64,000 nucleotides of DNA from contig JADGRH010000003.1 of NCBI GenBank assembly GCA_017881075.1, positions 64,682 to 128,681 of the forward strand, in the 5' to 3' direction. Shown here in pieces: positions 1-64,000 of the stretch. Position 1 is the stretch's first letter; each line of letters starts with the position of its first letter. Both the position numbers and the translations under genes were made by a program. The stretch comes from Minisyncoccota bacterium (GTDB lineage: Bacteria > Patescibacteriota > Minisyncoccia > Phycocordibacterales > CAJBRS01). The notes beneath the pieces were generated by a model. That model was given only the letters and a program-made list of their open reading frames with translations, did no database searches and was not told the origin of the DNA.

Positions 1-94
1 TCCGGTCGATGGGGTCGAGAAACGACATGGTCACAGGCTCTGTTTCGTCAGTGAGGATACGGATACCTTCCGTCAGGATTTCAGATGTGTTCAT
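1..94 (-). CDS. hypothetical protein, N-terminal fragment (continues past left edge)
   Basis: ATG at 94-92 on the minus strand, preceded by a purine-rich stretch. Open to the window edge (MNTSEILTEGIRILTDETEPV...). Confidence 0.3.
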   Translation of the reverse strand, partial: MNTSEILTEGIRILTDETEPVTMSFLDPIDR

Positions 95-218
95 TGCTCT
101 GCCCCCATGTTTAACACAGGACAAAACAAATGTCGAATACTTTGGCGGAGAGAGTGGTGTGAAGTTGGAACCAATTTGTTGGGAAATAAGGGTATTTGAG
201 GATTTTGTTCTACTTACT

Positions 219-554
219 CTAAAAATGTATTAGTGGTTTAAATCCTAATTTATTTTGTAATATAAAACCAATTGTTATAAGCAGAATTGGTACAATAACT
301 CTGATGACGAATTTTGTCGTTTTAGAATTTAAATTAGGATAGATTTTTCTTAAATAATACCAAATAAAAGTTTCGTTTCTATCTTTACCCATTTCTATGT
401 GGGTTAAAATACATCCATCAATTATCCAATACTGAATTTGCAAAAGAATAACTCCCAAAATGATTATTTTCCAGCTAATAAGTAAAGGTGAAAGATATGC
501 TGGTATTAACAGTAGTACATGTATCCAAAACCATAATCCAAATTCTTTTTTCAT
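219..554 (-). CDS. small integral membrane protein (possibly DUF2784-like)
   Basis: ORF-track 219..653 overlaps the tRNA; the internal ATG at 554 (MKKEFGLWFWIHV...) removes the overlap. About 3 hydrophobic helices; 'DGCILTHIE' resembles the CPLT motif of DUF2784 (from memory). Confidence 0.5.
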   Translation of the reverse strand: MKKEFGLWFWIHVLLLIPAYLSPLLISWKIIILGVILLQIQYWIIDGCILTHIEMGKDRNETFIWYYLRKIYPNLNSKTTKFVIRVIVPILLITIGFILQNKLGFKPLIHF

Positions 555-569
555 AAATTTAAAATATAT

Positions 570-659
570 TGGCGGAGAGAGCGAGATTCGAACTCGCGGT
601 ACCCTTTCGAGCACACAGACTTTCCAGGTCTGCCCATTAAACCGCTCTGGCATCTCTCC
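570..659 (-). tRNA. tRNA-Ser (anticodon GGA), type II with long variable arm, CCA encoded
   Basis: The reverse complement folds as a cloverleaf: acceptor GGAGAGA/TCTCTCC, anticodon stem CAGAC/GTCTG with loop CTGGAAA, long variable arm, T-arm GCGAG-TTCGAAT-CTCGC, 3' GCCA. Confidence 0.9.
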
Positions 660-858
660 AAGATAATTAAAACTAACCTATTTTTGACACAAATTCAATT
701 CAGAGATGTCCGAAACGGGGTGTCGGACACCTCGTTTCGGACATTCAATTTGACTTGACAATAACTTCCATCAGGAGTAATTTCAAAAATAGATGATTGG
801 TCGAGTGATCAGCCAGTACTAAGACAAACCAAACAAGAACAAAAAAGAAAGGTTCATT

Positions 859-1455
859 GTGAACTTGAAGAAAAAAATAATGGTGTCCGTGGTAGCTGCC
901 GCGATAGTGGTGGCCACTATGGGGATTAGTGAGCATTTCCTTAACCAAGCAGAGATTCGCTTCAATCAACGACAGGAAGCAGAACTTGGCGCCAAACAGT
1001 TTCGTCAGGATGTCCAGCCGATGCTCGACAGCTTCTATTTTGAACACAACTTGCAGGCTGGAGACATGGCTCTTCATGCGGTGGCGTTGGAGAGGGCTCG
1101 TCTCGCAACCTACTACCATGGCGGCTTCGCCCATTACTTATGGGAATCGAATGACCCGATTGACCAAAAGAATGTTCCTCTCGTCGTTATGGCCCGGGAC
1201 AATCTACAACAGTATGTGATCGTCTCTGGAAAGATAACCTATCTGAAAGATGGTGATTGTCAGGAAGAACTCCGATTGGTTATCTATACCTTCCCGCACA
1301 AGAAAGGTGATCCACGACGTCGCGTTGACGAAAATGGGCAAGTGAGTGCCTTTATTAACGAAAAATGGCTCGTCGATCTGGATCAAACTCTTGCAGACAA
1401 AATCCGGGCCCAAGCTTATCTGGCACTTATTGATCGACCGCTTCATATACTCTGA
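859..1455 (+). CDS. hypothetical protein with N-terminal signal/anchor helix
   Basis: 198-aa ORF; N-terminus MNLKKKIMVSVVAAAIVVATMG is hydrophobic. GC visibly higher than neighbours; no motif recognised. Confidence 0.6.
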   Translation: MNLKKKIMVSVVAAAIVVATMGISEHFLNQAEIRFNQRQEAELGAKQFRQDVQPMLDSFYFEHNLQAGDMALHAVALERARLATYYHGGFAHYLWESNDPIDQKNVPLVVMARDNLQQYVIVSGKITYLKDGDCQEELRLVIYTFPHKKGDPRRRVDENGQVSAFINEKWLVDLDQTLADKIRAQAYLALIDRPLHIL

Positions 1456-1583
1456 TGGATGTAGTCGGCGCCCATACTTCAAGTCCTTCACAACGCGACG
1501 TTGTGGAGGCTTTTTATTTTCCTCATGAAATTTTTTTAAAGTTTTGGTTTGAATAATCCTCGGCGATAGGCGATACTCTATCC

Positions 1584-3242
1584 ATGACTCAAGCAGAAGC
1601 ACTGGATATCTTAAAGATGGGACACAATGTATTTATCACCGGCGCAGCTGGAAGTGGCAAAACTCACACTCTGCGTGCCTATATTGATTATTTGAACAAG
1701 AGCAATGCGAGCGTTGCCATTACCGCATCCACGGGAATTGCGGCTACGCACATTGGTGGTAGCACCATTCACTCATGGAGCGGCCTGGGAGTCCGCGATT
1801 CTCTTTCCGAGCAGGACTTAAGTGAAATGGAAGAGCGACAATATCTCTGGCGACGATATGATCAAGTAAGGATTTTAATAATTGATGAAGTTTCAATGCT
1901 CCATCATTTTCGATTTGATCTTTTGGATAAAATTTGCCGATTTTTCAAAAGAAACGATGCCCCCTTCGGGGGCATGCAAATAGTGCTTTGCGGTGACTTC
2001 TTCCAACTGCCGCCAGTCACCATAATGGGGGAGCCGGAGGCAAGCTTCATTCATAAATCAGATGTTTGGGAAGAGATGAATTTGAAGATCTGCTATCTCT
2101 CCGAACAGCATCGCCAAAATATTGAAGACGAATATTTTAAAATCCTAAATGAGATCCGCGGGAATGATGTCGGCACGGATACATACGAACTCCTACAATC
2201 CCGTCTTAACCAAGAATCCGAATCAAAAATTCCGCCGACTCGTCTCTACACTCACAACATTGATGTTGATGCCGTGAATAACCGCGAGCTCGGAAAGATT
2301 GCGGGGGAGGCAAAAATTTACGCCATGTCTTCCAAAGGAAGGGCCGCTATAGTGGAGACTTTGAAAAAGAGTTGTCTTTCACCGGAGAAACTTTCTCTTA
2401 AAATTGGAGCCAAAGTAATGTTCGTTAAAAATAATTTTGAGAAACATTATGTTAATGGAACATTGGGGATAGTTGTGGCTTATGATTCAGCCGGTTATCC
2501 TATTGTGGAAACTCTTTCTGGAAAGAGGATACTGGCCACACCGGAGAGCTGGATGATAGAAGAAGAGGGCAAGATTAAAGCCGAGATCAATCAAGTGCCG
2601 CTCCGGCTCGCCTGGGCTATTACTGTGCATAAAAGCCAAGGAATGAGCCTTGATGCGGCAGAAATGGACCTATCAAAATCTTTCATTAAAGGGATGGGAT
2701 ATGTGGCTCTTTCGCGAGTGCGTAGTTTAAAAGGCTTGAAGCTACTCGGTATCAATCAAATGGCTCTGCGAGTAGATGAAGGTGTTTTTGAATACGATCA
2801 AACTCTCCGATCACTTTCAAAACAAAGCCAAAGTGAGTTAAAGAAGATGACCGCAAGCGAAATGAAAAAAGAGCAGGGAGAATTTCTGGCGAAAGTTGCT
2901 GGCTCCAAAAAAATTAAGGAAGAAAAAATAGCCACTCATCACAAAACCAAAAATCTTTTGCTCCAGAAGCTCTCTTTGGAAGAAATGGCAGAGGCGCGTG
3001 GGATGACCACCGAGACTATTGTCAGTCATATTGAGAAATTACTAGAGGAAGATCCGTCGTTTGATGTTCAGTATCTTTTCAATGCTAATTTTACTGATGA
3101 GCGTTTTCAGAAAATTGAAAAAGCTTTTGAAAAATCTTTAGCCAAGAATGGCGACTATCGTTTGGCGCCGGTGCGAGGTCTGCTTGGGCCCGATTTTGAT
3201 TATTTGGAACTGCGCATAGCGAGGTTGTTTTTGGGAAAGTAG
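1584..3242 (+). CDS. PIF1/RecD-family SF1 DNA helicase
   Basis: Walker A GAAGSGKT, Walker B LIIDEVSM, CGDFFQLPPV, and AITVHKSQG near the C-terminus. C-terminal helical HTH-like tail as in bacterial Pif1-like helicases. Confidence 0.85.
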   Translation: MTQAEALDILKMGHNVFITGAAGSGKTHTLRAYIDYLNKSNASVAITASTGIAATHIGGSTIHSWSGLGVRDSLSEQDLSEMEERQYLWRRYDQVRILIIDEVSMLHHFRFDLLDKICRFFKRNDAPFGGMQIVLCGDFFQLPPVTIMGEPEASFIHKSDVWEEMNLKICYLSEQHRQNIEDEYFKILNEIRGNDVGTDTYELLQSRLNQESESKIPPTRLYTHNIDVDAVNNRELGKIAGEAKIYAMSSKGRAAIVETLKKSCLSPEKLSLKIGAKVMFVKNNFEKHYVNGTLGIVVAYDSAGYPIVETLSGKRILATPESWMIEEEGKIKAEINQVPLRLAWAITVHKSQGMSLDAAEMDLSKSFIKGMGYVALSRVRSLKGLKLLGINQMALRVDEGVFEYDQTLRSLSKQSQSELKKMTASEMKKEQGEFLAKVAGSKKIKEEKIATHHKTKNLLLQKLSLEEMAEARGMTTETIVSHIEKLLEEDPSFDVQYLFNANFTDERFQKIEKAFEKSLAKNGDYRLAPVRGLLGPDFDYLELRIARLFLGK

Positions 3243-3310
3243 TCTTGAAAGGAATTGAACAAAAACCAAAACTAAGTAATAATGGAATGGTTATATAATA
3301 AATCAAAACA

Positions 3311-3730
3311 ATGAGCGAAAAATTTGAACCAAATCCATTGACTCCTGAAACACCTCCTGAGAAATCGATTCAGAGACTTGCTGAAGAGATTTACAAGAAG
3401 AGACCAAAGGATGGCCCTATGATTATTATGGATGTGGACGAGACAAAAAGAGAAGCTCTTTTGACTGCAGTGTCAGTGCTCTGTAAGACTGGTGAAGTTG
3501 AGGAACCAATGCCTCCAATATTTTTTGTTAACGATAAAGAAGATCTTGCTTCATTAGCCCCGAAATTAGTGGATGACGAAAGCACAATAAGACAAGCAAT
3601 GGAAAAACTTCAGCTCGCCGATTTTCCCGAACCAATCTTAGTCGATGAGAAACCTCCAGAACCATGGCACCCAAAAGCTAAACATCCTCCCTGGGAAAAA
3701 CGTCCCAAGAAAAAAGGAAGGAGAAAATAA
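3311..3730 (+). CDS. hypothetical protein, Pro/Lys-rich C-terminus
   Basis: 139-aa ORF ending 8 nt before the next gene; no recognisable domain. Confidence 0.5.
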   Translation: MSEKFEPNPLTPETPPEKSIQRLAEEIYKKRPKDGPMIIMDVDETKREALLTAVSVLCKTGEVEEPMPPIFFVNDKEDLASLAPKLVDDESTIRQAMEKLQLADFPEPILVDEKPPEPWHPKAKHPPWEKRPKKKGRRK

Positions 3731-3737
3731 ATAAAAA

Positions 3738-4505
3738 ATGGCTCAAAATTTATATCAGTTTTTAAAAAACATAGGCATTTCTCAAAAAGAGGTAAATGTT
3801 TACATCTATCTTTTGTCGGTGGAATCAGCTCTGCCAATGGAAATTGCTAAGGAGACCAATCTTAAGAGGTCCACTGTATATGTAATCCTCGAACTCCTAA
3901 AAGAGAAAGGGTTAGTGCGCGAGGTAGAGCGAGGCAAACGCTCCGCCTATATCTCGGAAGACCCGGAAAGAATCAGATTTCTTTTGGAACAACTTCGACT
4001 TCAGACGGAAAATAGTATTAAGGGATTGAATATCATAATTCCTCAACTGAAAGCCACTCTTCGAAAAGAAGGGGAGCCGCCACTGATCAGATTCTTTGAA
4101 GGAGAAAAAGCGGTTCAGGTCTCAATGGAGGAATTGGCGGACAATCCTAAATTTAGAAAAGAGTTAAATTATGATGTTTTTCCACTTGAGCTAATCTATA
4201 AATTATTCCAGAGAAAGAATTTGCGAAAATATATTAATCTTCGCATTCATAACAATGAAAACTTCAAAATCCTCTATACATCAGATGAAGGAGGGTTAAC
4301 CAACGCGGAGACACACGGACAAGAAGCGATCAAGATTGACCAAAAAGAATTTCCTCTATCATGTGACATCGCCATCTTTGAAGATGAGGTTAGAATTCAT
4401 ATGTTGGGTAAACCTATTTACGGCATATTGATTAAAAACTTGGAATTGGCCCAGACTCTCACTAGTATTATCAAATTGGCAATAAAAGGAGCCAAGGTAA
4501 ATTAG
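3738..4505 (+). CDS. TrmB-family winged-helix transcriptional regulator
   Basis: N-terminal wHTH (LKNIGISQKEVNVYIYLL...MEIAKETNLKRSTVYVILELLKEKGLV) with a long C-terminal domain, the typical TrmB architecture. Confidence 0.7.
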   Translation: MAQNLYQFLKNIGISQKEVNVYIYLLSVESALPMEIAKETNLKRSTVYVILELLKEKGLVREVERGKRSAYISEDPERIRFLLEQLRLQTENSIKGLNIIIPQLKATLRKEGEPPLIRFFEGEKAVQVSMEELADNPKFRKELNYDVFPLELIYKLFQRKNLRKYINLRIHNNENFKILYTSDEGGLTNAETHGQEAIKIDQKEFPLSCDIAIFEDEVRIHMLGKPIYGILIKNLELAQTLTSIIKLAIKGAKVN

Positions 4506-4858
4506 GCAAATATTTCTCATACAGATTGTTTCAATTATCTAGTAAGAATTAGACAATTATTGTATTTAGTTTGTTAAAACAGGCCTGATTACCCAATTCT
4601 TTTGTTATATATAAACATTTTCTACTTAAAATGAGAGCAACAATTCTTACTCGTCTAATCATCATTGACACTTATTGTCACTTGCTCTAATTTTACATCA
4701 GAAACAGTTTTTTGACAGCCGGCACGGGCTTCCACTTACAGTTTCGCCGGCCTTCTTCACAGCTCGGAGGGGAATTCATTAATGCCCTCCAAGCTGTGAT
4801 CTGCGTTCAAATGGACGTGGAAGGCTAGCAAAACCAAGTAAATAAGGAGAAATAAGTT

Positions 4859-6139
4859 ATGAGTATACGTTTCGTTATCTCAGTTATGTTGGTTGGCCTT
4901 TACATGGCCATATCAATCCTGTATCCAGTAGCCCAAGGCCCGATCGAAGGAAAGATCGCGGCCAGTATGGTCCAAGATAGTGATGCGTCTTATGCAGCGG
5001 CTCACGCCCTGCTCACGACGCATTCGCCGATAACCATTATCGGTTGGGCAGTGTTCATAGCATTGCTCGTCATCTGGGTGCCAGTTTTACGGCGCGCCCT
5101 CAAGCGCCCCACTAAAACGGCAGCGACATTTCTCGGGTGTATCGCCTTTTTGGCGACCATTCTCACCACGGGATGTGTGGGACCTTATAAGGTAGAGAAG
5201 TTCGAGACCATCGAATCAAACGAGACGGCCTTCGTCGTTCCCTTGGAGGGTGCGACGCTCGCCAATCAAGCGAAGTTCATGTCTATCGACTATCTCAATT
5301 CGCCTGAAGTGAAAGTGGCGACCAAGCGGATCACTATTCCGCAACGGCAACGCGACACAGGACGGGTGGCCGGTAATTACGAATGGATTGACACCGTTCG
5401 CGTCATCAAGGTAAACCGGGCGCCTATCACCAGACAGTGGGTGAAGGCCTCAACACAAGGCACTTCTAAATCCGACGAGGCCATCGAGGTGGAGTCTAAA
5501 GAGTCAATCGACTTCTACACCGGAGCGGTCTGCAGCGGGTTTATCGCTGAAGAGGATGCGGCAAGGTTCCTCTATTATTTCGCCGGGAAACCTTTAAGCG
5601 AAGTGATGGACGAGAACGTACGCGGGTATGTTCAAAACCTGATGTGGGTGGAGTTTGGTACGCGGGACTTGACCGCTGCCAAAGAGGCCAAGAAAGAGAT
5701 CATGGATGCGGTTTCCAAATCGACGAAGGAGTTCTACTCCAAGCAAGGGATAACGATCTCTTACGTCGGTGGAGCTGAAGGTCTGACCTACAAGGATCCA
5801 AAGATCCAAGAATCCATCAACTCGGCCTTCATCGCCGAGAATGACCGCAAAGTGGCGGATCAGGAGAATCAGGCCCAAACGATTAGGAATACCAAATTGG
5901 TTTCCATCGCTACAGCACAGCGTCAGGCGGCTGAAGAGTTCGCCAAAGCGCAGAATGCCATGATTGCCAAGACCCAGCTCGAGATCCAAATGAAGCAGGC
6001 AGACGCCATGCTGGAGATCGCGCATAACTCGCACGGCATCAGCATCCAACCGGGTGCGATCTTGTCTGAAGGGTCGCCCTTCCTGTTTGGCCTGGATAAG
6101 GTCACGGGAGCTCGGCCGCCGGTCACTGCAAATAAGTAA
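4859..6139 (+). CDS. membrane protein with SPFH/band-7-like domain
   Basis: Good SD (aaggag) upstream. N-terminal TM helices, a central beta-rich region, and a C-terminal Ala/Gln/Glu-rich helix (QRQAAEEFAKAQNAMIAKTQLEIQMKQ) typical of SPFH proteins. GC-rich relative to flanks. Confidence 0.55.
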   Translation: MSIRFVISVMLVGLYMAISILYPVAQGPIEGKIAASMVQDSDASYAAAHALLTTHSPITIIGWAVFIALLVIWVPVLRRALKRPTKTAATFLGCIAFLATILTTGCVGPYKVEKFETIESNETAFVVPLEGATLANQAKFMSIDYLNSPEVKVATKRITIPQRQRDTGRVAGNYEWIDTVRVIKVNRAPITRQWVKASTQGTSKSDEAIEVESKESIDFYTGAVCSGFIAEEDAARFLYYFAGKPLSEVMDENVRGYVQNLMWVEFGTRDLTAAKEAKKEIMDAVSKSTKEFYSKQGITISYVGGAEGLTYKDPKIQESINSAFIAENDRKVADQENQAQTIRNTKLVSIATAQRQAAEEFAKAQNAMIAKTQLEIQMKQADAMLEIAHNSHGISIQPGAILSEGSPFLFGLDKVTGARPPVTANK

Positions 6140-6168
6140 CGACCTTTAAAACGTAGAGAGAAATCTCG

Positions 6169-6210
6169 GCGCGTGGTCCGGTTGAGCAATCAACCCCCAC
6201 GCGCTTTTTT
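6169..6210 (+). terminator. intrinsic terminator after the SPFH-like gene
   Basis: Stem gcgcgtgg (6169-6176) / ccacgcgc (6197-6204) followed by tttttt. Confidence 0.7.
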
Positions 6211-6312
6211 AATTTAACTTTTCTTTATGGGAGATTCATCACCCATTTATATATTTAAGTAATAGCAGAAAGATTTGCAAGGATTTGGGTATTCCTGAAG
6301 AAGATTAAAATT

Positions 6313-6346
6313 AAAAAATCCGGCCGAAGCATTTGTCGGCCGGATT
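6313..6346 (-). terminator. conserved hairpin terminator, copy 1 of 3
   Basis: aaaaaatccggcc-N12-ggccggatt. 9-bp stem, 12-nt loop, U-run on the minus strand; 15 nt after the receiver gene stop. Confidence 0.8.
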
Positions 6347-6361
6347 ATCAAAACCATTCGC

Positions 6362-6733
6362 TTAGCTCACGGATGATTGTGTGAGCTGGAGATCAAGAAG
6401 TCGGATTACTGTGTCGGGCACGTCGTCCTTGCGCGATGCATGACTACATCCGGCCGACATCATCAGTTGTTGGACCTTAAAGCATCCCGCCGCTGTTACT
6501 ATCGGCATGGCAGACTTCTGGCGCAATTCGCGAATGAAAGGTTCAGTATTATAGGTATAGCCCGGAACACAGCCATCAACGACTACCAGATCAAAAGGAT
6601 CCGAGCGGTCCAGGATTTTCTGGGCACCCTCCAAGTCAAACGCTTGGTTGATAACAACCTCGTATCTGCAAAGTTTCTTCTCCCAGTCGAGCTGGTACTG
6701 CGGGTTATCCTCTACAAGTAAGATTTTTTTCAT
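6362..6733 (-). CDS. single-domain response-regulator receiver protein (CheY-like)
   Basis: MKKILLVEDN..., putative phospho-acceptor in FDLVVVDG, T in PIVTAAG, K in ASRKDD. No output domain. Confidence 0.75.
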   Translation of the reverse strand: MKKILLVEDNPQYQLDWEKKLCRYEVVINQAFDLEGAQKILDRSDPFDLVVVDGCVPGYTYNTEPFIRELRQKSAMPIVTAAGCFKVQQLMMSAGCSHASRKDDVPDTVIRLLDLQLTQSSVS

Positions 6734-6793
6734 AATTCTAAATCGGATACTACATTAAATGCCAAAAAAATCAAAATCAGGTAGTATTAACCC

Positions 6794-7705
6794 ATGGATC
6801 AATCTCAAAACTCCACTAGAGAATATTCTGCCATTAGCCCAACATCTCGCAGCTCATTTTGGATGAAAACTTTCACCGACATTCCTTACGTGCGGGAAAT
6901 ATACGACGAGCTGGAAAAAGGGAAGCAGAGTGGAGCGGAAAGCAAAATCAGGGATTACGGAATCAATCATGTTGGTCTCTCAAGTATTGCTCCATATTTT
7001 GAGGCGAGATACTTAATCATTAATAGATTATTGAAAGAAGTTGGAGCGACACAGATTATTGAATTAGCTTCCGGCCTCACTCCTCGGGGTCTTGAGCTTA
7101 CCAAAGATCCAAATATCACTTTCATCGAATTAGACCTCCCTGATGTAATCGAAGAGAAAAAGAAAATAGTGGAAAATATTATAAGAGAGCATAAAATCGG
7201 CGATCGTAACAATTTGTATCTGGAAGCAGGAAGCGCCCTGGAAGAAGCGGATATCATGAAAGCCGCCTCTCATTTTGATGAAAAGAAAGAGATCGCTATT
7301 ATTAATGAAGGATTACTTCGCTATCTGAAAAGAGACGAACAGGCAAAAATGGCTCAGGCGATCTTACCCGTGCTTCAAAAATTCGGGGGAGTATGGATCA
7401 CCCCTGATATTGGCATCAGAGATAAAATGCTGGCAGGACAAGCGAAATTGTCGCCGATATTCATAGACAGAACTAAAAAGTTGGAAAAAATGACGGGCGC
7501 TGGAAATTTTTCCGACAACCTTTTCGCCGATGCTGCAGAAGCCAAGGCAATCTATGAAAAACTAGGATTTGAGATAGAGATGCATACTTACTCTGAAGTA
7601 TCCGATCAACTCGTTTCACCCACTAAACTCGGTCAACCAAAAGAGATTACAGACTCACTTATGGAATGGAGCAAGGTCTTTGTGATGCACCCAAAGACCA
7701 AATAA
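6794..7705 (+). CDS. class I SAM-dependent methyltransferase (LCMT/TcmP-like)
   Basis: Motif I-like IIELASGLTPRG and acidic post-I FIELDLPDV; length and layout match leucine-carboxyl/O-methyltransferase-like proteins. Confidence 0.65.
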   Translation: MDQSQNSTREYSAISPTSRSSFWMKTFTDIPYVREIYDELEKGKQSGAESKIRDYGINHVGLSSIAPYFEARYLIINRLLKEVGATQIIELASGLTPRGLELTKDPNITFIELDLPDVIEEKKKIVENIIREHKIGDRNNLYLEAGSALEEADIMKAASHFDEKKEIAIINEGLLRYLKRDEQAKMAQAILPVLQKFGGVWITPDIGIRDKMLAGQAKLSPIFIDRTKKLEKMTGAGNFSDNLFADAAEAKAIYEKLGFEIEMHTYSEVSDQLVSPTKLGQPKEITDSLMEWSKVFVMHPKTK

Positions 7706-7737
7706 AAAATCCGGCCAGAGAATTCACGGGCCGGATT
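7704..7737 (-). terminator. conserved hairpin terminator, copy 2 of 3
   Basis: aaaaaatccggcc-N12-ggccggatt. The stem overlaps the TAA stop of 7736..8089; also sits just after the convergent methyltransferase gene. Confidence 0.8.
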
Positions 7738-8089
7738 ACGAAAAACTTCTGAGTCCTAACAGCATGATGATGGTATTTACCAAATCGTCAGGATGAGCCT
7801 CATGGGTGCATCGAAAATAATTCAACATAATCTGTCGGATACCGGGACTTTTGTCCACAACCACAATGGGTCCATTGCAATGAGGAGGAAGACTCTTCAG
7901 AAGTGCTCCGGTGTTGAACGTTTTTGACCCAACACAAGTTTCGACGGCTACAAGGTCATAACGATCAGATTCCTCAATCGCGAATCTAACGTCGTAGGCG
8001 TAGCTTGCGCTGACGTCATATTCCTCCAACCTCCTTTGCCACTCGGTCGCCAGGTCATTGTCATTAGTCACAATTAAGATATTCTTCAT
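7736..8089 (-). CDS. receiver-like single-domain protein, degenerate (Glu at phospho-acceptor position)
   Basis: Paralog of 6362..6733 and 9503..9856. YDLVAVETCVG replaces DLVVVDG; conserved C-T-H motif near the C-terminus. Confidence 0.65.
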   Translation of the reverse strand: MKNILIVTNDNDLATEWQRRLEEYDVSASYAYDVRFAIEESDRYDLVAVETCVGSKTFNTGALLKSLPPHCNGPIVVVDKSPGIRQIMLNYFRCTHEAHPDDLVNTIIMLLGLRSFS

Positions 8090-8219
8090 TAGTCTTTCCT
8101 CATATTACACAGCCTTCCTTGGAAATCAAGGTAGAAATGGAAGTTATACCGAAAATAAAAAAGCGGCCACCCCTTTCGAAGTGCCGCTTGTTTGAACGCG
8201 ATGCGCGCTAAGATACCGC

Positions 8220-9350
8220 TTACTCTCTTAGCATCAGCGAGACCGTGTCGGGGAACGTTGTTGTGTAATCCCCGAAGATCTGCATGCCGAAACTTTTCGG
8301 CGTCACTTTGTCCCAAGTGATCTTCTCGTTGGCACCGGCGCCGGAATATGATCCGACACTCATTGGGGATGTGTGGTACTCGACGAAACCTCCCCATGGT
8401 CTGATGAGCTTGTCCTGTAGACGATGTGATTCGTCTGCGAGGAAGTCATGCTTGAGGTGGGGGACAACGCAAATGGCGAAGTCTCCAGCAATGCCGCCAC
8501 CAAGCTGGACGAAAGCCAGCGGAGTTTTGCGGGTCACGTCCATGTAGAATTCCGCGAGCGCATGCATGTACGAAATCCCCGGAAGGACCACGTTCATGTC
8601 GATCGGCGCCTCGATCTTGTAATTTTTCAAGAACCAATGGTCGCCCTTGTAGCACGCCTGAGCAAAAATATTGCCCATCGTAGAATCTTCGAATCCAGGA
8701 ACGAAGAGCGGAATGTCGAGTTTTGCAGCTTTGCGAAGCCAACATTCTTCCGCATTGGCCGTCGGATCTTTTCTGATCAGATCGTGCTTGAACAGGTGAT
8801 AGAAATACTGATGCCAGAGTTTCCGCTCCTTATTTACTCCGGCGATCCTCCATTGCTTCATGAGCTTGGGCAGGATGACTCTGACCGATTCGTCTTCCGG
8901 CAGGATCGTGTCTGTGATTCGGCGGAAACGAAGGCGGCGAAGCTCCTCTTCCTGTTTGGGCGTCAAGGATTGATAGTTGGGAATGTAGACATAATACTGA
9001 TTTGCTGAGAATCGGTAGGCGCTTTCTTCCATGTTCGCGCCGGTAACTGACATTCCGGCGATGTATCCGGCGTCCATCAGTCTGGTGATGGGTACACCGA
9101 GCTGGAATGATGATCCGGCTCCGGCCATTGATAAGAATATCTTGCCGCCCTCTTCGCAGAAATCTCGAAGCCAAAGGCCGGCATCGACAGTTCTTCCTCC
9201 GTTGCAATGGCGCTTGTTCTGGACCAGTGAATTTGAGACGGGGCTGTCTGCGCTGGGGGTATAACGTCGTTCTCCCACAGTGATCATCTTGCGAAGCCCA
9301 GGACTGAGCTGAGCCATTTTTTGTTTAAGGGACATGATTTGATTTGACAT
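8220..9350 (-). CDS. deoxyhypusine synthase-like family protein
   Basis: Layout and motifs parallel DHS: SMAGAGSS...VTGANMEE, QLGGGIAGDF (cf. ILGGGVVKHH), GSYSGAGANEKITWDKV (cf. GSDSGARPDEAVSWGKI). GC-rich: 31 G+C in 8221-8280. Confidence 0.65.
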   Translation of the reverse strand: MSNQIMSLKQKMAQLSPGLRKMITVGERRYTPSADSPVSNSLVQNKRHCNGGRTVDAGLWLRDFCEEGGKIFLSMAGAGSSFQLGVPITRLMDAGYIAGMSVTGANMEESAYRFSANQYYVYIPNYQSLTPKQEEELRRLRFRRITDTILPEDESVRVILPKLMKQWRIAGVNKERKLWHQYFYHLFKHDLIRKDPTANAEECWLRKAAKLDIPLFVPGFEDSTMGNIFAQACYKGDHWFLKNYKIEAPIDMNVVLPGISYMHALAEFYMDVTRKTPLAFVQLGGGIAGDFAICVVPHLKHDFLADESHRLQDKLIRPWGGFVEYHTSPMSVGSYSGAGANEKITWDKVTPKSFGMQIFGDYTTTFPDTVSLMLRE

Positions 9351-9470
9351 AGTGCTTTCCTCGGTTTGTGTTGTTCTTCTCTTCTGAAATCATATTACTT
9401 AAATAGGGGATTAGTTCAAGTTATGGGTTTTCCAAATTTTGAGCGGGTTTTTCACGAAATTGAAGAAAAT

Positions 9471-9504
9471 AAAAAATCCGGCCTGTGAATCGGTCGGCCG
9501 GATT
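9471..9504 (-). terminator. conserved hairpin terminator, copy 3 of 3
   Basis: aaaaaatccggcc-N12-ggccggatt; the stem overlaps the TAA stop of 9503..9856. Confidence 0.8.
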
Positions 9505-9856
9505 AAGAATAGCGCTTCAATTCAAGAAGAGTGACGATGAGAGACACCAACAAGTCCGGATGCGCGCCATGTGTGCATCCAAAATCTCTAATCATTGCCT
9601 GACGGATCTCCGAACTCTCGTCCACGATCACTATTGGTCCATTAGAATGGGCAGGGAGACTCTTGAGGAGTGGGCCCGTATTGAATGTCTTGGAGCCAAC
9701 GCAGGTCTCTACCGCCACGAGGTCATAACGGTCTTGATTGGAAACCGCATAACTTACGTCATAGGCGTAGCTTGCGTTGACTGCGTATTCATCCAGTCTA
9801 TTCCGCCAATCGGACAGATGGTCATTGTTAGTAGACACAATTAGGATAAACTTCAT
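9503..9856 (-). CDS. receiver-like single-domain protein, degenerate (Glu at phospho-acceptor position)
   Basis: Close paralog of 7736..8089 (shared YDLVAVETCVGSKTFNTG.LLKSLP, GCTH.AHPD). Confidence 0.65.
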   Translation of the reverse strand: MKFILIVSTNNDHLSDWRNRLDEYAVNASYAYDVSYAVSNQDRYDLVAVETCVGSKTFNTGPLLKSLPAHSNGPIVIVDESSEIRQAMIRDFGCTHGAHPDLLVSLIVTLLELKRYS

Positions 9857-9954
9857 ATTTCTATTTCCGATACTACATCAAATATCCCAAAAATCAATTT
9901 TTCCTGGACACCCCTTGAAATTGAAGAAAAAACAAAATCGGGTAGTATTACCTC

Positions 9955-10353
9955 ATGAACATACCAGCTTGGTATTCACAATTAATTAAACCTTCTTGGG
10001 CGCCACCATCGTGGCTCTTCGGGCCGGTATGGACATTTCTGTATGTCTTGATCGCCATTTCATTTGGCAAAGTATTTTTGATGGCATGGAAGAAAGAGAT
10101 TGCCCTCATGGTGGCCTTGCCGTTTTTACTCAATCTAATATTCAACTTCGCTTTCACACCCCTCCAATTTGTCCTCAAAAGCAACCTCCTCGCCGCCCTC
10201 GACATCCTTCTAGTTCTCGGCACTCTCATCTGGGCCATGCTGGCTATCTATCCCTATGCCAGATGGATCGCCTATATCCAAGTCCCATACCTCCTCTGGG
10301 TCCTCTTCGCCACCATTCTCCAATTAACGATTACGTATCTCAATCTAAATTAA
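9955..10353 (+). CDS. tspO: TspO/MBR family tryptophan-rich sensory protein
   Basis: WYSQLIKPSWAPPSWLFGPVWTFLY signature and multi-TM profile. Somewhat short at 132 aa. Confidence 0.85.
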   Translation: MNIPAWYSQLIKPSWAPPSWLFGPVWTFLYVLIAISFGKVFLMAWKKEIALMVALPFLLNLIFNFAFTPLQFVLKSNLLAALDILLVLGTLIWAMLAIYPYARWIAYIQVPYLLWVLFATILQLTITYLNLN

Positions 10354-10390
10354 ACCTGAACAAAAATTGAAGATTTAATGAATTTGTGGG

Positions 10391-10750
10391 ATGATTTTTA
10401 ATATGACTAAGATTGAGGATCTGATTACAAGAGTGACTGCATTTAGAGATGATAGAGACTGGAAACAGTTCCATAATCCCAAAGATAATGCTATCGGATT
10501 AGTTCTGGAAGCCTCGGAGGTTTTAGAGCTATTCCAGTGGAAAAATAAAGAAGAAATTGACAAGTATATAAAATCACATAGCGAAAATATTTCTGACGAA
10601 CTAGCGGATGTTATGTATTGGGTTTTATTAATGTCACATGACTTGAATATTGATATCGGAAAGGCTATAGAAAAGAAACTTAAGAAAACAGAAGAAAAAT
10701 ACCCTATAGAAAAATCCAAAGGTAATCATAAGAAGTACACAGAACTTTAA
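10391..10750 (+). CDS. MazG-like nucleotide pyrophosphohydrolase
   Basis: All-alpha MazG/dCTPase-like pattern: FRDDRDWKQFHNPKD, EASEVLELFQW (ExxE), ELADVMYWVL (ExxD), KKLKKTEEKYP. Confidence 0.8.
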   Translation: MIFNMTKIEDLITRVTAFRDDRDWKQFHNPKDNAIGLVLEASEVLELFQWKNKEEIDKYIKSHSENISDELADVMYWVLLMSHDLNIDIGKAIEKKLKKTEEKYPIEKSKGNHKKYTEL

Positions 10751-10754
10751 TCTT

Positions 10755-12608
10755 ATGATTCTATATAAAAATAATCTAAAGGATTTTAAAATTCACGTTG
10801 ATACTAATCAGATCGGGGATTTAATCGAGAAATCTTTTAGAGAAAAATTAGGGCACAAAGTTGCTCCAAATGAAAAAAGGTCATGGACTAATTCTATGTC
10901 GTTTATGGAGAAAATAGTCAGAAGGGCTGATCTTTCGGATACTTGCGGAGTTATGTTGGAATATATTATTCCAAACACTTCTAACAGAATCGACTTTTTA
11001 ATTTCCGGGGAAGACGAGAAAGGGAACAAGAATTTTATAATTATTGAATTGAAACAATGGGAAACATCAGAATCTACTGATAGAGATGGTGTAGTAAGGA
11101 CTTTTGTGGGAGGAGGAGTACGCGAAACTACGCACCCATCTTACCAGGCCCATTCCTATAAATTGTTTTTAAGTGACTACAATGAAAATATTGATTCTGG
11201 CATTCTTTCACCATACGCTTGCGCGTATCTGCATAATTATAAAGAGCGGAGTCCGGAGCCTCTAAAGGCTCAAATATATGAATCTGTTATTAAGGTAGCG
11301 CCAGTTTATTTTAAGGACGATTATGAAAAATTGGAGCAGTTTTTGCATAATTATGTTAGGTTCGGAAAAGGAGAAGAAATCTTGTATCAAATTGAAGCCG
11401 GCAGAATAAAACCTAGCAAAAAACTTATTGAGCATATTCAAAAAATGTATGAAGGAAACCAGGAATTTATATTACTGGATGAGCAAAAGGTGGCATATGA
11501 GACAGCTCGATCTGTAGCAAAGAAAGTTAAAGAAAAATCTGTCGTAATTATAAAAGGTGGTCCAGGGACGGGTAAATCTGTAATCTCAATGAATTTATTG
11601 GGAAGCCTATTAAAGGATGAACTTAATGTAAACTTTATTGCCCCTAACTCTGCCTTTAGAGAAGTAATGATTCATAGATTAGCAAGGAAGGAGACTAAAT
11701 TAAGGTTAAAAAACTTGTTTAAAGGCTCTGCTGGTTTTGTAAATGCCAAGAAAGACACATTTGATACTTTAATAGTGGATGAAGCACATAGATTAAAGAA
11801 AAAAGGTGCTTATCAATACAAGGGGATAAATCAGATAGAAGATATCGTTAATTCTGCTAGAACGTCTATCTTTTTTGTCGATGATAATCAGATGATTCGT
11901 CCAGACGATATAGGTTCAGTTCAGGAGATTAAAAGAGTGGCTGATAAAAATAAGGCAAGAATTTATGAAATAGAATTAGTCGCCCAATTTAGGTGTGCTG
12001 GGGCAGAAGGTTATCTTAATTGGCTCGACAATACATTACAGATTAAAGAGACAGCGAATTTTGATGGATGGGAGCAAAAAGATTTTGAGTTTAAGATTTT
12101 TAATGATCCTAACGACTTAAGGAAAATGATAAAAGAAAAGCATGATAAAGGATTTAATGCTCGAATTCTTGCTGGCTATGCTTGGAAGTGGACAAGTGTA
12201 GGGGAGGGCAATAAAAGTGGAGAAGTTGAAGATGTCTTAATCCCCGAATTCGATTTCAAAATGCCGTGGAATGCTCGACAAATTGGAACAACTTGGGCGG
12301 TTGATCCAAAAGGTATTGATCAGGCAGGATGCATTCATACTTCACAAGGTCTGGAATTTGACTACGTTGGAGTTTTGGTAGGCAATGATTTACGTTTTGA
12401 TTCCAAAAAACTTGACTACCATGCTCACTGGGTATCCTACAAAGATACGACGGGGAAAAAAGGGCTGAAAAATAACCCGGAAGAATTAACTAAATTAGTA
12501 AAAAATATCTACAAGGTTCTTATGAGCAGGGGTATGAAGGGATGCTATGTTTATTTTACTGACAAAGAAATGGAGAGATATTTTAAATCACGCTTAGGTA
12601 TCAAATAA
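10755..12608 (+). CDS. DUF2075-type ATPase/helicase-like protein with N-terminal PD-(D/E)xK-like nuclease motif
   Basis: Starts 4 nt after the MazG stop. N-terminus IDFLISG...FIIIELKQW (D...ExK). Walker A GGPGTGKSV, Walker B LIVDEAHRL. C-terminus HTSQGLEFDYVGVLVG and VLMSRGMKGCYVY as in DUF2075 proteins. Confidence 0.8.
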   Translation: MILYKNNLKDFKIHVDTNQIGDLIEKSFREKLGHKVAPNEKRSWTNSMSFMEKIVRRADLSDTCGVMLEYIIPNTSNRIDFLISGEDEKGNKNFIIIELKQWETSESTDRDGVVRTFVGGGVRETTHPSYQAHSYKLFLSDYNENIDSGILSPYACAYLHNYKERSPEPLKAQIYESVIKVAPVYFKDDYEKLEQFLHNYVRFGKGEEILYQIEAGRIKPSKKLIEHIQKMYEGNQEFILLDEQKVAYETARSVAKKVKEKSVVIIKGGPGTGKSVISMNLLGSLLKDELNVNFIAPNSAFREVMIHRLARKETKLRLKNLFKGSAGFVNAKKDTFDTLIVDEAHRLKKKGAYQYKGINQIEDIVNSARTSIFFVDDNQMIRPDDIGSVQEIKRVADKNKARIYEIELVAQFRCAGAEGYLNWLDNTLQIKETANFDGWEQKDFEFKIFNDPNDLRKMIKEKHDKGFNARILAGYAWKWTSVGEGNKSGEVEDVLIPEFDFKMPWNARQIGTTWAVDPKGIDQAGCIHTSQGLEFDYVGVLVGNDLRFDSKKLDYHAHWVSYKDTTGKKGLKNNPEELTKLVKNIYKVLMSRGMKGCYVYFTDKEMERYFKSRLGIK

Positions 12609-12658
12609 TTTATCTTTATTTTAGCGTTGCTTCATGATACACATGGTAGGTTGTCGTC

Positions 12659-12820
12659 ATGAAGAAACAAAAGATCAAAGATAGTGACAACGCCTATTTA
12701 ATAAGCAGTAACAACTATGAAGACGATAATTGCCCCATCTGCAATCTAATGAGGCGATGTGAAATAGAGGAAAGAGAACCCACCTCACAAGAGATTAAAG
12801 AGGTGATGAAATTTAAATGA
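12659..12820 (+). CDS. possible 53-aa small protein
   Basis: ATG..TGA ORF below the track cutoff (MKKQKIKDSDNAYLISSNNYEDDNCPICNLMRRCEIEE...). No SD and no homology recognised. Confidence 0.2.
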   Translation: MKKQKIKDSDNAYLISSNNYEDDNCPICNLMRRCEIEEREPTSQEIKEVMKFK

Positions 12821-12907
12821 TCCTATTTATGCACGGCCTTTATCTAAAAAATGGCCAATGGACCAAAGAGAGAGCAGTAAAAATATCTGCGTATCATTTC
12901 ACTTATG

Positions 12908-12935
12908 GATAATCCGGCCTGCTCTGCCACGCTTG
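12908..12935. repeat. left inverted repeat of candidate invertible segment
   Basis: gataatccggcctgctctgccAcgcttg; its reverse complement occurs at 13317-13344 with 1 mismatch (core 21 bp perfect). Confidence 0.85.
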
Positions 12936-13286
12936 TATTGCCCTCTACTTTTTTTATGGCATACTTAAAAAAGAAATCCATGACAGACCTAATCTGATCT
13001 TTAAATATAAACCCTATTTTGCAGGTATGAAGAGACAATAAAGCATCGATTAAAAAATAATATGACCAATAAATATAGCAATAATCTTGTTACATAGAAT
13101 TTCAAATTTACTTAAAATATGGCTCTAATCAAGAACTAATTAAGATATGCACAGCTTATCCACTGGTAAGCTATTTACAAAACTGCTAGATTATGATACA
13201 TTAAGAGAGGAATATTTCTTTTTCCCCTCTTGCTGATTATAATAAGCTTTTCTTTCATAATAGGAAAAATAATATTAGCTAAATAC

Positions 13287-13315
13287 TTGACTCCAAAAAT
13301 TTTGGAGAGTATTAT
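13287..13315 (+). promoter_or_regulatory. sigma70-type promoter facing the 13360 operon, inside the IR-bounded segment
   Basis: TTGACT (13287-13292), 17-nt spacer, TATTAT (13310-13315). The spacer contains the palindrome ccaaaaattttgg. The -10 ends 1 nt before the right IR. Confidence 0.55.
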
Positions 13316-13316
13316 G

Positions 13317-13344
13317 CAAGCGCGGCAGAGCAGGCCGGATTATC
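13317..13344. repeat. right inverted repeat of candidate invertible segment
   Basis: caagcgCggcagagcaggccggattatc, the reverse complement of 12908-12935. Confidence 0.85.
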
Positions 13345-13359
13345 AATAAATTAAATTAT

Positions 13360-13761
13360 ATGACCAACGACAAATCTTTTTTGGAGGATCTCTATACTGA
13401 CAGTGGGGGATTCGACCGCGAACGGGTAGTGCGGGTGCTCCAAACCATACTAACCATTCAGCGGGGCGACCATAAAGTCTTCTTTAAAAAAGAGGCAACA
13501 CTAGAAGCTGCGGACAAAATTTTGGCTTATGCGTTAGTAAAAAAGCTTTTAAAGACAGAGGGGGTAACTGAAACGAGTAGTGTCTCGGGAAAGGAACTGA
13601 AGAAGCAAACGGGTGTAAAGTCCGGGACGGTCGATTTTACAATTAAAAAACTTAAAGAGGAAGATGGTCTGCTTGTTGGCAGCGGTAGCAATTATGAAAT
13701 ACCAGCACACAAAGTTGAAGACATCTTAGAGCGTCTTGAAAAATGCGCTTCCAAAAAATAA
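13360..13761 (+). CDS. hypothetical protein, C-terminal winged-helix-like region (operon gene 1)
   Basis: 133-aa ORF. SGKELKKQTGVKSGTVDFTIKKLKEEDGLLVGSGSNYEI reads as helix-turn-helix plus wing (inference). Confidence 0.6.
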   Translation: MTNDKSFLEDLYTDSGGFDRERVVRVLQTILTIQRGDHKVFFKKEATLEAADKILAYALVKKLLKTEGVTETSSVSGKELKKQTGVKSGTVDFTIKKLKEEDGLLVGSGSNYEIPAHKVEDILERLEKCASKK

Positions 13762-13765
13762 ATCT

Positions 13766-14206
13766 ATGGAAAATAACATAAAAAAAATACTCGGAGAAAT
13801 ACTCACATCCATAAAGAGCCTTGAAAAACGAGTTACTCTCATAGAAAGCAAGACACCGAGCATGAGTACACCATCACATGATCTTCCCATTGCCTCGAAG
13901 AAGATGTCGATAAAGGAGTTCCTAATTGATCGCTCTCCAGCAAATGGAGTACAAACAACTCTCGCGGTCGCATATTATCTAGAAAAATATGACAAGATCT
14001 CGCCATTTAATGCCAGTGACATAGAGAAAGCATTTCGTTCCGCTAAGGAACCAGTGCCCAACAATATCAATGATAAAGCAAATATGTGTATTAAAAATGG
14101 TCATTTAATGGAAGGAGAGGATAAGAAAGACAATATGAAAGCGTGGGTAGTCACTCGAAGCGGAGAACAATACGTTCAGGAAAAATTTGATCGTTATAGT
14201 CATTAA
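13766..14206 (+). CDS. hypothetical protein (operon gene 2)
   Basis: ORF-track start 13736 overlaps gene 1. ATG at 13766 (MENNIKKILGE...) gives a 4-nt gap. N-terminal coiled coil; C-terminal ...CIKNGHLMEG...KAWVVTRSGEQYV is wHTH-like. Confidence 0.6.
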   Translation: MENNIKKILGEILTSIKSLEKRVTLIESKTPSMSTPSHDLPIASKKMSIKEFLIDRSPANGVQTTLAVAYYLEKYDKISPFNASDIEKAFRSAKEPVPNNINDKANMCIKNGHLMEGEDKKDNMKAWVVTRSGEQYVQEKFDRYSH

Positions 14207-14235
14207 AAATAAAATTATTCACTAATATAAATATT

Positions 14236-14784
14236 ATGTCTGAAGCAGAAATAGTAGAAATCGTAGGGAAAATTGTTACTGCACTCACTCCTCTTTCTCA
14301 TGAGGAACGACAGAGGGCGGTGCAAGCGTCTTTAAATGTATTTGGTGAATCCATGCTCAGGTCTACACAAAGAAAAGACGAACTCAATGAAATTCCCTCT
14401 GCATTTAGTGAACGCGCGCGGATATGGATTAAACAGAACGAGCTTTCTTTGGAAAATTTAGAACAAATTTTTCATATTACTGATACTGGAGCAGAATTGA
14501 TTATTCAAGAAGTGCCGGGAGGAAAGGATAACAAACCCAGGGTGCTAAATGTGTATGTTCTTTCTGGCGTAGCTTCCCTACTCACCTCAGAAAATTCTAA
14601 TTTCGACGACAAAGTTGCAAGAACCATATGTGAATCATTTGGATGTTACGATCCAACAAATCACACTAAATACCTAAAGAAAAGTAAATTCTTTACAGGA
14701 TCCAAAAAAACAGGATGGACCTTGACTGCTCAGGGTTTAAAACATGCAGCCATGTTAGTTAGAGAACTGAGTAAGCCCCAATAG
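14236..14784 (+). CDS. hypothetical protein (operon gene 3)
   Basis: 182-aa ORF. C-terminus ...KFFTGSKKTGWTLTAQGLKHAAMLVREL is wHTH-wing-like; no known family recognised. Confidence 0.6.
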   Translation: MSEAEIVEIVGKIVTALTPLSHEERQRAVQASLNVFGESMLRSTQRKDELNEIPSAFSERARIWIKQNELSLENLEQIFHITDTGAELIIQEVPGGKDNKPRVLNVYVLSGVASLLTSENSNFDDKVARTICESFGCYDPTNHTKYLKKSKFFTGSKKTGWTLTAQGLKHAAMLVRELSKPQ

Positions 14785-14786
14785 AT

Positions 14787-15527
14787 ATGATTTTCACATT
14801 TAAAAATATTCCGATCAATCTTTCTGAAAAATTGGTTGAGGAATACTTGGAAATAAAGAAACGCCATTCAATGAGTGATTGGGGCCCAAGTCAATTAAAA
14901 GGCGGTAGATTTGCAGAAGCTATGTTACGCATTTTCCAACATTTGCTCGGTATTTCTATTACACCATTTGGGACCAACATTCCAAACAAAGACCGTATTT
15001 TAAATGCTGTAAAAATTCACCCGTCATTGGATGACCACATTCGTCAAAAAGTAGCACCTCTTATAAGACTTCTTCTAGATTTTCGTAATAATCGAGATGT
15101 AGCACACCTCGGAGGATTCAATGCAAATAGCATGGATACTCTTTTTGTGATGACAACAGCGACATGGATTTTGTGTGAACTGATCCGTGTTTATGGAGGG
15201 CAAAGTATGGACACCGCTCAAAAACTAGTAGACTCACTTTCCGTTAAAGAGTATCCAGTGCTAATGGAGTTCGAAGGAGAGCTCTTTATTACTCGACACA
15301 ATCTCAACGCAGAACAAGAAGTGCTAATATTTTTGTATAAAAATCGTAAAGCAGGCTACAATTTTTTGTCTTCAAAGACAAAGGACAGCAATTCTTCACG
15401 TTTTAAGAAAATTTTAGAGAAAATGGTTGCGGTAAAGTTCATTGGCAGCAAGGCAAATCAGTACTTTATCATGCCTCGTGGAATCGAGCGTGTAGAAAAA
15501 GAACGCTTATTGATCTATTCAAACTAG
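14787..15527 (+). CDS. hypothetical protein with HEPN-like Rx6H motif and C-terminal wHTH-like region (operon gene 4)
   Basis: Starts 2 nt after the gene 3 stop. LLLDFRNNRDVAHLGG (R100..H107, nt 15084-15107) lies in an all-helical N-terminal half and resembles the HEPN RNxxxxAH motif. C-terminus KFIGSKANQYFIMPRGIERV. Confidence 0.6.
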   Translation: MIFTFKNIPINLSEKLVEEYLEIKKRHSMSDWGPSQLKGGRFAEAMLRIFQHLLGISITPFGTNIPNKDRILNAVKIHPSLDDHIRQKVAPLIRLLLDFRNNRDVAHLGGFNANSMDTLFVMTTATWILCELIRVYGGQSMDTAQKLVDSLSVKEYPVLMEFEGELFITRHNLNAEQEVLIFLYKNRKAGYNFLSSKTKDSNSSRFKKILEKMVAVKFIGSKANQYFIMPRGIERVEKERLLIYSN

Positions 15528-15612
15528 GAATCAACAAGGCCAAGGCTGTTTTTTATATCTATTTCATCTTTTCTTCATAAATTTTTCATATTTAAAATGT
15601 TATGATGTGTGA

Positions 15613-16083
15613 ATGCAAAAGGACTTTACCTTTCAATTAATAAAGGGAAAAATCAGCGAAACTATATTTGATCAGATGTTTCGAGAAGCAGGGGAGTTTA
15701 CAGTTATCCCCTTTGGTTATGAAGCTTTAGTCCCGGAAATTGCTCAGCTTGCTCGTTCATTAGAACGCAAGGAAGTTCTGGACTCAATTAGGAATAGTCC
15801 TGATTTTGCACTGGTCTCTCATAGTCAGAAAAAGGTATTTCTAGTTGAAGTGAAATATAGGTCGCATTTACACGAAGATGACGTGTTAAATATTGCTCAG
15901 ATGGTTCACGACAGATGGAAACTAGCGTGGTTGTTCATTGCTACTCCGGAAGGATTCTATTTTGATAGTTGCTCGGATGTCTTAAATACTAAGACCATTA
16001 ATAAACTTAAACCAACATGGATCAATGCCGAACTCCAGGAAAAGTATTTAGCAGTAATGAATAAGTTTCAAGTTAACCATTAA
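15613..16083 (+). CDS. PD-(D/E)xK restriction-endonuclease-fold protein (putative)
   Basis: SPDFALVSHSQKKVFLVEVKYRS matches D-x(n)-E-x-K core spacing. Extended -10 (tgttatgat) upstream. Confidence 0.55.
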   Translation: MQKDFTFQLIKGKISETIFDQMFREAGEFTVIPFGYEALVPEIAQLARSLERKEVLDSIRNSPDFALVSHSQKKVFLVEVKYRSHLHEDDVLNIAQMVHDRWKLAWLFIATPEGFYFDSCSDVLNTKTINKLKPTWINAELQEKYLAVMNKFQVNH

Positions 16084-16102
16084 GTAGAGGTAAGAATTTC
16101 TT

Positions 16103-16861
16103 ATGTTCTCAGATCCAATCATTGAAAATTTAAAGTATTACGTTTATATACTTGTTGATCCGAGCAATAATAAGCCTTTTTATATTGGAAAAGGAATAGG
16201 AAATAGGGTTTTTTCCCATCTAAAAAATGAAATTGAAGACGAGTCTAAGATTTCATTAAAACAAGCGCTTATTAAAAATATTCAGGATCAAGGGAAAGAT
16301 GTTGAGATATACATAGTACGACACGGTTTAAATGAGAAGGAGGCATTTGAGATTGAGGCGACACTTATTGATTTTATCCAACTTAGAAATCTTACTAATG
16401 AAATAGTAGAGCACGACTATAAGGAAGAAATACCAGCTAAAAATCTGGCTAATATTGTTTTAGGACATCATGCGGGAGAAAGGGGGCTTATGACGCTAAA
16501 TGAAATACTCCAGTTGTATGGTGCAGAAGAGGCTAATATTACCGACCCAGTAATAATAATTAATATAAATCGAAAATATAAACGGGGCATGAGTCCGAAT
16601 GAAATATATGAAGCAACTCGAGCATCTTGGGTCATAAGCAAAGATAGGTCACAGAAAGCTAAATTTGTTCTCGCATCATTTCGTGGAATAGTAAAAGAAG
16701 TTTTCTATGTTAATCATTGGCAACAATCTAAGAATTCAAACCGCTTAGAATTTGAAGGAGGTGTTGCTCAGTTAGAGATTGCTGAAAAATATAGAAACAA
16801 AGCTATAACTAATTATTTGAAGACGGGGGCACAAAACCCAATTAGATACGTAAATTGTTAG
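16103..16861 (+). CDS. GIY-YIG nuclease-domain protein with uncharacterised C-terminal domain
   Basis: N-terminus YYVYILVD...KPFYIGKGIGNRVFSHL...EIEATLI fits GIY..YIG..R..H..E. Confidence 0.7.
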   Translation: MFSDPIIENLKYYVYILVDPSNNKPFYIGKGIGNRVFSHLKNEIEDESKISLKQALIKNIQDQGKDVEIYIVRHGLNEKEAFEIEATLIDFIQLRNLTNEIVEHDYKEEIPAKNLANIVLGHHAGERGLMTLNEILQLYGAEEANITDPVIIININRKYKRGMSPNEIYEATRASWVISKDRSQKAKFVLASFRGIVKEVFYVNHWQQSKNSNRLEFEGGVAQLEIAEKYRNKAITNYLKTGAQNPIRYVNC

Positions 16862-16963
16862 ATTAAATTGTACTATTCTCATGCCAGATGAATTGGAAAA
16901 TCAGGAATTAAAGGGGTCAGAAGTCATTTTTATATTAAATTTTATCTTTCTGTTGTATTAATC

Positions 16964-17107
16964 ATGGACTCCGATGAAATCTTAGAATTAGTTAAAGATG
17001 GCGTGATAGAGCCGGATCAGGTGGAAGATTTTCAGAATTTGGATGAGGAGATCCAGCAAATGGTGGCGGATGGGGATTTGGATGCAGATGAGGCGTTGAG
17101 TTTATAA
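16964..17107 (+). CDS. possible 47-aa strongly acidic small protein
   Basis: ATG..TAA ORF below the track cutoff (MDSDEILELVKDGVIEPDQVEDFQNLDEEIQQMVADGDLDADEALSL). Ends 50 nt before the NYN gene. Confidence 0.3.
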   Translation: MDSDEILELVKDGVIEPDQVEDFQNLDEEIQQMVADGDLDADEALSL

Positions 17108-17157
17108 ATTTATCTTTTCTTGACGGGGAATTCATCTGCAAGTTCTATTCTATATGA

Positions 17158-17661
17158 GTGGAAAATGAGTTTAAGAATCTTGCTTTTATAGATGGACAGA
17201 ATCTGTATATGGGTACGTCAAAGCGAGAGATCGATCCGTGGGAAATTAACCTTACCCGATTCTGTGTATATCTGGATGAAAAATACAATGTCGGTAATGC
17301 CTATTATTTTTTAGGATATGTGCAGGAGGCAAATCAAGAACTCTACGAAGAAATACAAAAGGCTGGTTTCTTGCTAGTATTTCGAGAACATAATCCAGCG
17401 ATGATTGGGAAGAAAAAAGGAAATGTGGATTCAGATATTGTCTTTCATGTCATGAAAAATCTATACAAGAAAGAGAATTTTAAAAAGATAATCCTTGTTT
17501 CTGGAGATGGTGACTATAAATTACTGGTTGATTTTTTGATAGCAGAGAACCGATTCGAGAAGATATTGTTTCCGAATAGAGAATTTGCGTCTTCTTTGTA
17601 CAAGAAACTCGGTTCGGAATATTTTGATTACTTAGAAAATATAAAGACATATATCACATAA
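17158..17661 (+). CDS. NYN-domain (LabA/PIN-like) ribonuclease
   Basis: AFIDGQNLY, GNVDSDIVFHVM and ILVSGDGDY are the NYN acidic motifs. GTG start as in the ORF track. Confidence 0.8.
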   Translation: MENEFKNLAFIDGQNLYMGTSKREIDPWEINLTRFCVYLDEKYNVGNAYYFLGYVQEANQELYEEIQKAGFLLVFREHNPAMIGKKKGNVDSDIVFHVMKNLYKKENFKKIILVSGDGDYKLLVDFLIAENRFEKILFPNREFASSLYKKLGSEYFDYLENIKTYIT

Positions 17662-17823
17662 AAAGAAAAGGGCTCCTAAGGCACTTACACCTTTCGGATC
17701 CCTTTTCGTCTGAATATTTAAATAATATCGAAATCTGCGAATCTGTCAAACCAAAACTTCATAAATTCTTTATATGAAAGCACCTTTTATGTTAATATGG
17801 AATAAATAATCATCTTTAAACCT

Positions 17824-18138
17824 ATGCAAAATAAATACCCAATTTGGCACAGTTTGGGGCATGCGATATTGGTCTTTCTATATGTATCGGGAGTATCGTG
17901 GCTTATGTTCAATAGCCAAAATCTTTTCGGCCAAGTCAAAGATAGTTTTCTCGATCCGCTTGCCGTACTTCTTCTTTTTGTGCTCTCGGCCACTATTGTC
18001 GGCACACTCGTCCTCGGCCGGCCGATTCTCCTTTATTGGGATGGTAAGAAGAAAGAAGGTCTAGAGTTTTTTGGCCTGACCGTTCTATGGATGATCATTA
18101 TCACCACTATTGTCTTTATTTATCTTTTGGCTAGGTAG
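17824..18138 (+). CDS. small integral membrane protein
   Basis: 104 aa with 3 hydrophobic helices. Confidence 0.5.
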   Translation: MQNKYPIWHSLGHAILVFLYVSGVSWLMFNSQNLFGQVKDSFLDPLAVLLLFVLSATIVGTLVLGRPILLYWDGKKKEGLEFFGLTVLWMIIITTIVFIYLLAR

Positions 18139-18379
18139 AAATAAAAGGGTCAGGAGACATTTTTATGGATTGATTGATCCCAATAATCGAAAGGACCACA
18201 ATAAGGAGGACCAATATTCCTATACAGATGAACAGTTTCTTTTCTTCGAGCAAAATCCGTAAGATCTTCATAAAGATTTTATCACGGAATAAAAAGGGCC
18301 AGTTTTTTGACAATATAAGGATTCTGGATCCTAAGGGGATATAAAAAATAAAAAGCGCCTGATTGGGTAATGAATCCAA
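18131..18379 (-). CDS. possible small membrane protein
   Basis: Abuts the stop of 18380..18877. One clear TM (ICIGILVLLIVVLSIIG); the true start may be the internal MKILRILL. Confidence 0.3.
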   Translation of the reverse strand: MDSLPNQALFIFYIPLGSRILILSKNWPFLFRDKIFMKILRILLEEKKLFICIGILVLLIVVLSIIGINQSIKMSPDPFIST

Positions 18380-18877
18380 TCAAGCAACTTTGAATGTACG
18401 AGTCAGGAGCTCACAAGCAGCTGGCTTGCCGAAGTCAACGATTCGGATTGTTCCGTCGGAGTATCGACAATACTGCCTAGCTTCCTGCAGATCGGCGAGA
18501 GATGTGTCCACCCCTCCAATATTGTCCCATCCGTTCGGAAAACGCTCACGCACTTCCTCCAGAGTAACGGCTGTTCCTCGATCTTGGGTGGCGATCAGGC
18601 CGCCCCACATCAGACGGCGCATTGGCATCAGCCTGTCATCATGGGTTCTGAGGTACTGGCTATATTCCAACCGATTCCCCAGAATTCCATCCATGAAGCT
18701 GTGTTTAATGGAGGAACGGTAGCTGCCGAAACGTTGGATGTGTCGCCGACGTCTGTCTGCCGAAACTGCTAACCCGAGCAGCCTCTCAATGAGCCGAAGA
18801 GGGCGGAAAAAACCGATTCTTATAGCGCGATCTTCCAAAAGAATGACCACGCGGGTAGAGCCTTTCAGGATTTTCAT
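18380..18877 (-). CDS. hypothetical protein (GC-rich)
   Basis: 165-aa ORF. The opposite-strand ORFs are Arg/Ser-rich shadows. 'IRIVDFG' is reminiscent of a kinase DFG, but no other kinase motifs were seen. Confidence 0.5.
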   Translation of the reverse strand: MKILKGSTRVVILLEDRAIRIGFFRPLRLIERLLGLAVSADRRRRHIQRFGSYRSSIKHSFMDGILGNRLEYSQYLRTHDDRLMPMRRLMWGGLIATQDRGTAVTLEEVRERFPNGWDNIGGVDTSLADLQEARQYCRYSDGTIRIVDFGKPAACELLTRTFKVA

Positions 18878-18988
18878 CTGTAAAAATACTACAACTCTTA
18901 TTAGAAACAGTCAAATATGGGAAAAGGTGTAATGGTGTATGATGAAGGATCGTCACCTAAGGTAATTATTCTTTAATCATTTATTTAT

Positions 18989-19438
18989 ATGAACAAAGAC
19001 ATTAACGCCAAGGATCTAAAAAAAGAATCACCCCGAAGCGCTTACGAGACCATGGGAGGCTACGCCATTTTACCAAGAGCGATCGATAAAGGCCGTGCCA
19101 CCATTGCAGGAACGCAGTGGGAATATAATTTTGACTGCCCGGTGGATAATAAATTTTTAAGTTTTAGCGGTCTGAAAGGGGAAGATATGAAAGCGGTGCT
19201 CGCGAGCGGAGCGAGCGACGAAGAAGTGCTTGAATGGGTGAAGAAGAGTGCCACATCGCACACAGATGAAGAGATCAAAGAATGGTCCGATCATTTTCAC
19301 AGCGACTACTCCTATACCACCGATCCGGATAAAAGCGGCTGGTTTAGGGGAGAATGCGCTAAGTATGGTCTTGATCCCGACAAAACCACTCTGTTTGATT
19401 TTCTTGATGTAGATGACCGTGAGTCTCATAAGAGCTAA
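18989..19438 (+). CDS. DUF5069-like protein
   Basis: SPRSAYETMGGYAILPRAIDKGRA pattern recalled from DUF5069; assignment from memory only. Confidence 0.45.
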   Translation: MNKDINAKDLKKESPRSAYETMGGYAILPRAIDKGRATIAGTQWEYNFDCPVDNKFLSFSGLKGEDMKAVLASGASDEEVLEWVKKSATSHTDEEIKEWSDHFHSDYSYTTDPDKSGWFRGECAKYGLDPDKTTLFDFLDVDDRESHKS

Positions 19439-19474
19439 AGTTATATAATAAACGGCAAGATGAATAAATTAAAT

Positions 19475-19523
19475 GGACAGGTGCATTATTCATACATTAT
19501 TTAAAATACACCTGTCCCTTTTT
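19475..19523 (+). terminator. intrinsic terminator
   Basis: ggacaggtg / cacctgtcc stem followed by cttttt. Confidence 0.7.
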
Positions 19524-19527
19524 ACCC

Positions 19528-19791
19528 ATGAAAATCATCGTCAAGGCAAAACCAAAGGCGAAGGAGGAGAAAGTAGAGAGGGTGACCCCTCACCAAATTT
19601 CTTTGAATTTGAAATTTGGTGAGGGGGCTGAAATGGATGTCTATAAAGTTTCGGTCAAAGAGCCGCCGGTAGATGGACGGGCAAATGAGGCCATAACGAA
19701 AGCTTTGGCCAAGCATTTCGGCGTTTCTTTGTCTCAAGTCCGTCTGGTGTCTGGGGCGAGAGGAAAGAAGAAGATTTTTGAAATTAAGTAA
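19528..19791 (+). CDS. DUF167 (YggU-like) protein
   Basis: VKAKPKAK...V.V..PPVDGRANEAI...LAKHFGVSLSQVRLVSGARGKKK matches the DUF167 signature. Confidence 0.8.
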   Translation: MKIIVKAKPKAKEEKVERVTPHQISLNLKFGEGAEMDVYKVSVKEPPVDGRANEAITKALAKHFGVSLSQVRLVSGARGKKKIFEIK

Positions 19792-19811
19792 TAGGGATTA
19801 TCATTTAGAAG

Positions 19812-20462
19812 ATGAAAAACCTATTTTACAAATTGCCAGAGAATGTTGCCGCCTGTTTTAAGGGCCGTAATTTGCTGTGGCAAATTGCGGCAATTGTTTT
19901 GACTTATCTTTTAGTGGTGACGGGGGCGGATTGGGCTTACTTTCAACTTTTTCAGGGGAAGGGGATCTATCAATATCTTTTCTTGGCCGGACTTGTAGGG
20001 TTTCTGGTGCCGGTGATCTTACCGATAATCTTTTTACTGATTGGGGTAATGAAGAAGAACGGGAGATTATTGAATGCCGGATGGGGAATTGCTCAAGCGG
20101 AAATTCTGGCCTGGTGTTTATCCGCTTTTTATAAATTTTTCACCGGTCGGGCACATCCGAGCATGTCGGGAGTCAATACAGACATCACCCATGTTTTTAA
20201 TTTTGGTCTTGATCGCGGCGGCATCTTCTGGGGTTGGCCGTCATCGCACACCATCGTCGCCTTTGCCATGGCCAGCGCCATCGCCGCTCTATTTCCCGAG
20301 AAAATGGCCACGAAAGTCTTGGTTTTTATCTACGCTTTCTATATAGGCCTCAGTGTCGCCGGCAGCTTCCACTGGTTCTCCGATTTCATTGCTGGTGCCA
20401 TCATCGGTGCCATCGTGGGTACGGTGGTGGGCAGGAGTTTTCGAATAAAGCCGTTTTCATAA
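19812..20462 (+). CDS. PAP2-family membrane phosphatase
   Basis: The three PAP2 motifs: KFFTGRAHP, PSSHT, SFHWFSDFIAG. Confidence 0.8.
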   Translation: MKNLFYKLPENVAACFKGRNLLWQIAAIVLTYLLVVTGADWAYFQLFQGKGIYQYLFLAGLVGFLVPVILPIIFLLIGVMKKNGRLLNAGWGIAQAEILAWCLSAFYKFFTGRAHPSMSGVNTDITHVFNFGLDRGGIFWGWPSSHTIVAFAMASAIAALFPEKMATKVLVFIYAFYIGLSVAGSFHWFSDFIAGAIIGAIVGTVVGRSFRIKPFS

Positions 20463-20533
20463 TTCTTTTGTACCCTTTACAAAATCTTATTTTGTGTTAA
20501 TATGTAGGAAGACTTGAAAACTACATATTAAGA

Positions 20534-21133
20534 ATGAAAACTAACTCAACGAACCTTTTCCTGATTATTGTCGGTCTCGGTATTATGACCATCGGTCTAT
20601 TTCGAGAAGTTCCTCTAAAATTTGATCAACGTTTTTGGTGGAACACCGTTCCGCTAGCCGTGGTCTTTCTCGCCGTTATTACACTGGCTATTTATGTTGG
20701 AGGGATTAAATATTTCCTTGTCGGCATTGATGGAGCGGTGTCTACCTCGGCGACCTTCCTTCTGACTCTCGTTCTACTCATGCCACTCATTGGCTTTAGC
20801 GCTCCGGTCGCCCATCACTTTGAAGCGACTATTGGTCAGGCATTGAGCGGACCTTTCGGCTATGGATGGGGAATCATCAGCGCCTTTCTTACACCAGGCG
20901 GTAATGCTCTCTCCGGTGTGGTCAGCCGATTGTGGGCGGTTAATCACCACTTACGACCACTTCTTCTTTACTTTCTGACCACTGTGCCTCTTACTAGTTT
21001 GACGATCTACTATATTCGTCAGCTGGGACTTGGTCCGGAGATTGCCAAGGAGATGTACAAAGTCAACTGGATGGTAGCCATCTGGCTCATGCCGTTCTTT
21101 TGGGTCTGGGGCAGATACTTCTACAAGGTTTAA
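20534..21133 (+). CDS. integral membrane protein, unknown function
   Basis: 199 aa with about 6 hydrophobic helices. Confidence 0.55.
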   Translation: MKTNSTNLFLIIVGLGIMTIGLFREVPLKFDQRFWWNTVPLAVVFLAVITLAIYVGGIKYFLVGIDGAVSTSATFLLTLVLLMPLIGFSAPVAHHFEATIGQALSGPFGYGWGIISAFLTPGGNALSGVVSRLWAVNHHLRPLLLYFLTTVPLTSLTIYYIRQLGLGPEIAKEMYKVNWMVAIWLMPFFWVWGRYFYKV

Positions 21134-21253
21134 ATCCTTTTGCATCCGACTGTTCATAGGAACTATCGGATGTTTTTATTTAATATCGTTCGGAGTGTTA
21201 TAATTACACCTAAGACGAACTCTTGCCAGATAAAATATGCTAGACTTCTTTTT

Positions 21254-21715
21254 ATGATAATGAATCTGTCGGAAAACATGAAAGATGATAAGGAACGCCA
21301 AAAAGACGTCGGTTCTATAGATATTACTCGGGAGAAAGTTCTCGGTCTAATTAAAGACACTCCCAATTTTCAGAAAAATCTAGAGAGCATATTGGACTTG
21401 TTGGATAATCTAACTACGGGGATTAAAACTTTTGAAGCAGATGGATTTCCAGAAACAGATGATTATGTGGCCTTCCTTGACCAGACGTATGATGCGGCGA
21501 GCGATGTTTTTGAGGCATTAAAAAAACAATTTATGGAATTGCCTTGGGCGCCGGAATCGATGGAGAAATTAAAGACGATTATTGCTACCGCCCGTGAGGC
21601 CTTTCAAGGGGTAAAAGAAGAAATGCCGGAGGAATATGAAGAATTTGATATGACTCTTATCGATCTTGAGGTGATGGTAAGTGATCAGCTGGAGATGGCC
21701 GGGGAGCATGTCTAA
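21254..21715 (+). CDS. hypothetical acidic cytoplasmic protein
   Basis: The ORF-track start 21140 region is implausible; ATG at 21254 (MIMNLSENMKDD...). The stop overlaps the next gene's start. Confidence 0.45.
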   Translation: MIMNLSENMKDDKERQKDVGSIDITREKVLGLIKDTPNFQKNLESILDLLDNLTTGIKTFEADGFPETDDYVAFLDQTYDAASDVFEALKKQFMELPWAPESMEKLKTIIATAREAFQGVKEEMPEEYEEFDMTLIDLEVMVSDQLEMAGEHV

Positions 21716-22811
21716 TTCTTGGAAAAAACTATCTGATTGGTATTGGCGATATGAGCGACATCTCTCCTCGCTCGGTCTTATTGGTGGTTTCCTTTTTGAT
21801 ATTTTTACTTTGACCAGAATAGATCACGCTCTGGAAAATATTTGGGTGGGATTCCATCTATTGGTGGCGGCCTTCGGAATCTTAATGCTTAATCTTTATG
21901 AAGAAGGGAAGTTAAAAGCGAAAGTGCCGGGGCGTGCACATTTTTGGTGGACTTTTGTCATTCAATTTGCTTTCGGAGGATTATTCAGTGTCTTTTTAGT
22001 TTTTTATTCCCGAAGTACTTCCTTTTTCGCCAGCTGGCCATTTCTTTTACTACTGGCTCTGAATTTCCTGGCCAATGAACGCCTGCGCAAGCATTATGTT
22101 CGCACCGGTTTTCAAATGGCAATGCTTTTTCTCGGCATCTTCTTTTACGATATCTACATTGTGCCTATCATCTTCAAATCAATCTCGTCGGGAATCTTTA
22201 TTATCAGCGGCGTGGTCAGCTTGATGATAATGGGAATTTTTATTTTTATTCTTTCTCTGCTTACACCCAATCGGATCTGGAAAGAAAAATGGATATTGGT
22301 CTGGAGTATCGGCGGATCCTTCCTTCTGATCAATCTTTTATATTTCACCCATCTTATTCCACCCATCCCGCTCTCGCTAAAAGAGGCGGGGGTTTATCAT
22401 TTAGTTTCTAAGGATGCTAGCGGAACGGGCTACAATGTTTTAGAAGAATATCAGAACGGCCAGTCTTGGTTCCACTATTTTCTGCCGGCGGACACTATTC
22501 ATTTAGTGGTAGGCCAGCCAGCTTATGTCTATAGCGCCGTCTTTGCTCCTACCAATTTTGCTACTTCCATTGTGCACCGATGGCAATATTACTCCGATAC
22601 GGAAAAGAAATGGCAGACGGTAAGCCTTATTCCGCTCACAATTATCGGAGGCCGTGACGGGGGTTTCCGAACCTTTTCGTTAAAGACTAATCTCGCTCCA
22701 GGCAAATGGAGGGTGAGTGTGGAAACTACGACGGGGCAGGTGATAGGCCGGCTCGACTTTTTGGTCGAGCCGGCCGAATTTACCCCGCTCTTGAGGGAAG
22801 TGGCTAGATAG
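21708..22811 (+). CDS. membrane protein with C-terminal DUF2914-like domain
   Basis: ATG at 21708 overlaps the upstream stop (ATGTCTAA). Multi-TM N-terminal part; C-terminus ...GKWRVSVETTTGQVIGRLDFLV is typical of DUF2914. Confidence 0.6.
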   Translation: MSNSWKKLSDWYWRYERHLSSLGLIGGFLFDIFTLTRIDHALENIWVGFHLLVAAFGILMLNLYEEGKLKAKVPGRAHFWWTFVIQFAFGGLFSVFLVFYSRSTSFFASWPFLLLLALNFLANERLRKHYVRTGFQMAMLFLGIFFYDIYIVPIIFKSISSGIFIISGVVSLMIMGIFIFILSLLTPNRIWKEKWILVWSIGGSFLLINLLYFTHLIPPIPLSLKEAGVYHLVSKDASGTGYNVLEEYQNGQSWFHYFLPADTIHLVVGQPAYVYSAVFAPTNFATSIVHRWQYYSDTEKKWQTVSLIPLTIIGGRDGGFRTFSLKTNLAPGKWRVSVETTTGQVIGRLDFLVEPAEFTPLLREVAR

Positions 22812-22828
22812 GGTATGTTATAGATAAG

Positions 22829-23020
22829 ATGAAAAAAAGATACGAATTCCTAATCATATTAATTATCCTCGTTCTTATTATCGGCCTCGGTCTGTGGCGA
22901 GCCATCTCCCTCTCTCTTCCTCCCCCGAGTCTTCACCCCCTATCTTCCAAAACTTTTGTGCCACTAAGTCCACCGATTTATTCTACTTCTTCTACTCCAA
23001 ATGCCACCTCCACTATTTAA
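22829..23020 (+). CDS. small secreted/anchored Ser/Pro-rich protein
   Basis: 63 aa; N-terminal TM then a low-complexity tail. Confidence 0.35.
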   Translation: MKKRYEFLIILIILVLIIGLGLWRAISLSLPPPSLHPLSSKTFVPLSPPIYSTSSTPNATSTI

Positions 23021-23027
23021 TTTTTTA

Positions 23028-23414
23028 ATGAAAATTGACGAAGAATTAAAAAAAGAAAATCCGGAGCTCTATCATGTGGCCAGAGAGAAGGGAACCGAGA
23101 TGCCTTTCACCGGCAAATATGTTCACGCTACGGAAAAGGGAACATACAACTGTGCCGTCTGTGGCCAGCCGCTTTTCAATTCTGATGTCAAATTTGATTC
23201 CGGAAGTGGTTGGCCGAGTTTTTATGATGCTATTTCGGGAAGTATTAAAAAAGAAGAAGACAATAGTGGTGGGATGAGAAGAATGGAGGTGACTTGCTCT
23301 CGTTGTGGCGCCCACTTAGGGCATCTTTTTGACGACGCGCCGCAGACTCCCACTGGCGCCAGATACTGTATTAACGGAGTCTGTTTGGATTTGGAAAAAA
23401 ATGAAAATAAATAA
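23028..23414 (+). CDS. msrB: peptide-methionine (R)-S-oxide reductase MsrB
   Basis: CAVCGQPLF, GWPSF, CSRCGAHLGHLFDD, RYCING. Internal ATG at 23028 chosen. Confidence 0.9.
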   Translation: MKIDEELKKENPELYHVAREKGTEMPFTGKYVHATEKGTYNCAVCGQPLFNSDVKFDSGSGWPSFYDAISGSIKKEEDNSGGMRRMEVTCSRCGAHLGHLFDDAPQTPTGARYCINGVCLDLEKNENK

Positions 23415-24039
23415 ACTCGGACATTGCTGTCTAATAATAGAAGAAAACGGACTACGGATTTTAACTGATCCGGGCAATTACACTGAAAAACAAAATGAAG
23501 TGACCGGTATTGATATTGTACTCATTAGTCATGAACATAGTGATCACTATCATGTTGAATCGGTGAGAGCGGTAATGAAGAATAATCCGCAGGCGAAGAT
23601 TATTACCAATAGCGCCGTCGGTAAGATTCTGGATACAGAAGGTTTTATCTACACTATTATCGGTGATGGTCAGAGCATAACCGAAAAAGGAGTTTTGATC
23701 GAAGGTTTTGGAAAAGAACACGCTCCGATCTATAAAGATTTAATGATGGTGGAGAACACCGGATACTTAATCGCCTCACGACTTTATATTCCTGGTGACG
23801 CATTCCATAATCCGGCAAAGCCCGTGGAGCTTCTGGCTTTGCCGGTTGCCGGACCGTGGGTCAAAATTTCCGATTCAATAGATTATGCAATTGCCGTAAA
23901 TCCTAAAATTGTTTTTCCGGTTCACGATTCTAATTTACGAGTACTTGGCGGGGCGCCATACTATATTACTGAAGGAGTACTGGCAAAACACAGCATCAAA
24001 TTCTTACCCCTTGAAATTGAGAAGGAAACAGAGATATAA
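23401..24039 (+). CDS. MBL-fold metallo-hydrolase
   Basis: MKINKLGHCCLIIEE...ILTDPG and an intact ISHEHSDHY motif. ATG at 23401 overlaps the msrB end. Confidence 0.75.
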   Translation: MKINKLGHCCLIIEENGLRILTDPGNYTEKQNEVTGIDIVLISHEHSDHYHVESVRAVMKNNPQAKIITNSAVGKILDTEGFIYTIIGDGQSITEKGVLIEGFGKEHAPIYKDLMMVENTGYLIASRLYIPGDAFHNPAKPVELLALPVAGPWVKISDSIDYAIAVNPKIVFPVHDSNLRVLGGAPYYITEGVLAKHSIKFLPLEIEKETEI

Positions 24040-24046
24040 TTAATCC

Positions 24047-24349
24047 ATGGAAACCATCTTTGCTTACGGCACTCTGAAGGATCCCAAGGTCCAGCAGGAG
24101 GTGATAGGTAGAAAAGTTGTCGGCATGCCGGATCATTTGGACGGCTGTATTAAATCTCATTTTCAACACGGCACCCGCAAGACCTACCCGGTCATTCTTT
24201 GTTCTATTGAAGGGCATGGAGTGGATGGTCTGCTCTTTTCTGTGACGCCGGAGGAACTTACAAAAATTGACGAATATGAAAACGACATCTATCGACGGGA
24301 AAAAGTGACATTGAAGAGCGGCACTCCCGCCTGGGCATACGTTAAATGA
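24047..24349 (+). CDS. gamma-glutamylcyclotransferase (AIG2/GGCT-like) family protein
   Basis: N-terminal FAYGTL motif; about 100 aa. Confidence 0.7.
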   Translation: METIFAYGTLKDPKVQQEVIGRKVVGMPDHLDGCIKSHFQHGTRKTYPVILCSIEGHGVDGLLFSVTPEELTKIDEYENDIYRREKVTLKSGTPAWAYVK

Positions 24350-24434
24350 GAACATAGAAGGTTTTTTATTATATTTTTAATTTCTTTTCATCAGTCACCA
24401 GTTAAAATGGTGAATTATTATTTAATAATTCGCC

Positions 24435-25556
24435 ATGAATACAATCAAAGCAGGGGTTTTTCTTCTCGGTCTAATTCTTCTCGGGCTACCTCTTCCCTCG
24501 CTTGCTAGTTCCAAGATTACTGATTTCAAAGCTCGGCCGCCGGTGCATGTGCTCGGCGCACCGGCGGCCTTCCCCAAAGGTCTTTCTCCAGATCAGGTTA
24601 AAGGTGTTTACCATCTGCCGAAAACTGGCGGTCATGGAACCATTGCCATCATTGTAGCCTATGACGATCCGACTATTGAAAACGATCTAAATGTTTTTAG
24701 TCGAGCATTTAATTTACCGACCTGTACATATCAGAATAATTGTTTAGAGAAACATCCGATGGGCGAAAATCTTTCTTCCAATAAGAATTGGTCGCTCGAG
24801 ACCTCGCTTGATGTTGAGTGGGCACATGCCATAGCTCCAAGAGCAAAGATTCTTTTAATTGAATCAAAAACATCCGGCGGTAATAATCTTCTTGGAGCTA
24901 TTGATTATGCAAGAAGTCGTAGAGATGTGGTAGCTGTATCAATGAGTTGGGGAGGGGCGGAGTTTCCGAGTGAAGTTAATTTGGATTCTCAATTCCAAAG
25001 TTCATCTGGCGCCACTTTCTTTGCTTCTTCTGGCGACAACGGCGCCGGTGTAAGTTGGCCATCTGTTTCTTCAAATGTAGTATCTGTCGGTGGTACTTCT
25101 CTCGGGTTTTCTTTAAACGGGAATTTTCTTAAAGAAATGGCCTGGAGTGGAAGCGGTGGTGGGGTAAGTAAATATGAGAAAGAACCGACATACCAACTCT
25201 CTTACAATATCCCAAGATCAAATAGTATGAGATCTATTCCGGATGTTTCTTATAATGCCGATCCGGCTTCAGGCTTTTCGGTCTATCGAAGTGTTCCGCA
25301 TTCATTACAGTCAACTAAAAATTGGTACGTCATTGGTGGCACCAGTGCTGGCGCTCCACAATGGGCCGCCATAAAATCTCTTGGCCTCTCAGCGTCCAAT
25401 GAAAAGTTTTACACTGATAAAGCAGCGGATAACAATGCCTCATATTTTCGTGATATAACCAGCGGCACGAATGGCGATTGCACCTATTATTGTCAGGCCA
25501 GAAAACATTATGATTATGTTACCGGTCTCGGCAGTCCACAAACTATCTCTTTCTGA
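24435..25556 (+). CDS. secreted S53/S8-family serine peptidase (sedolisin-like)
   Basis: Signal peptide; IAIIVAYDDP...DLNVFSRAFNLP; serine motif GGTSAGAPQWAA. Confidence 0.7.
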   Translation: MNTIKAGVFLLGLILLGLPLPSLASSKITDFKARPPVHVLGAPAAFPKGLSPDQVKGVYHLPKTGGHGTIAIIVAYDDPTIENDLNVFSRAFNLPTCTYQNNCLEKHPMGENLSSNKNWSLETSLDVEWAHAIAPRAKILLIESKTSGGNNLLGAIDYARSRRDVVAVSMSWGGAEFPSEVNLDSQFQSSSGATFFASSGDNGAGVSWPSVSSNVVSVGGTSLGFSLNGNFLKEMAWSGSGGGVSKYEKEPTYQLSYNIPRSNSMRSIPDVSYNADPASGFSVYRSVPHSLQSTKNWYVIGGTSAGAPQWAAIKSLGLSASNEKFYTDKAADNNASYFRDITSGTNGDCTYYCQARKHYDYVTGLGSPQTISF

Positions 25557-25568
25557 TATAATCGCCAG

Positions 25569-26024
25569 ATGAAATTCAAGTCCATTTTGATCATTATTGT
25601 CGTTGTTTTGATTGTGGTGACGTTATCTTTTTTATATTTCTCTCATTCTCCCTCGCAACAAAAAAACTACGGATTTGAGCCACTTTCTATCGGACAGAGC
25701 ACTGTTAATGTAGAAATCGCCAACACCGAAGCTAAAAGAACTTTAGGCTTGGGTAATCGTTCCACTCTGTTAGAAAATAATGGCATGCTCTTTGTATTTG
25801 ATAAACCGGGTACCTATGGTTTTTGGATGAAGGATACGAATTTTCCGCTAGATTTTATCTGGATTGATGAAAATAAAAAAATTATTGACATCACCAATGA
25901 TGTTTTACCAGAAACGTACCCGAAAGTTTTCTATTCGTCCAGTCCGGTGCTCTATGTCTTGGAGGTAGGGGGTGGATGGGCCGAATCTCACGGAATCAAA
26001 ATTGGGGCAGAGGTTGGTTTCTAA
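25569..26024 (+). CDS. DUF192 domain protein
   Basis: N-terminal TM; MLFVFDKPGTYGFWMKDTNFPLDFIWID matches DUF192. Confidence 0.8.
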   Translation: MKFKSILIIIVVVLIVVTLSFLYFSHSPSQQKNYGFEPLSIGQSTVNVEIANTEAKRTLGLGNRSTLLENNGMLFVFDKPGTYGFWMKDTNFPLDFIWIDENKKIIDITNDVLPETYPKVFYSSSPVLYVLEVGGGWAESHGIKIGAEVGF

Positions 26025-26167
26025 AAATTGACGGCAAAAGAGCCCTATTTCCTAGGCTCTTTTGCCGTCGCCGTTTACATTTAAAAATTTTCATTTCCGT
26101 CTGAGGAATTTCCTTGCTTCGGTATAGAAATTCAGCTTTCATTGATGTAGAATGGTGGAATAAAGTC

Positions 26168-28828
26168 ATGGCAATCTCAATCACCAAACACGACGGCACC
26201 AAAGAAACTTTCAATGCCGATCAAATCAATCGATCAATTGAAAGAGCCTGTCGTGGATTGATGGATCCTATCGCCATGGTTACTCAAATCGCCACTGAAA
26301 CTCGATTAACTCTTTATGATGGCATCACAACCGAAGAAATGGACAAGGCCACCATCAATGCGGCCCTTCAAAACGTCAAAGATGATCCTGCCTATGACAA
26401 AGTAGCCACCCGCATTCTATTAAAAACTATTTACAGACAGGTTTTAGGTGATTACGACAAAGATAACAACCTCGCTTTAACTAAGAAGCATCGCGAAGGG
26501 TTCACTAAATATATTAAAGAGGGAATTGCCGATAATAAACTTAGTCCGCGCATGGCGGAGAAATTTAATCTGAAAGAATTAACAAACACTCTTGATCTTG
26601 AGCGTGATGATCTATTTCAATATGCCGGTCTCTCCACTTTTCTCAATCGCTACTCCTTAAAAAATATGGATCAGACTCCGCGCGAGACTCCGCAATATTT
26701 TTTCATGCGAGTGGCCATGGGACTTTCTTTCAATGAAAAGAAACCAACGGAGTGGGCTAAAAAGTTTTACAACAAAATGTCTCGGTTTGAATATATTCCC
26801 GGCGGCTCTACTAATCTCGGGGCCGGCACTGTGAAGTCGGCACTCTCAAATTGTTTTTTAATGGAAGTGCATGACGACATGGGACACATTGCTAAGACCG
26901 TCGCTGACGTCATGATGCTTTCAAAAGATTCCGGTGGTCTTGGCGTATCGGTGACCAAGCTTCGCGCCGCAGGATCTCCGCTGAAATCAAATAATGGAAT
27001 TTCCACCGGCCCGACTCCTTTTGCCAAGATTATGGATACTGCCATCAGAGCCATTCAGAGAGGAGGAAAGAAAAAAGGAGCACTTTGCTTCTACATGGAG
27101 AACTGGCACGTTGACTTCATTGAATTTATTGATTGGAAGAACAGTAGTGGAGATGACTATATGAGAATGAGAACGGCCAATACAGCGGCCTTTATCTCCG
27201 ATGAATTCATGAAAAGGGTTAAAAATAAGGATATTTGGTATATGTTTGATCCTGCGGAGACCGCCGATCTCAATGAACTTTACGGAAAGGCCTTTAGTAA
27301 ACGATATGCCGAATACGTAAAGATGGCAGATGAAGGAAAACTGCGCATGTTCAAGAAAATTCCGGCAGCCGAGCTCTATCGCAAGATGCTTGTTTCCCTT
27401 CAGACCACTTCTCATCCATGGCAGATTTGGAAGGACGCTGTTAATATTCGGGCCCTTAATAACAATACCGGCACCATTCATATGTCTAATCTCTGCACCG
27501 AAATTTGTTTGCCACAAGATAAAGAAAATATTGCAGTCTGCAACCTCGCCTCCCTTAACTTGGCGGCCCATGTCATTAATAAGGAAGTCAGCTGGGGAAA
27601 ATTGGAAGAATCTGTACGGCTGGCCATTCATCAACTTGATAATTTGATTGATATTAATATTTTGTCGGTAAAAGAAGCGGAGAAAGCAGACAAAGAGAAT
27701 CGGGCCGTGGGCTTAGGTGTCATGGGCTTCGCCGATGCATTGGAAAAAATGGGCCTTGCTTACGACAGTCAGCCAGCATATGACTTTGCCGACAGAATTT
27801 TTGAATTCATTAGTTACATGGCTATTGATGAAAGCACAAACTTAGCGGCAAGCCGCGGCAGTTACAAAAACTTTAAAGGATCGGAATGGTCAAAAGGAAA
27901 AGTACCGTTCGATACCATCGCGAAATTACAGGAAGAAAGAGATCTGCCGGTAACTGTTACTATGGAAAGCAAGCACAAGGGACTGAACTGGGATATTTTA
28001 CGAGAGAAAGTAAAGAGAGGAATGAGAAATGCTACCTTACTCGCCGTTGCCCCGAATGCCAACATTGGTCTCCTTGCCGCTACCACTCCCGGAGTGGACC
28101 CTCGATTTGCCCAAGTATTCTCGCGCAATAAAATTTCCGGAAAATATTTGGATATCAATCATAATTTAGTAAAAGATTTAAAAAATCACGGCATCTGGGA
28201 AAAAGTAAAAGAGAGAATCATTGAATACCAAGGAGACATTTCAAATATCGAAGAGATTCCGGAATACATTAAAGCTGTTTATAAAACCTCGTTTACCACT
28301 TCACCCTATGGTTTTATTGAGGTGGCGGCCAGAGCCCAAAAATGGGTTGATCAGGCACTTTCACGCAACATATATCTTAGGACTCGGGATATTGACGAAA
28401 CGATGGATATTTATACTAGCGCTTGGGAAAAAGGACTGAAGAGCACTTATTATCTACACATGGAACCACGCCACACGGCCGAGCAGAGCACTGTTGCTGT
28501 CAATAAATCTCAGAAAATGGGACGAGCGGGCTTTGGCTCTTTGCGAAAACATACAGCGGTGGAAAAAGCAGATGAATCGGAGCTTTTGGCTGATAGCGCA
28601 CCAGAGACGATGATAGTGGAGCCGATGGTCAGCCCGATTACGGAAGCGGAAATGCCACAGCCGGTGCCGGTAGTAAAGGTGGCACCGGCCCTAGAGGCAA
28701 TGGAAAAAGAGATGCCGGATAATAACCCAGCACCTAAATCAGAATCTAAACCTAACGTTCGTTTTATCGGCGCCAAGACCTGCCCGACCGACCCCGCCGA
28801 ATTCAATCAGTGTGATAGCTGTCAGTAG
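26168..28828 (+). CDS. nrdA: ribonucleoside-diphosphate reductase alpha subunit (class I) with ATP-cone
   Basis: ATP-cone ITKHDGTKETFNADQINRSIERA, active-site SNLCTEI, C-terminal CDSC pair. ATG at 26168 preferred over the track's TTG at 26114. Confidence 0.9.
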   Translation: MAISITKHDGTKETFNADQINRSIERACRGLMDPIAMVTQIATETRLTLYDGITTEEMDKATINAALQNVKDDPAYDKVATRILLKTIYRQVLGDYDKDNNLALTKKHREGFTKYIKEGIADNKLSPRMAEKFNLKELTNTLDLERDDLFQYAGLSTFLNRYSLKNMDQTPRETPQYFFMRVAMGLSFNEKKPTEWAKKFYNKMSRFEYIPGGSTNLGAGTVKSALSNCFLMEVHDDMGHIAKTVADVMMLSKDSGGLGVSVTKLRAAGSPLKSNNGISTGPTPFAKIMDTAIRAIQRGGKKKGALCFYMENWHVDFIEFIDWKNSSGDDYMRMRTANTAAFISDEFMKRVKNKDIWYMFDPAETADLNELYGKAFSKRYAEYVKMADEGKLRMFKKIPAAELYRKMLVSLQTTSHPWQIWKDAVNIRALNNNTGTIHMSNLCTEICLPQDKENIAVCNLASLNLAAHVINKEVSWGKLEESVRLAIHQLDNLIDINILSVKEAEKADKENRAVGLGVMGFADALEKMGLAYDSQPAYDFADRIFEFISYMAIDESTNLAASRGSYKNFKGSEWSKGKVPFDTIAKLQEERDLPVTVTMESKHKGLNWDILREKVKRGMRNATLLAVAPNANIGLLAATTPGVDPRFAQVFSRNKISGKYLDINHNLVKDLKNHGIWEKVKERIIEYQGDISNIEEIPEYIKAVYKTSFTTSPYGFIEVAARAQKWVDQALSRNIYLRTRDIDETMDIYTSAWEKGLKSTYYLHMEPRHTAEQSTVAVNKSQKMGRAGFGSLRKHTAVEKADESELLADSAPETMIVEPMVSPITEAEMPQPVPVVKVAPALEAMEKEMPDNNPAPKSESKPNVRFIGAKTCPTDPAEFNQCDSCQ

Positions 28829-28921
28829 GATAGAGTGAAACCATTTTGCCTTTTTTAGCCTAGCGCCAGGTACATTTTTTGTCTACAATATAAAAACTAT
28901 TAATTTAACTTTTAACTACCC

Positions 28922-29932
28922 ATGCCACTAATCGGAAAAGCGTCGCCGGAGGATATGAATTTACACCCAATGAAGTATCAGTGGGCCTATGATCTTTATA
29001 ATCAAGCAGTTCGAAATACATGGTTTCCTCATGAGATTGCTTTGAAGGAAGACTTGGAAGATTGGGAAAAGATGACGGAGGACGAAAGACACGCAGTGAA
29101 ATTCCTGATGGCCTTTTTTAATCCGGCCGAGCTGATCGTAAATCGCTCCATCGCTCTCGGCATTTATCCGTATCTGAAGTCGCCGGAGTGCCATCTCTAT
29201 CTAGCCAAGGTGATGTGGGAGGAGGCTAATCATTGCGTTGCTTTTGAGTATGTTCTAGAGACCTTTCCGCTCGATCGCGAAAAAGTTTTCGGCATTCATC
29301 TGGAAGTGCCCTCAATGAAGGCTAAGGAGGATTATATTTTTCGCTACATGAAACGCATGACCGAAAACACCTTGGATATTGAAACAGTAGAAGGGAAGAA
29401 GGATTTCATCCGCAACCTTGTGGCAACTAACATTGTCATGGAAGGCATCTGGTTTTATTCCGGTTTCATGGTGGCTCTTTCCTTTCGTCAGCGCAATCAG
29501 CTTCGCAATTTTGGCTCCATGATCAACTGGGTTTTGCGAGACGAGTCACTTCACTTAAAATTTGGCATCAATCTCATTCATACCATCCTGGAAGAGAACG
29601 CCGAGTTAATTACCGAAGAATTTGCCGCCGAGATTCGCAATATCGTTATTGAAGGAGTGGACAAAGAAGTGGCCTATAACAAGGATCTCTTTCCAAATGG
29701 TATTCTTGGTTTAAATGCCGACTATGTTAATCAGTATGTGCAGTATGTGGCTGACAGGCGACTGGAAGAGTTGGGAATGGAGAAACATTACAATGCTACT
29801 AATCCGGCCAAGTGGATGAGCACTGCAACTGATGTTTTTGAATTGGTTAATTTCTTTGAGGCGCAAAACACTAGCTACGAAGTGGATGCGAGAGCGCATT
29901 CGGAGAAAAAGAAAGATGAACCAGCCGTTTAA
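28922..29932 (+). CDS. nrdB: ribonucleoside-diphosphate reductase beta subunit
   Basis: Di-iron ligand motifs WEEANHCVAFEY and LRDESLH; about 336 aa. Confidence 0.9.
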   Translation: MPLIGKASPEDMNLHPMKYQWAYDLYNQAVRNTWFPHEIALKEDLEDWEKMTEDERHAVKFLMAFFNPAELIVNRSIALGIYPYLKSPECHLYLAKVMWEEANHCVAFEYVLETFPLDREKVFGIHLEVPSMKAKEDYIFRYMKRMTENTLDIETVEGKKDFIRNLVATNIVMEGIWFYSGFMVALSFRQRNQLRNFGSMINWVLRDESLHLKFGINLIHTILEENAELITEEFAAEIRNIVIEGVDKEVAYNKDLFPNGILGLNADYVNQYVQYVADRRLEELGMEKHYNATNPAKWMSTATDVFELVNFFEAQNTSYEVDARAHSEKKKDEPAV

Positions 29933-29940
29933 GGACGAAA

Positions 29941-30008
29941 CCTACAACTTTTTTAGAGACTAAGACTTGGGCAAACGCCCCGGAGTGGTCTCTAAAAAAG
30001 TTCGTAGG
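29941..30008. repeat. 68-nt conserved hairpin element, copy A
   Basis: ~20-bp stem with one bulged G closing a ~27-nt loop. The reverse complement matches 55728-55795, with all differences compensatory. Confidence 0.8.
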
Positions 30009-30057
30009 TGAGTCATTAAACGGACTTGTCTTATTTAAAAAATTTTATATAATAGAC

Positions 30058-30457
30058 TCTTCTTGAATCGGGTAATTGCTCCGCCACCTAAAAAGGGCGG
30101 GGAGGAAAGTCCGAACACAGGCCCTTCACCAAAATTGGTGAAGGGAAGAGTAGCGGGTAATACCCGTCTGGAGCAATCCACGAGGTGCGAACAGAGACGA
30201 ACCGGTTAAGTCCGGGTGAAACGGCTAAATCCTTACTTCTGTGCAAGGCCGCGCGCCAATTTTGTCCGCTAGAGGCGGTTACAAAATTGAGCGTCCCGAG
30301 ATTTTCGAGGGATTGATCCTTCGACAAGCTCAGGGCACTCAATCTTGCAGCCACCTGCAGTGGGCAAGATTGGTGAGTGCCGCTTGACTCCGAGAGTAAT
30401 CGAGGAGCTAGATAAATAATTATCGATAACAGAATTCGGCTTATAGATTCAAGAAGA
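30058..30457 (+). ncRNA. rnpB: RNase P RNA (bacterial type A)
   Basis: GAGGAAAGTCCGAACAC (CR-I) and ACAGAATTCGGCTTATAG (CR-V). P1 pairing tcttcttgaatc (30058-) / gattcaagaaga (-30457). Promoter TTGTCT-16-TATAAT at 30026-30053. Confidence 0.9.
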
Positions 30458-30463
30458 CAAATC

Positions 30464-30494
30464 AAAAGCCTCCGCCTAACGGCGGAGGCTTTTG
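30464..30494 (+). terminator. intrinsic terminator after rnpB
   Basis: aaaagcctccgcc-taac-ggcggaggctttt. Confidence 0.85.
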
Positions 30495-30496
30495 CT

Positions 30497-30596
30497 ATTT
30501 GCATCGTCTTTTCAAGATGTTATAATAAATGAAAGCTAATGAAAGAATTTGCATCGTCTTTTCAAAATGTTATAATAAATGAAAGCTAATGGAAAA
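30497..30596 (+). repeat. 2 x 50-bp tandem duplication of promoter/start region
   Basis: atttgcatcgtcttttcaaRatgttataataaatgaaagctaatgRaaRa twice; includes an extended -10 tgttataat. Only copy 2 opens into the long ORF. Confidence 0.85.
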
Positions 30597-32985
30597 AATT
30601 GAAATCAAAACAGAAGAAGTTGTTCCGGAGAGAAATATTTTAACTACCATCCCTCATGTTCTGGTCGGAGCCTTATTGTTTCTGTTGCCAATATTTTTTA
30701 TCCCATCACCTCTTATTGCTTTTGGTTACGGTAAAATGATAATTGTGGCGGTGGTTGTTCTAATCTCACTTTTTAGCTGGATCGTCATTGTTTTTAAAGT
30801 TGGTAAGCTAACCTTGCCGATCAATTGGCTCTCTCTTTCTATTGTAGCTATTCCAATAATTTTTTTATTGGCCGCCATCTTTTCCCCTAATAGAGCAACT
30901 TCACTTATAGCCTCCGGTCTTGAACCTGGCACCTTCAGTTTCATCTTACTACTCTTTCTCTTAATGTTTCTGGTTTCCGTCTTTGTTCGAAACAAAAAAA
31001 ATATTTTTTCTTGCTACCTTTGGTTTGGAGTCGGGTTTATTGTTCTGGCCATTTATCAGATACTTCATTTGTTTTTAGGACCAAACTTTTTATCCTTTAA
31101 TTATTTTACCGATGTTGCCTCCAGTCCTTTGGGCAAATGGAATGATTTAGCCATCTTTGCGGGTGCTGCTGTTTTACTGACGCTTGTCAGTCTGGAGCTT
31201 TTGGTTTTAAGTCGTTTGGCGAAAAGTTTACTTTACACCCTTTTAATTATCGAATTATTTCTTTTAGCCATAACAAACTTTACCATCATTTGGGCTACTC
31301 CCGTCAGTATCATTACTCTCATCGGTTTTTTTGCCCTGCTCTTTTTTGTATATTTCATTTCATCAAATCACCTTTCCACAAATCAGGCTCCGGAGATGGG
31401 AAATTATTACCAGGCGACGACCCCACAAGGACTGGGGCACCGCCGTCTACCCTGGCCTTCATTAATAGTGTTGGTTTTTGCGGTGATCTTTACCCTGGGG
31501 GCCGGCCCGATTGGATCTTCCATCACTTCATTTTTTAAAATTAATGTTCTGGACGTCTCACCCACCTGGCAGTCCACTTTCACGGTGGCCAAGGCTAGTA
31601 TTTCTCGAAGCCCGATTTTGGGAATTGGACCCAACCGTTTTAGTAGTGAATGGAATCTTTCAAAACCGGACGGAGTCAATGCCACCGACTTCTGGAGCAC
31701 CGATTTTGACTCTGGAGTAGGAACGATTCCGACATTCTTAGTCACTACCGGCTCTTTGGGAATCTTAGCCTGGCTTATCTTTTTAGGCTTTCTTCTTTAC
31801 TTGGGTGGAAAAGCGATCTTTTCTGGGGTTAAAGATCAGCTCTCTCTTTATTTGATTATTTCCTCTTTCTTTGTGGCTATCTATCTATGGATTGTCCATA
31901 TTATGTATGTGTCGGGTGTTGTGATGTTTATCTTTGCCTTTATTTTTACCGGTCTCTTTTTAGCTTCTCTTTTTCGGGAGGGTATGCTTAAGGAGAGGAC
32001 CATTTTTTATGTTCAAGACTCTCGGAAAGGGTTTGTGACAATCTTGCTTTTAGTACTAATTTTAATCGGAGTGATTAGCGGAGGGTATTTATTATCAGAA
32101 AAAGTTTTGGCCTCGGTTTATGCCAACAGAGGAGTTACAACTCTCAATTCGGCAGATGTTCAAGGGGCCGAAAATTACACCCTTCAGGCAATTAACGCTG
32201 ATAAAAATCCGGCATATTATCGTTTACTTTCCCAGATTGAATTAGTCAAAATTAGTAATATTCTTCAGCAAGGCAGTCTCACTGCCGATATTGTCAAAAC
32301 CCAATTTCAGAATGGTCTGACTAACGCTGTTTCTGCCGCTTCTACCGCTACCAGTCTAGACCCAACCGATTATCAGAATTGGCTCTCTCTCGGGGCTGTT
32401 TATGAAAATGTCATTCCCCTCGGTGTAGCGGGGGCTTCAGGACAAGCGGCAAGTGCTTATCTGGAAGCCTTGAAGAGAAGTCCACAGAATCCATCTATAT
32501 ATCTAATGTTGGCTCGAGCAGAGTTAGCAAATAAGAATTATGATAAATCCAAGGAATATATTCTGGATGCTCTTCGGTTAAAAAATAATTATCTTGATGC
32601 CATTTATCTTTTGACACAACTTGATCTTTCTCAAGGTAACGGAGCGGCCGCTCTGGCTGATTTAGGTGTAGCGGTCACAGTAGCTCCAAATGATGCAGGA
32701 CCCTATTTCCAGATCGGCGTTTTAAATTATAATTTAGGTAATTATGAACCGGCCGCCACCGCCCTCACTCAATCTCTACGTTTAGTACCCAATTATGCGG
32801 ATGCAAAATACTATCTCGCTCTTAGCGACTATAAACTGAACCAAAAAGATGAAGCCACCAGACTTTTTCAGGAGCTTGTTGATGCTAACCCTATTAATAC
32901 CACTCTTACCGCCATTTTGGACAACATTAAGGGTGGTCGCGACCCTCTTTCAACTTCCACCGCGGCTACCAGTAGTAAAAAATAA
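30589..32985 (+). CDS. polytopic membrane protein (O-antigen-ligase/Wzy-like) with C-terminal TPR repeats
   Basis: More than 10 TM helices over ~500 aa, then TPR-like repeats (AYLEALKRSPQNPSIYLMLARAEL..., YFQIGVLNYNLGNYEPAA...). Confidence 0.65.
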   Translation: MEKIEIKTEEVVPERNILTTIPHVLVGALLFLLPIFFIPSPLIAFGYGKMIIVAVVVLISLFSWIVIVFKVGKLTLPINWLSLSIVAIPIIFLLAAIFSPNRATSLIASGLEPGTFSFILLLFLLMFLVSVFVRNKKNIFSCYLWFGVGFIVLAIYQILHLFLGPNFLSFNYFTDVASSPLGKWNDLAIFAGAAVLLTLVSLELLVLSRLAKSLLYTLLIIELFLLAITNFTIIWATPVSIITLIGFFALLFFVYFISSNHLSTNQAPEMGNYYQATTPQGLGHRRLPWPSLIVLVFAVIFTLGAGPIGSSITSFFKINVLDVSPTWQSTFTVAKASISRSPILGIGPNRFSSEWNLSKPDGVNATDFWSTDFDSGVGTIPTFLVTTGSLGILAWLIFLGFLLYLGGKAIFSGVKDQLSLYLIISSFFVAIYLWIVHIMYVSGVVMFIFAFIFTGLFLASLFREGMLKERTIFYVQDSRKGFVTILLLVLILIGVISGGYLLSEKVLASVYANRGVTTLNSADVQGAENYTLQAINADKNPAYYRLLSQIELVKISNILQQGSLTADIVKTQFQNGLTNAVSAASTATSLDPTDYQNWLSLGAVYENVIPLGVAGASGQAASAYLEALKRSPQNPSIYLMLARAELANKNYDKSKEYILDALRLKNNYLDAIYLLTQLDLSQGNGAAALADLGVAVTVAPNDAGPYFQIGVLNYNLGNYEPAATALTQSLRLVPNYADAKYYLALSDYKLNQKDEATRLFQELVDANPINTTLTAILDNIKGGRDPLSTSTAATSSKK

Positions 32986-33009
32986 AAAGAAAAAGAAAAT
33001 CCTCCCCCT

Positions 33010-34698
33010 ATGGTTAGAAGGATTCTCAATATTTTCAATAAAGAGATAGGCGGCGTTCATGAGGCCGCCTATCTTCTTGGCTCCTTTGCCATAATCTCCC
33101 AAATTCTAGCCCTTATTCGGGACCGGCTTTTGGCTCATTACTTCGGCGCCGGTCAAACCTTAGATATCTATTACGGCGCTTTCAGAATTCCCGATTTTTT
33201 ATTTGCTTCCATTGCTTCGTTAGTCTCTATTTCAGTACTTATTCCGTTTCTGGTGGAGAGGTTGGATCGCGACAAGGAGGAATCAAAGATATTTCTCAAT
33301 AATATATTTACCGCTTTTTCAATTGTGATGGGACTGGGTTGTCTGATTGCCTTCTTTTTAATCCCTCATCTTTTGAAATTCATTCTGCCGGGCCTCGCGG
33401 TCGGGCCCCAACAGACCGAATTAATAACCTTATCAAGACTTTTGCTTCTTTCTCCGATTTTTCTTGGTATTTCAAATTTTCTTGGATCCATCACTCAGAC
33501 TTTCCGCCGTTTTTTTATTTATGCCTTGAGCCCGATTGTTTATAACGCCTCCATTATCTTCGGCATCATTTTTCTCTACCCTCATTTCGGCATCAAGGGA
33601 GTGGTTTTTGGAGTAATCATTGGAGCCTTTCTTCATTTTTCCATTCAGGTTCCTTTTGTCAAAAGTCAGAAAATGATTCCACGTCTTGTTTCCAATCTTG
33701 ACTGGCAAAAGGTTAAACAAGTTATTTTTCTTTCTTTGCCCCGTACCCTGGCCCTTTCGGCGGACAGCCTTTCTCTTTTAGTAGTCACGGCATTTGCCTC
33801 GCTGATGATTGGTGGCTCTATTTCCATTTTTAATTTCGCTCTTAATCTTCAGTCGGTGCCACTGGCCATTATCGGAGTCAGTTATACCCTGGCTGCTTTT
33901 CCGACCTTAGCCAGGCTCTATTCGCGTGGAGAGAAGAGTCAATTTGTGGAGCAGGTCATTACGGCTGCCAGGCACATTATTTTTCTCTCCATTCCCATCA
34001 CCGTTCTTTTTATCGTTCTGCGAGCCCAAATTGTTCGATCAATTCTGGGGTCCGGTAATTTCAGTTGGGCCAATACTCGGCTAACAGCGGCGGCACTTTC
34101 AATGTTTACCATATCGCTCTTTGCCCAGGGGCTAACACTTCTTTTTGTCCGAGGGTATTACGCCGCCGGCAATACTAAAAAACCCTTAATCATTAACGCT
34201 ATTACTACTGTTGGGGACATTCTTTTTCCGTTTTTACTCTGGAAAGCTTTCTTGCATTATCCGATGTTTCAATATTTCATTGAAAGTCTTTTCAAGGTTA
34301 GTGATGTACCGGGAACGGTGGTGTTGATGTTGCCTCTCGGTTATTCTCTCGGTGTTCTATTGAATGTTTTAATATTTTTCATTTGCTTCGAGCGCGACTT
34401 TCAAAATGTGTCGCGCTCGCTTCTCCGCACCTTTCGGGAAAGCTTCTCGGCCGGTATTTTAATGGGATTTGTTTCATATCTCTGTCTTAATATTTTTGAC
34501 AAAGTTTTTGACTTGACCACACTCCCCGGTATTTTCTTCCAAGGACTCTGTTCCGGCCTTATCGGTATTTTCTTCGGTGTGTTGATCCTGAAGCTCCTGA
34601 AAAATCGGGAGATAGAGGAGGTGTGGCAGACGCTTCATACCAAGATCTGGAAGACCAACGAAGTGGTCATCGCCGAGCAGGAGAAGTTGGAGGTGTGA
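33010..34698 (+). CDS. murJ: lipid II flippase MurJ
   Basis: N-terminus ...SQILALIRDRLLAHYFGAGQTLDIYYGAFRIPDFLF and a 14-TM MOP profile. Confidence 0.85.
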   Translation: MVRRILNIFNKEIGGVHEAAYLLGSFAIISQILALIRDRLLAHYFGAGQTLDIYYGAFRIPDFLFASIASLVSISVLIPFLVERLDRDKEESKIFLNNIFTAFSIVMGLGCLIAFFLIPHLLKFILPGLAVGPQQTELITLSRLLLLSPIFLGISNFLGSITQTFRRFFIYALSPIVYNASIIFGIIFLYPHFGIKGVVFGVIIGAFLHFSIQVPFVKSQKMIPRLVSNLDWQKVKQVIFLSLPRTLALSADSLSLLVVTAFASLMIGGSISIFNFALNLQSVPLAIIGVSYTLAAFPTLARLYSRGEKSQFVEQVITAARHIIFLSIPITVLFIVLRAQIVRSILGSGNFSWANTRLTAAALSMFTISLFAQGLTLLFVRGYYAAGNTKKPLIINAITTVGDILFPFLLWKAFLHYPMFQYFIESLFKVSDVPGTVVLMLPLGYSLGVLLNVLIFFICFERDFQNVSRSLLRTFRESFSAGILMGFVSYLCLNIFDKVFDLTTLPGIFFQGLCSGLIGIFFGVLILKLLKNREIEEVWQTLHTKIWKTNEVVIAEQEKLEV

Positions 34699-34757
34699 AG
34701 TTTTTTATTTTCACAAAAGCTGAAATTTAGGCCGTTTCCTGCTAAGATAGACAAACT

Positions 34758-36584
34758 ATGGACTTGGAAAGAATCAGAAATTTCAGTATCATTGCTCATA
34801 TTGACCACGGAAAATCGACGCTGGCGGACCGTATGCTGGAGATCACTCATACTATAGAAAAGCGCAAAATGATGGATCAGGTGCTGGATAATATGGAGCT
34901 TGAGCGGGAGAAGGGAATCACCATCAAGATGCGGCCGGTGAGGATGATTTACACCACCTCCAACCCCCTCCTTGATCAAAGAGGGGGCACATCCTACATC
35001 TTAAATCTTATTGACACCCCCGGCCACATCGATTTCTCCTACGAAGTGTCGCGGGCCCTGAAAGCCGTGGAGGGCTCTATTTTGCTCGTAGATGCCACAC
35101 AGGGCGTCCAGGCGCAGACCCTTACAACCTTAGGCATGGCTCGCGACCTTGGCCTTACCATCATCCCAGTGCTCTCAAAAGTGGATTCACCACTGGCTCG
35201 AATTAAGGAGGTAAAAGAGGAAGTGTCGCGACTATTAGATTGTCTACAGGAAAGCATTTTAGAGACTTCCGGTAAAACAGGTCAAGGGGTTGACAACTTA
35301 CTTCAGGAAATCATTCGAAGAGTGCCGCCACCTCACGAATTATTGAAGTCAGACTTCGATAAATCTAATTTTCGTGCTCTAGTTTTCGATTTCCAGTACT
35401 CAAATCATAAGGGGGTAATTGTTTACGTGCGAGTTTTGGATGGACAGGTGGCTAAGAATGCCGAGCTTTTATTTACTGTGGCGAAAGAAAAGTTTTTTGC
35501 ACTAGAAGTGGGGATTTTTAAGCCGGAAGAGTCGCCGGCGGCGGTCTTAGCCGCCGGCGAGATTGGCTATATTGTCACCGGCATTAAAAAGCCAGGCATT
35601 GCTTCGGTTGGAGACACTGTCACTCTTCTGAAAAAACCACTGCCGGCTCTTTCTGGTTACGAGCGACCAGCTCCGGTGGTTTGGGCATCAATTTATCCAG
35701 AAGATGCTGATGATTTTGATTTGCTTCGACAGGCGCTTGGGCGTCTTCGCCTGTCGGACTCCTCCTTTTCATATGAAGAGGAATCATCAGGCTCGCTGGG
35801 CCGCGGCTTTAGATGCGGTTTTCTTGGACTGTTGCATCTTGAAATTATCACGGAGCGATTGAAGCGAGAATTTCGTTTGCAACTAATTATCGCTACCCCT
35901 TCTATTACCTATGAGGTGACGTATAAGAATGGGAAGAAGGCGATTGTTTATTCACCATCATTATTTCCCGAACAGAACGAAGTGGAAAGCGTCTTGGAAC
36001 CGTGGATGAAGCTACAAATCCTTACCCCATCATTATATTTAGGGAAACTATCCCAGCTTCTCTATGACCACGAAGGAGAAATGGATCATTCAGAAACATT
36101 TGGTGATGGCAGAACTTCGCTCTCTGTTAAGATTCCGCTTCGGGAACTGATGCGGAACTTTTTCGATGAGTTAAAAAGCGTTTCTTCCGGCTTCGCCTCA
36201 CTCTCATACGAATTTGAAAGTATGCGTCCGGCCGAAGTGGTGCGGCTGGATATTTTGGTAGCAGATGAGCCGGTGGAGGCTTTTACCAGAGTGGTATCGG
36301 TGAGGAGAGTACAGGAAGAGGCGGAGAAAGCGGTGGAAAAACTCCACTCCATTTTGCCTCGACAAATGTTTGTAACTAAGATTCAAGGAAAGGCCCTTGG
36401 CAGAATTCTCTCATCTGCAACCCTATCAGCTATGAAGAAAGATGTTACCCAGCACATGTATGGAGGAGATATCACTCGAAAGATGAAGCTGCGGGAAAAA
36501 CAAAAAAAAGGAAAGAAAAAAATGAAGGCGCGCGGCAAGGTCAATATTCCGCACGAGACGTTTTTGAAGATGATGAAAAGCTAG
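34758..36584 (+). CDS. lepA: translation elongation factor 4 (LepA)
   Basis: IRNFSIIAHIDHGKSTLADR, DTPGHIDF; LepA-specific C-terminal domain and Lys-rich tail. Confidence 0.95.
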   Translation: MDLERIRNFSIIAHIDHGKSTLADRMLEITHTIEKRKMMDQVLDNMELEREKGITIKMRPVRMIYTTSNPLLDQRGGTSYILNLIDTPGHIDFSYEVSRALKAVEGSILLVDATQGVQAQTLTTLGMARDLGLTIIPVLSKVDSPLARIKEVKEEVSRLLDCLQESILETSGKTGQGVDNLLQEIIRRVPPPHELLKSDFDKSNFRALVFDFQYSNHKGVIVYVRVLDGQVAKNAELLFTVAKEKFFALEVGIFKPEESPAAVLAAGEIGYIVTGIKKPGIASVGDTVTLLKKPLPALSGYERPAPVVWASIYPEDADDFDLLRQALGRLRLSDSSFSYEEESSGSLGRGFRCGFLGLLHLEIITERLKREFRLQLIIATPSITYEVTYKNGKKAIVYSPSLFPEQNEVESVLEPWMKLQILTPSLYLGKLSQLLYDHEGEMDHSETFGDGRTSLSVKIPLRELMRNFFDELKSVSSGFASLSYEFESMRPAEVVRLDILVADEPVEAFTRVVSVRRVQEEAEKAVEKLHSILPRQMFVTKIQGKALGRILSSATLSAMKKDVTQHMYGGDITRKMKLREKQKKGKKKMKARGKVNIPHETFLKMMKS

Positions 36585-36624
36585 GTTTGCCTCGCTTGAA
36601 ATTGTACGTTTGTCCGGCCCTACG

Positions 36625-36666
36625 CCAAAAACTCTTCGTTGCGTCTGACGCAAGTCGAGTTTTTGG
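36625..36666. terminator. bidirectional intrinsic terminator between convergent genes
   Basis: ccaaaaactc...gagtttttgg with inner stem ttgcg/cgcaa; A-run and T-run flank the stem. Confidence 0.7.
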
Positions 36667-36709
36667 TCTGCGGGCACTCTGCCACCCTTCAGCGTAGCGC
36701 GAGGCAATC

Positions 36710-36817
36710 TTATCGAAATGCCGGGAAGTAGAGCAAGATCATACTAATAATGATCAAGACGCAGACTACGCTCCAGACGATTTTAATGATTTTTTGGTTC
36801 TTTTTGTGGAATAACAT
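36710..36817 (-). CDS. possible 35-aa single-TM small protein
   Basis: MLFHKKNQKIIKIVWSVVCVLIIISMILLYFPAFR; below the track cutoff. Confidence 0.3.
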   Translation of the reverse strand: MLFHKKNQKIIKIVWSVVCVLIIISMILLYFPAFR

Positions 36818-36843
36818 AGAGAATTATTATATCATAGACACTG

Positions 36844-37230
36844 ATGAGAGAATTTCAAGAAAGAAAAAGACTAAAAAGGCTCATCTACTCTAAACCAGTC
36901 CTAATTTTCCTATTTATCTTACTGGTCTTAGTGATTGACGGGACATGGAAAATCTACCAGAAAGAAAGGGAGAGCCGAGCCAATCTGGCGCGAGTGGAAA
37001 ATCAGCTAACGACTTTAAAAGAAAGAAGCGGCAATCTTTCGTCTGACGTGACTAGGTTAAAAACGGAGCAGGGAATGGAAGAGGAGATTCGCAGTAAATA
37101 TGAGGTTTCAAAACCTGGGGAACAGCTCCTAGTCATTGTGGATAAAGATGCGGCGGCGACTACGTCGCCGCCGCAGAACCTCTGGGAGCACTGGTGGTCC
37201 AGTTTTACCAATCTTTTTAAGCGGAATTAG
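36844..37230 (+). CDS. septum formation initiator family protein (FtsB/DivIC-like)
   Basis: N-terminal TM, then a coiled coil and EEEIRSKYEVSKPGEQLLVIVD, typical of the family. Confidence 0.65.
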   Translation: MREFQERKRLKRLIYSKPVLIFLFILLVLVIDGTWKIYQKERESRANLARVENQLTTLKERSGNLSSDVTRLKTEQGMEEEIRSKYEVSKPGEQLLVIVDKDAAATTSPPQNLWEHWWSSFTNLFKRN

Positions 37231-37291
37231 TTTAGTGGTAGAACTAGTGCTTCCCAAGCATTGGGCGGGAGTTCGATTCTCCCATTCCGCA
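37221..37291 (+). tRNA. tRNA-Gly (anticodon CCC)
   Basis: Acceptor GCGGAAT/ATTCCGC, anticodon loop TTCCCAA, T-arm GGGAG-TTCGATT-CTCCC; no encoded CCA. The 5' end overlaps the last 10 nt of the preceding CDS. Confidence 0.9.
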
Positions 37292-37344
37292 CATTTTATC
37301 TTTCTTTTAAGGATCCTTCATCAGTCATTGTTTATGATTGATGG

Positions 37345-37815
37345 ATGAAAAACATACAAAAACAAAAGCCTAACGGCTTTACATTAATAGAAATTTTGGT
37401 CGTAATTGGTATCATTGCTATTTTGGCCGCAGTGGTTCTGATCGCTATTAATCCAACAAGACAATTCAAACTCGCTCGTGATTCACAACGACAAAGCAAT
37501 ATCACTGCCATTTTAAATGCAGTGGGGCAGGACATGGCGGAAAATAGAGGAGTCTTTACTTGTGGGGCAGCTTCTACTTCGCTTCCTACTACGGCGACCA
37601 TAATGAAAAGTCCGGGAGGATTTGATATTGGGACGTGTGTAGTGCCCATCTATATTTCTTCTCTTCCGTTTGACCCGAGCGCGACAGGTGCTCACTACAC
37701 CAGCACTACTGATTACGACACTGAATACACTATCATTTCAGACGCTAATGGTCGTGTTACTGTCAGTGCGCCGGCGACAGAGTTGGCCACTCCGGTAATT
37801 TCTGTCACAAGATAA
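37345..37815 (+). CDS. type IV pilin-like protein (prepilin N-terminal cleavage/methylation domain)
   Basis: KPNGFTLIEILVVIGIIAILAAVVL class III signal sequence. Confidence 0.8.
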   Translation: MKNIQKQKPNGFTLIEILVVIGIIAILAAVVLIAINPTRQFKLARDSQRQSNITAILNAVGQDMAENRGVFTCGAASTSLPTTATIMKSPGGFDIGTCVVPIYISSLPFDPSATGAHYTSTTDYDTEYTIISDANGRVTVSAPATELATPVISVTR

Positions 37816-37823
37816 AGATAAAT

Positions 37824-37858
37824 AAAAACGGCGGCCATTTTTTAAAGGCCGCCGTTTT
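37824..37858. terminator. bidirectional intrinsic terminator
   Basis: aaaacggcggcc-attttttaaa-ggccgccgtttt. Confidence 0.85.
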
Positions 37859-37861
37859 CTA

Positions 37862-37924
37862 TTACTTCTTGTTTTTCTTAGGCTTCTTCTTTTCCTTCTT
37901 TTGTCTATTTGCTCCTTTGGCCAT
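37862..37924 (-). CDS. possible 20-aa highly basic peptide
   Basis: MAKGANRQKKEKKKPKKNKK; the stop lies 3 nt from the bidirectional terminator. No SD; speculative. Confidence 0.25.
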   Translation of the reverse strand: MAKGANRQKKEKKKPKKNKK

Positions 37925-38154
37925 TTTTAGTCAGCTTATAGGTATTTAGCTGATAGCTTATAGTCTTTATTTTTTCTATAAGTTAATTTCCTATAAGCTA
38001 TAAGCTATTTAATAAAGTCGACCTATTTAATTCACATCGAAATTGTCGTCACCCTCATTATACATAAAAAGTATCTGTAATAGGAGTGAAATTCAATACG
38101 TCATATACTGTATACAGAAGGTCGCTACTTATTAATCCAATAACTCGTTTCTCT

Positions 38155-38340
38155 ATGAATATAAATTATAAAGGCGGAAATAGCACCGGAATTATCATTG
38201 GCATCGTCGTGATAATTCTTCTGGTCGCTTTCTTTGTCTATGTTCTTCCTGCCATTCGGGGCAATAACAATGGGGGCAGTGCTACTGTCACCCTTCCAAA
38301 CACTACGTCGAATGGCAATAGCGGCGGGCCAGCATACTAA
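38155..38340 (+). CDS. small single-TM protein with Asn/Gly/Ser-rich tail
   Basis: Internal ATG (MNINYKGGNSTGIIIGIVVIILLVAFFVYVL...) followed by a strong terminator at 38361-38397. Confidence 0.4.
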   Translation: MNINYKGGNSTGIIIGIVVIILLVAFFVYVLPAIRGNNNGGSATVTLPNTTSNGNSGGPAY

Positions 38341-38447
38341 AAAGGTCTCTTAATCTAGGGAAAAACACCCGCCGACCCAAGGGTTCGGCGGGTGTTTGCG
38401 TTGATTATTGGGGGTGATATACTATTGGCACATTAAATAATAACCAT

Positions 38448-38681
38448 ATGAAAAAAGTCTCAATTTACACCACGGATACCTGTACCTATTGCAAGATGGC
38501 TAAGGAGCTATTCAACGAATACAAAGTAAAATACGACGAATATAATGTCGGCAATGACCTGGAAAGGCGCAAGGAGATGATTGAAAAAAGCGGCCAAATG
38601 GGAGTGCCAGTCATTGTGGTGGATAATGAAGTAATGGTTGGATTTGATCGAGACACTCTGAAAGAAAGCCTCGGAGTCTAA
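38448..38681 (+). CDS. glutaredoxin-family protein
   Basis: 77 aa, CTYC redox motif at the N-terminus, GVPVIVVDNEVMVGFD. Confidence 0.8.
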   Translation: MKKVSIYTTDTCTYCKMAKELFNEYKVKYDEYNVGNDLERRKEMIEKSGQMGVPVIVVDNEVMVGFDRDTLKESLGV

Positions 38682-38697
38682 TTTTTCAACCCTCTCC

Positions 38698-38769
38698 GCC
38701 CTCGTAGTTCAACGGATAGAACGGATCCGTCCTAAGGATTTGATGTCAGTTCGATTCTGGCCGGGGGCA
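38698..38769 (+). tRNA. tRNA-Arg (anticodon CCT)
   Basis: Acceptor GCCCTCG/CGGGGGC (one G-U), anticodon stem GATCC/GGATT with loop GTCCTAA, T-arm GTCAG-TTCGATT-CTGGC. Confidence 0.85.
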
Positions 38770-38778
38770 CTTTAAGTC

Positions 38779-39678
38779 ATGAATGAAATTCTTATAACTA
38801 AAGCTTCTAAAGATTACGAGCTTATTGATAGTGGAAAAGGGGAGAAACTGGAACGATACGGTCAGTTTGTTTTGCGTCGGCCGGATCCGCAGGCTCTTTG
38901 GCCTAGATTTTTAAATAAGGAAGTTTGGGAAAAGGCCGACGCCATTTTCGCCCCGCCTCGGGCGGGACAGGGTGGCGTCGGCAAACCGAGTTGGACATTA
39001 AAATCCGGCATTCCTAATAGCTGGCAGATTAATTTTGGCGGATTGAAATTTGTAATTAAACTGACAGCTTTCAAGCATACCGGTCTTTTTCCGGAGCAAC
39101 TGTCTAATTGGGAATGGATTGAGGAAAGAGTAAGGGCGGCCGCCGGAGGCACAGGCGGCCGCCAGTTGTCTATTCTCAATCTCTTCGGTTACACAGGCGG
39201 TGCAAGCCTCGCTGTCGCCAAAGCTGGTGCCTCTGTCACCCACGTGGATGGCTCTAAAAGCGCCATAACTTGGGCTAAAGGGAACGCCGAGGCCTCCGGC
39301 CTCGGCTCCGCCCCCATCCGCTGGATTCTCGACGATTGCCGCAAATTTCTAGAACGAGAGATAAAAAGAGGTAATCACTACGACGGCGTTATCATGGATC
39401 CGCCCGCCTTCGGCCATGGGCCAAATAAGGAGCTGTGGAAGATAGAGGACCATTTTTTAAAACTTTTAGAACTATCTTTTCAAGTTCTTTCGCTGAATCC
39501 CGCTTTCTTTTTGATTAACGGTTATGCTTCTGGATACTCGGCAGTAGCTTATGAAAATAATTTGAAAGTACTCGTAGATAAATTCGGCGGCAAAATTGAA
39601 AAAGGGGAACTCACCATCATGGAATCCACTGGTAAGCGCCTCTTACCTTGTGGCATTTTTGCCAGATGGGCTGATTAA
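38779..39678 (+). CDS. class I SAM-dependent methyltransferase (RlmI/RlmK-like)
   Basis: LNLFGYTGGASLAVAKAGA (motif I), VTHVDGSK, VIMDPPAFG (motif IV DPP). Confidence 0.7.
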   Translation: MNEILITKASKDYELIDSGKGEKLERYGQFVLRRPDPQALWPRFLNKEVWEKADAIFAPPRAGQGGVGKPSWTLKSGIPNSWQINFGGLKFVIKLTAFKHTGLFPEQLSNWEWIEERVRAAAGGTGGRQLSILNLFGYTGGASLAVAKAGASVTHVDGSKSAITWAKGNAEASGLGSAPIRWILDDCRKFLEREIKRGNHYDGVIMDPPAFGHGPNKELWKIEDHFLKLLELSFQVLSLNPAFFLINGYASGYSAVAYENNLKVLVDKFGGKIEKGELTIMESTGKRLLPCGIFARWAD

Positions 39679-39707
39679 TATTGCAAAATATGATATAAAA
39701 ATAGAAT

Positions 39708-39783
39708 GCCGGGGTAGCTCAGTTGGTAGAGCATGTGCCTGAAGAGCATGGGGTCGGCGGTTCAAGTCCGCCCCCCGGCACCA
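39708..39783 (+). tRNA. tRNA-Phe (anticodon GAA), CCA encoded
   Basis: GCCGGGGTAGCTCAGTTGGTAGAGC..., anticodon loop CTGAAGA, T-arm GGCGG-TTCAAGT-CCGCC, ...CCCCGGCACCA. Confidence 0.9.
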
Positions 39784-39792
39784 ATGTCGTTA

Positions 39793-40068
39793 TTATTTAC
39801 TTATAAAAAAACTGGAAAAGTTGGGCATCTGGTGCCCGGTTATAGTTTGATAGGAAGTGGCCAAAGAATCAATAACGGGCTTTAAATAGTAGAATAGGCC
39901 TATGGTGGCGGCCACGATCACTATCCACTTAACTACAGAAAAGACAGAAGACCATTTAGTGGAGCGATAGATATATCGAATCATCCGATTGTTCTCATTT
40001 TCCAATCGAGCATTCTCTCTCAAGAGATTTTTTAGTTCCGGATCTTCTATCCCGTTAGGAGTAGTCAT
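39793..40068 (-). CDS. hypothetical membrane-anchored protein
   Basis: 91 aa; coiled-coil N-terminus and one TM. Confidence 0.5.
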   Translation of the reverse strand: MTTPNGIEDPELKNLLRENARLENENNRMIRYIYRSTKWSSVFSVVKWIVIVAATIGLFYYLKPVIDSLATSYQTITGHQMPNFSSFFISK

Positions 40069-40070
40069 TT

Positions 40071-40562
40071 TTACGATGCTCGCACTTTCAATTTTGTCTG
40101 TTTTTCCTTATCAATTTTGGGTAGTTTGATGGAGAGAAGCCCCTGGTTCTCAACCGCCTCCGCTCCTTCAATTTCTATCTCATGCGGTAAAAGAATAGTT
40201 CTGGAAAATCCTCCCCAATAAAGCTCCTTATGGAAATAATCCTGCTCTGAAATACCACCCTCTTCTTCTCGTCGCCCTTTAATGGTAACCATATCGCGGG
40301 TGATGGAAATATCCAGATCTTCTCTTCGGACCCCGGCTACCATTGTTTTAATAACAATTTCTTGAGGTGTCTGATAGACATCCACATTTAACTCTCCTTC
40401 GCCGGTATCTTCCTCAAGCCAGTTGCTAGTGGTAGATTTTTCTTTAGCAATACCCGCAATACCTACAGGACTCTTAGCTACCGCCGTCTCCTCATCCTCC
40501 TCATACTCATTCGCATTGACACTACCCGTCAGTCTCTCAAAAAATGATTTTTTTTCTTTCAT
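40071..40562 (-). CDS. Hsp20/alpha-crystallin small heat-shock protein
   Basis: VDVYQTPQEIVIKTMVAGVRREDLDISI...FSRTILLPHEIE...GLLSIKLPK. Confidence 0.85.
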   Translation of the reverse strand: MKEKKSFFERLTGSVNANEYEEDEETAVAKSPVGIAGIAKEKSTTSNWLEEDTGEGELNVDVYQTPQEIVIKTMVAGVRREDLDISITRDMVTIKGRREEEGGISEQDYFHKELYWGGFSRTILLPHEIEIEGAEAVENQGLLSIKLPKIDKEKQTKLKVRAS

Positions 40563-40573
40563 ATAAATTAAAT

Positions 40574-41296
40574 TTAAGAATTAGTTTTTTTGATACCTTT
40601 AATTTTTTCAAACACCAGAATCAATATAATGATAGAAAGCCAAACTAAGCCAAAAATGATTATCAGACTGTGTCCACTATCGTTTATTATAGAAAAATTA
40701 AAGAGAGCATGCAAGATGATTGCTAGGGCAATACCACATAGAAGGAAAAGCCTTTTCTGCCACTTATTTTTATAAAAAGCAAAGGCAATAAAGACTCCTA
40801 TGATGGCTGAAGAAATAACATGGAGAAGATTGGCTCCGACAAAACGAAGATTACCGGTAATAATTCCTCTTAGATCATCATTGGACAAGAAAGGTTGAAT
40901 AAGGAAGAAAATGTTTTCAAGAGCGGCGAATCCTAGGGCGCTTGTAATAAGGTAAATAACGCAATCAATAGGCTCGTCGTCATGTTTTGTTTTTAAAGCG
41001 CTCCAAGAAGCCGCCCAGTATTTCAAAAGTTCCTCAACAACAGCAAATAAAAGGAAGGCGATAATAGCTGTTTCTTCAAAGTGAACGCTAATGAAGTGCT
41101 CAAAAGGAAGAGCTATTACCACCGCAATCATACCGGCGATGAAGGACCGGATGATTATCCGTTTCGGTTCAGGATGAAGCTTGTCTTCCTGGAGCCAGAA
41201 CCAAAGCCAAATGATGGAGGGAAGAATACCGGCGCCGACAGCGTAAATTAAAGCCCTGAAGATCATATAATTAAGTCGAAACTGGCCATTTTGCAA
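40574..41296 (-). CDS. PrsW-family intramembrane protease
   Basis: VVEELLKY, FAALENIFF, HALFN motifs in a multi-TM protein. Confidence 0.8.
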   Translation of the reverse strand: MQNGQFRLNYMIFRALIYAVGAGILPSIIWLWFWLQEDKLHPEPKRIIIRSFIAGMIAVVIALPFEHFISVHFEETAIIAFLLFAVVEELLKYWAASWSALKTKHDDEPIDCVIYLITSALGFAALENIFFLIQPFLSNDDLRGIITGNLRFVGANLLHVISSAIIGVFIAFAFYKNKWQKRLFLLCGIALAIILHALFNFSIINDSGHSLIIIFGLVWLSIIILILVFEKIKGIKKTNS

Positions 41297-43325
41297 CCAT
41301 TAATAAACCCGACTCCTGATTCGGAACGAGTGACCAAATCTCTTCGGTGATGAATGGCATGAAGGGGTGAAGCAGTTTCAGAATGATATTTAAAGTATAA
41401 CCCAAAACTTGAGCAGTCGTTTCGGTGTCTTGTGTCTTAGAATACTCAATATATTTATCAGCGAAATCATGCCAAATAAAATCATACAGGTCGTGAGAGG
41501 CTTTACCGAACTGGTAAGTTTCAATATTCTGACTAACGAAAGCCCCGACCTCGTCCAATCGGGTCAAAAGTTCATGATCTTCGTCACTACTAATATTACC
41601 GGGTAATTTGACACCGATTTTGTCACCAGTCTTTTCTAAAACATAGCGACTGATATTCCAAAGCTTGTTGCTGAACTTCTTTCCCATAGCAATATTATCT
41701 TCGCTGAATCGGATCTCTTGTCCACCGAATTCCTGGTAGATCAGTCCAAAACGAACGGCGTCGGCCCCATACTTATCAATGAAAGTTACTGGATCAAGCC
41801 CAGTGCCGAGAGATTTACTCATTCTTTTACCGTCCTTAGTCAGAATGGTGGCGTGGATAAGCGCATCTTTAAAAGGTTTCTCGTTCATGAATTCCAGACC
41901 GGAGAAAATCATTCGAGACATCCACAAATGCATGATATCTCGAGCTGAAGTAACAAAGGCCGTTGGATAAAAAGTGTCTAAATCCTTTGTTTTCTCTGGC
42001 CAACCTAAAGCGGCAAAAGGCCAGAGAGCGGCGGAAAACCAGGTATCAAAAGTATCCTCACTCCCTTCAATTGGAATTTTATGACCCCACCAAATCTGTC
42101 GGGAAATACACCAGTCTCTAACGTTTCCAAGCCAATCAAGCGCTACTCCTTTCCATCTATCGGGATAATAATTAACCTCGCTGGATTCAATGGCCTTAAT
42201 GGCTTTTTCGGCGAGTGGTTTCATTTTCAAAAACCATTGTTTGGAGAGCAGGGGTTCGATAGTGGATCTGCAGCGGTAACATTTTGCCACGTTGTGAGTG
42301 AAATCTTCCTCTTTCTCTATCAGATTTAATCTTCTTAATTCATCTAGGATTTTTTCTCGAGCGGCGGCGATTTTAAGCCCATCGAAATCGCCGCCGATAT
42401 TTATAATCTTTCCGATCTCGTCAACGACTTTGTGATAGGGAAGTTTATTTTGATCAGCCACCTGACTGTCAAAATAATCGTGAGCCGGAGTGATTTTCAC
42501 CGCGCCGGTGCCGAATTCTTTATCAATCAATCTGTCGGTAATAATTGGAATCTTTCTATTAAGGATCGGCAAAACTGCCGTTTTGCCGATCATTTTTTTA
42601 TATCGTTCGTCATTCGGATTGACTGCGACAGCGCTGTCACCAAGCATTGTTTCCGGCCGAGTAGTGGCGACGGTAATAAATTCAACGGAATCTTCAATCG
42701 GATATTTAATATAGTAAAGTTTTGATTTCTCCTCCTGATATTCCAATTCCAGATCAGATAGGGCCGTTTGGTCTTTAATACACCAATTAATCACACGCTC
42801 TCCTTGATATATTAAACCCTTCTCGTGATAATGATTGAAAGCGGTTTTAACCGCCTGCTGATATTTCTCGTCCATGGTAAATCGGAGCCGTGACCAATCA
42901 AGAGAACAGCCCAATGATTTTAGTTGTTCTAGAATAGTACTGCCGTATTTTTCTCTCCATTCCCAAATTTTCTCAATAAATTTTTCTTTACCGAGATCAT
43001 GACGAGTCAGCCCCTGTTTTTTCAGATCTTTTTCCACAACATTTTGAGTGGCAATGCCAGCGTGGTCGGTGCCAGGGACCCACAATGTTTTGAAACCGCG
43101 CATGCGGTGATATCGTATTAAGACGTCAGAGACGGTATTCTCCAGCGCGTGACCCATGTGGAGCGAGCCGGTAATGTTGGGGGGAGCGATCATGATGGTG
43201 TAGGGCTTCTTTCGCTCGCCCGGCAGGTTATCCGGATTAAAAAAACCGCTCTTTTCCCAGAGCGAATAGATGCGGGACTCAGTGTCCTTTGGATCGTAAG
43301 GTTTAAGCAGTTTTTCGGGAGTCAT
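41271..43325 (-). CDS. valS: valine--tRNA ligase (short form)
   Basis: PPNITGSLHMGHA (HIGH), WVPGTDHAGIATQ, RMSKSLG (KMSKS). ATG at 43325 (MTPEKLLKPYDP...). Lacks the long C-terminal coiled coil. Confidence 0.9.
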   Translation of the reverse strand: MTPEKLLKPYDPKDTESRIYSLWEKSGFFNPDNLPGERKKPYTIMIAPPNITGSLHMGHALENTVSDVLIRYHRMRGFKTLWVPGTDHAGIATQNVVEKDLKKQGLTRHDLGKEKFIEKIWEWREKYGSTILEQLKSLGCSLDWSRLRFTMDEKYQQAVKTAFNHYHEKGLIYQGERVINWCIKDQTALSDLELEYQEEKSKLYYIKYPIEDSVEFITVATTRPETMLGDSAVAVNPNDERYKKMIGKTAVLPILNRKIPIITDRLIDKEFGTGAVKITPAHDYFDSQVADQNKLPYHKVVDEIGKIINIGGDFDGLKIAAAREKILDELRRLNLIEKEEDFTHNVAKCYRCRSTIEPLLSKQWFLKMKPLAEKAIKAIESSEVNYYPDRWKGVALDWLGNVRDWCISRQIWWGHKIPIEGSEDTFDTWFSAALWPFAALGWPEKTKDLDTFYPTAFVTSARDIMHLWMSRMIFSGLEFMNEKPFKDALIHATILTKDGKRMSKSLGTGLDPVTFIDKYGADAVRFGLIYQEFGGQEIRFSEDNIAMGKKFSNKLWNISRYVLEKTGDKIGVKLPGNISSDEDHELLTRLDEVGAFVSQNIETYQFGKASHDLYDFIWHDFADKYIEYSKTQDTETTAQVLGYTLNIILKLLHPFMPFITEEIWSLVPNQESGLLMVAKWPVST

Positions 43326-43352
43326 TGGGATAAATATTAACATAAAAGCAAA

Positions 43353-43387
43353 CGACCCCCGAACACAATATGCGCTCTAGGGGGTCG
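43353..43387 (-). terminator. terminator hairpin inside the valS 5' leader (possible attenuator)
   Basis: On the minus strand cgaccccc-N17-gggggtcg followed by tttgctttt, ~25 nt before the valS ATG. Promoter TTGACT-16-TATAAT at 43525-43498. Confidence 0.6.
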
Positions 43388-43539
43388 AAAAAGGAGAAGG
43401 TTCTAACGTCCGGACCTAAGACCCAAAGGTGCTCAATGGGAAAATGATTCGTCCCTTTGCGGCTGGCCATAACTCTCAATCAACTTTTCTATTTAGAATT
43501 ATAGCATATCGGTGAAAAAAGTCAAGGTTAGAATAGGTC

Positions 43540-44793
43540 TTATTTTAAGGCTAGATTTCCATTAGCTCCGAAATCGGATTTCGGGTTTTTGTCACTTAAA
43601 TAATTGAAATAACCAGCCATGGCGATCATAATGGCGTTGTCGGTGGAGAGGTGGGAGTCGGGAATTAGGAGTTGGGTGTCAGGAGAAGCAGCGATTAAAT
43701 CTTGAAAGGAGCGGCGGAGGTGGGTATTGGCGATTACACCTCCGCCGACTATTAGAGTTTTAATATCAAATTCTTCAATGGCTCGTTTGGTTTTGGTAAT
43801 CAATACTTCAGTGACCGAATCTTCAAATTCTCTGGCCATTTTTGCTTTCCATTCTGGATCTGATTTTTCTTTGTCGGTCATTTTTTTAATTGTGTAAAGG
43901 ACGGCAGTTTTCAATCCGGAAAAAGAGAAATCGTAATCGTTTGATTTGATCATTGGTCTGGGCAAAACAAAGTTGCAGAGGTTTGACCTCTGCAAGTGAT
44001 CTGCAGAGGTCAGACCTCTGCAACGCTCTAAATCGGCCAATTTTGAGATTTCAGGCCCGCCAGGGTAGGGAAGATCCAGCATTCTAGCCACCTTATCAAA
44101 AGCTTCTCCAACCGCGTCATCACGAGTTTGACCAATGATTTTGTATTTTTTCCATGCTTCAATTAAGACTAGCTCAGTATGGCCACCGCTAATGAGAAGT
44201 GCTAAAGCTGGAAAAGAAAAGCTGACAGTTGGTAACTGATAGCTTTCAGCTTTAGATTTTTTTGGTAATAAAGCTGACATAATGTGTCCTTCCATGTGAT
44301 TAGTAGGAATGACAGGCAGATCCCAAACGAATCCCAACGCCTTGGCAAAATTAATACCGACCCAAAGTGCTGGCTCAAGACCGGGGCCGGTGGTGACGGC
44401 AATGGCTTCAATATCCGGCTTAGGAATTGTCGGAATAAATTTAAGAAATTGTTCGAGTAATTCAGGCTCGCGTTCTAGGATCTTTTTCAAACCCCCTCCA
44501 ACTCCCCCTTGTCTAAGGGGGAGAGGAAGCCCCCCCTCCTCAAACGAGGAGGGGGTAGGGGGTGGTGTTGAACCCAATTTATCTAATAACTCTTTTAACA
44601 ACGGAATCAGATTTCTAGAATGCTCTCTCTTCGCCATCATCGGATACACTCCGCCATATTTTTCATGAATTTTAGTCTGGGAATTAAGCGCTTCAGCAAT
44701 CACTTTAAATTGAGGTCGCTCAAAACCGCCATTGGATTCCACGATAGCGAGCGCTGTTTCATCACAGCTAGTTTCAATACCTAGGATTTTCAT
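43540..44793 (-). CDS. tsaD: tRNA N6-adenosine threonylcarbamoyltransferase TsaD, with two insertions
   Basis: MKILGIETSCDETALAIV, NHMEGHI, GGVIAN. 417 aa vs a typical ~340. Confidence 0.9.
   Translation of the reverse strand: MKILGIETSCDETALAIVESNGGFERPQFKVIAEALNSQTKIHEKYGGVYPMMAKREHSRNLIPLLKELLDKLGSTPPPTPSSFEEGGLPLPLRQGGVGGGLKKILEREPELLEQFLKFIPTIPKPDIEAIAVTTGPGLEPALWVGINFAKALGFVWDLPVIPTNHMEGHIMSALLPKKSKAESYQLPTVSFSFPALALLISGGHTELVLIEAWKKYKIIGQTRDDAVGEAFDKVARMLDLPYPGGPEISKLADLERCRGLTSADHLQRSNLCNFVLPRPMIKSNDYDFSFSGLKTAVLYTIKKMTDKEKSDPEWKAKMAREFEDSVTEVLITKTKRAIEEFDIKTLIVGGGVIANTHLRRSFQDLIAASPDTQLLIPDSHLSTDNAIMIAMAGYFNYLSDKNPKSDFGANGNLALK
43973..44022. repeat. two tandem palindromes inside the tsaD CDS
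   Basis: ttgcagaggtttgacctctgcaa (43973-43995) and tgcagaggtcagacctctgca (44002-44022); they encode part of ...CRGLTSADHLQRSNLCN. Confidence 0.8.
44502..44554. repeat. two GC-rich perfect hairpins inside the tsaD CDS
   Basis: ctccccctt-gtct-aagggggag (44502-44523) and ccccctcctc-aaac-gaggaggggg (44531-44554); they encode PSSFEEGGLPLPLRQGG. Confidence 0.8.
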
Positions 44794-44816
44794 TTGCTTG
44801 CCATGAGTTTATCGAA

Positions 44817-44892
44817 TGGTGGGCGATAGAGGACTCGAACCTCTGGCATCAACAACGTCAATGTTGCGCTCTACCAGCTGAGCTAATCGCCC
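44817..44892 (-). tRNA. tRNA-Val (anticodon GAC), CCA encoded
   Basis: Reverse complement GGGCGATTAGCTCAGCTGGTAGAGCGCAACATTGACGTTGTTG...GGTTCGAGTCC...ATCGCCCACCA. Confidence 0.9.
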
Positions 44893-44931
44893 GTTCGTTT
44901 AATCTATCATTTTAACAATTTGTAAACAATG

Positions 44932-45018
44932 CGGAGGAGAGAGGATTTGAACCTCTGATGCGGTTTCCCACATGCCGGTTTTCGAAACCGGTGCCTTCAA
45001 CCACTCAGCCACTCCTCC
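44932..45018 (-). tRNA. tRNA-Ser (anticodon CGA), type II
   Basis: Reverse complement GGAGGAGTGGCTGAGTGGTTGAAGGCA-CCGGT-TTCGAAA-ACCGG, long variable arm, GGTTCAAATCC T-loop. Confidence 0.9.
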
Positions 45019-45046
45019 GTGAGAATTTATGGTAGCATATTTTGGA

Positions 45047-45118
45047 GGCCCTATCGTCTAACGGTTAGGACATCGCCTTTTCAAGGCGGTAATCCGGGTT
45101 CGATTCCCGGTAGGGTCA
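45047..45118 (+). tRNA. tRNA-Glu (anticodon TTC)
   Basis: GGCCCTATCGTCTAACGGTTAGGAC, anticodon loop TTTTCAA, T-arm CCGGG-TTCGATT-CCCGG, TAGGGTCA. Confidence 0.9.
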
Positions 45119-45239
45119 CAGATTTTGTAACTATATTTTGCAACGTATTTTGACTTACCCGATAGGATGTTCAGAACTTTTGTTGTGTTCTATTGATCAT
45201 CCTTTCGTGAGCCGAGTAAAATTTGATATAATTGAAACA

Positions 45240-45515
45240 ATGAATAACATTACCAAAAGTTTTTTACTTTTTATTTTCTCCTATATTCCCATATTAATTC
45301 CTTATTACTTATCTCTGAACATTCAGGGTGATTATTTTTCTTATATAACTTATGGATTATGGCTTTTATTGTCTGGAATATCTGCCTATTTCGCTTATAA
45401 AACATTTAAAAAAGATGAGCATCGTGTTGGAGGAGTTCTTCTTTTTATGGTTGACTTACTCCCTTTTATCTTGACCTTATATCTTTGGTATTTAAACGAA
45501 AATCTTTATGGTTGA
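45240..45515 (+). CDS. small membrane protein
   Basis: Internal ATG (MNNITKSFLLFIFSYIPILIPYYL...); 3 TM helices. Confidence 0.4.
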   Translation: MNNITKSFLLFIFSYIPILIPYYLSLNIQGDYFSYITYGLWLLLSGISAYFAYKTFKKDEHRVGGVLLFMVDLLPFILTLYLWYLNENLYG

Positions 45516-45525
45516 TAAGTTTTAA

Positions 45526-45667
45526 CATCCTCTACTAGACTGATCAAGCGTGAACTTGTGAACGTCGTGAACCTTATCTAACCACCAACTCCAACTCTTG
45601 AATACTACTTTTTATACAATACTTATAACTCACCAGTTCTGAAAGCCACCCTATAGGGTCATATCAT
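45526..45667 (+). repeat. direct repeat DR1 (~142 bp) flanking the PAS-sigma-PAS cassette
   Basis: Aligns end to end with 47845-47987. Shared blocks: catcctctact, cttgtgaacNNcgtgaac, ttcNgaaagccaccctatRgggtcat. Roughly 70% identity by eye. Confidence 0.7.
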
Positions 45668-45831
45668 TAATGAGGAGAGGCGTCTGATACAACGCCAACA
45701 TAGTGTTGACGAGCGTGCGGAGACATTACATTCATTCCATATAAAAAAGCATTGATCAATATTAGTAAAACAATAGTGGTTATAGCCCCTTTTAATGCTT
45801 TAGATGAAAATATGGAATGTGCTTCGGGCAT
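45667..45831 (-). CDS. possible 54-aa single-TM protein downstream of the PAS gene
   Basis: ATG 5 nt after the stop of 45836..46432 (MPEAHSIFSSKALKGAITTIVLLILINAFLYG...); below the track cutoff. Confidence 0.3.
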   Translation of the reverse strand: MPEAHSIFSSKALKGAITTIVLLILINAFLYGMNVMSPHARQHYVGVVSDASPH

Positions 45832-45835
45832 AGAA

Positions 45836-46432
45836 TTATACGTATTGTGGGTTCTTTTTGAGCTTGTTAATTTCTTTCACTAATTCTCCGATATGGATCT
45901 CCAAGTTCTGTGTTCGCTCCGCCAGTTTTATTTCCAGTTGATTTGAATGTTTGGCCATTGTTTCGGCGATCTTCATCATTTCAGTTACATCTTCTATGGC
46001 CAAAAGAATAATTGGTGGAAATATTTTTGAGGCACTTTCTTCTTGAAAATGTATTTGCCGAGCATTTAAGATCATTACCTTACGGCCGATGGAAGGAAAT
46101 TCATGGGCCACTTCAAAACCTTTGAGGAAAGTATTTTTAGGTAGAATGTCTTCCAATAGATCACGCAGTGATGGGATATTCCATTGACCATTACCGAGTT
46201 CATAAACATGCGTATGAGTAGTATCTTTTTCTTCCACTTGAAACATCTTGTAGAAGGACTCGTTGGCCGCCATGACACAGAGATCTTTATTAAGGATTAA
46301 GACTGGTTCCCGTACTACATCCACTACCGTTTTAATGTATGTCCATCCTTCTGCCGATAAGCGCTCGAAAAAACTAGCCCCAAATGGCTTAGAAGACTCG
46401 GCTATCTCATTTTTAGGTGCTTTCATATTCAT
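45836..46432 (-). CDS. PAS (PAS_10-like) domain protein with C-terminal coiled coil
   Basis: REPVLILNKDLCVMAANESFYKMFQV...YELGNGQWNIPSLRDLLEDILP...ILNARQI matches the PAS domain seen in CheB/CheR-fusion sensor proteins. Confidence 0.65.
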   Translation of the reverse strand: MNMKAPKNEIAESSKPFGASFFERLSAEGWTYIKTVVDVVREPVLILNKDLCVMAANESFYKMFQVEEKDTTHTHVYELGNGQWNIPSLRDLLEDILPKNTFLKGFEVAHEFPSIGRKVMILNARQIHFQEESASKIFPPIILLAIEDVTEMMKIAETMAKHSNQLEIKLAERTQNLEIHIGELVKEINKLKKNPQYV

Positions 46433-46570
46433 ATAGCCGAGAGCGTGCCTAAAGCATTACAGCTTGCTATAAGTAGCATAATGTGATAGGCTTAAAGTCT
46501 AGTTACAGTCTCCTTGGTGGCAACACTGAAATACTCTTGTAATAGAAGCTCGCCGCGTGCGGCATATCTT

Positions 46571-47104
46571 ATGATTAGTCCAAAACAACTGACAAAGATG
46601 CAGGGGGTATTAACGAGCGCCCACCTCGACTTTGAAAGGGCGCTTAATAAACATGCCTTTTTCAAGGTAAATGACCATAATATCGGTGAAGATTTGGTAC
46701 AAGACACTTTCCTAAAAACATGGGCCTACCTTGTAAAAGGTGGGGAGATTGTTTTGATGAGAGCTTTTTTATATCACATCCTCAACAATCTCATTATTGA
46801 TCAATATCGAAAACCAAAAACAACCTCTCTTGACGTTTTGCTTGAAAAAAACTTTGAGCCGAGCACCGATATTACCGATAGCCTTTTTAATATCATTGAT
46901 GGCAAAGCAGCCGCTTTACTCATTGAACGTCTGCCTGAAAAATACCAAAAGGTCATGAAGATGCGACACATAGAGCTTCTGTCACTTAAAGAAATATCCG
47001 CCATCACCGGACAATCCCAAAATACCATTGCCGTTCAAACCCATCGCGGATTAATGAAACTGAAGGTGTTGTATGATAATCCTCTACCGGGTGGAGCAGA
47101 TTAG
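46571..47104 (+). CDS. RNA polymerase sigma-70 family factor (ECF-like)
   Basis: Region 2 EDLVQDTFLKTWAY...YHILNNLIIDQYRK. Region 4 LPEKYQKVMKMRHIELLSLKEISAITGQSQNTIAVQTHRGLMKLK. Start uncertain (46514/46571/46598). Confidence 0.8.
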   Translation: MISPKQLTKMQGVLTSAHLDFERALNKHAFFKVNDHNIGEDLVQDTFLKTWAYLVKGGEIVLMRAFLYHILNNLIIDQYRKPKTTSLDVLLEKNFEPSTDITDSLFNIIDGKAAALLIERLPEKYQKVMKMRHIELLSLKEISAITGQSQNTIAVQTHRGLMKLKVLYDNPLPGGAD

Positions 47105-47209
47105 ATTTTATTAATTGGAGGCATGGTAAGATACTGGAACCCCTATTAGAAAACCCTGATACTGAAACTTGTCTTGTAATAGGCTAGCCTATCCAATGGC
47201 TTCATTGTT

Positions 47210-47791
47210 ATGAAAAAATACAAAAAGGACCTTGGCCGAGAATTTAATCAAGCGGAGATAGATTTTATCGAGCGTATAGATAAAGAAAGTAGGTTATATA
47301 TTAAGACCTTGGTGGATATTGTCCGGGAGCCAATTTTAATACTTGATGAAGATCTTCGGGTGAAGATGGCCAACGAGTCCTTCTACAAGATGTTTCAAGT
47401 GGAAGAAAAAGATACTACTCATATGCATGTTTATGAACTCGGTAATGGTCAGTGGAATATTCCTGCTCTCCGAAAACTTCTTGAAGAGATTCTGCCTAAA
47501 AATACCTTCTTCAAAGGTTTTAATGTTACTCATGAGTTTCCTATAATCGGCCAGAAATCAATGGTCTTAAATGCCCGCAAGATTTATTTCGCGGATAACA
47601 CTACTCCACAAATATTTCCGTCTATTATCTTTCTTGCTATAGAAGACAACACCGCAATGATGGCTGTTGCTGAAACTCTGGCTATTCACGTAAAAGAACT
47701 TGCATCTAAAAATGCAGAACGAACCTGGAAACTAGAAATGTATATCTCTAAATTAGAAAAAGAAATTAATGAAATCAAGGAGAATATTTAG
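47210..47791 (+). CDS. PAS (PAS_10-like) domain protein with C-terminal coiled coil, paralog of 45836..46432
   Basis: About 75% identical to the paralog over the PAS core (ESFYKMFQVEEKDTTHMHVYELGNGQWNIPALRKLLEEILPKNTFFKGF...). Confidence 0.65.
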   Translation: MKKYKKDLGREFNQAEIDFIERIDKESRLYIKTLVDIVREPILILDEDLRVKMANESFYKMFQVEEKDTTHMHVYELGNGQWNIPALRKLLEEILPKNTFFKGFNVTHEFPIIGQKSMVLNARKIYFADNTTPQIFPSIIFLAIEDNTAMMAVAETLAIHVKELASKNAERTWKLEMYISKLEKEINEIKENI

Positions 47792-47844
47792 ATCCCGACA
47801 CTAGACAAACATTCTGTAGAAATCATTGGATGGTCTGGTTCTAG

Positions 47845-47987
47845 CATCCTCTACTGGGCGGGGCAAAGGTATACTTGTGAACACCGTGAACGTTATTTCA
47901 TTACTAAACTCAATTCTTGTATGCTAGATTTGATATAATCACTCTGACCTTCAAGTTCGGAAAGCCACCCTATGGGGGTCATGCCAT
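47845..47987 (+). repeat. direct repeat DR2 (~143 bp); also promoter/5' UTR of the 47988 gene
   Basis: Homologous to 45526-45667. Contains an extended -10 tgatataat (47931-47939) and ends at the ATG of 47988. Confidence 0.7.
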
Positions 47988-48608
47988 ATGAACGCTCACA
48001 TGCAGTCCAAATCAGTTATAGCAATTGATGTCGATGATGTTATTGCTGCAAACGCAAAGGCTTTTATAGAATATAGCAATCAGAAATTTGACACTAATTT
48101 AACGATTGATGATTACCAAGAACATTGGGGTGAAGTTTGGAAGGTAGAGTATAACGAGGGAGAAGAGCGTGCGGTTGAATATATTGATTCTGGTCACATA
48201 GCAACATATGGGATGATTGAAGGTGCTAGAGAGGCTCTTCTGCAACTAAAAAAACATTTTGAACTCATAGTATTAACTACAAGGCGAAATTCTGTAAAAC
48301 AGCTGACGAAAGACTGGCTTGAAAAATATTATCCCGACGTTTTTGACGACTTCATTTTTACCGGATTTTTCGATTCTCCAACTAAAGATAGTATTAATAT
48401 GACTAAAGCAGAATTGGCCAAAAGTATTAGGGCGGATTATCTTATCGATGATCAACTAAAACACATTATGGCTGCATCAGAGATCGGCATAAAAGGTCTT
48501 CTCTTTGGTAATTATTCATGGAATAAGACTGATAATCTTCCGAAAAATGTTACTCGAGTTACGGATTGGCAACAGATACTTATTTATTTTGAGAATCATA
48601 TAAGCTGA
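47988..48608 (+). CDS. HAD-superfamily 5'(3')-deoxyribonucleotidase-like hydrolase
   Basis: IAIDVDDVIA (DxDxV motif I), LTTR (motif II), ...DYLIDDQ (motif IV). Confidence 0.65.
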   Translation: MNAHMQSKSVIAIDVDDVIAANAKAFIEYSNQKFDTNLTIDDYQEHWGEVWKVEYNEGEERAVEYIDSGHIATYGMIEGAREALLQLKKHFELIVLTTRRNSVKQLTKDWLEKYYPDVFDDFIFTGFFDSPTKDSINMTKAELAKSIRADYLIDDQLKHIMAASEIGIKGLLFGNYSWNKTDNLPKNVTRVTDWQQILIYFENHIS

Positions 48609-48693
48609 TTCCAATTCTCTCCCACTCGGGTCACGTCATTCGTTACTTTTTGTCTATTCACGAAGCGGTTGTTCCCTGTTAAAATAGGAGATT

Positions 48694-49476
48694 ATGAAAT
48701 ATTTTTCAATCCTCGAACAGTCAAGCAAAGAAGCTATTCGAGAATTTGCAGAAAAGAGAAATCTTACTGATTATATTAAAGGAAATTATCAGCACTCCCA
48801 AGAAGACTACTTAATCGCTTCGAATACTCCTCCAATTTTTGTCGTTTCAGACGGCGTTACTTTGAATTTTATGAAATTAGTCGAAAGTAATACTAAATAC
48901 CCGAATCCTTCGCCTGCCGGTGCAGTTGCGAAGATATTTTGTGAAGCGGTGATAAAAAGCGTTAAAGAAAAATATGAGAAATTTAATGAGAAAGATCTTG
49001 CGGCTGTTTTCAAAGAAGCCAATAATGAAGTCGCTGAATATAATAGAAGGGTCGGAAAGAGTGATATTTCAGGAAATAAAACAGGATTTTATTCGGCGAC
49101 AGGCTCATTTGTAATCATTCGTGATAATAAAGCATATTGGGTATCTATCTGTGATTCCTTCGTTGCCCTTTTTGATAATGAAATGAATCTAAAATTTATG
49201 TCTACCGGAGTATGTAGTCCTTATGCCGTCATCAATGGCGAGAAATATATGGTTGATTATTTAGAAAAAGGGATTTTTAATCTAGAAAGAGGAGATCGTA
49301 TTTTTGTCTTTACCGACGGCTTCGAACAATACGTTAGAAATCCTGATTTTCAGAAACTCTTTTTAGAATGGAATGGAAACATAAAGGAACGCATTGCGAT
49401 ATTTTCTGAAAAAATGAACCTCGAAGACCCTACAAAATATGGGCAAGAGCGTTCTATCATAGCAATATCTAGTTAA
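48694..49476 (+). CDS. hypothetical protein, weak PP2C/SpoIIE-like phosphatase motifs
   Basis: FVVSDGVT and IFVFTDGFEQ resemble PP2C metal-binding motifs; otherwise unrecognised. Confidence 0.4.
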   Translation: MKYFSILEQSSKEAIREFAEKRNLTDYIKGNYQHSQEDYLIASNTPPIFVVSDGVTLNFMKLVESNTKYPNPSPAGAVAKIFCEAVIKSVKEKYEKFNEKDLAAVFKEANNEVAEYNRRVGKSDISGNKTGFYSATGSFVIIRDNKAYWVSICDSFVALFDNEMNLKFMSTGVCSPYAVINGEKYMVDYLEKGIFNLERGDRIFVFTDGFEQYVRNPDFQKLFLEWNGNIKERIAIFSEKMNLEDPTKYGQERSIIAISS

Positions 49477-49575
49477 ATATTTTGAAGTGAAAAATGGCTC
49501 CTGACCCCATTTTTCTACTCAGTGATGTGGTAGAATCTGAAGACGGAATTTTTATTCGTTAATTAATATAAAATC

Positions 49576-49845
49576 ATGGTTGACCCAACAAAAATAGACA
49601 TGAATCAGTTGCCGAAGAAATTTTGTGACGGTGCCATTGGGGCGTTCGGTAAGGAACTTTTTTCTTTTGCTCTTACTTCTGGCAATAACCTAGATTCTTT
49701 TGCCACCACACCCCAGACAATGAAAAGTATTGCTGTCTGGATGGGAGCTCAAATAGAGAATTACGAAAAACAATTCGGAGTTATTGATATGACCCCGCCA
49801 CAAATCCAGAGCCCAATCCAGGCAGCTGATTTGGATAATAAATAG
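49576..49845 (+). CDS. DUF3467-like small protein
   Basis: 89 aa; ...ELFSFALTSG...TPQTMKSIAVWMGAQIENYEKQFGVI pattern recalled from DUF3467. Confidence 0.45.
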   Translation: MVDPTKIDMNQLPKKFCDGAIGAFGKELFSFALTSGNNLDSFATTPQTMKSIAVWMGAQIENYEKQFGVIDMTPPQIQSPIQAADLDNK

Positions 49846-49847
49846 CC

Positions 49848-50771
49848 CTATTTTGTATGTAGATGGACATAAATGTCCTCGAGAGCCTTGACGGCGTCGC
49901 CGGCGGCGATGTTGTTTTGGTGATAGAGACCATCGGTGCAGTCACCGGCGGCCCAGATGCCAGGCGAGCTAGTCTGCTGGGTGCGAGGGTCCACAATGAT
50001 TTGGCCGTAAGTATTTTGAGCTACCAGACCCTTGGTAAAATCAGTTGAGGGAATAAGGCCAATTTCTACGAAAACGCCGGTGACCGAAAGCTCGGTATTT
50101 TCTTTCGTCTCTCTATTTTGATAGACAATTGATTTAACAAATTTTTCACCTTTTACTTCCACCAGATCGGCATTTAAAACGGCATGCATTTTTGGATTGG
50201 AGAGTACTTTTTTAACAGTGACGGGATCAGCTCGAAACTCCTCGCTTCGATTGAGAAGGGTGACGCTTTTGCAATAAGCTAAAAGTTGAGCGGCTGTCTC
50301 AAATGCGGCATTGCCGCCGCCTATCACCACCACGTCCTGATCGGAAAAGAGTGGGCCGTCGCAGGAGGCGCAATAAGTAATGCCTTTATTCTCAAACTCC
50401 ACAGCGCCGGGAACAATCAATTTTCGGCGAGTACTGCCGGCAGTAAGAAGAACGGTCTTGCCTTCAAAATCACCCTCGGAAGTTTTAACCATGAAACCGT
50501 CAGAAGTTTTTTTAATAGAATTAACATATCCACCTTCTTTAATATCCACTGTGTCGCCGGCGTAAGCTTTTAGGTGCTGGCGAAAATTATCAGCCAGCGC
50601 CAATCCTTTAATTGAAATGGTCCCTATCCAATTTTGGATGTCTTCAGAAACATTACTCTGTCCGCCGATCTCTTTAGCCACTAGAACAGTCTTCAGGCGC
50701 TTGCGCGCCGCATATACTCCGGCGGCGACCCCTCCGGGGCCGCCGCCAATAATTATTAAATCGTAAATCAC
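49848..50771 (-). CDS. trxB: thioredoxin-disulfide reductase
   Basis: IIIGGGPGG, redox CASCDG, second GGGNAA NADPH site, AAGDCTD. Confidence 0.9.
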   Translation of the reverse strand: MIYDLIIIGGGPGGVAAGVYAARKRLKTVLVAKEIGGQSNVSEDIQNWIGTISIKGLALADNFRQHLKAYAGDTVDIKEGGYVNSIKKTSDGFMVKTSEGDFEGKTVLLTAGSTRRKLIVPGAVEFENKGITYCASCDGPLFSDQDVVVIGGGNAAFETAAQLLAYCKSVTLLNRSEEFRADPVTVKKVLSNPKMHAVLNADLVEVKGEKFVKSIVYQNRETKENTELSVTGVFVEIGLIPSTDFTKGLVAQNTYGQIIVDPRTQQTSSPGIWAAGDCTDGLYHQNNIAAGDAVKALEDIYVHLHTK

Positions 50772-50774
50772 AAT

Positions 50775-51914
50775 TTATTTTAACTTTGATCTTCGAAGAA
50801 AGGCCGGAACGGCACCCCAGTCGTTGTCATCATCGCCGACGGTCTCCAGTTTTTTTTCTTCCACTGCCGTTTTGGTTGGTTCTTTAGGAACAGAATTGTA
50901 TATTTTGCCTTTTTCGGCTTTTAGATCAAACTCGCTTTGAGGGCTGTTGCGCCGGGCACTTTCAGGGAAGCCAGAAGCAATAACTGTTACTCGCACTTCG
51001 CCTTTCTTAAGCCGATCGTCTTTAATAGTACCGAAGATAACCTTTGCTCCTGCATCAATTGATTCAGTAATGACCTTGGCGGCATCCTGGATTTCATGAA
51101 GAGTGAGGTCATCACCGCCGGCCACGGAAAAGAGAACCCCTTTGGCGCCATGTATGGAAGTATCAAGAAGGGGAGAGTTAATAGCCATTTTGGCAGCCTC
51201 TACAGCACGACTTTCACCACTCGCCGTGCCGATGCCCATAAGGGCCGATCCGGCATTGGCCATTACAGATCTAATATCGGCGAAGTCTATATTAATAAAC
51301 CCCGGAGTAGTAATTAGATCGGAAATGCCTTCCACAGCCTGTCTTAGAACCTCATCGCACATAGCGAAGGCGTTTTTAGCCGTAGTTTCCTTAGTAACGG
51401 TACTAAGCAGACGATCATTCGGGATAACAATCAGAGCGTCCACTTCCTTTGATAGCTCATCCAATCCTGCTTCAGCGATTTTCATCCTCTGCATACCCTC
51501 AAAGAAAAAAGGTTTAGTGACTACTCCGACAGTTAAAGCCCCTAGCTCTTTGGCTACCCGAGCCAAGATTGGTGAAGCGCCGGTGCCGGTGCCTCCACCT
51601 AATCCGCAAGTGATAAAAACCATATCCGCTCCCTTAATCGCTTCCTGAATTTCTTCCTTGTTTTCTTCAATGGCACGCTTTCCAAGATCAGGACTCATGC
51701 CAGTGCCCAAACCTTTGGTCAGGTTTTTGCCGATGTGAATTTTTTTCTTCGCTAATGCATGATGAAGATCTTGAGCATCAGTATTGACGGCAATAAAATC
51801 AACACCTTTCACTTTACTACTAACCATATGATCTAGAGCGTTATTACCGGAGCCTCCGACGCCGATCACTTTTATTCTGGCAAATGTTTCAACTTCTGGT
51901 TTTATTTGTGGCAT
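50775..51914 (-). CDS. ftsZ: cell division protein FtsZ
   Basis: IKVIGVGGSGNNA, GLGGGTGTGASP tubulin signature. ATG at 51914 (MPQIKPEVE...). Confidence 0.95.
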   Translation of the reverse strand: MPQIKPEVETFARIKVIGVGGSGNNALDHMVSSKVKGVDFIAVNTDAQDLHHALAKKKIHIGKNLTKGLGTGMSPDLGKRAIEENKEEIQEAIKGADMVFITCGLGGGTGTGASPILARVAKELGALTVGVVTKPFFFEGMQRMKIAEAGLDELSKEVDALIVIPNDRLLSTVTKETTAKNAFAMCDEVLRQAVEGISDLITTPGFINIDFADIRSVMANAGSALMGIGTASGESRAVEAAKMAINSPLLDTSIHGAKGVLFSVAGGDDLTLHEIQDAAKVITESIDAGAKVIFGTIKDDRLKKGEVRVTVIASGFPESARRNSPQSEFDLKAEKGKIYNSVPKEPTKTAVEEKKLETVGDDDNDWGAVPAFLRRSKLK

Positions 51915-51964
51915 ATAGAGTAGAATACAAAAGAAATAGAAAAAAGACAAATGGCCAAAAAGGA

Positions 51965-53152
51965 TTATGGTAATAACTTCTTGATCCAGCGCCAAAAGTT
52001 GCTGGGCGCCTTATCTATAGCCCTAATTCCTAGGCGGGTTAAAGAATCATCCTCACTTGCAGAAAGGCCGAAAATACAAAGGCCGTAGGCCACAGCCCAC
52101 TCTGCTCCTTTAATAATGCTTCGGACATTACCCTCCAATCGGAGGTCCGATTTCTTAGAAGGCAGTTTTAAAGCGGCCTTAGCTAAGTCTTCAATGGTGG
52201 CAATGCCGGAGCCGCCGCCACTGATAATAACTCCGGCCGGCAACAAACCGTTTCGGCCTATTTTTTTTAGATGAGCCTCAATTAATTCAAAGATGTCAGA
52301 CATTCGAGCGACCACTATCTCATCTAATTTTTTCTTGGAATAATTTTCCGCTCGGCTGCTGCCAAGTTTAACCAACTCCGCTTCTTCAATCGGAATCTTC
52401 AATCCGAGAGCAATGTCATTAGTAATATCATTTGAACCGATAGGAAAGACTTCCAGCGAAATGGGAATATCATTTTCAAACACCACTATGGATACTGTTT
52501 CCGATCCAATATTAGCCAAGACACAGCCAGCGATTTTTTGAGTTTTAGTAAGAGAGACTAAACTGGCGGCAATGGGTGCGGCCATGACGTCTTCTACTTG
52601 GATACCGGCTTCTTCTACGGCACTAATAATGTCGTTAAGGTGATTGGAGAGGGAATTAATGAACAGGGTCCTTACCTCGAGCCTGGTGCCCTTCATCCCT
52701 TGAGGCCTTCCAAGAACCGCTTTGCCGTCTATCTTGAACTGGAGGGGTATGCTGTGAAGTATGGTGCGGTTTAGCGAAAACGATGGCGGTATTTCGCTTT
52801 CGCTGGCTTCAATAACCTTTTTAATATCAGATTCACCGATCTCCGAATCGGCTCGACTAATGACTAGCGAGCCGATAGAGATAAAGGCCGAGAGCCCGGT
52901 GCCTCCGATGGGTAGATAGGCCTTGGAGATTTTTAGGCCGCTGGCGGCTTGAGCTTGGCGGACAGCCGATCTTATACTTTTAGTGGCTTCAGGAAGGTTA
53001 ATAACATAACCGTGCCGTAAACCCTTGGTCTCGGCGGATCCGGTGCCAATGATCCGCACAGTTTCCTTGCCATTTTCGATCACTGCTTCAGCCACCACCA
53101 CCTTTATTTGGTAGCTGCCGATATCTATTCCAGCTGCGATGTGACGGGCCAT
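51965..53152 (-). CDS. ftsA: cell division protein FtsA
   Basis: Actin-fold GIDIGSYQIKVVVAE, ...GGGSGIATIEDLA; directly upstream of ftsZ. Confidence 0.9.
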   Translation of the reverse strand: MARHIAAGIDIGSYQIKVVVAEAVIENGKETVRIIGTGSAETKGLRHGYVINLPEATKSIRSAVRQAQAASGLKISKAYLPIGGTGLSAFISIGSLVISRADSEIGESDIKKVIEASESEIPPSFSLNRTILHSIPLQFKIDGKAVLGRPQGMKGTRLEVRTLFINSLSNHLNDIISAVEEAGIQVEDVMAAPIAASLVSLTKTQKIAGCVLANIGSETVSIVVFENDIPISLEVFPIGSNDITNDIALGLKIPIEEAELVKLGSSRAENYSKKKLDEIVVARMSDIFELIEAHLKKIGRNGLLPAGVIISGGGSGIATIEDLAKAALKLPSKKSDLRLEGNVRSIIKGAEWAVAYGLCIFGLSASEDDSLTRLGIRAIDKAPSNFWRWIKKLLP

Positions 53153-53524
53153 TTAAATATTAAAAAATTTGTGATAGGTTTTCTCCTTACTCTCCATTCT
53201 ACTACCATGACTAAAGCCTTTCAAATGACAGAGGCCGTGGATAAAGAGAGAAATTACTTCTTCTTTTAATTTGTTCGAGAGAAAAATCTCGCCCTGGGAA
53301 GGAGTGATCGAGAAGCTTAAAATATTTGCCGGCTGGTTTTTCTTCCGATAAAGTCGATTGAGTTTTTTAGAATGAGAGGTAGTAGTGAAGACCAGACTCA
53401 ATGTATATTTCCTCCCCAAGACCTTATTTTTTATTTTACTTAAAAACACCCCGCTTATTTTCGGAGTGTTCTTGACTAGAAAGGTGATGGTGAAATTGTT
53501 CTGGTATTGGCGAGTTCTCTGCAT
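53153..53524 (-). CDS. ybeY: rRNA maturation RNase YbeY (short)
   Basis: HGLCHLKGFSHGS corresponds to the HGxLHLxGYDH zinc motif. Confidence 0.75.
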   Translation of the reverse strand: MQRTRQYQNNFTITFLVKNTPKISGVFLSKIKNKVLGRKYTLSLVFTTTSHSKKLNRLYRKKNQPANILSFSITPSQGEIFLSNKLKEEVISLFIHGLCHLKGFSHGSRMESKEKTYHKFFNI

Positions 53525-53527
53525 GTC

Positions 53528-53779
53528 TTATCCGCGCTTGCCCATATTATTTTCTCTGGGTCGCATTTTGCCCAACTTAATCAGTTTCTCAACCTCTTCT
53601 TTTCGACGCAGAGATTTTAAAGTCTTTTTCTTGCGAACATAGGGTGATGCGGCGCGCTTGGCATATCTTAATGAGCGCACTCGATTTAAAACTCCCGATT
53701 CCTGAACCCGCCGGGTGAATTTCCGAATCATACTGACATTATTTTCGTTGCGGGTTTTATTTATTTCTACGTTAATCAT
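53528..53779 (-). CDS. rpsU: 30S ribosomal protein bS21
   Basis: ...ENNVSMIRKFTRRVQESGVL..VRSLRYAKRAS...RKKK. Confidence 0.9.
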   Translation of the reverse strand: MINVEINKTRNENNVSMIRKFTRRVQESGVLNRVRSLRYAKRAASPYVRKKKTLKSLRRKEEVEKLIKLGKMRPRENNMGKRG

Positions 53780-53798
53780 GGGCTAATAGAATAGCATA

Positions 53799-55025
53799 CT
53801 ATTTCAACTTCTTCAAATATTTCACCAAATTTTCTATTTTGATGGTTTCTTGGGAGCGACTGTTCATGTGGCGGACCACCACGCTATTTTCCAGAGCCTC
53901 TTTTTGACCCATGATAATGATGTAAGGGATATTCATTTTTTCAGCGCTGGCAATTTGAGCGGTTAATTTATCTTTAGAAAGTGATTGATGAACGGGAATT
54001 TTAGCCTGTCGAAGCATCTCAATGATCTTCAAACTTTTCAATTTAGCTTCAAAAGCGAATTGAATAAAATAAAATTTCGGTCTGACTTCCGCTTTGTTGG
54101 CCGTTCGTTTTAAGTGATCTGGCTGGATAAGAATGGCTACACCTATGGCCGGCACATCTTTTTTGTTCCAGATTTTTTTAGCCAGGCCATTATATCGTTC
54201 ACCGATAGCCAAAGTCTTTACCTCAGTGCCTTTTTGGTTAGTGCCGCGAATCTCAAAGAGAGTACCGGTGCAGAAGCTGCGACTACCCACCAATGAATGC
54301 TCGATATCATAAGAGATGGAAAGAGACTCTAGATACTCCAAGATCTCCTTGAAATGAATCCGGCTTGGCTCGGAGAGAAAACTCATTGGTTTAGGAGCGC
54401 CTTCCAGCAACTCCAGGCACTTTCCTTCCTTGCAATGGAAAAGACCAAATACATCCTTTTTAAAAGTCTGTCGGCAATGGACCGGCAAAACATTCCAATT
54501 TTTTCTATAATAAAGAGTTAGCTCTCGGACGAATTTAGCCAACGACTCTTTGTCGCCCAGACTATTGATGTGCAGGTAAAGATTCTGGTGCGGGTATTGC
54601 TCTTTTAAAATAACGTAAGCCGTTTCAATAATCATGACATCGGCGATACTTTTTGAATTCCCGATGATTTCCAGATTAAAAGTCTTTTCTCTTTTGATCT
54701 TGCGGATGTGGGGGTTGCCTTCAATAGGACCCTCGTAATAGATCATTATGGGCGAGGAAAGATGGACCATTCTCTTTTCCATATAGGTTCGTAAGATGGA
54801 AATTTTTTCTTCCAGATATCCGGAGAATTTAAATTCGTCCTCTCTAAATGGGTGGACTTCCTTAGTGTGAGATTCTTTGAAGGCTCTGGCTCGAGAGAAG
54901 TCTTCCTTTTCTATTTTAAATTTAGGCGCTTCAAAATAACCATAGAATTTGGCGGTTTGAGTGGCTTTTTCATATTCTCGACTGCTGTTTTTAGAGCGCA
55001 CTCTCTTTTTGATCTTTGTTTTCAT
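53799..55025 (-). CDS. HisRS/HisZ-family class II aaRS-like protein with divergent catalytic motifs
   Basis: IGERYNGLAKKI...PAIGVAI (cf. GGRYDxL...PAVGFA) and a C-terminal anticodon-binding-like domain (PYIIIMGQKEALENSVVVRHM). The motif-2 region reads IYYEGP...FNLEIIG instead of FRYE...FHQ. Confidence 0.55.
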   Translation of the reverse strand: MKTKIKKRVRSKNSSREYEKATQTAKFYGYFEAPKFKIEKEDFSRARAFKESHTKEVHPFREDEFKFSGYLEEKISILRTYMEKRMVHLSSPIMIYYEGPIEGNPHIRKIKREKTFNLEIIGNSKSIADVMIIETAYVILKEQYPHQNLYLHINSLGDKESLAKFVRELTLYYRKNWNVLPVHCRQTFKKDVFGLFHCKEGKCLELLEGAPKPMSFLSEPSRIHFKEILEYLESLSISYDIEHSLVGSRSFCTGTLFEIRGTNQKGTEVKTLAIGERYNGLAKKIWNKKDVPAIGVAILIQPDHLKRTANKAEVRPKFYFIQFAFEAKLKSLKIIEMLRQAKIPVHQSLSKDKLTAQIASAEKMNIPYIIIMGQKEALENSVVVRHMNSRSQETIKIENLVKYLKKLK

Positions 55026-55027
55026 GA

Positions 55028-55705
55028 TTATTTAACTGCAGTTTCTGAAACACTACCGGGGAGAATAGCAATTCTGTCAGGTGGCAGTAATCTCAAGAAA
55101 GCTCTTCCAACAATCTCATTTCGCGAGACTGGTCCCCATGAACGGGAATCATAACTTACCGGTCGATTATCACCCATAACAAAATATTGGTCGGGACCGA
55201 GGGTAACAGTCATATTTTTTTCACCTTGGTATTTGATGTATGACTCGTCCAACTGAAATCCTTCGAGATTAGAAGCATTTTTTATGATTATTTTGTCATT
55301 GCGAATTTCCAAAGTCTCATTAGGCAGACCAATAACTCTTTTAATATAAAAAACCTTTTGATCAAGTGGCGGACGGAAGATTACCACATCGCCACGGTTC
55401 GGATTATGTAGGTGATACGACAATTCATCCACAATCAAATATTCTCCCCCGGAAAAGTTTGGTTCCATGGAAGTGCCGACAACAATAAATGGTTGAGCAA
55501 CGAAGAAGCGCAGAGGTACAAGCACTACCAAGATGAAAAAAACAAATTTCAGAAGCTCTTTGAAAAAACTGGCACTCTTAAATGTTTTATTAGTTGGAAT
55601 TTCTACTGATCTTGCCATTTTTTCACTCTCAATCTCTTCATTCATGGCCACATAATATAGGCAAAGAGTGCTTGACACAAGGATATAAGCCGTGTTATGG
55701 CTCAT
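55028..55705 (-). CDS. lepB: signal peptidase I
   Basis: VVGTSMEPNF (Ser box), IKRVIGLP, GDNRPVSYDSRSWG. The alternative start at 55645 (MNEEIES) is equally plausible. Confidence 0.85.
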   Translation of the reverse strand: MSHNTAYILVSSTLCLYYVAMNEEIESEKMARSVEIPTNKTFKSASFFKELLKFVFFILVVLVPLRFFVAQPFIVVGTSMEPNFSGGEYLIVDELSYHLHNPNRGDVVIFRPPLDQKVFYIKRVIGLPNETLEIRNDKIIIKNASNLEGFQLDESYIKYQGEKNMTVTLGPDQYFVMGDNRPVSYDSRSWGPVSRNEIVGRAFLRLLPPDRIAILPGSVSETAVK

Positions 55706-55727
55706 TTTGTCCTACTTCGAAATCTCG

Positions 55728-55795
55728 TCTACGAACTTTTAAACAGACCACTCCGGGGCGTTTGCCCAAGTCTTAGTCTGTTTAAAAGTTGTAGA
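55728..55795. repeat. 68-nt conserved hairpin element, copy B
   Basis: tctacgaacttttaaacagac-[loop cactccggggcgtttgcccaagtctta]-gtctgtttaaaagttgtaga. Lies between the divergent lepB and pth genes. Confidence 0.8.
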
Positions 55796-55824
55796 CTTCG
55801 CTTCCGAAGTAGTAAGATACAAAG

Positions 55825-56415
55825 ATGTTTTATATTATTGGCCTAGGAAATCCTGGAGAAGAGTACGACAACACTCGACACAATGTCGGCAGAATGAGCG
55901 TGGAAATTTTCAGCAAGAATCATAAGCTTCCTGAATTTTCCATAAATAAAAAATTAAGAGCGCTGGTGTCCGAGGGGAAGGTCGGCCGCGATAAAGTGAC
56001 GCTTGTCTTGCCGGAAACTTTTATGAATAAGTCCGGTGAATCGGTGAAGCCGATAATTACCAGTAAGAAAAAAGCGGCCAGTCTTGTTGTTGTTTCCGAC
56101 GACCTGGACTTGCCGCTCGGCCGTTTCAAGATTGCTTTCAATCGCGGCTCCGGCGGACACAAGGGCGTGGAGTCCATTATTCGAGCGGTGAAGACAGAAG
56201 AATTTATCAGAGTGAAAGTGGGTATCTCACCCTCGACCGCCTCCGGTAAATTAAGAAAGCCCGACAGCAAAGAAATTCTAGATTTCATCATTGGTAAATT
56301 TAAAAAGCCAGAATTGGAAAAAATGAAGAAAGTTTTTAAAAAAGTCTCCGAAGCACTCGAGATGATTGTTGTTGAAGGAAAAGATAGAGCCATGGGAGAA
56401 TTCAATAGCCGATAA
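55825..56415 (+). CDS. pth: peptidyl-tRNA hydrolase
   Basis: IIGLGNPGEEYDNTRHNVG, ...VVSDDLDLPLGRFKI...GGHKG. Confidence 0.9.
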   Translation: MFYIIGLGNPGEEYDNTRHNVGRMSVEIFSKNHKLPEFSINKKLRALVSEGKVGRDKVTLVLPETFMNKSGESVKPIITSKKKAASLVVVSDDLDLPLGRFKIAFNRGSGGHKGVESIIRAVKTEEFIRVKVGISPSTASGKLRKPDSKEILDFIIGKFKKPELEKMKKVFKKVSEALEMIVVEGKDRAMGEFNSR

Positions 56416-56419
56416 AATT

Positions 56420-56662
56420 ATGGATTCCAATTGGAAAGAAGAAAATAATTTTTTAAAAGCCACCTTTAAATTTAAAGATTTTAAAGAAGCACTTATTTTT
56501 GTAAATAAGGTGGGGGAGTTGGCCGAGCGACAGAATCATCATCCTGATATATGCATCAAGGATTATAACACCGTCACCATCGCCACCACTTCTCACGACG
56601 CCGGAAAGACTGTCACTCAAAAAGACCATGATCTTGCTAAAGCGATTGATGACTTGAGCTGA
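56420..56662 (+). CDS. 4a-hydroxytetrahydrobiopterin dehydratase (PCD/DCoH)
   Basis: FKDFKEALIFVNKVGELAERQNHHPD...TTSHDAGKTVTQKD; ATG at 56420. Confidence 0.85.
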   Translation: MDSNWKEENNFLKATFKFKDFKEALIFVNKVGELAERQNHHPDICIKDYNTVTIATTSHDAGKTVTQKDHDLAKAIDDLS

Positions 56663-56778
56663 AACAGACCCACCTTTACTTTTGCCCTCCTTTTGAGTAA
56701 TTTGAGACTAGAGTTTCGTTGAAAACTACACAAATTTTCGGTTCAAACACAAACAAAAAAAGGAGAAAGTAGCAGCTT

Positions 56779-59700
56779 ATGATAACAACTCTCTACCAGA
56801 GTAACGGCGATAATCGTCGTGAATTTTGTTTCTGCGTGGAGACTAGTGCTCCGCTCACAGAAACAGAAATGCAGTTATTGCACGGGCTTCTGGCTGAGAC
56901 TTCTCAACCAGAGCTTACCAGAACAAATTCATTTTTGTCTGGCGGTGTAATGCAAGTAGGTCCGCGGCCGGCAGTTGAAACTGCGGCGTCATCAAACGCT
57001 GTGGCCATCTGTCGCTCTTTGGGAATTAACAAGGTGACGCGCATTGAAACTTTGCGCCGATACCTCCTTCCTATGGAAGGTCCATTCGATCGGATGACGG
57101 AGTGTGTCTACAACGTCATTCCTGAATCGTTCACCAATAACACAACTCCCGAGCCAGTCAGCATCATTCCGCTCATCGAGGATGGGCCGAAGGCGCTTCA
57201 AGTCATTAATCGTGACTGGGGTTTGGGCATGGATGACTTCGACATCGAGTTCAATTACGATCTCTTCGCGAACGTCTTCAAACGGAATCCGACAATCGTC
57301 GAGTGTTTCGGTTTGGCTAATGCGAACAGTGAACATTCTCGGCACTGGTTCTTCAAAGGGAAGATGATTATTGATGGCATTCCGATGCCACGCTCGCTGA
57401 TGCAGTTGGTAAAAGAATCACTTCGTCTGCTGGGCCAACATTCAAACAGTGTCATCGCCTTTGCCGATAACTCAAGTGCCATTCAAGGGCGCGAGATCAA
57501 GGTTCTCGTTCCGGCTCAAGTCGGTCCGAGGGCATTCAGTCTGCGACATCGCTTGTACGACATTATCTTCACTGCGGAAACCCACAATCATCCAACGATG
57601 GTTGAAGAGTTTCGCGGGGCTGAGACGGGTACCGGTGGTCGCATTCGCGATATTCAAGCCACCGGTCGCGGTGGTTTAGTGGTTGCGGGAACTGCCGGCT
57701 ACTGTGTCGGCAATCTCTTGATTCCGGGATTCAGTATTTCGGGTGAAAATCTAGATTTCAAATATCCCGAGAAATATCGGCGACCGCTCCAAATTCTCAT
57801 CGGCGCCTCTAACGGTGCTTCCGATTACGGAAATAAATTCGGCGAGCCGCTTATCAACGGCTTTGTTCGAAGTTTCGGTCTCTCTTTACCTAACGGCGAG
57901 CGGCGTGAGTGGATCAAACCAATTATGTTCACCGGAGGCATTGGCCAAATGGAGAGGAGTCATGTAAAGAAACGCAACCCCCAGAAGGGGATGTTCATCA
58001 TTCAGATCGGCGGTCCAGCATATCGGATTGGTCTCGGCGGCGGTGCAGCTTCAAGCATGACTCAAGGACAAAACACCGAGAATCTCGACTTTAATTCCGT
58101 CCAACGCGGCAACGCGGAGATGGGACAAAAAGTGAATCGTGTTGTTCGTGCCTGCGTGGAACTTCGAGAGAAGAATCCCATTCTCTCTATTCACGATCAG
58201 GGTGCGGGCGGACCATGCAATGTGCTTACAGAGCTGGTTCATCCGGCAGGTGGCAAGGTGAATATCCGCGCCATCAATGTTGGTGATACCAGTATGTCGG
58301 TTTTGGAAATCTGGGGGGCGGAGTATCAAGAGAGACTAGCCATTCTTCTTAAGCCGGAGGACCTGGAAATGTTTCAGGAAATCTGTGCGAGGGAAGTGGT
58401 GCCGTGTGAAGTCTTGGGAGAGGTGACGGGCGATGGCAACATCACTGTTTATGACTCTAATGACGGAACAACTCCTGTTAACCTGGTCTTGGATAAAATC
58501 CTTGGCTCGGTTCCGCAGAAAACTTTTCGGTCAGATTATCCGAACATGAAGCTTCAACCACTAGCAATTCCTTCAGAGGAGTCGGTGGGAGAGCTTCTCA
58601 AGAAAGTTCTTCGTCTCCCTTCAGTGGGATCGAAGGGTTACCTCATTCGGAAAGTCGATCGGAGCGTTACGGGTTTGGTTGCGCAGCAGCAGTGCTGTGG
58701 GCCGCTGCATCTTCCTGTTAGTGATTTCGCAGTCTGTGCTCAAAGTCATTCCGATCTCTTCGGTATGGCGACGGCGAACGGCGAACAGCCGATTAAGATG
58801 CTTGTGAATGCGGGGGCGGGCGCTCGGATGGCGATCGGCGAAATGTTGACCAACATCGTCTGGGTCAAGTCGGAAGGATTGGTGACTATTAAGTCGTCAG
58901 GTAATTGGATGTGGCCGGCAAAACTTCCCGGCGAAGGAGCTCTCATTTACGATGCGGCGGCCGCAGCTAGCGACTTGCTCGTCGCACTTGGAGGAGCGGA
59001 AATTGATGGAGGTAAGGACAGTCTTTCCATGGCGGCCAGTTTTGATGGAGAGACGGTCAAAGCACCGGGGCAATTTGTGGTGTCGGGGTACGTCGCCGTG
59101 CCGGATATCACGAAGAAAGTTACGCCCGATCTGAAAAAATGGGGGAAAAGCAAACTTGCTCTCATCGATATATCCGCGGGACAGTCTCGTCTCGGCGGAT
59201 CGGCGCTTGCACAAGCATTTGGACAGATCGGAAACGAAAGTCCTGATGTCGATGGTCCGATACGCCTTCGCCGCGGGTTTGAGGCAGTGCAGGAAATGAT
59301 TGATCAAGGTTTAATTTTGTCAGGGCATGATCGGAGTGACGGTGGCCTCATCGTAGCTTTGGTCGAAATGGCTCTGGCAGGAAATATCGGGATCGATGTG
59401 ATTCTAAAGGGTCAATACGACGAGGTGGCGAGACTGTTTGCCGAAGAGCTTGGTCTCTTGATTGAGTATTTGCCGGAGAAGGAAGAAGAAATTCTCTCTG
59501 TGCTGGATAAACATTTTCAGCATTTACCTCTGGACGAGTGCTTCCATGAGCTCGGCTCTACAACAGTGGACAGCAGAGTGAAGATTGGTTTCGACGGTCT
59601 CGATTCGACAGATGTCGTATTAAATGAAGACCTAGAAACAATTCGCTCCTGGTGGGAAGCGACGAGTGATAAACTCGAGGAGTTCCAGATGAATCCCGAG

Positions 59701-60615
59701 TGTGCGAAAGCAGCTGCGTCTGCTAGACGTCAGCATGTGCCTTGCTCGCATCTCTCATTTACTCCGTCGACAACACCGAAAGAGTGGATGAAGAGGGATG
59801 GTAGGCCAAGAGTGGCAATCGTTCGTGAGGAGGGATCAAACGGCGATCGGGAAATGGCGGCAGCTTTCTACGCTGCTGGCTTTGAGCCCTGTGATGTGCC
59901 AATGGCAGACCTTCTGAAAGGAAAAATTAATCTCAACGATCCTCGCGTGGGGTTCCGAGGAGTCGCCTTTGTTGGAGGATTCTCCTATGCCGACGTCTTT
60001 GGCAGTGCCAAGGGCTGGGCGGCAATCATTCGTTCAAACGAGCGACTGAAAGAGATGTTCGAGACGTTTAAACGACGTTCCGACACTTTCTCTCTGGGAG
60101 TCTGTAACGGCTGTCAGCTGATGGCCATTCTCGGATGGGTTCCGGGAATCGTCGAAGATGAGCGCGACCAATTACGGTTTGTGCACAACACGTCGGGGAG
60201 ATTTGAATCAAACTGGCTGCGTGTGCGAATCGAAAAAAGTCCTGCAATCATGCTTCGGGAAATGGAAGGGTCCGTTCTCGGAGTATGGGTTGCTCATGGC
60301 GAAGGGAGACTCTTTGCTCCAAAGGAAGAGATTCTCCTCGACGTCATTGAAAGGAGGCTAGCGCCGATGGTTTATGTGGATCAAGGGGAAATTTCTACGG
60401 AGTCTTATCCCTTAAATCCGAATGGCTCGCCAAGAGGAATCACTTCACTGTGTTCACCTTGCGGCAGACATTTGGCAATGATGCCTCATCCGGAACGCAG
60501 TTTTCTGAAATGGCAATGGCCGTGGTTGCCCAAAGAAGTGGCCGAAGCCGAAGTCTCGCCATGGCTCCGACTATTCCAAAATGCCCGTGAGTGGTGCGAG
60601 TTAAGAGAAGTGTAG
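56779..60615 (+). CDS. purL: phosphoribosylformylglycinamidine synthase, single-chain large form
   Basis: 1278 aa. FGAM synthetase core (TAETHNHPT, GGRIRD...), C-terminal glutaminase with GVCNGCQ nucleophile and MPHPER. Strong SD aaaggag. GC-richer than flanks. Confidence 0.9.
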   Translation: MITTLYQSNGDNRREFCFCVETSAPLTETEMQLLHGLLAETSQPELTRTNSFLSGGVMQVGPRPAVETAASSNAVAICRSLGINKVTRIETLRRYLLPMEGPFDRMTECVYNVIPESFTNNTTPEPVSIIPLIEDGPKALQVINRDWGLGMDDFDIEFNYDLFANVFKRNPTIVECFGLANANSEHSRHWFFKGKMIIDGIPMPRSLMQLVKESLRLLGQHSNSVIAFADNSSAIQGREIKVLVPAQVGPRAFSLRHRLYDIIFTAETHNHPTMVEEFRGAETGTGGRIRDIQATGRGGLVVAGTAGYCVGNLLIPGFSISGENLDFKYPEKYRRPLQILIGASNGASDYGNKFGEPLINGFVRSFGLSLPNGERREWIKPIMFTGGIGQMERSHVKKRNPQKGMFIIQIGGPAYRIGLGGGAASSMTQGQNTENLDFNSVQRGNAEMGQKVNRVVRACVELREKNPILSIHDQGAGGPCNVLTELVHPAGGKVNIRAINVGDTSMSVLEIWGAEYQERLAILLKPEDLEMFQEICAREVVPCEVLGEVTGDGNITVYDSNDGTTPVNLVLDKILGSVPQKTFRSDYPNMKLQPLAIPSEESVGELLKKVLRLPSVGSKGYLIRKVDRSVTGLVAQQQCCGPLHLPVSDFAVCAQSHSDLFGMATANGEQPIKMLVNAGAGARMAIGEMLTNIVWVKSEGLVTIKSSGNWMWPAKLPGEGALIYDAAAAASDLLVALGGAEIDGGKDSLSMAASFDGETVKAPGQFVVSGYVAVPDITKKVTPDLKKWGKSKLALIDISAGQSRLGGSALAQAFGQIGNESPDVDGPIRLRRGFEAVQEMIDQGLILSGHDRSDGGLIVALVEMALAGNIGIDVILKGQYDEVARLFAEELGLLIEYLPEKEEEILSVLDKHFQHLPLDECFHELGSTTVDSRVKIGFDGLDSTDVVLNEDLETIRSWWEATSDKLEEFQMNPECAKAAASARRQHVPCSHLSFTPSTTPKEWMKRDGRPRVAIVREEGSNGDREMAAAFYAAGFEPCDVPMADLLKGKINLNDPRVGFRGVAFVGGFSYADVFGSAKGWAAIIRSNERLKEMFETFKRRSDTFSLGVCNGCQLMAILGWVPGIVEDERDQLRFVHNTSGRFESNWLRVRIEKSPAIMLREMEGSVLGVWVAHGEGRLFAPKEEILLDVIERRLAPMVYVDQGEISTESYPLNPNGSPRGITSLCSPCGRHLAMMPHPERSFLKWQWPWLPKEVAEAEVSPWLRLFQNAREWCELREV

Positions 60616-60728
60616 TGTAGGTTGCCCTGTCCGTTCGTACGCGAATGGCCGGGGCACTTTTATTTTTAATTTAGACCAATTTGTTTTTGTTTATATTTCT
60701 GCTAATCTGAATCGAGAAGAATTTCATT

Positions 60729-61400
60729 ATGAGTAGAATAAAAACAGCAAAGTTTGTTGAACCGAACGATCCGGTTCTCACTAGGGTCGCCGAAGAAGTG
60801 TACTTGCCGGAACTTTTTTCTGAGGAGATTTCCGACTATATAGACACCATGTTCTATATGGCGAGGGAGAATCAGTCGAACAGGGGTGAGCGAGTGTTAG
60901 TCGGCCTTGCCGCGCCACAGATTGGCATTTCCAAACGAATCATTCTAGTGGATGTCATTGCCGACGGAGAAGGAGAAGTGGGAGACCTACGTCTCTACAT
61001 CAATCCGAAGATCACTTGGCGCTCGGAAGAGGAGAGCGAGTGGTATGAAGGGTGTTTTTCTACGAGTTGTGTTTGCGGTGTATTTTTACGACCAACCACA
61101 ATAAGGGTTAAGGCTCTGAAAATCGATTGGAAGAAAAAGACCATGGAGACGTCAGAAGAAGAGGAGTATTCCGGTTACGTCGCCCGCATCTTCCAACACA
61201 AAATTGATCACTTAGATCGAAAGGAATTCACCACTCATGTGACGGATCCTGAAAAACTTCACTGGGTAGAGAAGGACGAATTCTTTGAGTATCGTGATAA
61301 GCAGGGCTGGAAAAACTGGCCAAATAAATGCTCTCTCGATGATTGGGAGAAAATCAAACTTTTTGGGCTCCTCGCCCGGAAAGTGATCGCTCGGGAATAG
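60729..61400 (+). CDS. peptide deformylase-like protein with Glu-to-Lys change in the HExxH motif
   Basis: Motif 1 GLAAPQIG, motif 2 EGCFS, motif 3 reads QHKIDH (cac aaa att gat cac at 61196-61210) instead of QHExDH. Extra insertions. Confidence 0.7.
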   Translation: MSRIKTAKFVEPNDPVLTRVAEEVYLPELFSEEISDYIDTMFYMARENQSNRGERVLVGLAAPQIGISKRIILVDVIADGEGEVGDLRLYINPKITWRSEEESEWYEGCFSTSCVCGVFLRPTTIRVKALKIDWKKKTMETSEEEEYSGYVARIFQHKIDHLDRKEFTTHVTDPEKLHWVEKDEFFEYRDKQGWKNWPNKCSLDDWEKIKLFGLLARKVIARE

Positions 61401-61431
61401 GTATTCCGAGCGATTTTTATTTAACAGCTAT

Positions 61432-62556
61432 CTACGCGTGCTCTACAAACGAGAGAGCCATCTTTTGCTCTTTGGCATCAAAGAGAGTGATGCGGAAGGT
61501 GTAGCTTTTGCCGAGCTCCAGTTTTTGTCGGAGTTTTTCTTCACTACCGAATTCGGAGATATGAACGAGGCCGGCGACACCCTCTTCAATGGAAGCAAGA
61601 GCACCATGCTTATTGAACTTAATAATAACAGCTTGAACAACGTCATCTTTTTTATATTTTTTCTCCGCCTCTTTCCATGGATTTTCTTTCAAAGCCTTAA
61701 TGGAGAGAGAAATCTTGCCGTCCTTAATCTCAATAATCTTTACCTTCACTTTATCACCAACGCTGAAAAGGGTTCGCGGATCGTCTATCAACGACCAGTC
61801 AATTTCAGAGATGTGAACCAATCCTTCCAATCCTTCCTCAACTCTGACGAAGACGCCGAAGTCCACCATACCTGTTACTTCGCCTTCCATTTCATCACCG
61901 ACGGTATATTTGCCGATGATTTTTTCTTTATCTTTCAATTCCGGATTCTTTTCGGAGAAAATAAGTTTGCCCTCTTTTGGCAGAGCGGAGATAACGGCAA
62001 CGGAAATTTTCTGGCCAATTAATTTTTTTAGCTCTTCTAAAATCTTGTCCTTGTCGCCATCCATTACCCGAGGGTAATGCTCAGTCTTTAATTGTGAAGC
62101 TGGCAAGAATCCCTGGAGGCCCTGCCAGGTCAAAATAAGCCCACCTTTGTTTGCTTCAATTACAAGAAGATCCAAAATGCGTTTATCGCGAATAGCTGAT
62201 TCCGCCTCGCTCCAAATGAGGGCCTGTTTTGCTTCCTTCAGAGAGAGTTCCAGATATCCTTCAACATTTTCCAAGTCAACAACCTTGGCCGCCACTCGGT
62301 CGCCAATGTTTATTCTCTTAATGATGTCTCGGGCGTTGATGTATTCCTTGCCGTAGATGATACCGGTACCATATGGAGGCAGATCAACAAAAACACCGCT
62401 TTTATCAATAGCGATAACAGGACCTTCCACAAGGTCTCCGACACTTGGAGGAGTGACGGAATCATTGAGGAATTTCCCCATAGCGTTTTCTTTTTTTGGT
62501 TTAGCCTCTTTTTCCTGTTTTTCTACTTCAGCTTGGGCTGTAATTGTTTTTGGCAT
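61432..62556 (-). CDS. rpsA: 30S ribosomal protein bS1 (four S1 domains)
   Basis: Repeated S1 OB-fold motifs (G..V.G.V......G.FV.L....EG..H.SE.). Confidence 0.85.
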   Translation of the reverse strand: MPKTITAQAEVEKQEKEAKPKKENAMGKFLNDSVTPPSVGDLVEGPVIAIDKSGVFVDLPPYGTGIIYGKEYINARDIIKRINIGDRVAAKVVDLENVEGYLELSLKEAKQALIWSEAESAIRDKRILDLLVIEANKGGLILTWQGLQGFLPASQLKTEHYPRVMDGDKDKILEELKKLIGQKISVAVISALPKEGKLIFSEKNPELKDKEKIIGKYTVGDEMEGEVTGMVDFGVFVRVEEGLEGLVHISEIDWSLIDDPRTLFSVGDKVKVKIIEIKDGKISLSIKALKENPWKEAEKKYKKDDVVQAVIIKFNKHGALASIEEGVAGLVHISEFGSEEKLRQKLELGKSYTFRITLFDAKEQKMALSFVEHA

Positions 62557-62807
62557 ATTAATTTTTGTACAAAAAATATCCCCGCGTTTCGCCTGAAAAT
62601 CTATCGTGACAAGGGCGAGATTACGCTACAGGGGTTTGGTTGGTAATAAGATGAGTATATAGGAGAAAAGGGATTTGTAAACACACATAGGCCGCAACAT
62701 ACTCGATATCAGCCTAACTATGGTTCCAATCCTTGACCCCCAGCTAGACAATTTTCCTTTCTATGATAGTAGAAAATACCCGACATCGGATATCGGGTTC
62801 GAGCGAA

Positions 62808-62999
62808 GCCAAAAGACTCTTGCGAAACCCACGCAGGAGCTTAGAAAATTAAGAGGCAAAAAGCTTCAGAACGGAGGAGACTGTTTGAGCGAAGCGAGTT
62901 TGACGGAGTAGGAGCTTTTTGACTCTATAATTTTCTTGAGCGACGAGTTAAGCAAAAACTCACCAGAGTTTTATGCGGGTTCCGCAAGAGTCTTTTGGC
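62808..62999. other. ~192-nt nested imperfect palindrome (candidate structured RNA or MITE-like element)
   Basis: Outer arms 62808-62830 / 62977-62999 (23 bp, 1 mismatch). Inner arms ~62837-62867 / 62912-62941 (about 24 of 29). 44-nt centre; asymmetric 6/35-nt internal loop. Confidence 0.6.
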
Positions 63000-63021
63000 A
63001 GAGCTATGTTATAATCCCGCC

Positions 63022-63627
63022 ATGGTAATCACATATCACGGACTGGAATTTTTTAAATTACAGCTAGGGGACTTAACAATTGCCCTAAATCCTCCATCAA
63101 AGGAGTCTAAATTCAAGGCGCCAAGATTCGGTGCTGATATTGTTCTTATTTCAATGAATAATCCCGATATGAACGGAGCCGAGCAGATGTCTCATGGCGA
63201 CCGCCAACCTTTTGTCATCTCCGGCCCGGGCGAATACGAAGTAAAAGAAATATTTATTAAAGGTTTCCCCGATTCTGCAAATACTATTTACACCCTATCT
63301 CTTGATGGAATGAATCTCTGTTTTCTCGGAGCGTTGTCGTCAAAAGAATTACCAAAAGAAACCGTGGAATCTTTAGACGACATCGATATATTATTTGTGC
63401 CGATCGGTGGCCACGGAGTGCTTGCCCCACCTGAGGCCTATAAACTGGCAGTCAGTTTGGAACCGAAAATTGTCATCCCTATGCATTATGTAGATGCCGA
63501 CAAAGCCCCACTGAAAGCCTTTCTCAAAGAGTCAGGGGAAGAAGTCAAAGCAATTGACAAGCTGACCATTAAGAAGAAAGATTTGGAAGGTAAGGAAGGA
63601 GATGTAATTATATTAAGTGCTGTCTAA
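63022..63627 (+). CDS. MBL-fold (UPF0173-like) protein with degenerate metal-binding motif
   Basis: MVITYHGLEFFKLQLGD..IALNP resembles the family N-terminus. The HxHxDH position reads ISMNNPDMNG. ATG at 63022; extended -10 tgttataat upstream. Confidence 0.6.
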   Translation: MVITYHGLEFFKLQLGDLTIALNPPSKESKFKAPRFGADIVLISMNNPDMNGAEQMSHGDRQPFVISGPGEYEVKEIFIKGFPDSANTIYTLSLDGMNLCFLGALSSKELPKETVESLDDIDILFVPIGGHGVLAPPEAYKLAVSLEPKIVIPMHYVDADKAPLKAFLKESGEEVKAIDKLTIKKKDLEGKEGDVIILSAV

Positions 63628-63629
63628 TC

Positions 63630-63917
63630 ATGTGGAATTTTATAGGTAAATTACAGAAGAAGCCCAAAGGCGAACGAAAGCGAATTGTATTTATGACTGC
63701 CAGTGGAATTACCTTAATAATTGCCGGCATCTGGTTTGTGTCATTTTATTTTAATGTACTTACCGTTAGGCAAACAAAAAAGACGGCCGAGACAAGTCCA
63801 ATTATGATTTTGAAAGCAAACCTCTCAAACGTCTATCAAAGCTTTTCTCAAACTGCTCCGACTACGACGAATTCAACCACCACCCTCACAAATTCCAGCA
63901 CCACCACTTCCCAATGA
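63630..63917 (+). CDS. small membrane-anchored protein with Thr/Ser-rich tail
   Basis: 95 aa; one TM (ITLIIAGIWFVSFYF); starts 2 nt after the upstream stop. Confidence 0.45.
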   Translation: MWNFIGKLQKKPKGERKRIVFMTASGITLIIAGIWFVSFYFNVLTVRQTKKTAETSPIMILKANLSNVYQSFSQTAPTTTNSTTTLTNSSTTTSQ

Positions 63918-64000
63918 AGCCTTTAAAACTGGCTGATTTTGTGTTAAAATTGCTAAATAATGGCTTCCAAACCTGATAAAAAAGACGGCTCGGCCGCATC

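Follow-up and report, generated by a model that had tools for sequence, protein, structure and literature searches.

Next to nothing is known of how the Patescibacteria (CPR), which have tiny genomes and are not growable alone, regulate their genes. The closest described systems are the sigma-X, sigma-W, sigma-M and sigma-V pairs of Bacillus, in which a two-domain sigma factor (regions 2 and 4) activates its own gene and that of its partner and controls a regulon of envelope and stress genes; the consensus promoters are TGTAAC...CGAC for sigma-X and TGAAAC...CGTA for sigma-W. The partner in these pairs is a membrane anti-sigma factor with an N-terminal anti-sigma domain, encoded in one operon with the sigma factor. 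Cytoplasmic PAS proteins act upstream of stress sigma factors as YtvA and RsbP (sigma-B, Bacillus) and as LOV/PAS kinases (PhyR-NepR-EcfG, Alphaproteobacteria), and NifL is a PAS-containing inhibitor that directly binds the transcription activator NifA. Literature searches for a sigma-PAS system in CPR bacteria, or for a PAS-type regulator of an ECF sigma factor, found nothing relevant.

The locus described here lies in a 64-kb stretch of DNA that was analysed as a whole (the window), and consists of a repeat-bracketed PAS1(-)/ECF sigma(+)/PAS2(+) block beside genes for tRNA-Val, tRNA-Ser and tRNA-Glu (Table 1). Similar to the Bacillus pairs, it encodes a two-domain sigma factor, whose best family models are SigM, SigZ, SigW and SigV, and the promoter in Paceibacteria, with its TGTAAT -35, CGGC/CGTC -10 and 16-nt gap, is close to the sigma-X and sigma-W consensus; activation of the sigma gene and its partner, as well as a regulon of envelope and stress genes, are predicted here from promoters. 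Dissimilar from Bacillus, the sigma factor is paired with a soluble PAS protein that bears a coiled coil, the genes of the two are transcribed divergently, and their mRNAs are predicted to be leaderless or nearly so. The PAS protein also differs from class I anti-sigma factors, which are often zinc-binding and for the most part anchored in the membrane, since it carries no recognisable anti-sigma domain and its gene is not co-transcribed directly 3' of the sigma gene. Short LOV/PAS proteins (PpSB1-LOV, SBW25-LOV) share its layout, in which an N-cap helix precedes the PAS core and a long helix lies C-terminal to it, with TM-scores of up to 0.74 when normalised to LOV length and 0.5-0.6 when normalised to the query; however, sequence identity to them is 10-15%, the PAS alignment has no flavin-cysteine motif, and short LOV proteins are, as far as we know, not dedicated to a linked sigma gene. 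The STAS/stressosome, PP2C and kinase/PhyR/NepR relays that serve YtvA, RsbP and the alphaproteobacterial kinases are not conserved beside the Paceibacteria sigma gene, so the PAS protein would have to act directly. NifL does bind its target directly, and its complex with NifA (9qq6) is the top structural match, but NifL has additional domains, targets a sigma-54 activator rather than a sigma factor and is 15% identical. Finally, multi-PAS HisKA/HATPase kinases contain the same PAS subtype in 2-5 tandem copies (~150 bits per domain) with the same junction to the following helix; these kinases continue into their HisKA/HATPase outputs, whereas the Paceibacteria PAS protein ends after the helix.

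We consider it reasonably probable that this is a Paceibacteria sigma/PAS module in which the PAS protein gates the sigma factor, PAS2 adds a further input, and the flanking repeats are old copies of a HAD control region. A bolder reading, in which the PAS/coiled-coil protein is a new, non-homologous soluble gate for ECF sigma factors, two paralogs serve one sigma factor, and a duplicated HAD promoter fires antisense into PAS1, is put forward more tentatively. The locus offers a testable circuit for the whole class Paceibacteria, in which a sigma factor and its promoter sequence are joined by a likely envelope/stress regulon and a candidate sensor-regulator of a kind undescribed for ECF sigma factors in the literature searched. 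Its components, all of them small soluble proteins or short promoters, lend themselves to tests in E. coli. The repeats carry lesser weight, as a conserved nucleotidase control region and its old duplicate.

Table 1. Features of the locus (window coordinates).
Feature	Position	Strand	Description
tRNA cluster	44817..45119		Val(gac) on -, Ser(cga) on -, Glu(ttc) on +; ARAGORN, Rfam
Variable gap, tRNA-Glu to TrxR	45120..49847		4.7 kb, lineage-specific, lower GC; houses PAS/sigma module, repeats, HAD and PP2C genes
TM91 (91-aa ORF)	45240..45515	+	~3 hydrophobic segments by eye; final codons overlap start of left repeat
Left repeat (DR-L)	45500..45673	+	duplicate of HAD control region; aims into 3' end of ORF54/PAS1 unit
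DR-L elements			three GTGAAC, 45550-45572; -10-like TACAAT, 45615-45620; hairpin ACCCTATAGGGT, 45648-45659; ATG 45670 plus 5 codons
ORF54 (54-aa ORF)	45667..45831	-	one hydrophobic segment; begins 4 nt past PAS1 stop
PAS1, 196 aa	45836..46426	-	canonical sigma partner; N-cap helix, PAS core, C-terminal coiled coil
PAS1 promoter (predicted)	46436..46461	-	TGTAATGC-N14-CGGC; CGGC 9 nt before ATG 46426
Sigma promoter (predicted)	46527..46563	+	TGAAAT-N5-TGTAATAG-N14-CGGC; tandem -35; CGGC 7 nt before ATG 46571
ECF-type sigma factor, 177 aa	46571..47104	+	Sigma70_r2 and r4_2
PAS2 promoter (predicted)	47175..47200	+	TGTAATAG-N14-TGGC; 9 nt before ATG 47210; -10 degenerate
PAS2, 193 aa	47210..47791	+	same family as PAS1; rarer old paralog clade
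Right repeat (DR-R)	47820..47991	+	native promoter, predicted operator and leader of HAD gene
DR-R elements			GTGAAC-ACC-GTGAAC, 47877-47891; extended -10 TGATATAAT, 47931-47939; hairpin/SD-like CCACCCTATGGGGGT
HAD-superfamily 5'(3')-deoxyribonucleotidase, NT5C family	47988..48608	+	Pfam NT5C 1.9e-11; 133 homologs
PP2C_2 phosphatase-like protein	48694..49476	+	Pfam; unlinked to sigma/PAS module in every other locus

The sigma factor, the PAS proteins and their pairing

The sigma factor matched PF04542 (4.5e-6, 26.8 bits; cut-off 24) and PF08281 (7.8e-11, 41.9 bits; cut-off 25.7), with region 2 ending at residue 81, region 4_2 beginning at residue 116 and no Sigma70_r3 match in its 177 residues. 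It scored 58.4 bits against TIGR02937 (cut-off 42.9), and its relatives in the PDB are SigH, SigW, SigL and SigE. By these matches, together with the promoter described below, the protein is an ECF (group 4) member of the sigma-70 family; no equivalog-level NCBIfam model was passed, and so no named subgroup can be given. Region 2 is ordinary in sequence (GEDLVQDTF), which suggests that no activating modification is required. An identical database record, P0121, begins the protein at 46598, giving 168 aa.

For PAS1, the second ATG is the likely start, and an upstream ATG at 46432 would extend the ORF to 45836-46432. The earlier note described the two PAS proteins as PAS_10-like and ~75% identical; the Pfam matches are instead PAS_8, PAS, PAS_9 and PAS_4, only the PAS_8 match of PAS2 being above cut-off, and alignment gave 61% identity, 75% being the positives. 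At the DNA level, the two genes form a 522-nt inverted repeat at 72%. An AlphaFold2 model of PAS2 (pLDDT 87.8) comprises a helix at residues 14-36, a PAS core at 42-146 with a five-stranded antiparallel PAS sheet (strands 42-46, 50-54, 100-110, 114-125 and 139-146), and a helix at 148-192. This model and the alignment bear out the C-terminal coiled coils that had been proposed, as a 45-residue leucine-zipper helix. Searches of the PDB with the model returned 217 matches at E<=1e-3; the best 50 are almost all PAS/LOV-domain proteins, and the top neighbours are short LOV proteins, NifL, DosP and FixL. By sequence, neither PAS2 nor the PAS family profile found a relative in the PDB. In an alignment of 52 PAS sequences, E145/D146-x-T148 is invariant and a heptad runs through L175/I179/L182; inspection of the same alignment by eye found no LOV adduct-cysteine motif (GXNCRFLQ). 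PAS1 and PAS2 gave only PAS-type matches in Pfam and NCBIfam, and no zf-HC2, RskA or similar anti-sigma domain.

The PAS and sigma families are similar in size, with at least 1916 homologs at E<=1e-3 and at least 1856 at E<=1e-10, respectively, counts that come from these differing cut-offs. All 83 PAS genes in 80 GTDB loci are nearer to PAS1 than to PAS2, and by this comparison PAS1 and PAS2 are old paralogs of different clades rather than products of a recent local duplication.

The sigma-PAS pair is a standard module across the Paceibacteria. A sigma ortholog adjoins a PAS ortholog in every evaluable species-level genome (79/79), and in 77 of 80 species-representative loci the two genes are divergent, 60 with a gap of less than 450 bp and 17 with intervening genes; two of the remaining loci are co-directional and one has the PAS gene at a contig end. 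The architecture is thus not unusual, as had been supposed, but lineage-standard, and only the second PAS copy is uncommon (4/80 loci). Clustering of all ORFs from the module loci gave a PAS cluster, a sigma cluster and, apart from these, heterogeneous neighbours: there was no conserved third gene, no gene conserved 3' of sigma in the 80 loci (absent in 32, unrelated in the rest) and no conserved classical anti-sigma gene beside the sigma gene, in agreement with what had been noted for this locus.

A common promoter and a candidate regulon

The sigma and PAS genes carry a common conserved ECF-type promoter, TGTAATAA-N14-CGGC, i.e., TGTAAT(A/G)N-N14-CGGC. Strict matches precede 55 of 86 PAS genes and 53 of 77 sigma genes; among the 55 PAS promoters, 54 have a 14-nt spacer and 36 a distance of 9 nt from CGGC to ATG. 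The sigma genes of most relatives have a tandem -35 (TGTAAT-N5-TGTAATAA). A position weight matrix trained exclusively on other genomes placed its three top hits in the window at sigma (25.5 bits), PAS1 (20.2 bits) and PAS2 (16.2 bits), with the fourth at 8.5 bits, and so recovered the sigma motif that the earlier note had proposed to look for upstream of the PAS genes. Among 20 shuffles of the sequence, 20.9 bits was reached once, and the PAS2 site is therefore taken on its exact position together with its score. Module loci totalling 879 kb contained 229 sites of at least 14 bits, versus 6 in control loci from Patescibacteria (861 kb).

Since the promoters lie 7-9 nt from the start codons, there is no space for a Shine-Dalgarno leader, and the sigma and PAS mRNAs, with starts read from motif geometry, must be leaderless or nearly so. 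Additional promoter copies in other genomes cluster near the module, ahead of genes for Ice-binding-like/PG-binding secreted proteins, sortase, YggT, GlsB/YmgE-type proteins and DUF5670; these envelope and stress genes are the likely regulon of the sigma factor. In the window itself, the motif was absent from the repeats and from the regions upstream of the HAD and PP2C genes.

The direct repeats and the origin of the block

The direct repeats that bracket the block are real, but are somewhat longer than the ~143 bp first reported. A gapped local alignment extends over ~172 nt at ~72% identity, with a score of 94 versus 19.4+-2.2 (maximum 31) for shuffles; an ungapped search gave 71% over 140 nt (45519-45658 vs 47838-47977), and blastn gave 71.7% over 145 nt (E=9e-16). 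All three common blocks quoted in the earlier note are present, each just twice in the window, where searches for the repeat and its motifs yielded no additional copy. Both copies end exactly at an ATG, at 45670 for a 5-codon ORF and at 47988 for the HAD start.

The right copy is homologous to the region upstream of a HAD ortholog that is 68% identical and comes from another organism (locus L172; 69.8% over 116 nt, E=3e-9), which upholds its earlier assignment as the promoter and 5' leader of the HAD gene; L172 was the only match among 172 fetched loci (1.8 Mb). The left copy, likewise as described before, is a promoter duplicate followed only by the 5-codon ORF, and neither tblastx nor blastn detected a HAD coding remnant behind it. 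A three-way comparison counted 15 left-specific, 11 right-specific and 17 L172-specific differences, consistent with an old left duplicate that has not decayed faster, although 26 informative changes are also compatible with a neutral left copy. The HAD control region consists of a predicted GTGAAC direct-repeat operator ~40-55 nt upstream of an extended -10, followed by a leader with a short hairpin and the ATG. The left copy has lost any coding sequence and is aimed into the 3' end of PAS1, where it is a relic or else a promoter that converges on PAS1 and reads it antisense.

The tRNA trio lies between TrxR and TsaD also in L086, L091, L113, L147, L163 and other relatives, and the gap that corresponds to tRNA-Glu-TrxR holds different genes or none in relatives, so that the region was correctly seen as a variable filling beside a conserved tRNA cluster. 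In the window, the gap has a GC content of 0.371 versus a mean of 0.427 (sd 0.030; rank 8/119). It is possible, though rather doubtful, that the 2.1-kb PAS-sigma-PAS block was captured, as the earlier note suggested, and entered between TM91 and HAD as a cassette, either by an insertion that duplicated the intergenic region or by recombination through a copy of it. The repeat covers all of the intergenic sequence, running from within the final codons of the upstream ORF as far as the start codon of HAD, and its right copy belongs natively to HAD. In relatives, the module is not tied to one genomic position, and the surrounding 4.7 kb are lineage-specific and lower in GC. However, no integrase, transposase or att-like tRNA fragment was found, and a target duplication of 170 bp would be atypical for the insertion mechanisms that are known. 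Any capture event must furthermore be old, because the copies, at ~72% identity, have diverged from one another about as much as they have from the L172 ortholog. Among the genomes found, none was a cassette-less relative; the nearest in a TsaD-anchored metagenome scan has TsaD at 65% identity. A classical tRNA-associated island was rejected, because there is no integrase (no recombinase domain in 45.1-49.8 kb) and neither repeat is an att site derived from a tRNA.

Covariance scans with Rfam 15 (window; 45100-48100) found nothing in the repeats and two chance-level matches outside them. A consensus fold of the two repeats gave a 5-bp hairpin without compensatory change on the + strand, and two both-side changes on the - strand, which carry no information as they come from two sequences only. 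HAD orthologs lie 5-9 nt after tRNA genes, and this hint from synteny is all that speaks for a reading of the hairpin as a collapsed tRNA-Glu, since in pairwise alignment with tRNA-Glu the repeats scored within shuffle range. TGAAC-repeat matches in L009 and L041 are, by eye, probable PG_binding coding sequence, and a 70% match over 37 nt between the 3' end of sigma (47062-47098) and the beginning of the right repeat was taken as probable chance.

The relation between the PAS protein and the sigma factor

The PAS protein is a likely regulator of the sigma factor, because it is the sole conserved, co-regulated partner. The proposal that the PAS/coiled-coil proteins are dedicated partners of the sigma factor gains support from the invariable adjacency, the common sigma-type promoter and the lack of a conserved anti-sigma gene. 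In the proposed mechanism, the sigma factor would transcribe its own gene and that of its PAS partner or partners, giving a positive loop coupled to the making of its own regulator. The PAS protein would be dimeric via its C-terminal leucine zipper, with a D-V-T type junction from PAS to helix as used by sensor kinases, and would bind the sigma factor and keep it inactive until a cytoplasmic signal in the PAS pocket frees it; it would thereby do the job of an anti-sigma factor while not being one by sequence. PAS1 is the canonical partner in this genome, and PAS2, from a rare old clade and with a weaker -10, would supply a second input. If the PAS protein does gate the sigma factor, this is a new mechanism of ECF regulation and provides an orthogonal set of sensor, sigma factor and promoter; the Paceibacteria, which have few regulators, would gain a one-protein cytoplasmic sensing route to the envelope/stress regulon, expressed from leaderless, bidirectionally autoregulated promoters.

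It is less likely that the PAS protein is a member of the sigma regulon or an independent cytoplasmic sensor that never touches the sigma factor, whose activity would then be controlled only through its own transcription, through proteolysis or through a small protein that went unrecognised. The PAS protein lacks an anti-sigma domain, L081 holds a PAS2-type gene with no sigma gene within 8 kb, and several ECF groups are without anti-sigma factors (PMC8999054), all of which would fit this alternative. However, it leaves unexplained why the genes adjoin in 79/79 genomes while nothing else near the pair is conserved, and why both carry an autoregulated promoter; moreover, a self-activating sigma factor that appears from its ordinary region 2 to need no activating modification would, with no brake, be unstable.

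The left repeat could be a working promoter under the GTGAAC-binding regulator of HAD, with transcription running antisense across ORF54 and PAS1 and coupling the sigma factor's brake to the signal that controls the nucleotidase. The left copy retains three operator hexamers, a TAnAAT -10 and leader blocks that are also conserved in L172, it shows no excess of lineage-specific changes over the right copy (15 vs 11), and no terminator-like site lies between it and PAS1. This antisense role is nevertheless improbable, as the -10 lacks the TG extension found in the right copy, the rate test is weak and the arrangement is known from one genome only.

In Bacillus, RsbP is a known case of a PAS-PP2C input to sigma-B. 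Partner switching of the RsbU/V/W type, raised in the earlier note, with a PAS-containing partner as the target of the PP2C_2 protein that is encoded 0.9 kb past PAS2, is very improbable and largely refuted, given that no STAS antagonist or RsbW-type kinase was found among the ORFs of 43.5-50.5 kb or the conserved clusters of 85 loci, that none of those loci has a homolog of the PP2C near the module, that the PP2C gene has no sigma-type promoter, and that the sigma factor is of the ECF rather than the sigma-B type.

Two small ORFs flank the left repeat. TM91 found no homologs in the fetched loci. ORF54 had been suggested as a possible TM peptide; it is present with a hydrophobic segment, but has no homolog in 80 related loci. 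If it is a real gene, it would be co-transcribed with PAS1.

Conservation of the sigma–PAS pair

The sigma gene lying between the two PAS/coiled-coil genes (PAS1 and PAS2) encodes a protein with regions 2 and 4 only, which passed the curated ECF superfamily model and has SigH, SigW, SigL and SigE as relatives of solved structure. On every sequence test the predicted protein is an ordinary ECF member, and its putative promoter and autoregulation are in line with the family. At least 1856 homologs of sigma and at least 1916 homologs of the PAS protein (approximately 190 aa) were found, and all of the PAS homologs with a named source belong to Patescibacteria or Paceibacteria.

To survey linkage, 80 species-representative genome loci were collected with the PAS protein as query, and sigma was then sought in each. 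A sigma ortholog (51-68% identity) was divergent from PAS across a gap of <450 bp in 60 of the 80 loci, divergent with other genes in between in 17, and upstream of PAS on the same strand in 2; in the remaining locus PAS was at a contig edge and could not be evaluated. When all ORFs of 85 loci were clustered, only the PAS and sigma families were universal, and the slot downstream of sigma was empty in 32 cases and held unrelated ORFs in the others. Because no other neighbour is conserved, PAS is the sole constant companion of sigma, and neither the clustering nor the survey of the downstream position revealed a conserved classical anti-sigma gene, in line with the earlier note, which reported none at this locus. 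We are nearly certain that sigma and PAS form a conserved, co-regulated module that is standard for a whole bacterial class.

One of the surveyed loci (L078, 2465-3341) also encodes a second, unrelated ECF sigma factor (26% identity), and the next gene specifies a 131-aa protein whose C-terminal segment is hydrophobic (judged by eye, not scanned). This protein could be a conventional anti-sigma factor and, if so, classical sigma/anti-sigma pairs also occur in these organisms.

Coordinates of the cassette, its predicted promoters and other features of the window
Feature	Position	Strand	Score (bits)	Remark
tRNA-Ser	570-659
Long palindrome	697-745			near-perfect; ATGTCCGAAACG...CGTTTCGGACAT
RNase P RNA	30060-30459		113	bacterial class A
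TsaD	43540-44793			417 aa
tRNA-Val, tRNA-Ser, tRNA-Glu	44817-45119	mixed
TM91	45240-45515	+		91-aa hydrophobic ORF
DR-L	45500-45673	+		left repeat
ORF54	45667-45831	-		54-aa ORF
PAS1	45836-46432	-
PAS1 promoter	46465-46432		20.2	9 nt before second ATG, 46426
Sigma promoter	46534-46567		25.5	7 nt before ATG 46571
Sigma gene	46571-47104	+
PAS2 promoter	47171-47204		16.2	9 nt before ATG 47210; -10 is TGGC
PAS2	47210-47791	+
DR-R	47820-47991	+		right repeat
HAD	47988-48608	+		NT5C-type nucleotidase
PP2C_2 protein	48694-49476	+

Shared promoter motif and candidate regulon

A single motif, TGTAATAA-N14-CGGC(TTA), was found on both strands of the relatives' intergenic regions, and the strict pattern precedes 55/86 PAS genes and 53/77 sigma genes. 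At 54 of the 55 PAS sites, 14 nt separate the two elements; the distance from CGGC to the ATG is 9 nt in 36 of these 55 and 7-15 nt for most sigma genes, and most sigma genes carry an additional TGTAAT five bases upstream. By its sequence the layout is that of a putative ECF promoter; the Bacillus consensus sequences are TGTAAC...CGAC for sigma-X and TGAAAC...CGTA for sigma-W. Since the geometry between CGGC and the ATG leaves no space for a ribosome-binding leader, the PAS and sigma mRNAs are expected to have little or no leader.

A weight matrix trained on other genomes only was then run over the 64-kb window, and its three top matches were exactly the sites predicted upstream of sigma, PAS1 and PAS2, with the fourth-ranked match at 8.5 bits; the sigma-type motif that the earlier note had suggested seeking upstream of the PAS genes is present before both. 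At a threshold of >=14 bits, module-centred loci had 229 sites in 879 kb, and control Patescibacteria loci had 6 in 861 kb. Approximately 100 of the 229 are not at sigma or PAS and lie mostly within 1-3 kb of a PAS gene (L001-L080), where they precede genes for Ice-binding-like/PG-binding secreted proteins, sortase, YggT, Transgly_assoc (GlsB/YmgE-type), DUF5670 and fn3-type proteins. The genes of this candidate regulon thus resemble an envelope and general-stress set, physically clustered around their regulator. In the window, the matrix scan placed no sigma-type site before HAD, PP2C or either repeat.

The PAS protein and the putative control of sigma

An AlphaFold2 model of the PAS protein (52 homologs, pLDDT 87.8) consists of an N-terminal helix (14-36), a PAS core (42-146) and a single long helix (148-192) carrying a leucine heptad (L175, I179, L182). 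Structural comparison placed it closest to short LOV proteins, NifL (the NifL-NifA complex included), DosP and FixL, at 10-17% identity; the PDB yielded no sequence relative, and the family alignment showed no LOV cysteine motif. The family is strongly conserved, and its invariant residues include Q81, W82, H108, K116, R123 and E145/D146, followed by T148; the last of these form what we take to be a D-(I/V)-T type junction coupling PAS domains to output helices. A full-library profile search returned 9732 representative proteins at E<=1e-3, among them large HisKA/HATPase sensor kinases with 2-5 tandem copies of the same PAS subtype (P0361-P0510). Since it shares its subtype with these kinases, the Paceibacteria PAS resembles a kinase sensor module with nothing beyond the signalling helix.

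The constant linkage, the common sigma-type promoter and the lack of any other conserved partner are the basis of a proposed mechanism, in which sigma would transcribe its own gene and the PAS gene, a dimeric PAS protein would bind sigma, and a cytoplasmic signal sensed in the PAS pocket would release it. PAS would then act like an anti-sigma factor while standing outside every known anti-sigma family. We put direct binding of sigma by PAS at an even chance; the chief alternative is that PAS is no more than a regulon member or an independent sensor. The earlier suggestion that the PAS proteins may be partner-switching components gained no support, and such a system with the nearby PP2C is very unlikely because the locus has no STAS or RsbW-type gene and PP2C was found nowhere else near the module.

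Set against known systems, the PAS partner has neither the sequence nor the gene order of a class I anti-sigma factor, and the locus does not qualify as a partner-switching module. Functionally, the closest parallels are the PAS inputs to sigma-B, the PAS inputs to EcfG via relays, and the action of NifL on NifA. Neither a sigma-PAS system in CPR bacteria nor an ECF regulator of the PAS type turned up in full-text literature searches, and these phyla go unmentioned in the main text of the ECF re-classification paper. The circuit is well delimited and lends itself readily to testing; its key step, the binding of sigma by PAS, is one that we infer.

Direct repeats and history of the locus

The repeat-bracketed PAS-sigma-PAS cassette of the earlier note was confirmed with small corrections. 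The repeats are 71% identical over 140 nt without gaps (blastn E=9e-16), and their gapped local alignment scored 94 versus 19.4+-2.2 for shuffled sequences, so the similarity greatly exceeds chance; the repeat begins inside the 3'-terminal codons of the upstream ORF, and both copies end exactly at an ATG. In L172, a HAD ortholog (68% identity) follows NUDIX and Ham1 genes, unlike the context in the window, and its upstream region aligns to the right repeat at 69.8% over 116 nt (E=3e-9), with a weaker match to the left repeat (66.7%, E=8e-4). All three sequences share four invariant blocks: TTGTGAA..CGTGAAC, a -10 region (TGATATAAT in the right copy), AGTTC.GAAA.CCA, and GGGTCAT..CAT directly before the ATG. 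This homology and these blocks point to the right repeat as the native, selected control region of HAD, in agreement with its earlier reading as promoter and 5' UTR. The right repeat comprises a direct-repeat operator ~40-55 nt upstream of an extended -10, no good -35, and then a short leader, an arrangement which suggests that the HAD promoter is activator-dependent.

The left copy was likewise correctly described as a promoter duplicate, with five codons only behind it. With L172 as outgroup, lineage-specific differences over 115 columns numbered 15 on the left, 11 on the right and 17 in L172, with 6 columns all different; by these counts, which are small, the duplication is probably old, and decay in the left copy has been no faster than in the working one. 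The left repeat may now be a relic; alternatively, with no terminator-like site in between, it may act as a promoter whose antisense transcripts run into ORF54 and PAS1.

HAD orthologs begin 5-9 nt past a tRNA gene at several loci (tRNA-Glu in L167-L169 and L173; another tRNA in L175/L176; positions L167 5920-6003, L173 1-39 and L175/L176 2915-3003), and in L174 (1800-1857) an acceptor-stem-like hairpin lies 28 nt upstream. HAD may frequently share a transcript with a tRNA and be released from it by tRNA processing; the window repeats finish in a similar ...GGGTCAT motif. The 3' end of sigma (47062-47098) also resembles the start of the right repeat (47829-47865; 70% over 37 nt, common ATCCTCTAC.GGG), probably by chance.

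The DNA of the PAS genes forms a 522-nt inverted repeat of 72% identity, and the proteins are 61% identical, not ~75% as first estimated. Each is nearer to proteins of other organisms (up to 76%) than to the other, which rules out a recent local duplication as the source of the mirror arrangement. All 83 PAS genes of the 80 representative loci are nearer PAS1, additional PAS copies occur in 4/80 loci, and the PAS2 clade is rare (L081-L085). L085 has a PAS2-type gene beside sigma along with a PAS1-type copy; the PAS2-type gene of L081 (7289-9194 region) lies without any sigma within 8 kb and lacks a sigma-type promoter. The cassette in the window is the canonical PAS1-sigma pair joined by an old paralog, PAS2, with its own, weaker predicted promoter. 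The L081 gene is flanked by two 194-200-aa proteins without significant Pfam match, one having no match at all and the other two matches far below cut-off.

TrxR, tRNA-Val/Ser/Glu and TsaD (window 43540-50771) are kept together in distant relatives (L086, L091, L113, L147, L163), where the gap in this linkage measures 0.3-9 kb and its contents are unrelated; sigma, PAS, HAD and PP2C are absent from it in all relatives examined. The window's 4.7 kb tRNA-Glu-TrxR gap is lower in GC, at 0.371, and ranks 8 of 119 windows, for which the mean is 0.427. Together, the varying contents and lower GC place the module in a variable, tRNA-adjacent gap, a local hot spot of gene gain and loss. Capture of the cassette (2.1 kb) between duplicated promoter copies, the first reading of this locus, would be old if it occurred, and we consider it possible but somewhat improbable, as the gap contains no recombinase and the repeats, compared with tRNA-Glu, are not tRNA fragments. 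TsaD of the closest genome found is 65% identical. The length of the window's TsaD is owing to a Pro/Gly-rich insert (PPPTPSSFEEGGLPLPLRQGGVGGG), and in L086, the closest relative, this stretch differs in sequence. Elsewhere, the window contains an RNase P RNA and a long palindrome adjoining a further tRNA-Ser.

Follow-up and report, generated by a model that had tools for sequence, protein, structure and literature searches.

Among described systems, the MITEs that fold into a hairpin over their whole length, such as Correia/NEMIS of Neisseria, ERIC/IRU of enterobacteria, and RUP of pneumococcus, are non-coding, intergenic sequences of 100–200 nt. They are bounded by terminal inverted repeats of about 20–26 bp, form a long imperfect hairpin, and are present or absent between related genomes; they occur in tens to hundreds of copies with target-site duplications, and several have a cognate IS. 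REPINs, which are REP doublets mobilised by RAYT, and the Rickettsia palindromic elements (RPEs) are likewise long hairpin palindromes scattered in small genomes. The small genomes of CPR/Patescibacteria are usually thought to be repeat-poor and, to our knowledge, there are hardly any descriptions of mobile or self-propagating palindromes from this group. Our literature search for 6S RNA or MITEs in CPR/Patescibacteria found nothing relevant.

Here, we analyzed a 192-nt nested hairpin located at positions 62808–62999 of a 64,000-nt stretch of DNA (hereafter, the window) from a genome of Paceibacteria (Parcubacteria, CPR), in the spacer between the divergently transcribed rpsA gene and a gene encoding an MBL-fold hydrolase. 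The element resembles the hairpin MITEs in its length, its terminal repeats, its non-coding and intergenic nature, and its absence from related genomes, but, unlike them, is known from a single copy, shows no visible duplication, and has no transposase among the window ORFs scanned. We favour, with a probability of about 0.5, the reading that it is not a conserved housekeeping RNA gene but an orphan insertion of nested palindromic DNA, non-coding and specific to this lineage. It would be a mobile element of the hairpin type, similar to a MITE, REPIN, or RPE, or what remains of such an element. Its newness is modest, as it is a so-far single-copy case within the wide range of intergenic inserts that form hairpins, and little changes as matters stand: the locus carries an orphan insert in a lineage-variable spacer, and the proposal of a 6S RNA fails its tests. 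The features of the locus are listed below.

61432–62556, minus strand: rpsA, encoding three S1 domains
62654–62681, minus strand: rpsA promoter, TTTACA-16-TATACT, found by promoter scan, with TATACT conserved in relatives
62685–63005: lineage-specific segment of the rpsA/MBL divergent spacer, ~321 nt, delimited by blastn and multiple alignment
62778–62798, minus strand: small hairpin of 9 bp followed by AUUUUCU, found by terminator scan
62797–62809, plus strand: GTTCGAGCGAAGC, one of two copies of a 13-nt direct repeat (GTTYGAGCGAAGC); the other, GTTTGAGCGAAGC, lies at 62883–62895
62808–62830: outer left arm of stem P1 (5′ strand on the plus strand)
62839–62941: inner long hairpin P3, ~28 bp with three 1-nt bulges, from MFE folds and ungapped arms
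62935–62948: related repeat, TTGAGCGA-CGAGTT
62952–62976: side hairpin P2, 25 nt, GCAAAAACTC-ACCA-GAGTTTTATGC, abutting the outer right arm
62977–62999: outer right arm of P1, pairing with 62808–62830 at 22/23 positions
63007–63015, plus strand: extended −10 sequence TGTTATAAT of the MBL gene, ending 6 nt before the ATG
63022, plus strand: ATG of the MBL-fold gene (Lactamase_B_3 domain)

The nested hairpin is real and very stable. A preliminary description of this DNA, made from the sequence alone, had placed it between rpsA and an MBL gene, and the domains listed above bear out this setting. The names that databases give to the nearest homologues assign the organism to Paceibacterota/Parcubacteria. 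The outer arms, GCCAAAAGACTCTTGCGAAACCC and GGGTTCCGCAAGAGTCTTTTGGC, lie where they had been reported, with a single mismatch over 23 bp (96% complementary) and 146 nt between them. When sites similar to the arms were searched for in the 64-kb window with up to three mismatches, only these two were found, against 0.00 expected from shuffles. The outer stem may be extended by 3 bp, AGC at 62802–62804 pairing with GCT at 63003–63005 across a 3 × 3 loop. The reported inner pair also exists: its ungapped arms (62845–62865 and 62913–62933) match at 81%, and about 28 bp form when bulges are allowed. These close an apical region of ~43 nt (62868–62910) that reads GGAGGAG and GGAGUAGGAG on the plus strand, and CUCCUCC and CUACUCC on the minus strand. 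The three occurrences of a gagcga-type motif that had been noticed were all found; GAGCGAAGC is present in the 64 kb at 62801 and 62887 only, GAGCGACG lies at 62938, and the motif is part of the 13-nt direct repeat.

The two stems had been described as separated by an asymmetric internal loop (6 nt versus 35 nt), the whole forming an extended rod with a large bubble. The 35-nt side holds the side hairpin P2, which had been overlooked. Since P2 is formed by 25 bases of the supposed loop, the molecule folds into a three-way junction instead of a bubbled rod. This shape, with P1, P2, and P3 as near-perfect helices joined by linkers of 8 nt (62831–62838) and 10 nt (62942–62951), was predicted by both MFE and centroid folds on both strands. 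For a 241-nt region, the folding energy was −98.9 kcal/mol (z −9.4) for the plus strand, −91.2 kcal/mol (z −9.3) for the minus strand, and −51.9 kcal/mol (z −9.9) with DNA parameters, and none of 200 shuffles matched the fold energy of this region. The z-scores are thus similar for RNA of either strand and for DNA, and this lack of strand preference argues for an insertion.

The architecture bears directly on the proposal that the element is a divergent 6S RNA (ssrS), which would mimic an open promoter and sequester the RNA polymerase holoenzyme. Described 6S RNAs (RF00013 and relatives) are of similar size and pair extensively from end to end, in keeping with the ~190 nt and the overall extended pairing seen here, and some 6S RNAs carry a short hairpin to one side of their central part. 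However, no open central bubble is present, the junction strands being only 8 and 10 nt long between near-perfect helices. An Rfam scan of 4227 families, including RF00013, gave no relevant match: over the whole window, only RNase P and tRNAs reached the gathering score, and in the region 62500–63100, even at E ≤ 10, neither 6S nor related models matched and the only match was a spurious one to anti-hemB on the small hairpin. Furthermore, promoter scans predicted no promoter for such an RNA, and the element is missing from the spacers of the relatives L004, L006, and L007-9 and from the region upstream of the MBL gene in L003; the preliminary description itself had held that a lack of structural conservation in related genomes would speak against 6S RNA. 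The 6S identity is therefore rejected on the grounds of covariance model, architecture, conservation at the locus, and promoter absence, and we regard it as the remotest of the explanations considered here.

Two other possible assignments within the spacer were discarded. The ORF 62720–62911 (63 aa), already called unconvincing in the preliminary description, has no Pfam match and no homologue in Logan, ENA, or JGI gene calls. The sequence GGTTCCAATCC at 62722 was considered as a tRNA fragment and rejected, the would-be T stem having only 2 bp when inspected by eye.

Comparison with related genomes showed that the hairpin lies in a variable part of the spacer. The rpsA(−)/MBL(+) synteny is kept in the closest relatives retrieved, L004, L007-9, and L006, whose S1 proteins are 88%, 84%, and 83% identical and whose MBL proteins are 78%, 77%, and 77% identical to those encoded here, respectively. 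The distance between the two genes is 199, 179, and 163 nt in these relatives, versus 465 nt here. In blastn comparisons, homology stops at 62684 on the left and restarts at 63006 on the right, leaving 321 nt without counterpart, and the relatives carry in its place 49–105 nt of unrelated sequence. In L003, whose MBL protein is 90% identical and whose upstream neighbour is a different gene, common sequence begins only at 63006. The segment 62685–63005 is thus missing in the relatives, and these, with S1 identities of at most 88%, are too diverged to define an empty site to the exact base. The insertion is supported by this ~320-nt segment missing from syntenic relatives, by the variability of the spacer, by the 23-bp terminal repeats, by the lack of a credible ORF, of an Rfam family, and of a promoter upstream of the hairpin on either strand, and by the other long palindromes of the window.

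The same spacer contains other sequences elsewhere. In L004, the closest of the syntenic relatives, an unrelated hairpin (L004:1911–1998) has perfect 16-bp arms, GTGCCGTTCCTATTTC and GAAATAGGAACGGCAC, and a predicted free energy of −42 kcal/mol (z −5.3). Genes are found between rpsA and MBL in L033 (a GATase), in L037 (a 142-aa ORF), and in the contig of P0126 (a 239-aa ORF). On the other side, in the stretch 55825–62556, purL (56779–60615) and def (60729–61400) lie between pth and rpsA here only, unlike in L004, L006, L007, and L037. Judging from these gene orders, the rpsA/MBL neighbourhood appears to be a rearrangement hot spot.

Two Logan contigs that are 100% identical to the window break within the hairpin, one ending at 62849 and the other beginning at 62871. 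A Logan contig of the organism of L004 (L005) also breaks within the L004 hairpin; because this hairpin is unrelated, such breaks are attributed to the way in which hairpins in general disturb assembly and are not taken to indicate repeats. A practical consequence is that hairpins of this kind break short-read assemblies.

Breaks of this sort could also be expected from an inverton, in which the 23-bp repeats would serve as recombination sites flipping the 146-bp interior and altering the expression of rpsA or MBL. Invertons such as fimS-type elements and the invertible promoters of Bacteroides are likewise inverted repeats around ~150 bp immediately upstream of a gene, and our locus resembles described invertons in the length of its repeats, in the size of its interior, and in lying immediately before the start of a gene; a perfect TATAAT is also present inside (62926–62931). 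However, the interior is itself mostly palindromic, so that flipping would alter little, and the internal TATAAT lacks a −35 or a TG and is not a convincing promoter. No serine or tyrosine recombinase, and hence no invertase nearby, was found among the ORFs scanned in the 64 kb. Moreover, the Logan contigs end away from the inner edges of both repeat pairs, and a Logan contig breaks likewise inside the unrelated L004 hairpin. An inverton is thus very improbable.

The spacer that holds the element contains the promoters of two divergent genes. On the rpsA side, homology with L004 reaches 62684, and the promoter is conserved in relatives along with a leader of ~95 nt. Since this promoter separates the hairpin from rpsA, the leader does not include the hairpin, whose identity as part of it was ruled out. 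On the other side, the MBL gene is apparently leaderless, since its extended −10 ends 6 nt before the ATG; a −10-like hexamer is also found 6–7 nt before the MBL ATG in L003, L004, L006, and L007. The hairpin is therefore located upstream of both divergent promoters, and it fills the position of the MBL −35.

In the favoured reading, the element would have entered the locus as DNA, at a site flanked by the −35 of rpsA and the promoter of MBL, in a spacer between divergent promoters that probably tolerates insertions. The MBL gene would have kept working because an extended −10, leaderless promoter requires no −35, and the rpsA promoter would have been kept apart from the element by ~120 nt and by the minus-strand terminator-like hairpin. 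The nesting of an unrelated inner hairpin within the outer stem suggests that one palindrome was inserted in the loop of another. Any function would then be secondary, for instance as a cruciform under the supercoiling caused by divergent transcription, or as an incidental structured RNA.

The small hairpin at 62778–62798, which had been noted as a separate structure and was found as such, counts against an insertion: it resembles an intrinsic terminator and, on the minus strand, follows the big hairpin at a distance of 9 nt, and a random DNA insert would not readily account for it. This adjacent, rightly oriented terminator-like hairpin, together with the anti-Shine-Dalgarno-like apical loop, makes a young, lineage-specific, minus-strand sRNA gene the most serious rival to the insertion. 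Such a gene, of ~230 nt, would run from ~63003 to 62770, starting from a weak TATAAC that mirrors the MBL −10, with a 5′ end within a few bases of the hairpin, and ending at the terminator-like hairpin and its U-run. The near-palindromic TTATAA core at 63010–63015 could fire both ways. The apical region, CU-rich on the minus strand with two anti-Shine-Dalgarno-like motifs, could pair with a Shine-Dalgarno sequence or bind S1, and an sRNA of this type may also have been co-opted from a palindromic insertion.

Several observations weigh against this sRNA. Scans of both strands for sigma-70-like and extended −10 promoters detected nothing upstream of the hairpin, and the minus-strand candidate fails even a lenient scan, the TATAAC being without a final T, a −35, or a TG. 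A near-perfect 23-bp RNA duplex is a substrate of RNase III, and the P1 stem would be one. The sRNA is not conserved in any relative examined and belongs to no Rfam family. The pairing itself points both ways: the sole mismatch of the outer arms, A.C when read on the plus strand, is a G.U pair on the minus strand, in favour of a minus-strand RNA, whereas two G.U pairs of the P3 stem are confined to the plus strand. These mismatches (two G.U on the plus strand versus one on the minus strand) are uninformative and favour neither strand. Taken together, we consider a minus-strand sRNA unlikely, while giving it more weight than any other rival.

Returning to the insertion, copies of the element were searched for in this genome and in large sequence collections. 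The preliminary description had pointed to further copies of the outer arm as a mark of a MITE; neither the arms nor any other part of the element turned up a second time in the 64-kb window or in the 4.6 kb beyond it (Logan contig L001). A 332-nt segment compared with the rest of the window by blastn-short and nhmmer gave nothing above chance, the best match being a 14-mer in rpsA (E = 0.06). Exact 19-mers of the arms were present at seven loci in 185,579 GTDB species genomes, 13 in JGI metagenomes, and three in IMG/VR viral contigs. Each of these loci has just one arm, sits in an unrelated gene or organism, and is similar over no more than 19–24 nt, and these counts are in the range expected by chance for collections of such sizes. 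No two-arm match was found in the same three collections, and blastn against phage and plasmid collections did not retrieve the element.

No target-site duplication was seen: the flanks at 62808/62999 (CGAGCGAA and AGAGCTAT) contain no direct repeat adjoining both ends, nor do those at the alternative boundary 62802/63005 (GGGTTCG and ATGTTAT). The Pfam scan of window ORFs of at least 110 aa detected no domain of a transposase, integrase, RAYT, invertase, or reverse transcriptase. An identity of the element as a transposon was rejected, as no scanned ORF carries a transposase domain. The features of a MITE that are present are the 23-bp terminal repeats at 96%, the length of 192 nt, and an overlapping ORF with neither Pfam match nor homologue. 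The MITE reading of the preliminary description thus retains the terminal inverted repeats, the non-coding nature, and the look of an insertion, but not the second copy, the target-site duplication, or the transposase. Because none of the latter three was found in the searched DNA, with no second copy in ~68 kb of this genome, MITE membership is compatible with the data but unproven.

A retron was also considered. On the minus strand, the order of terminal duplex, short hairpin, and long hairpin resembles the a1/a2, msr, and msd parts of a retron msr-msd. This identity was rejected, since a terminator-like hairpin and rpsA follow downstream on the minus strand and no reverse transcriptase (RVT domain) was found there or in any other ORF scanned across the 64 kb.

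Several other long palindromes, unrelated to the focal element, are present in the window; they are either missing in relatives or contained in a gene. Hairpins of a two-copy family, ~100 nt each, are found at 29925–30023 (between nrdB and the RNase P RNA) and, in the opposite orientation, at 55715–55812 (in the divergent spacer of an S26 peptidase gene and pth). The two copies have in common a 77-nt core at 87% identity, with an identical 27-nt apex, TAAGACTTGGGCAAACGCCCCGGAGTG. Their stems differ by paired substitutions (TAGAGAC/GTCTCTA versus AACAGAC/GTCTGTT), and their outer stem extensions are unrelated between copies and self-complementary in each. No 55715-type hairpin was seen in the counterpart spacer of L006 and L007; in Rfam, the family matched only generic miRNA-precursor models far below threshold, and no match was found in viral contigs. 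Within tsaD (43540–44793, minus strand), a near-perfect 53-nt palindrome lies in frame at 43972–44024 (about residues 257–274), in a stretch that has 14 extra residues in an alignment with E. coli TsaD, and a second insertion of ~48 aa occupies residues 77–124. An imperfect palindrome at 39112–39186, with 33-nt arms matching at 76% around GGCGGCCGCC, is located inside a methyltransferase ORF (38779–39678), and a AGCTTATAG-rich nested palindrome, also imperfect, lies at 37933–38007, downstream of a pilin-like gene.

Of these, the tsaD palindrome is RPE-like and the two-copy ~100-nt family is REPIN-like. In contrast to REPINs and RPEs, no RAYT (Y1 transposase) is encoded in the window, and the focal element is unrelated to the other palindromes and about twice their size. 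The two-copy family also bears on the possibility that the focal palindrome arose locally as the DNA was replicated, through template switching or inverted duplication, and was never mobile, the identity of its arms being kept by quasi-palindrome correction. The outer extensions of that family, unrelated yet self-complementary, look like palindromes growing outward in place, and a local origin would fit the single copy everywhere searched and the lack of a target-site duplication and of a transposase in the scanned window ORFs. However, neither arm is recognisably ancestral, the 320 nt aligning with no relative and with no other part of the window, and several separate events would have to be assumed to produce two unrelated palindromes, one nested in the other, together with a side hairpin. 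We thus hold a local origin to be improbable.

A broader reading would be that this genome propagates or generates long DNA hairpins by an undescribed route, the focal element being possibly co-opted as a ~230-nt minus-strand RNA with anti-Shine-Dalgarno loops. Behind it stand at least four unrelated long palindromes in 64 kb, with no transposase, RAYT, or recombinase in view; we treat it as speculative and, like a local origin, improbable. The cluster of unrelated long palindromes, including the tsaD case, is nevertheless a more interesting lead than the focal element. The finding would matter more if the full genome proves rich in hairpins, and in-frame palindromes in essential genes such as tsaD would parallel the RPEs of Rickettsia in a second lineage of reduced, host-dependent bacteria.

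Repeats of other kinds were also observed in the window. Two pairs of diverged paralogous sequences have identities of 71–75%: an inverted pair (45852–46373 and 47263–47784) flanks a sigma-factor gene (46514–47104), and a direct pair of 117-aa ORFs (7700–8089 and 9467–9856) flanks a deoxyhypusine-synthase-like gene. A tandem duplication of a 50-nt unit, with 94% identity between copies, is located at 30497–30596, downstream of the RNase P RNA and upstream of a TPR gene at 30589. As each unit contains TGTTATAAT, the same extended −10 as in the MBL promoter, this tandem repeat may be a duplicated promoter.

Finally, the rpsA 5′ leader (62557–62650, minus strand) is conserved upstream of rpsA in L004, L006, L007, L033, and L037. 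An Rfam scan of the region 62500–63100 at E ≤ 10 matched no family to it. The leader contains a three-part stem, CCCC/GCG/CGCC pairing with GGCG/CGC/GGGG around a conserved loop, UUGUCACGAUAG, followed by AUAUUUUUU. It has an attenuator- or terminator-like appearance, and compensatory changes are found in L007 (ACG..CGU and CACC..GGUG). This conserved, covarying, terminator-like leader is also a more interesting lead than the focal element, and represents a candidate S1 autoregulatory leader in Paceibacteria.
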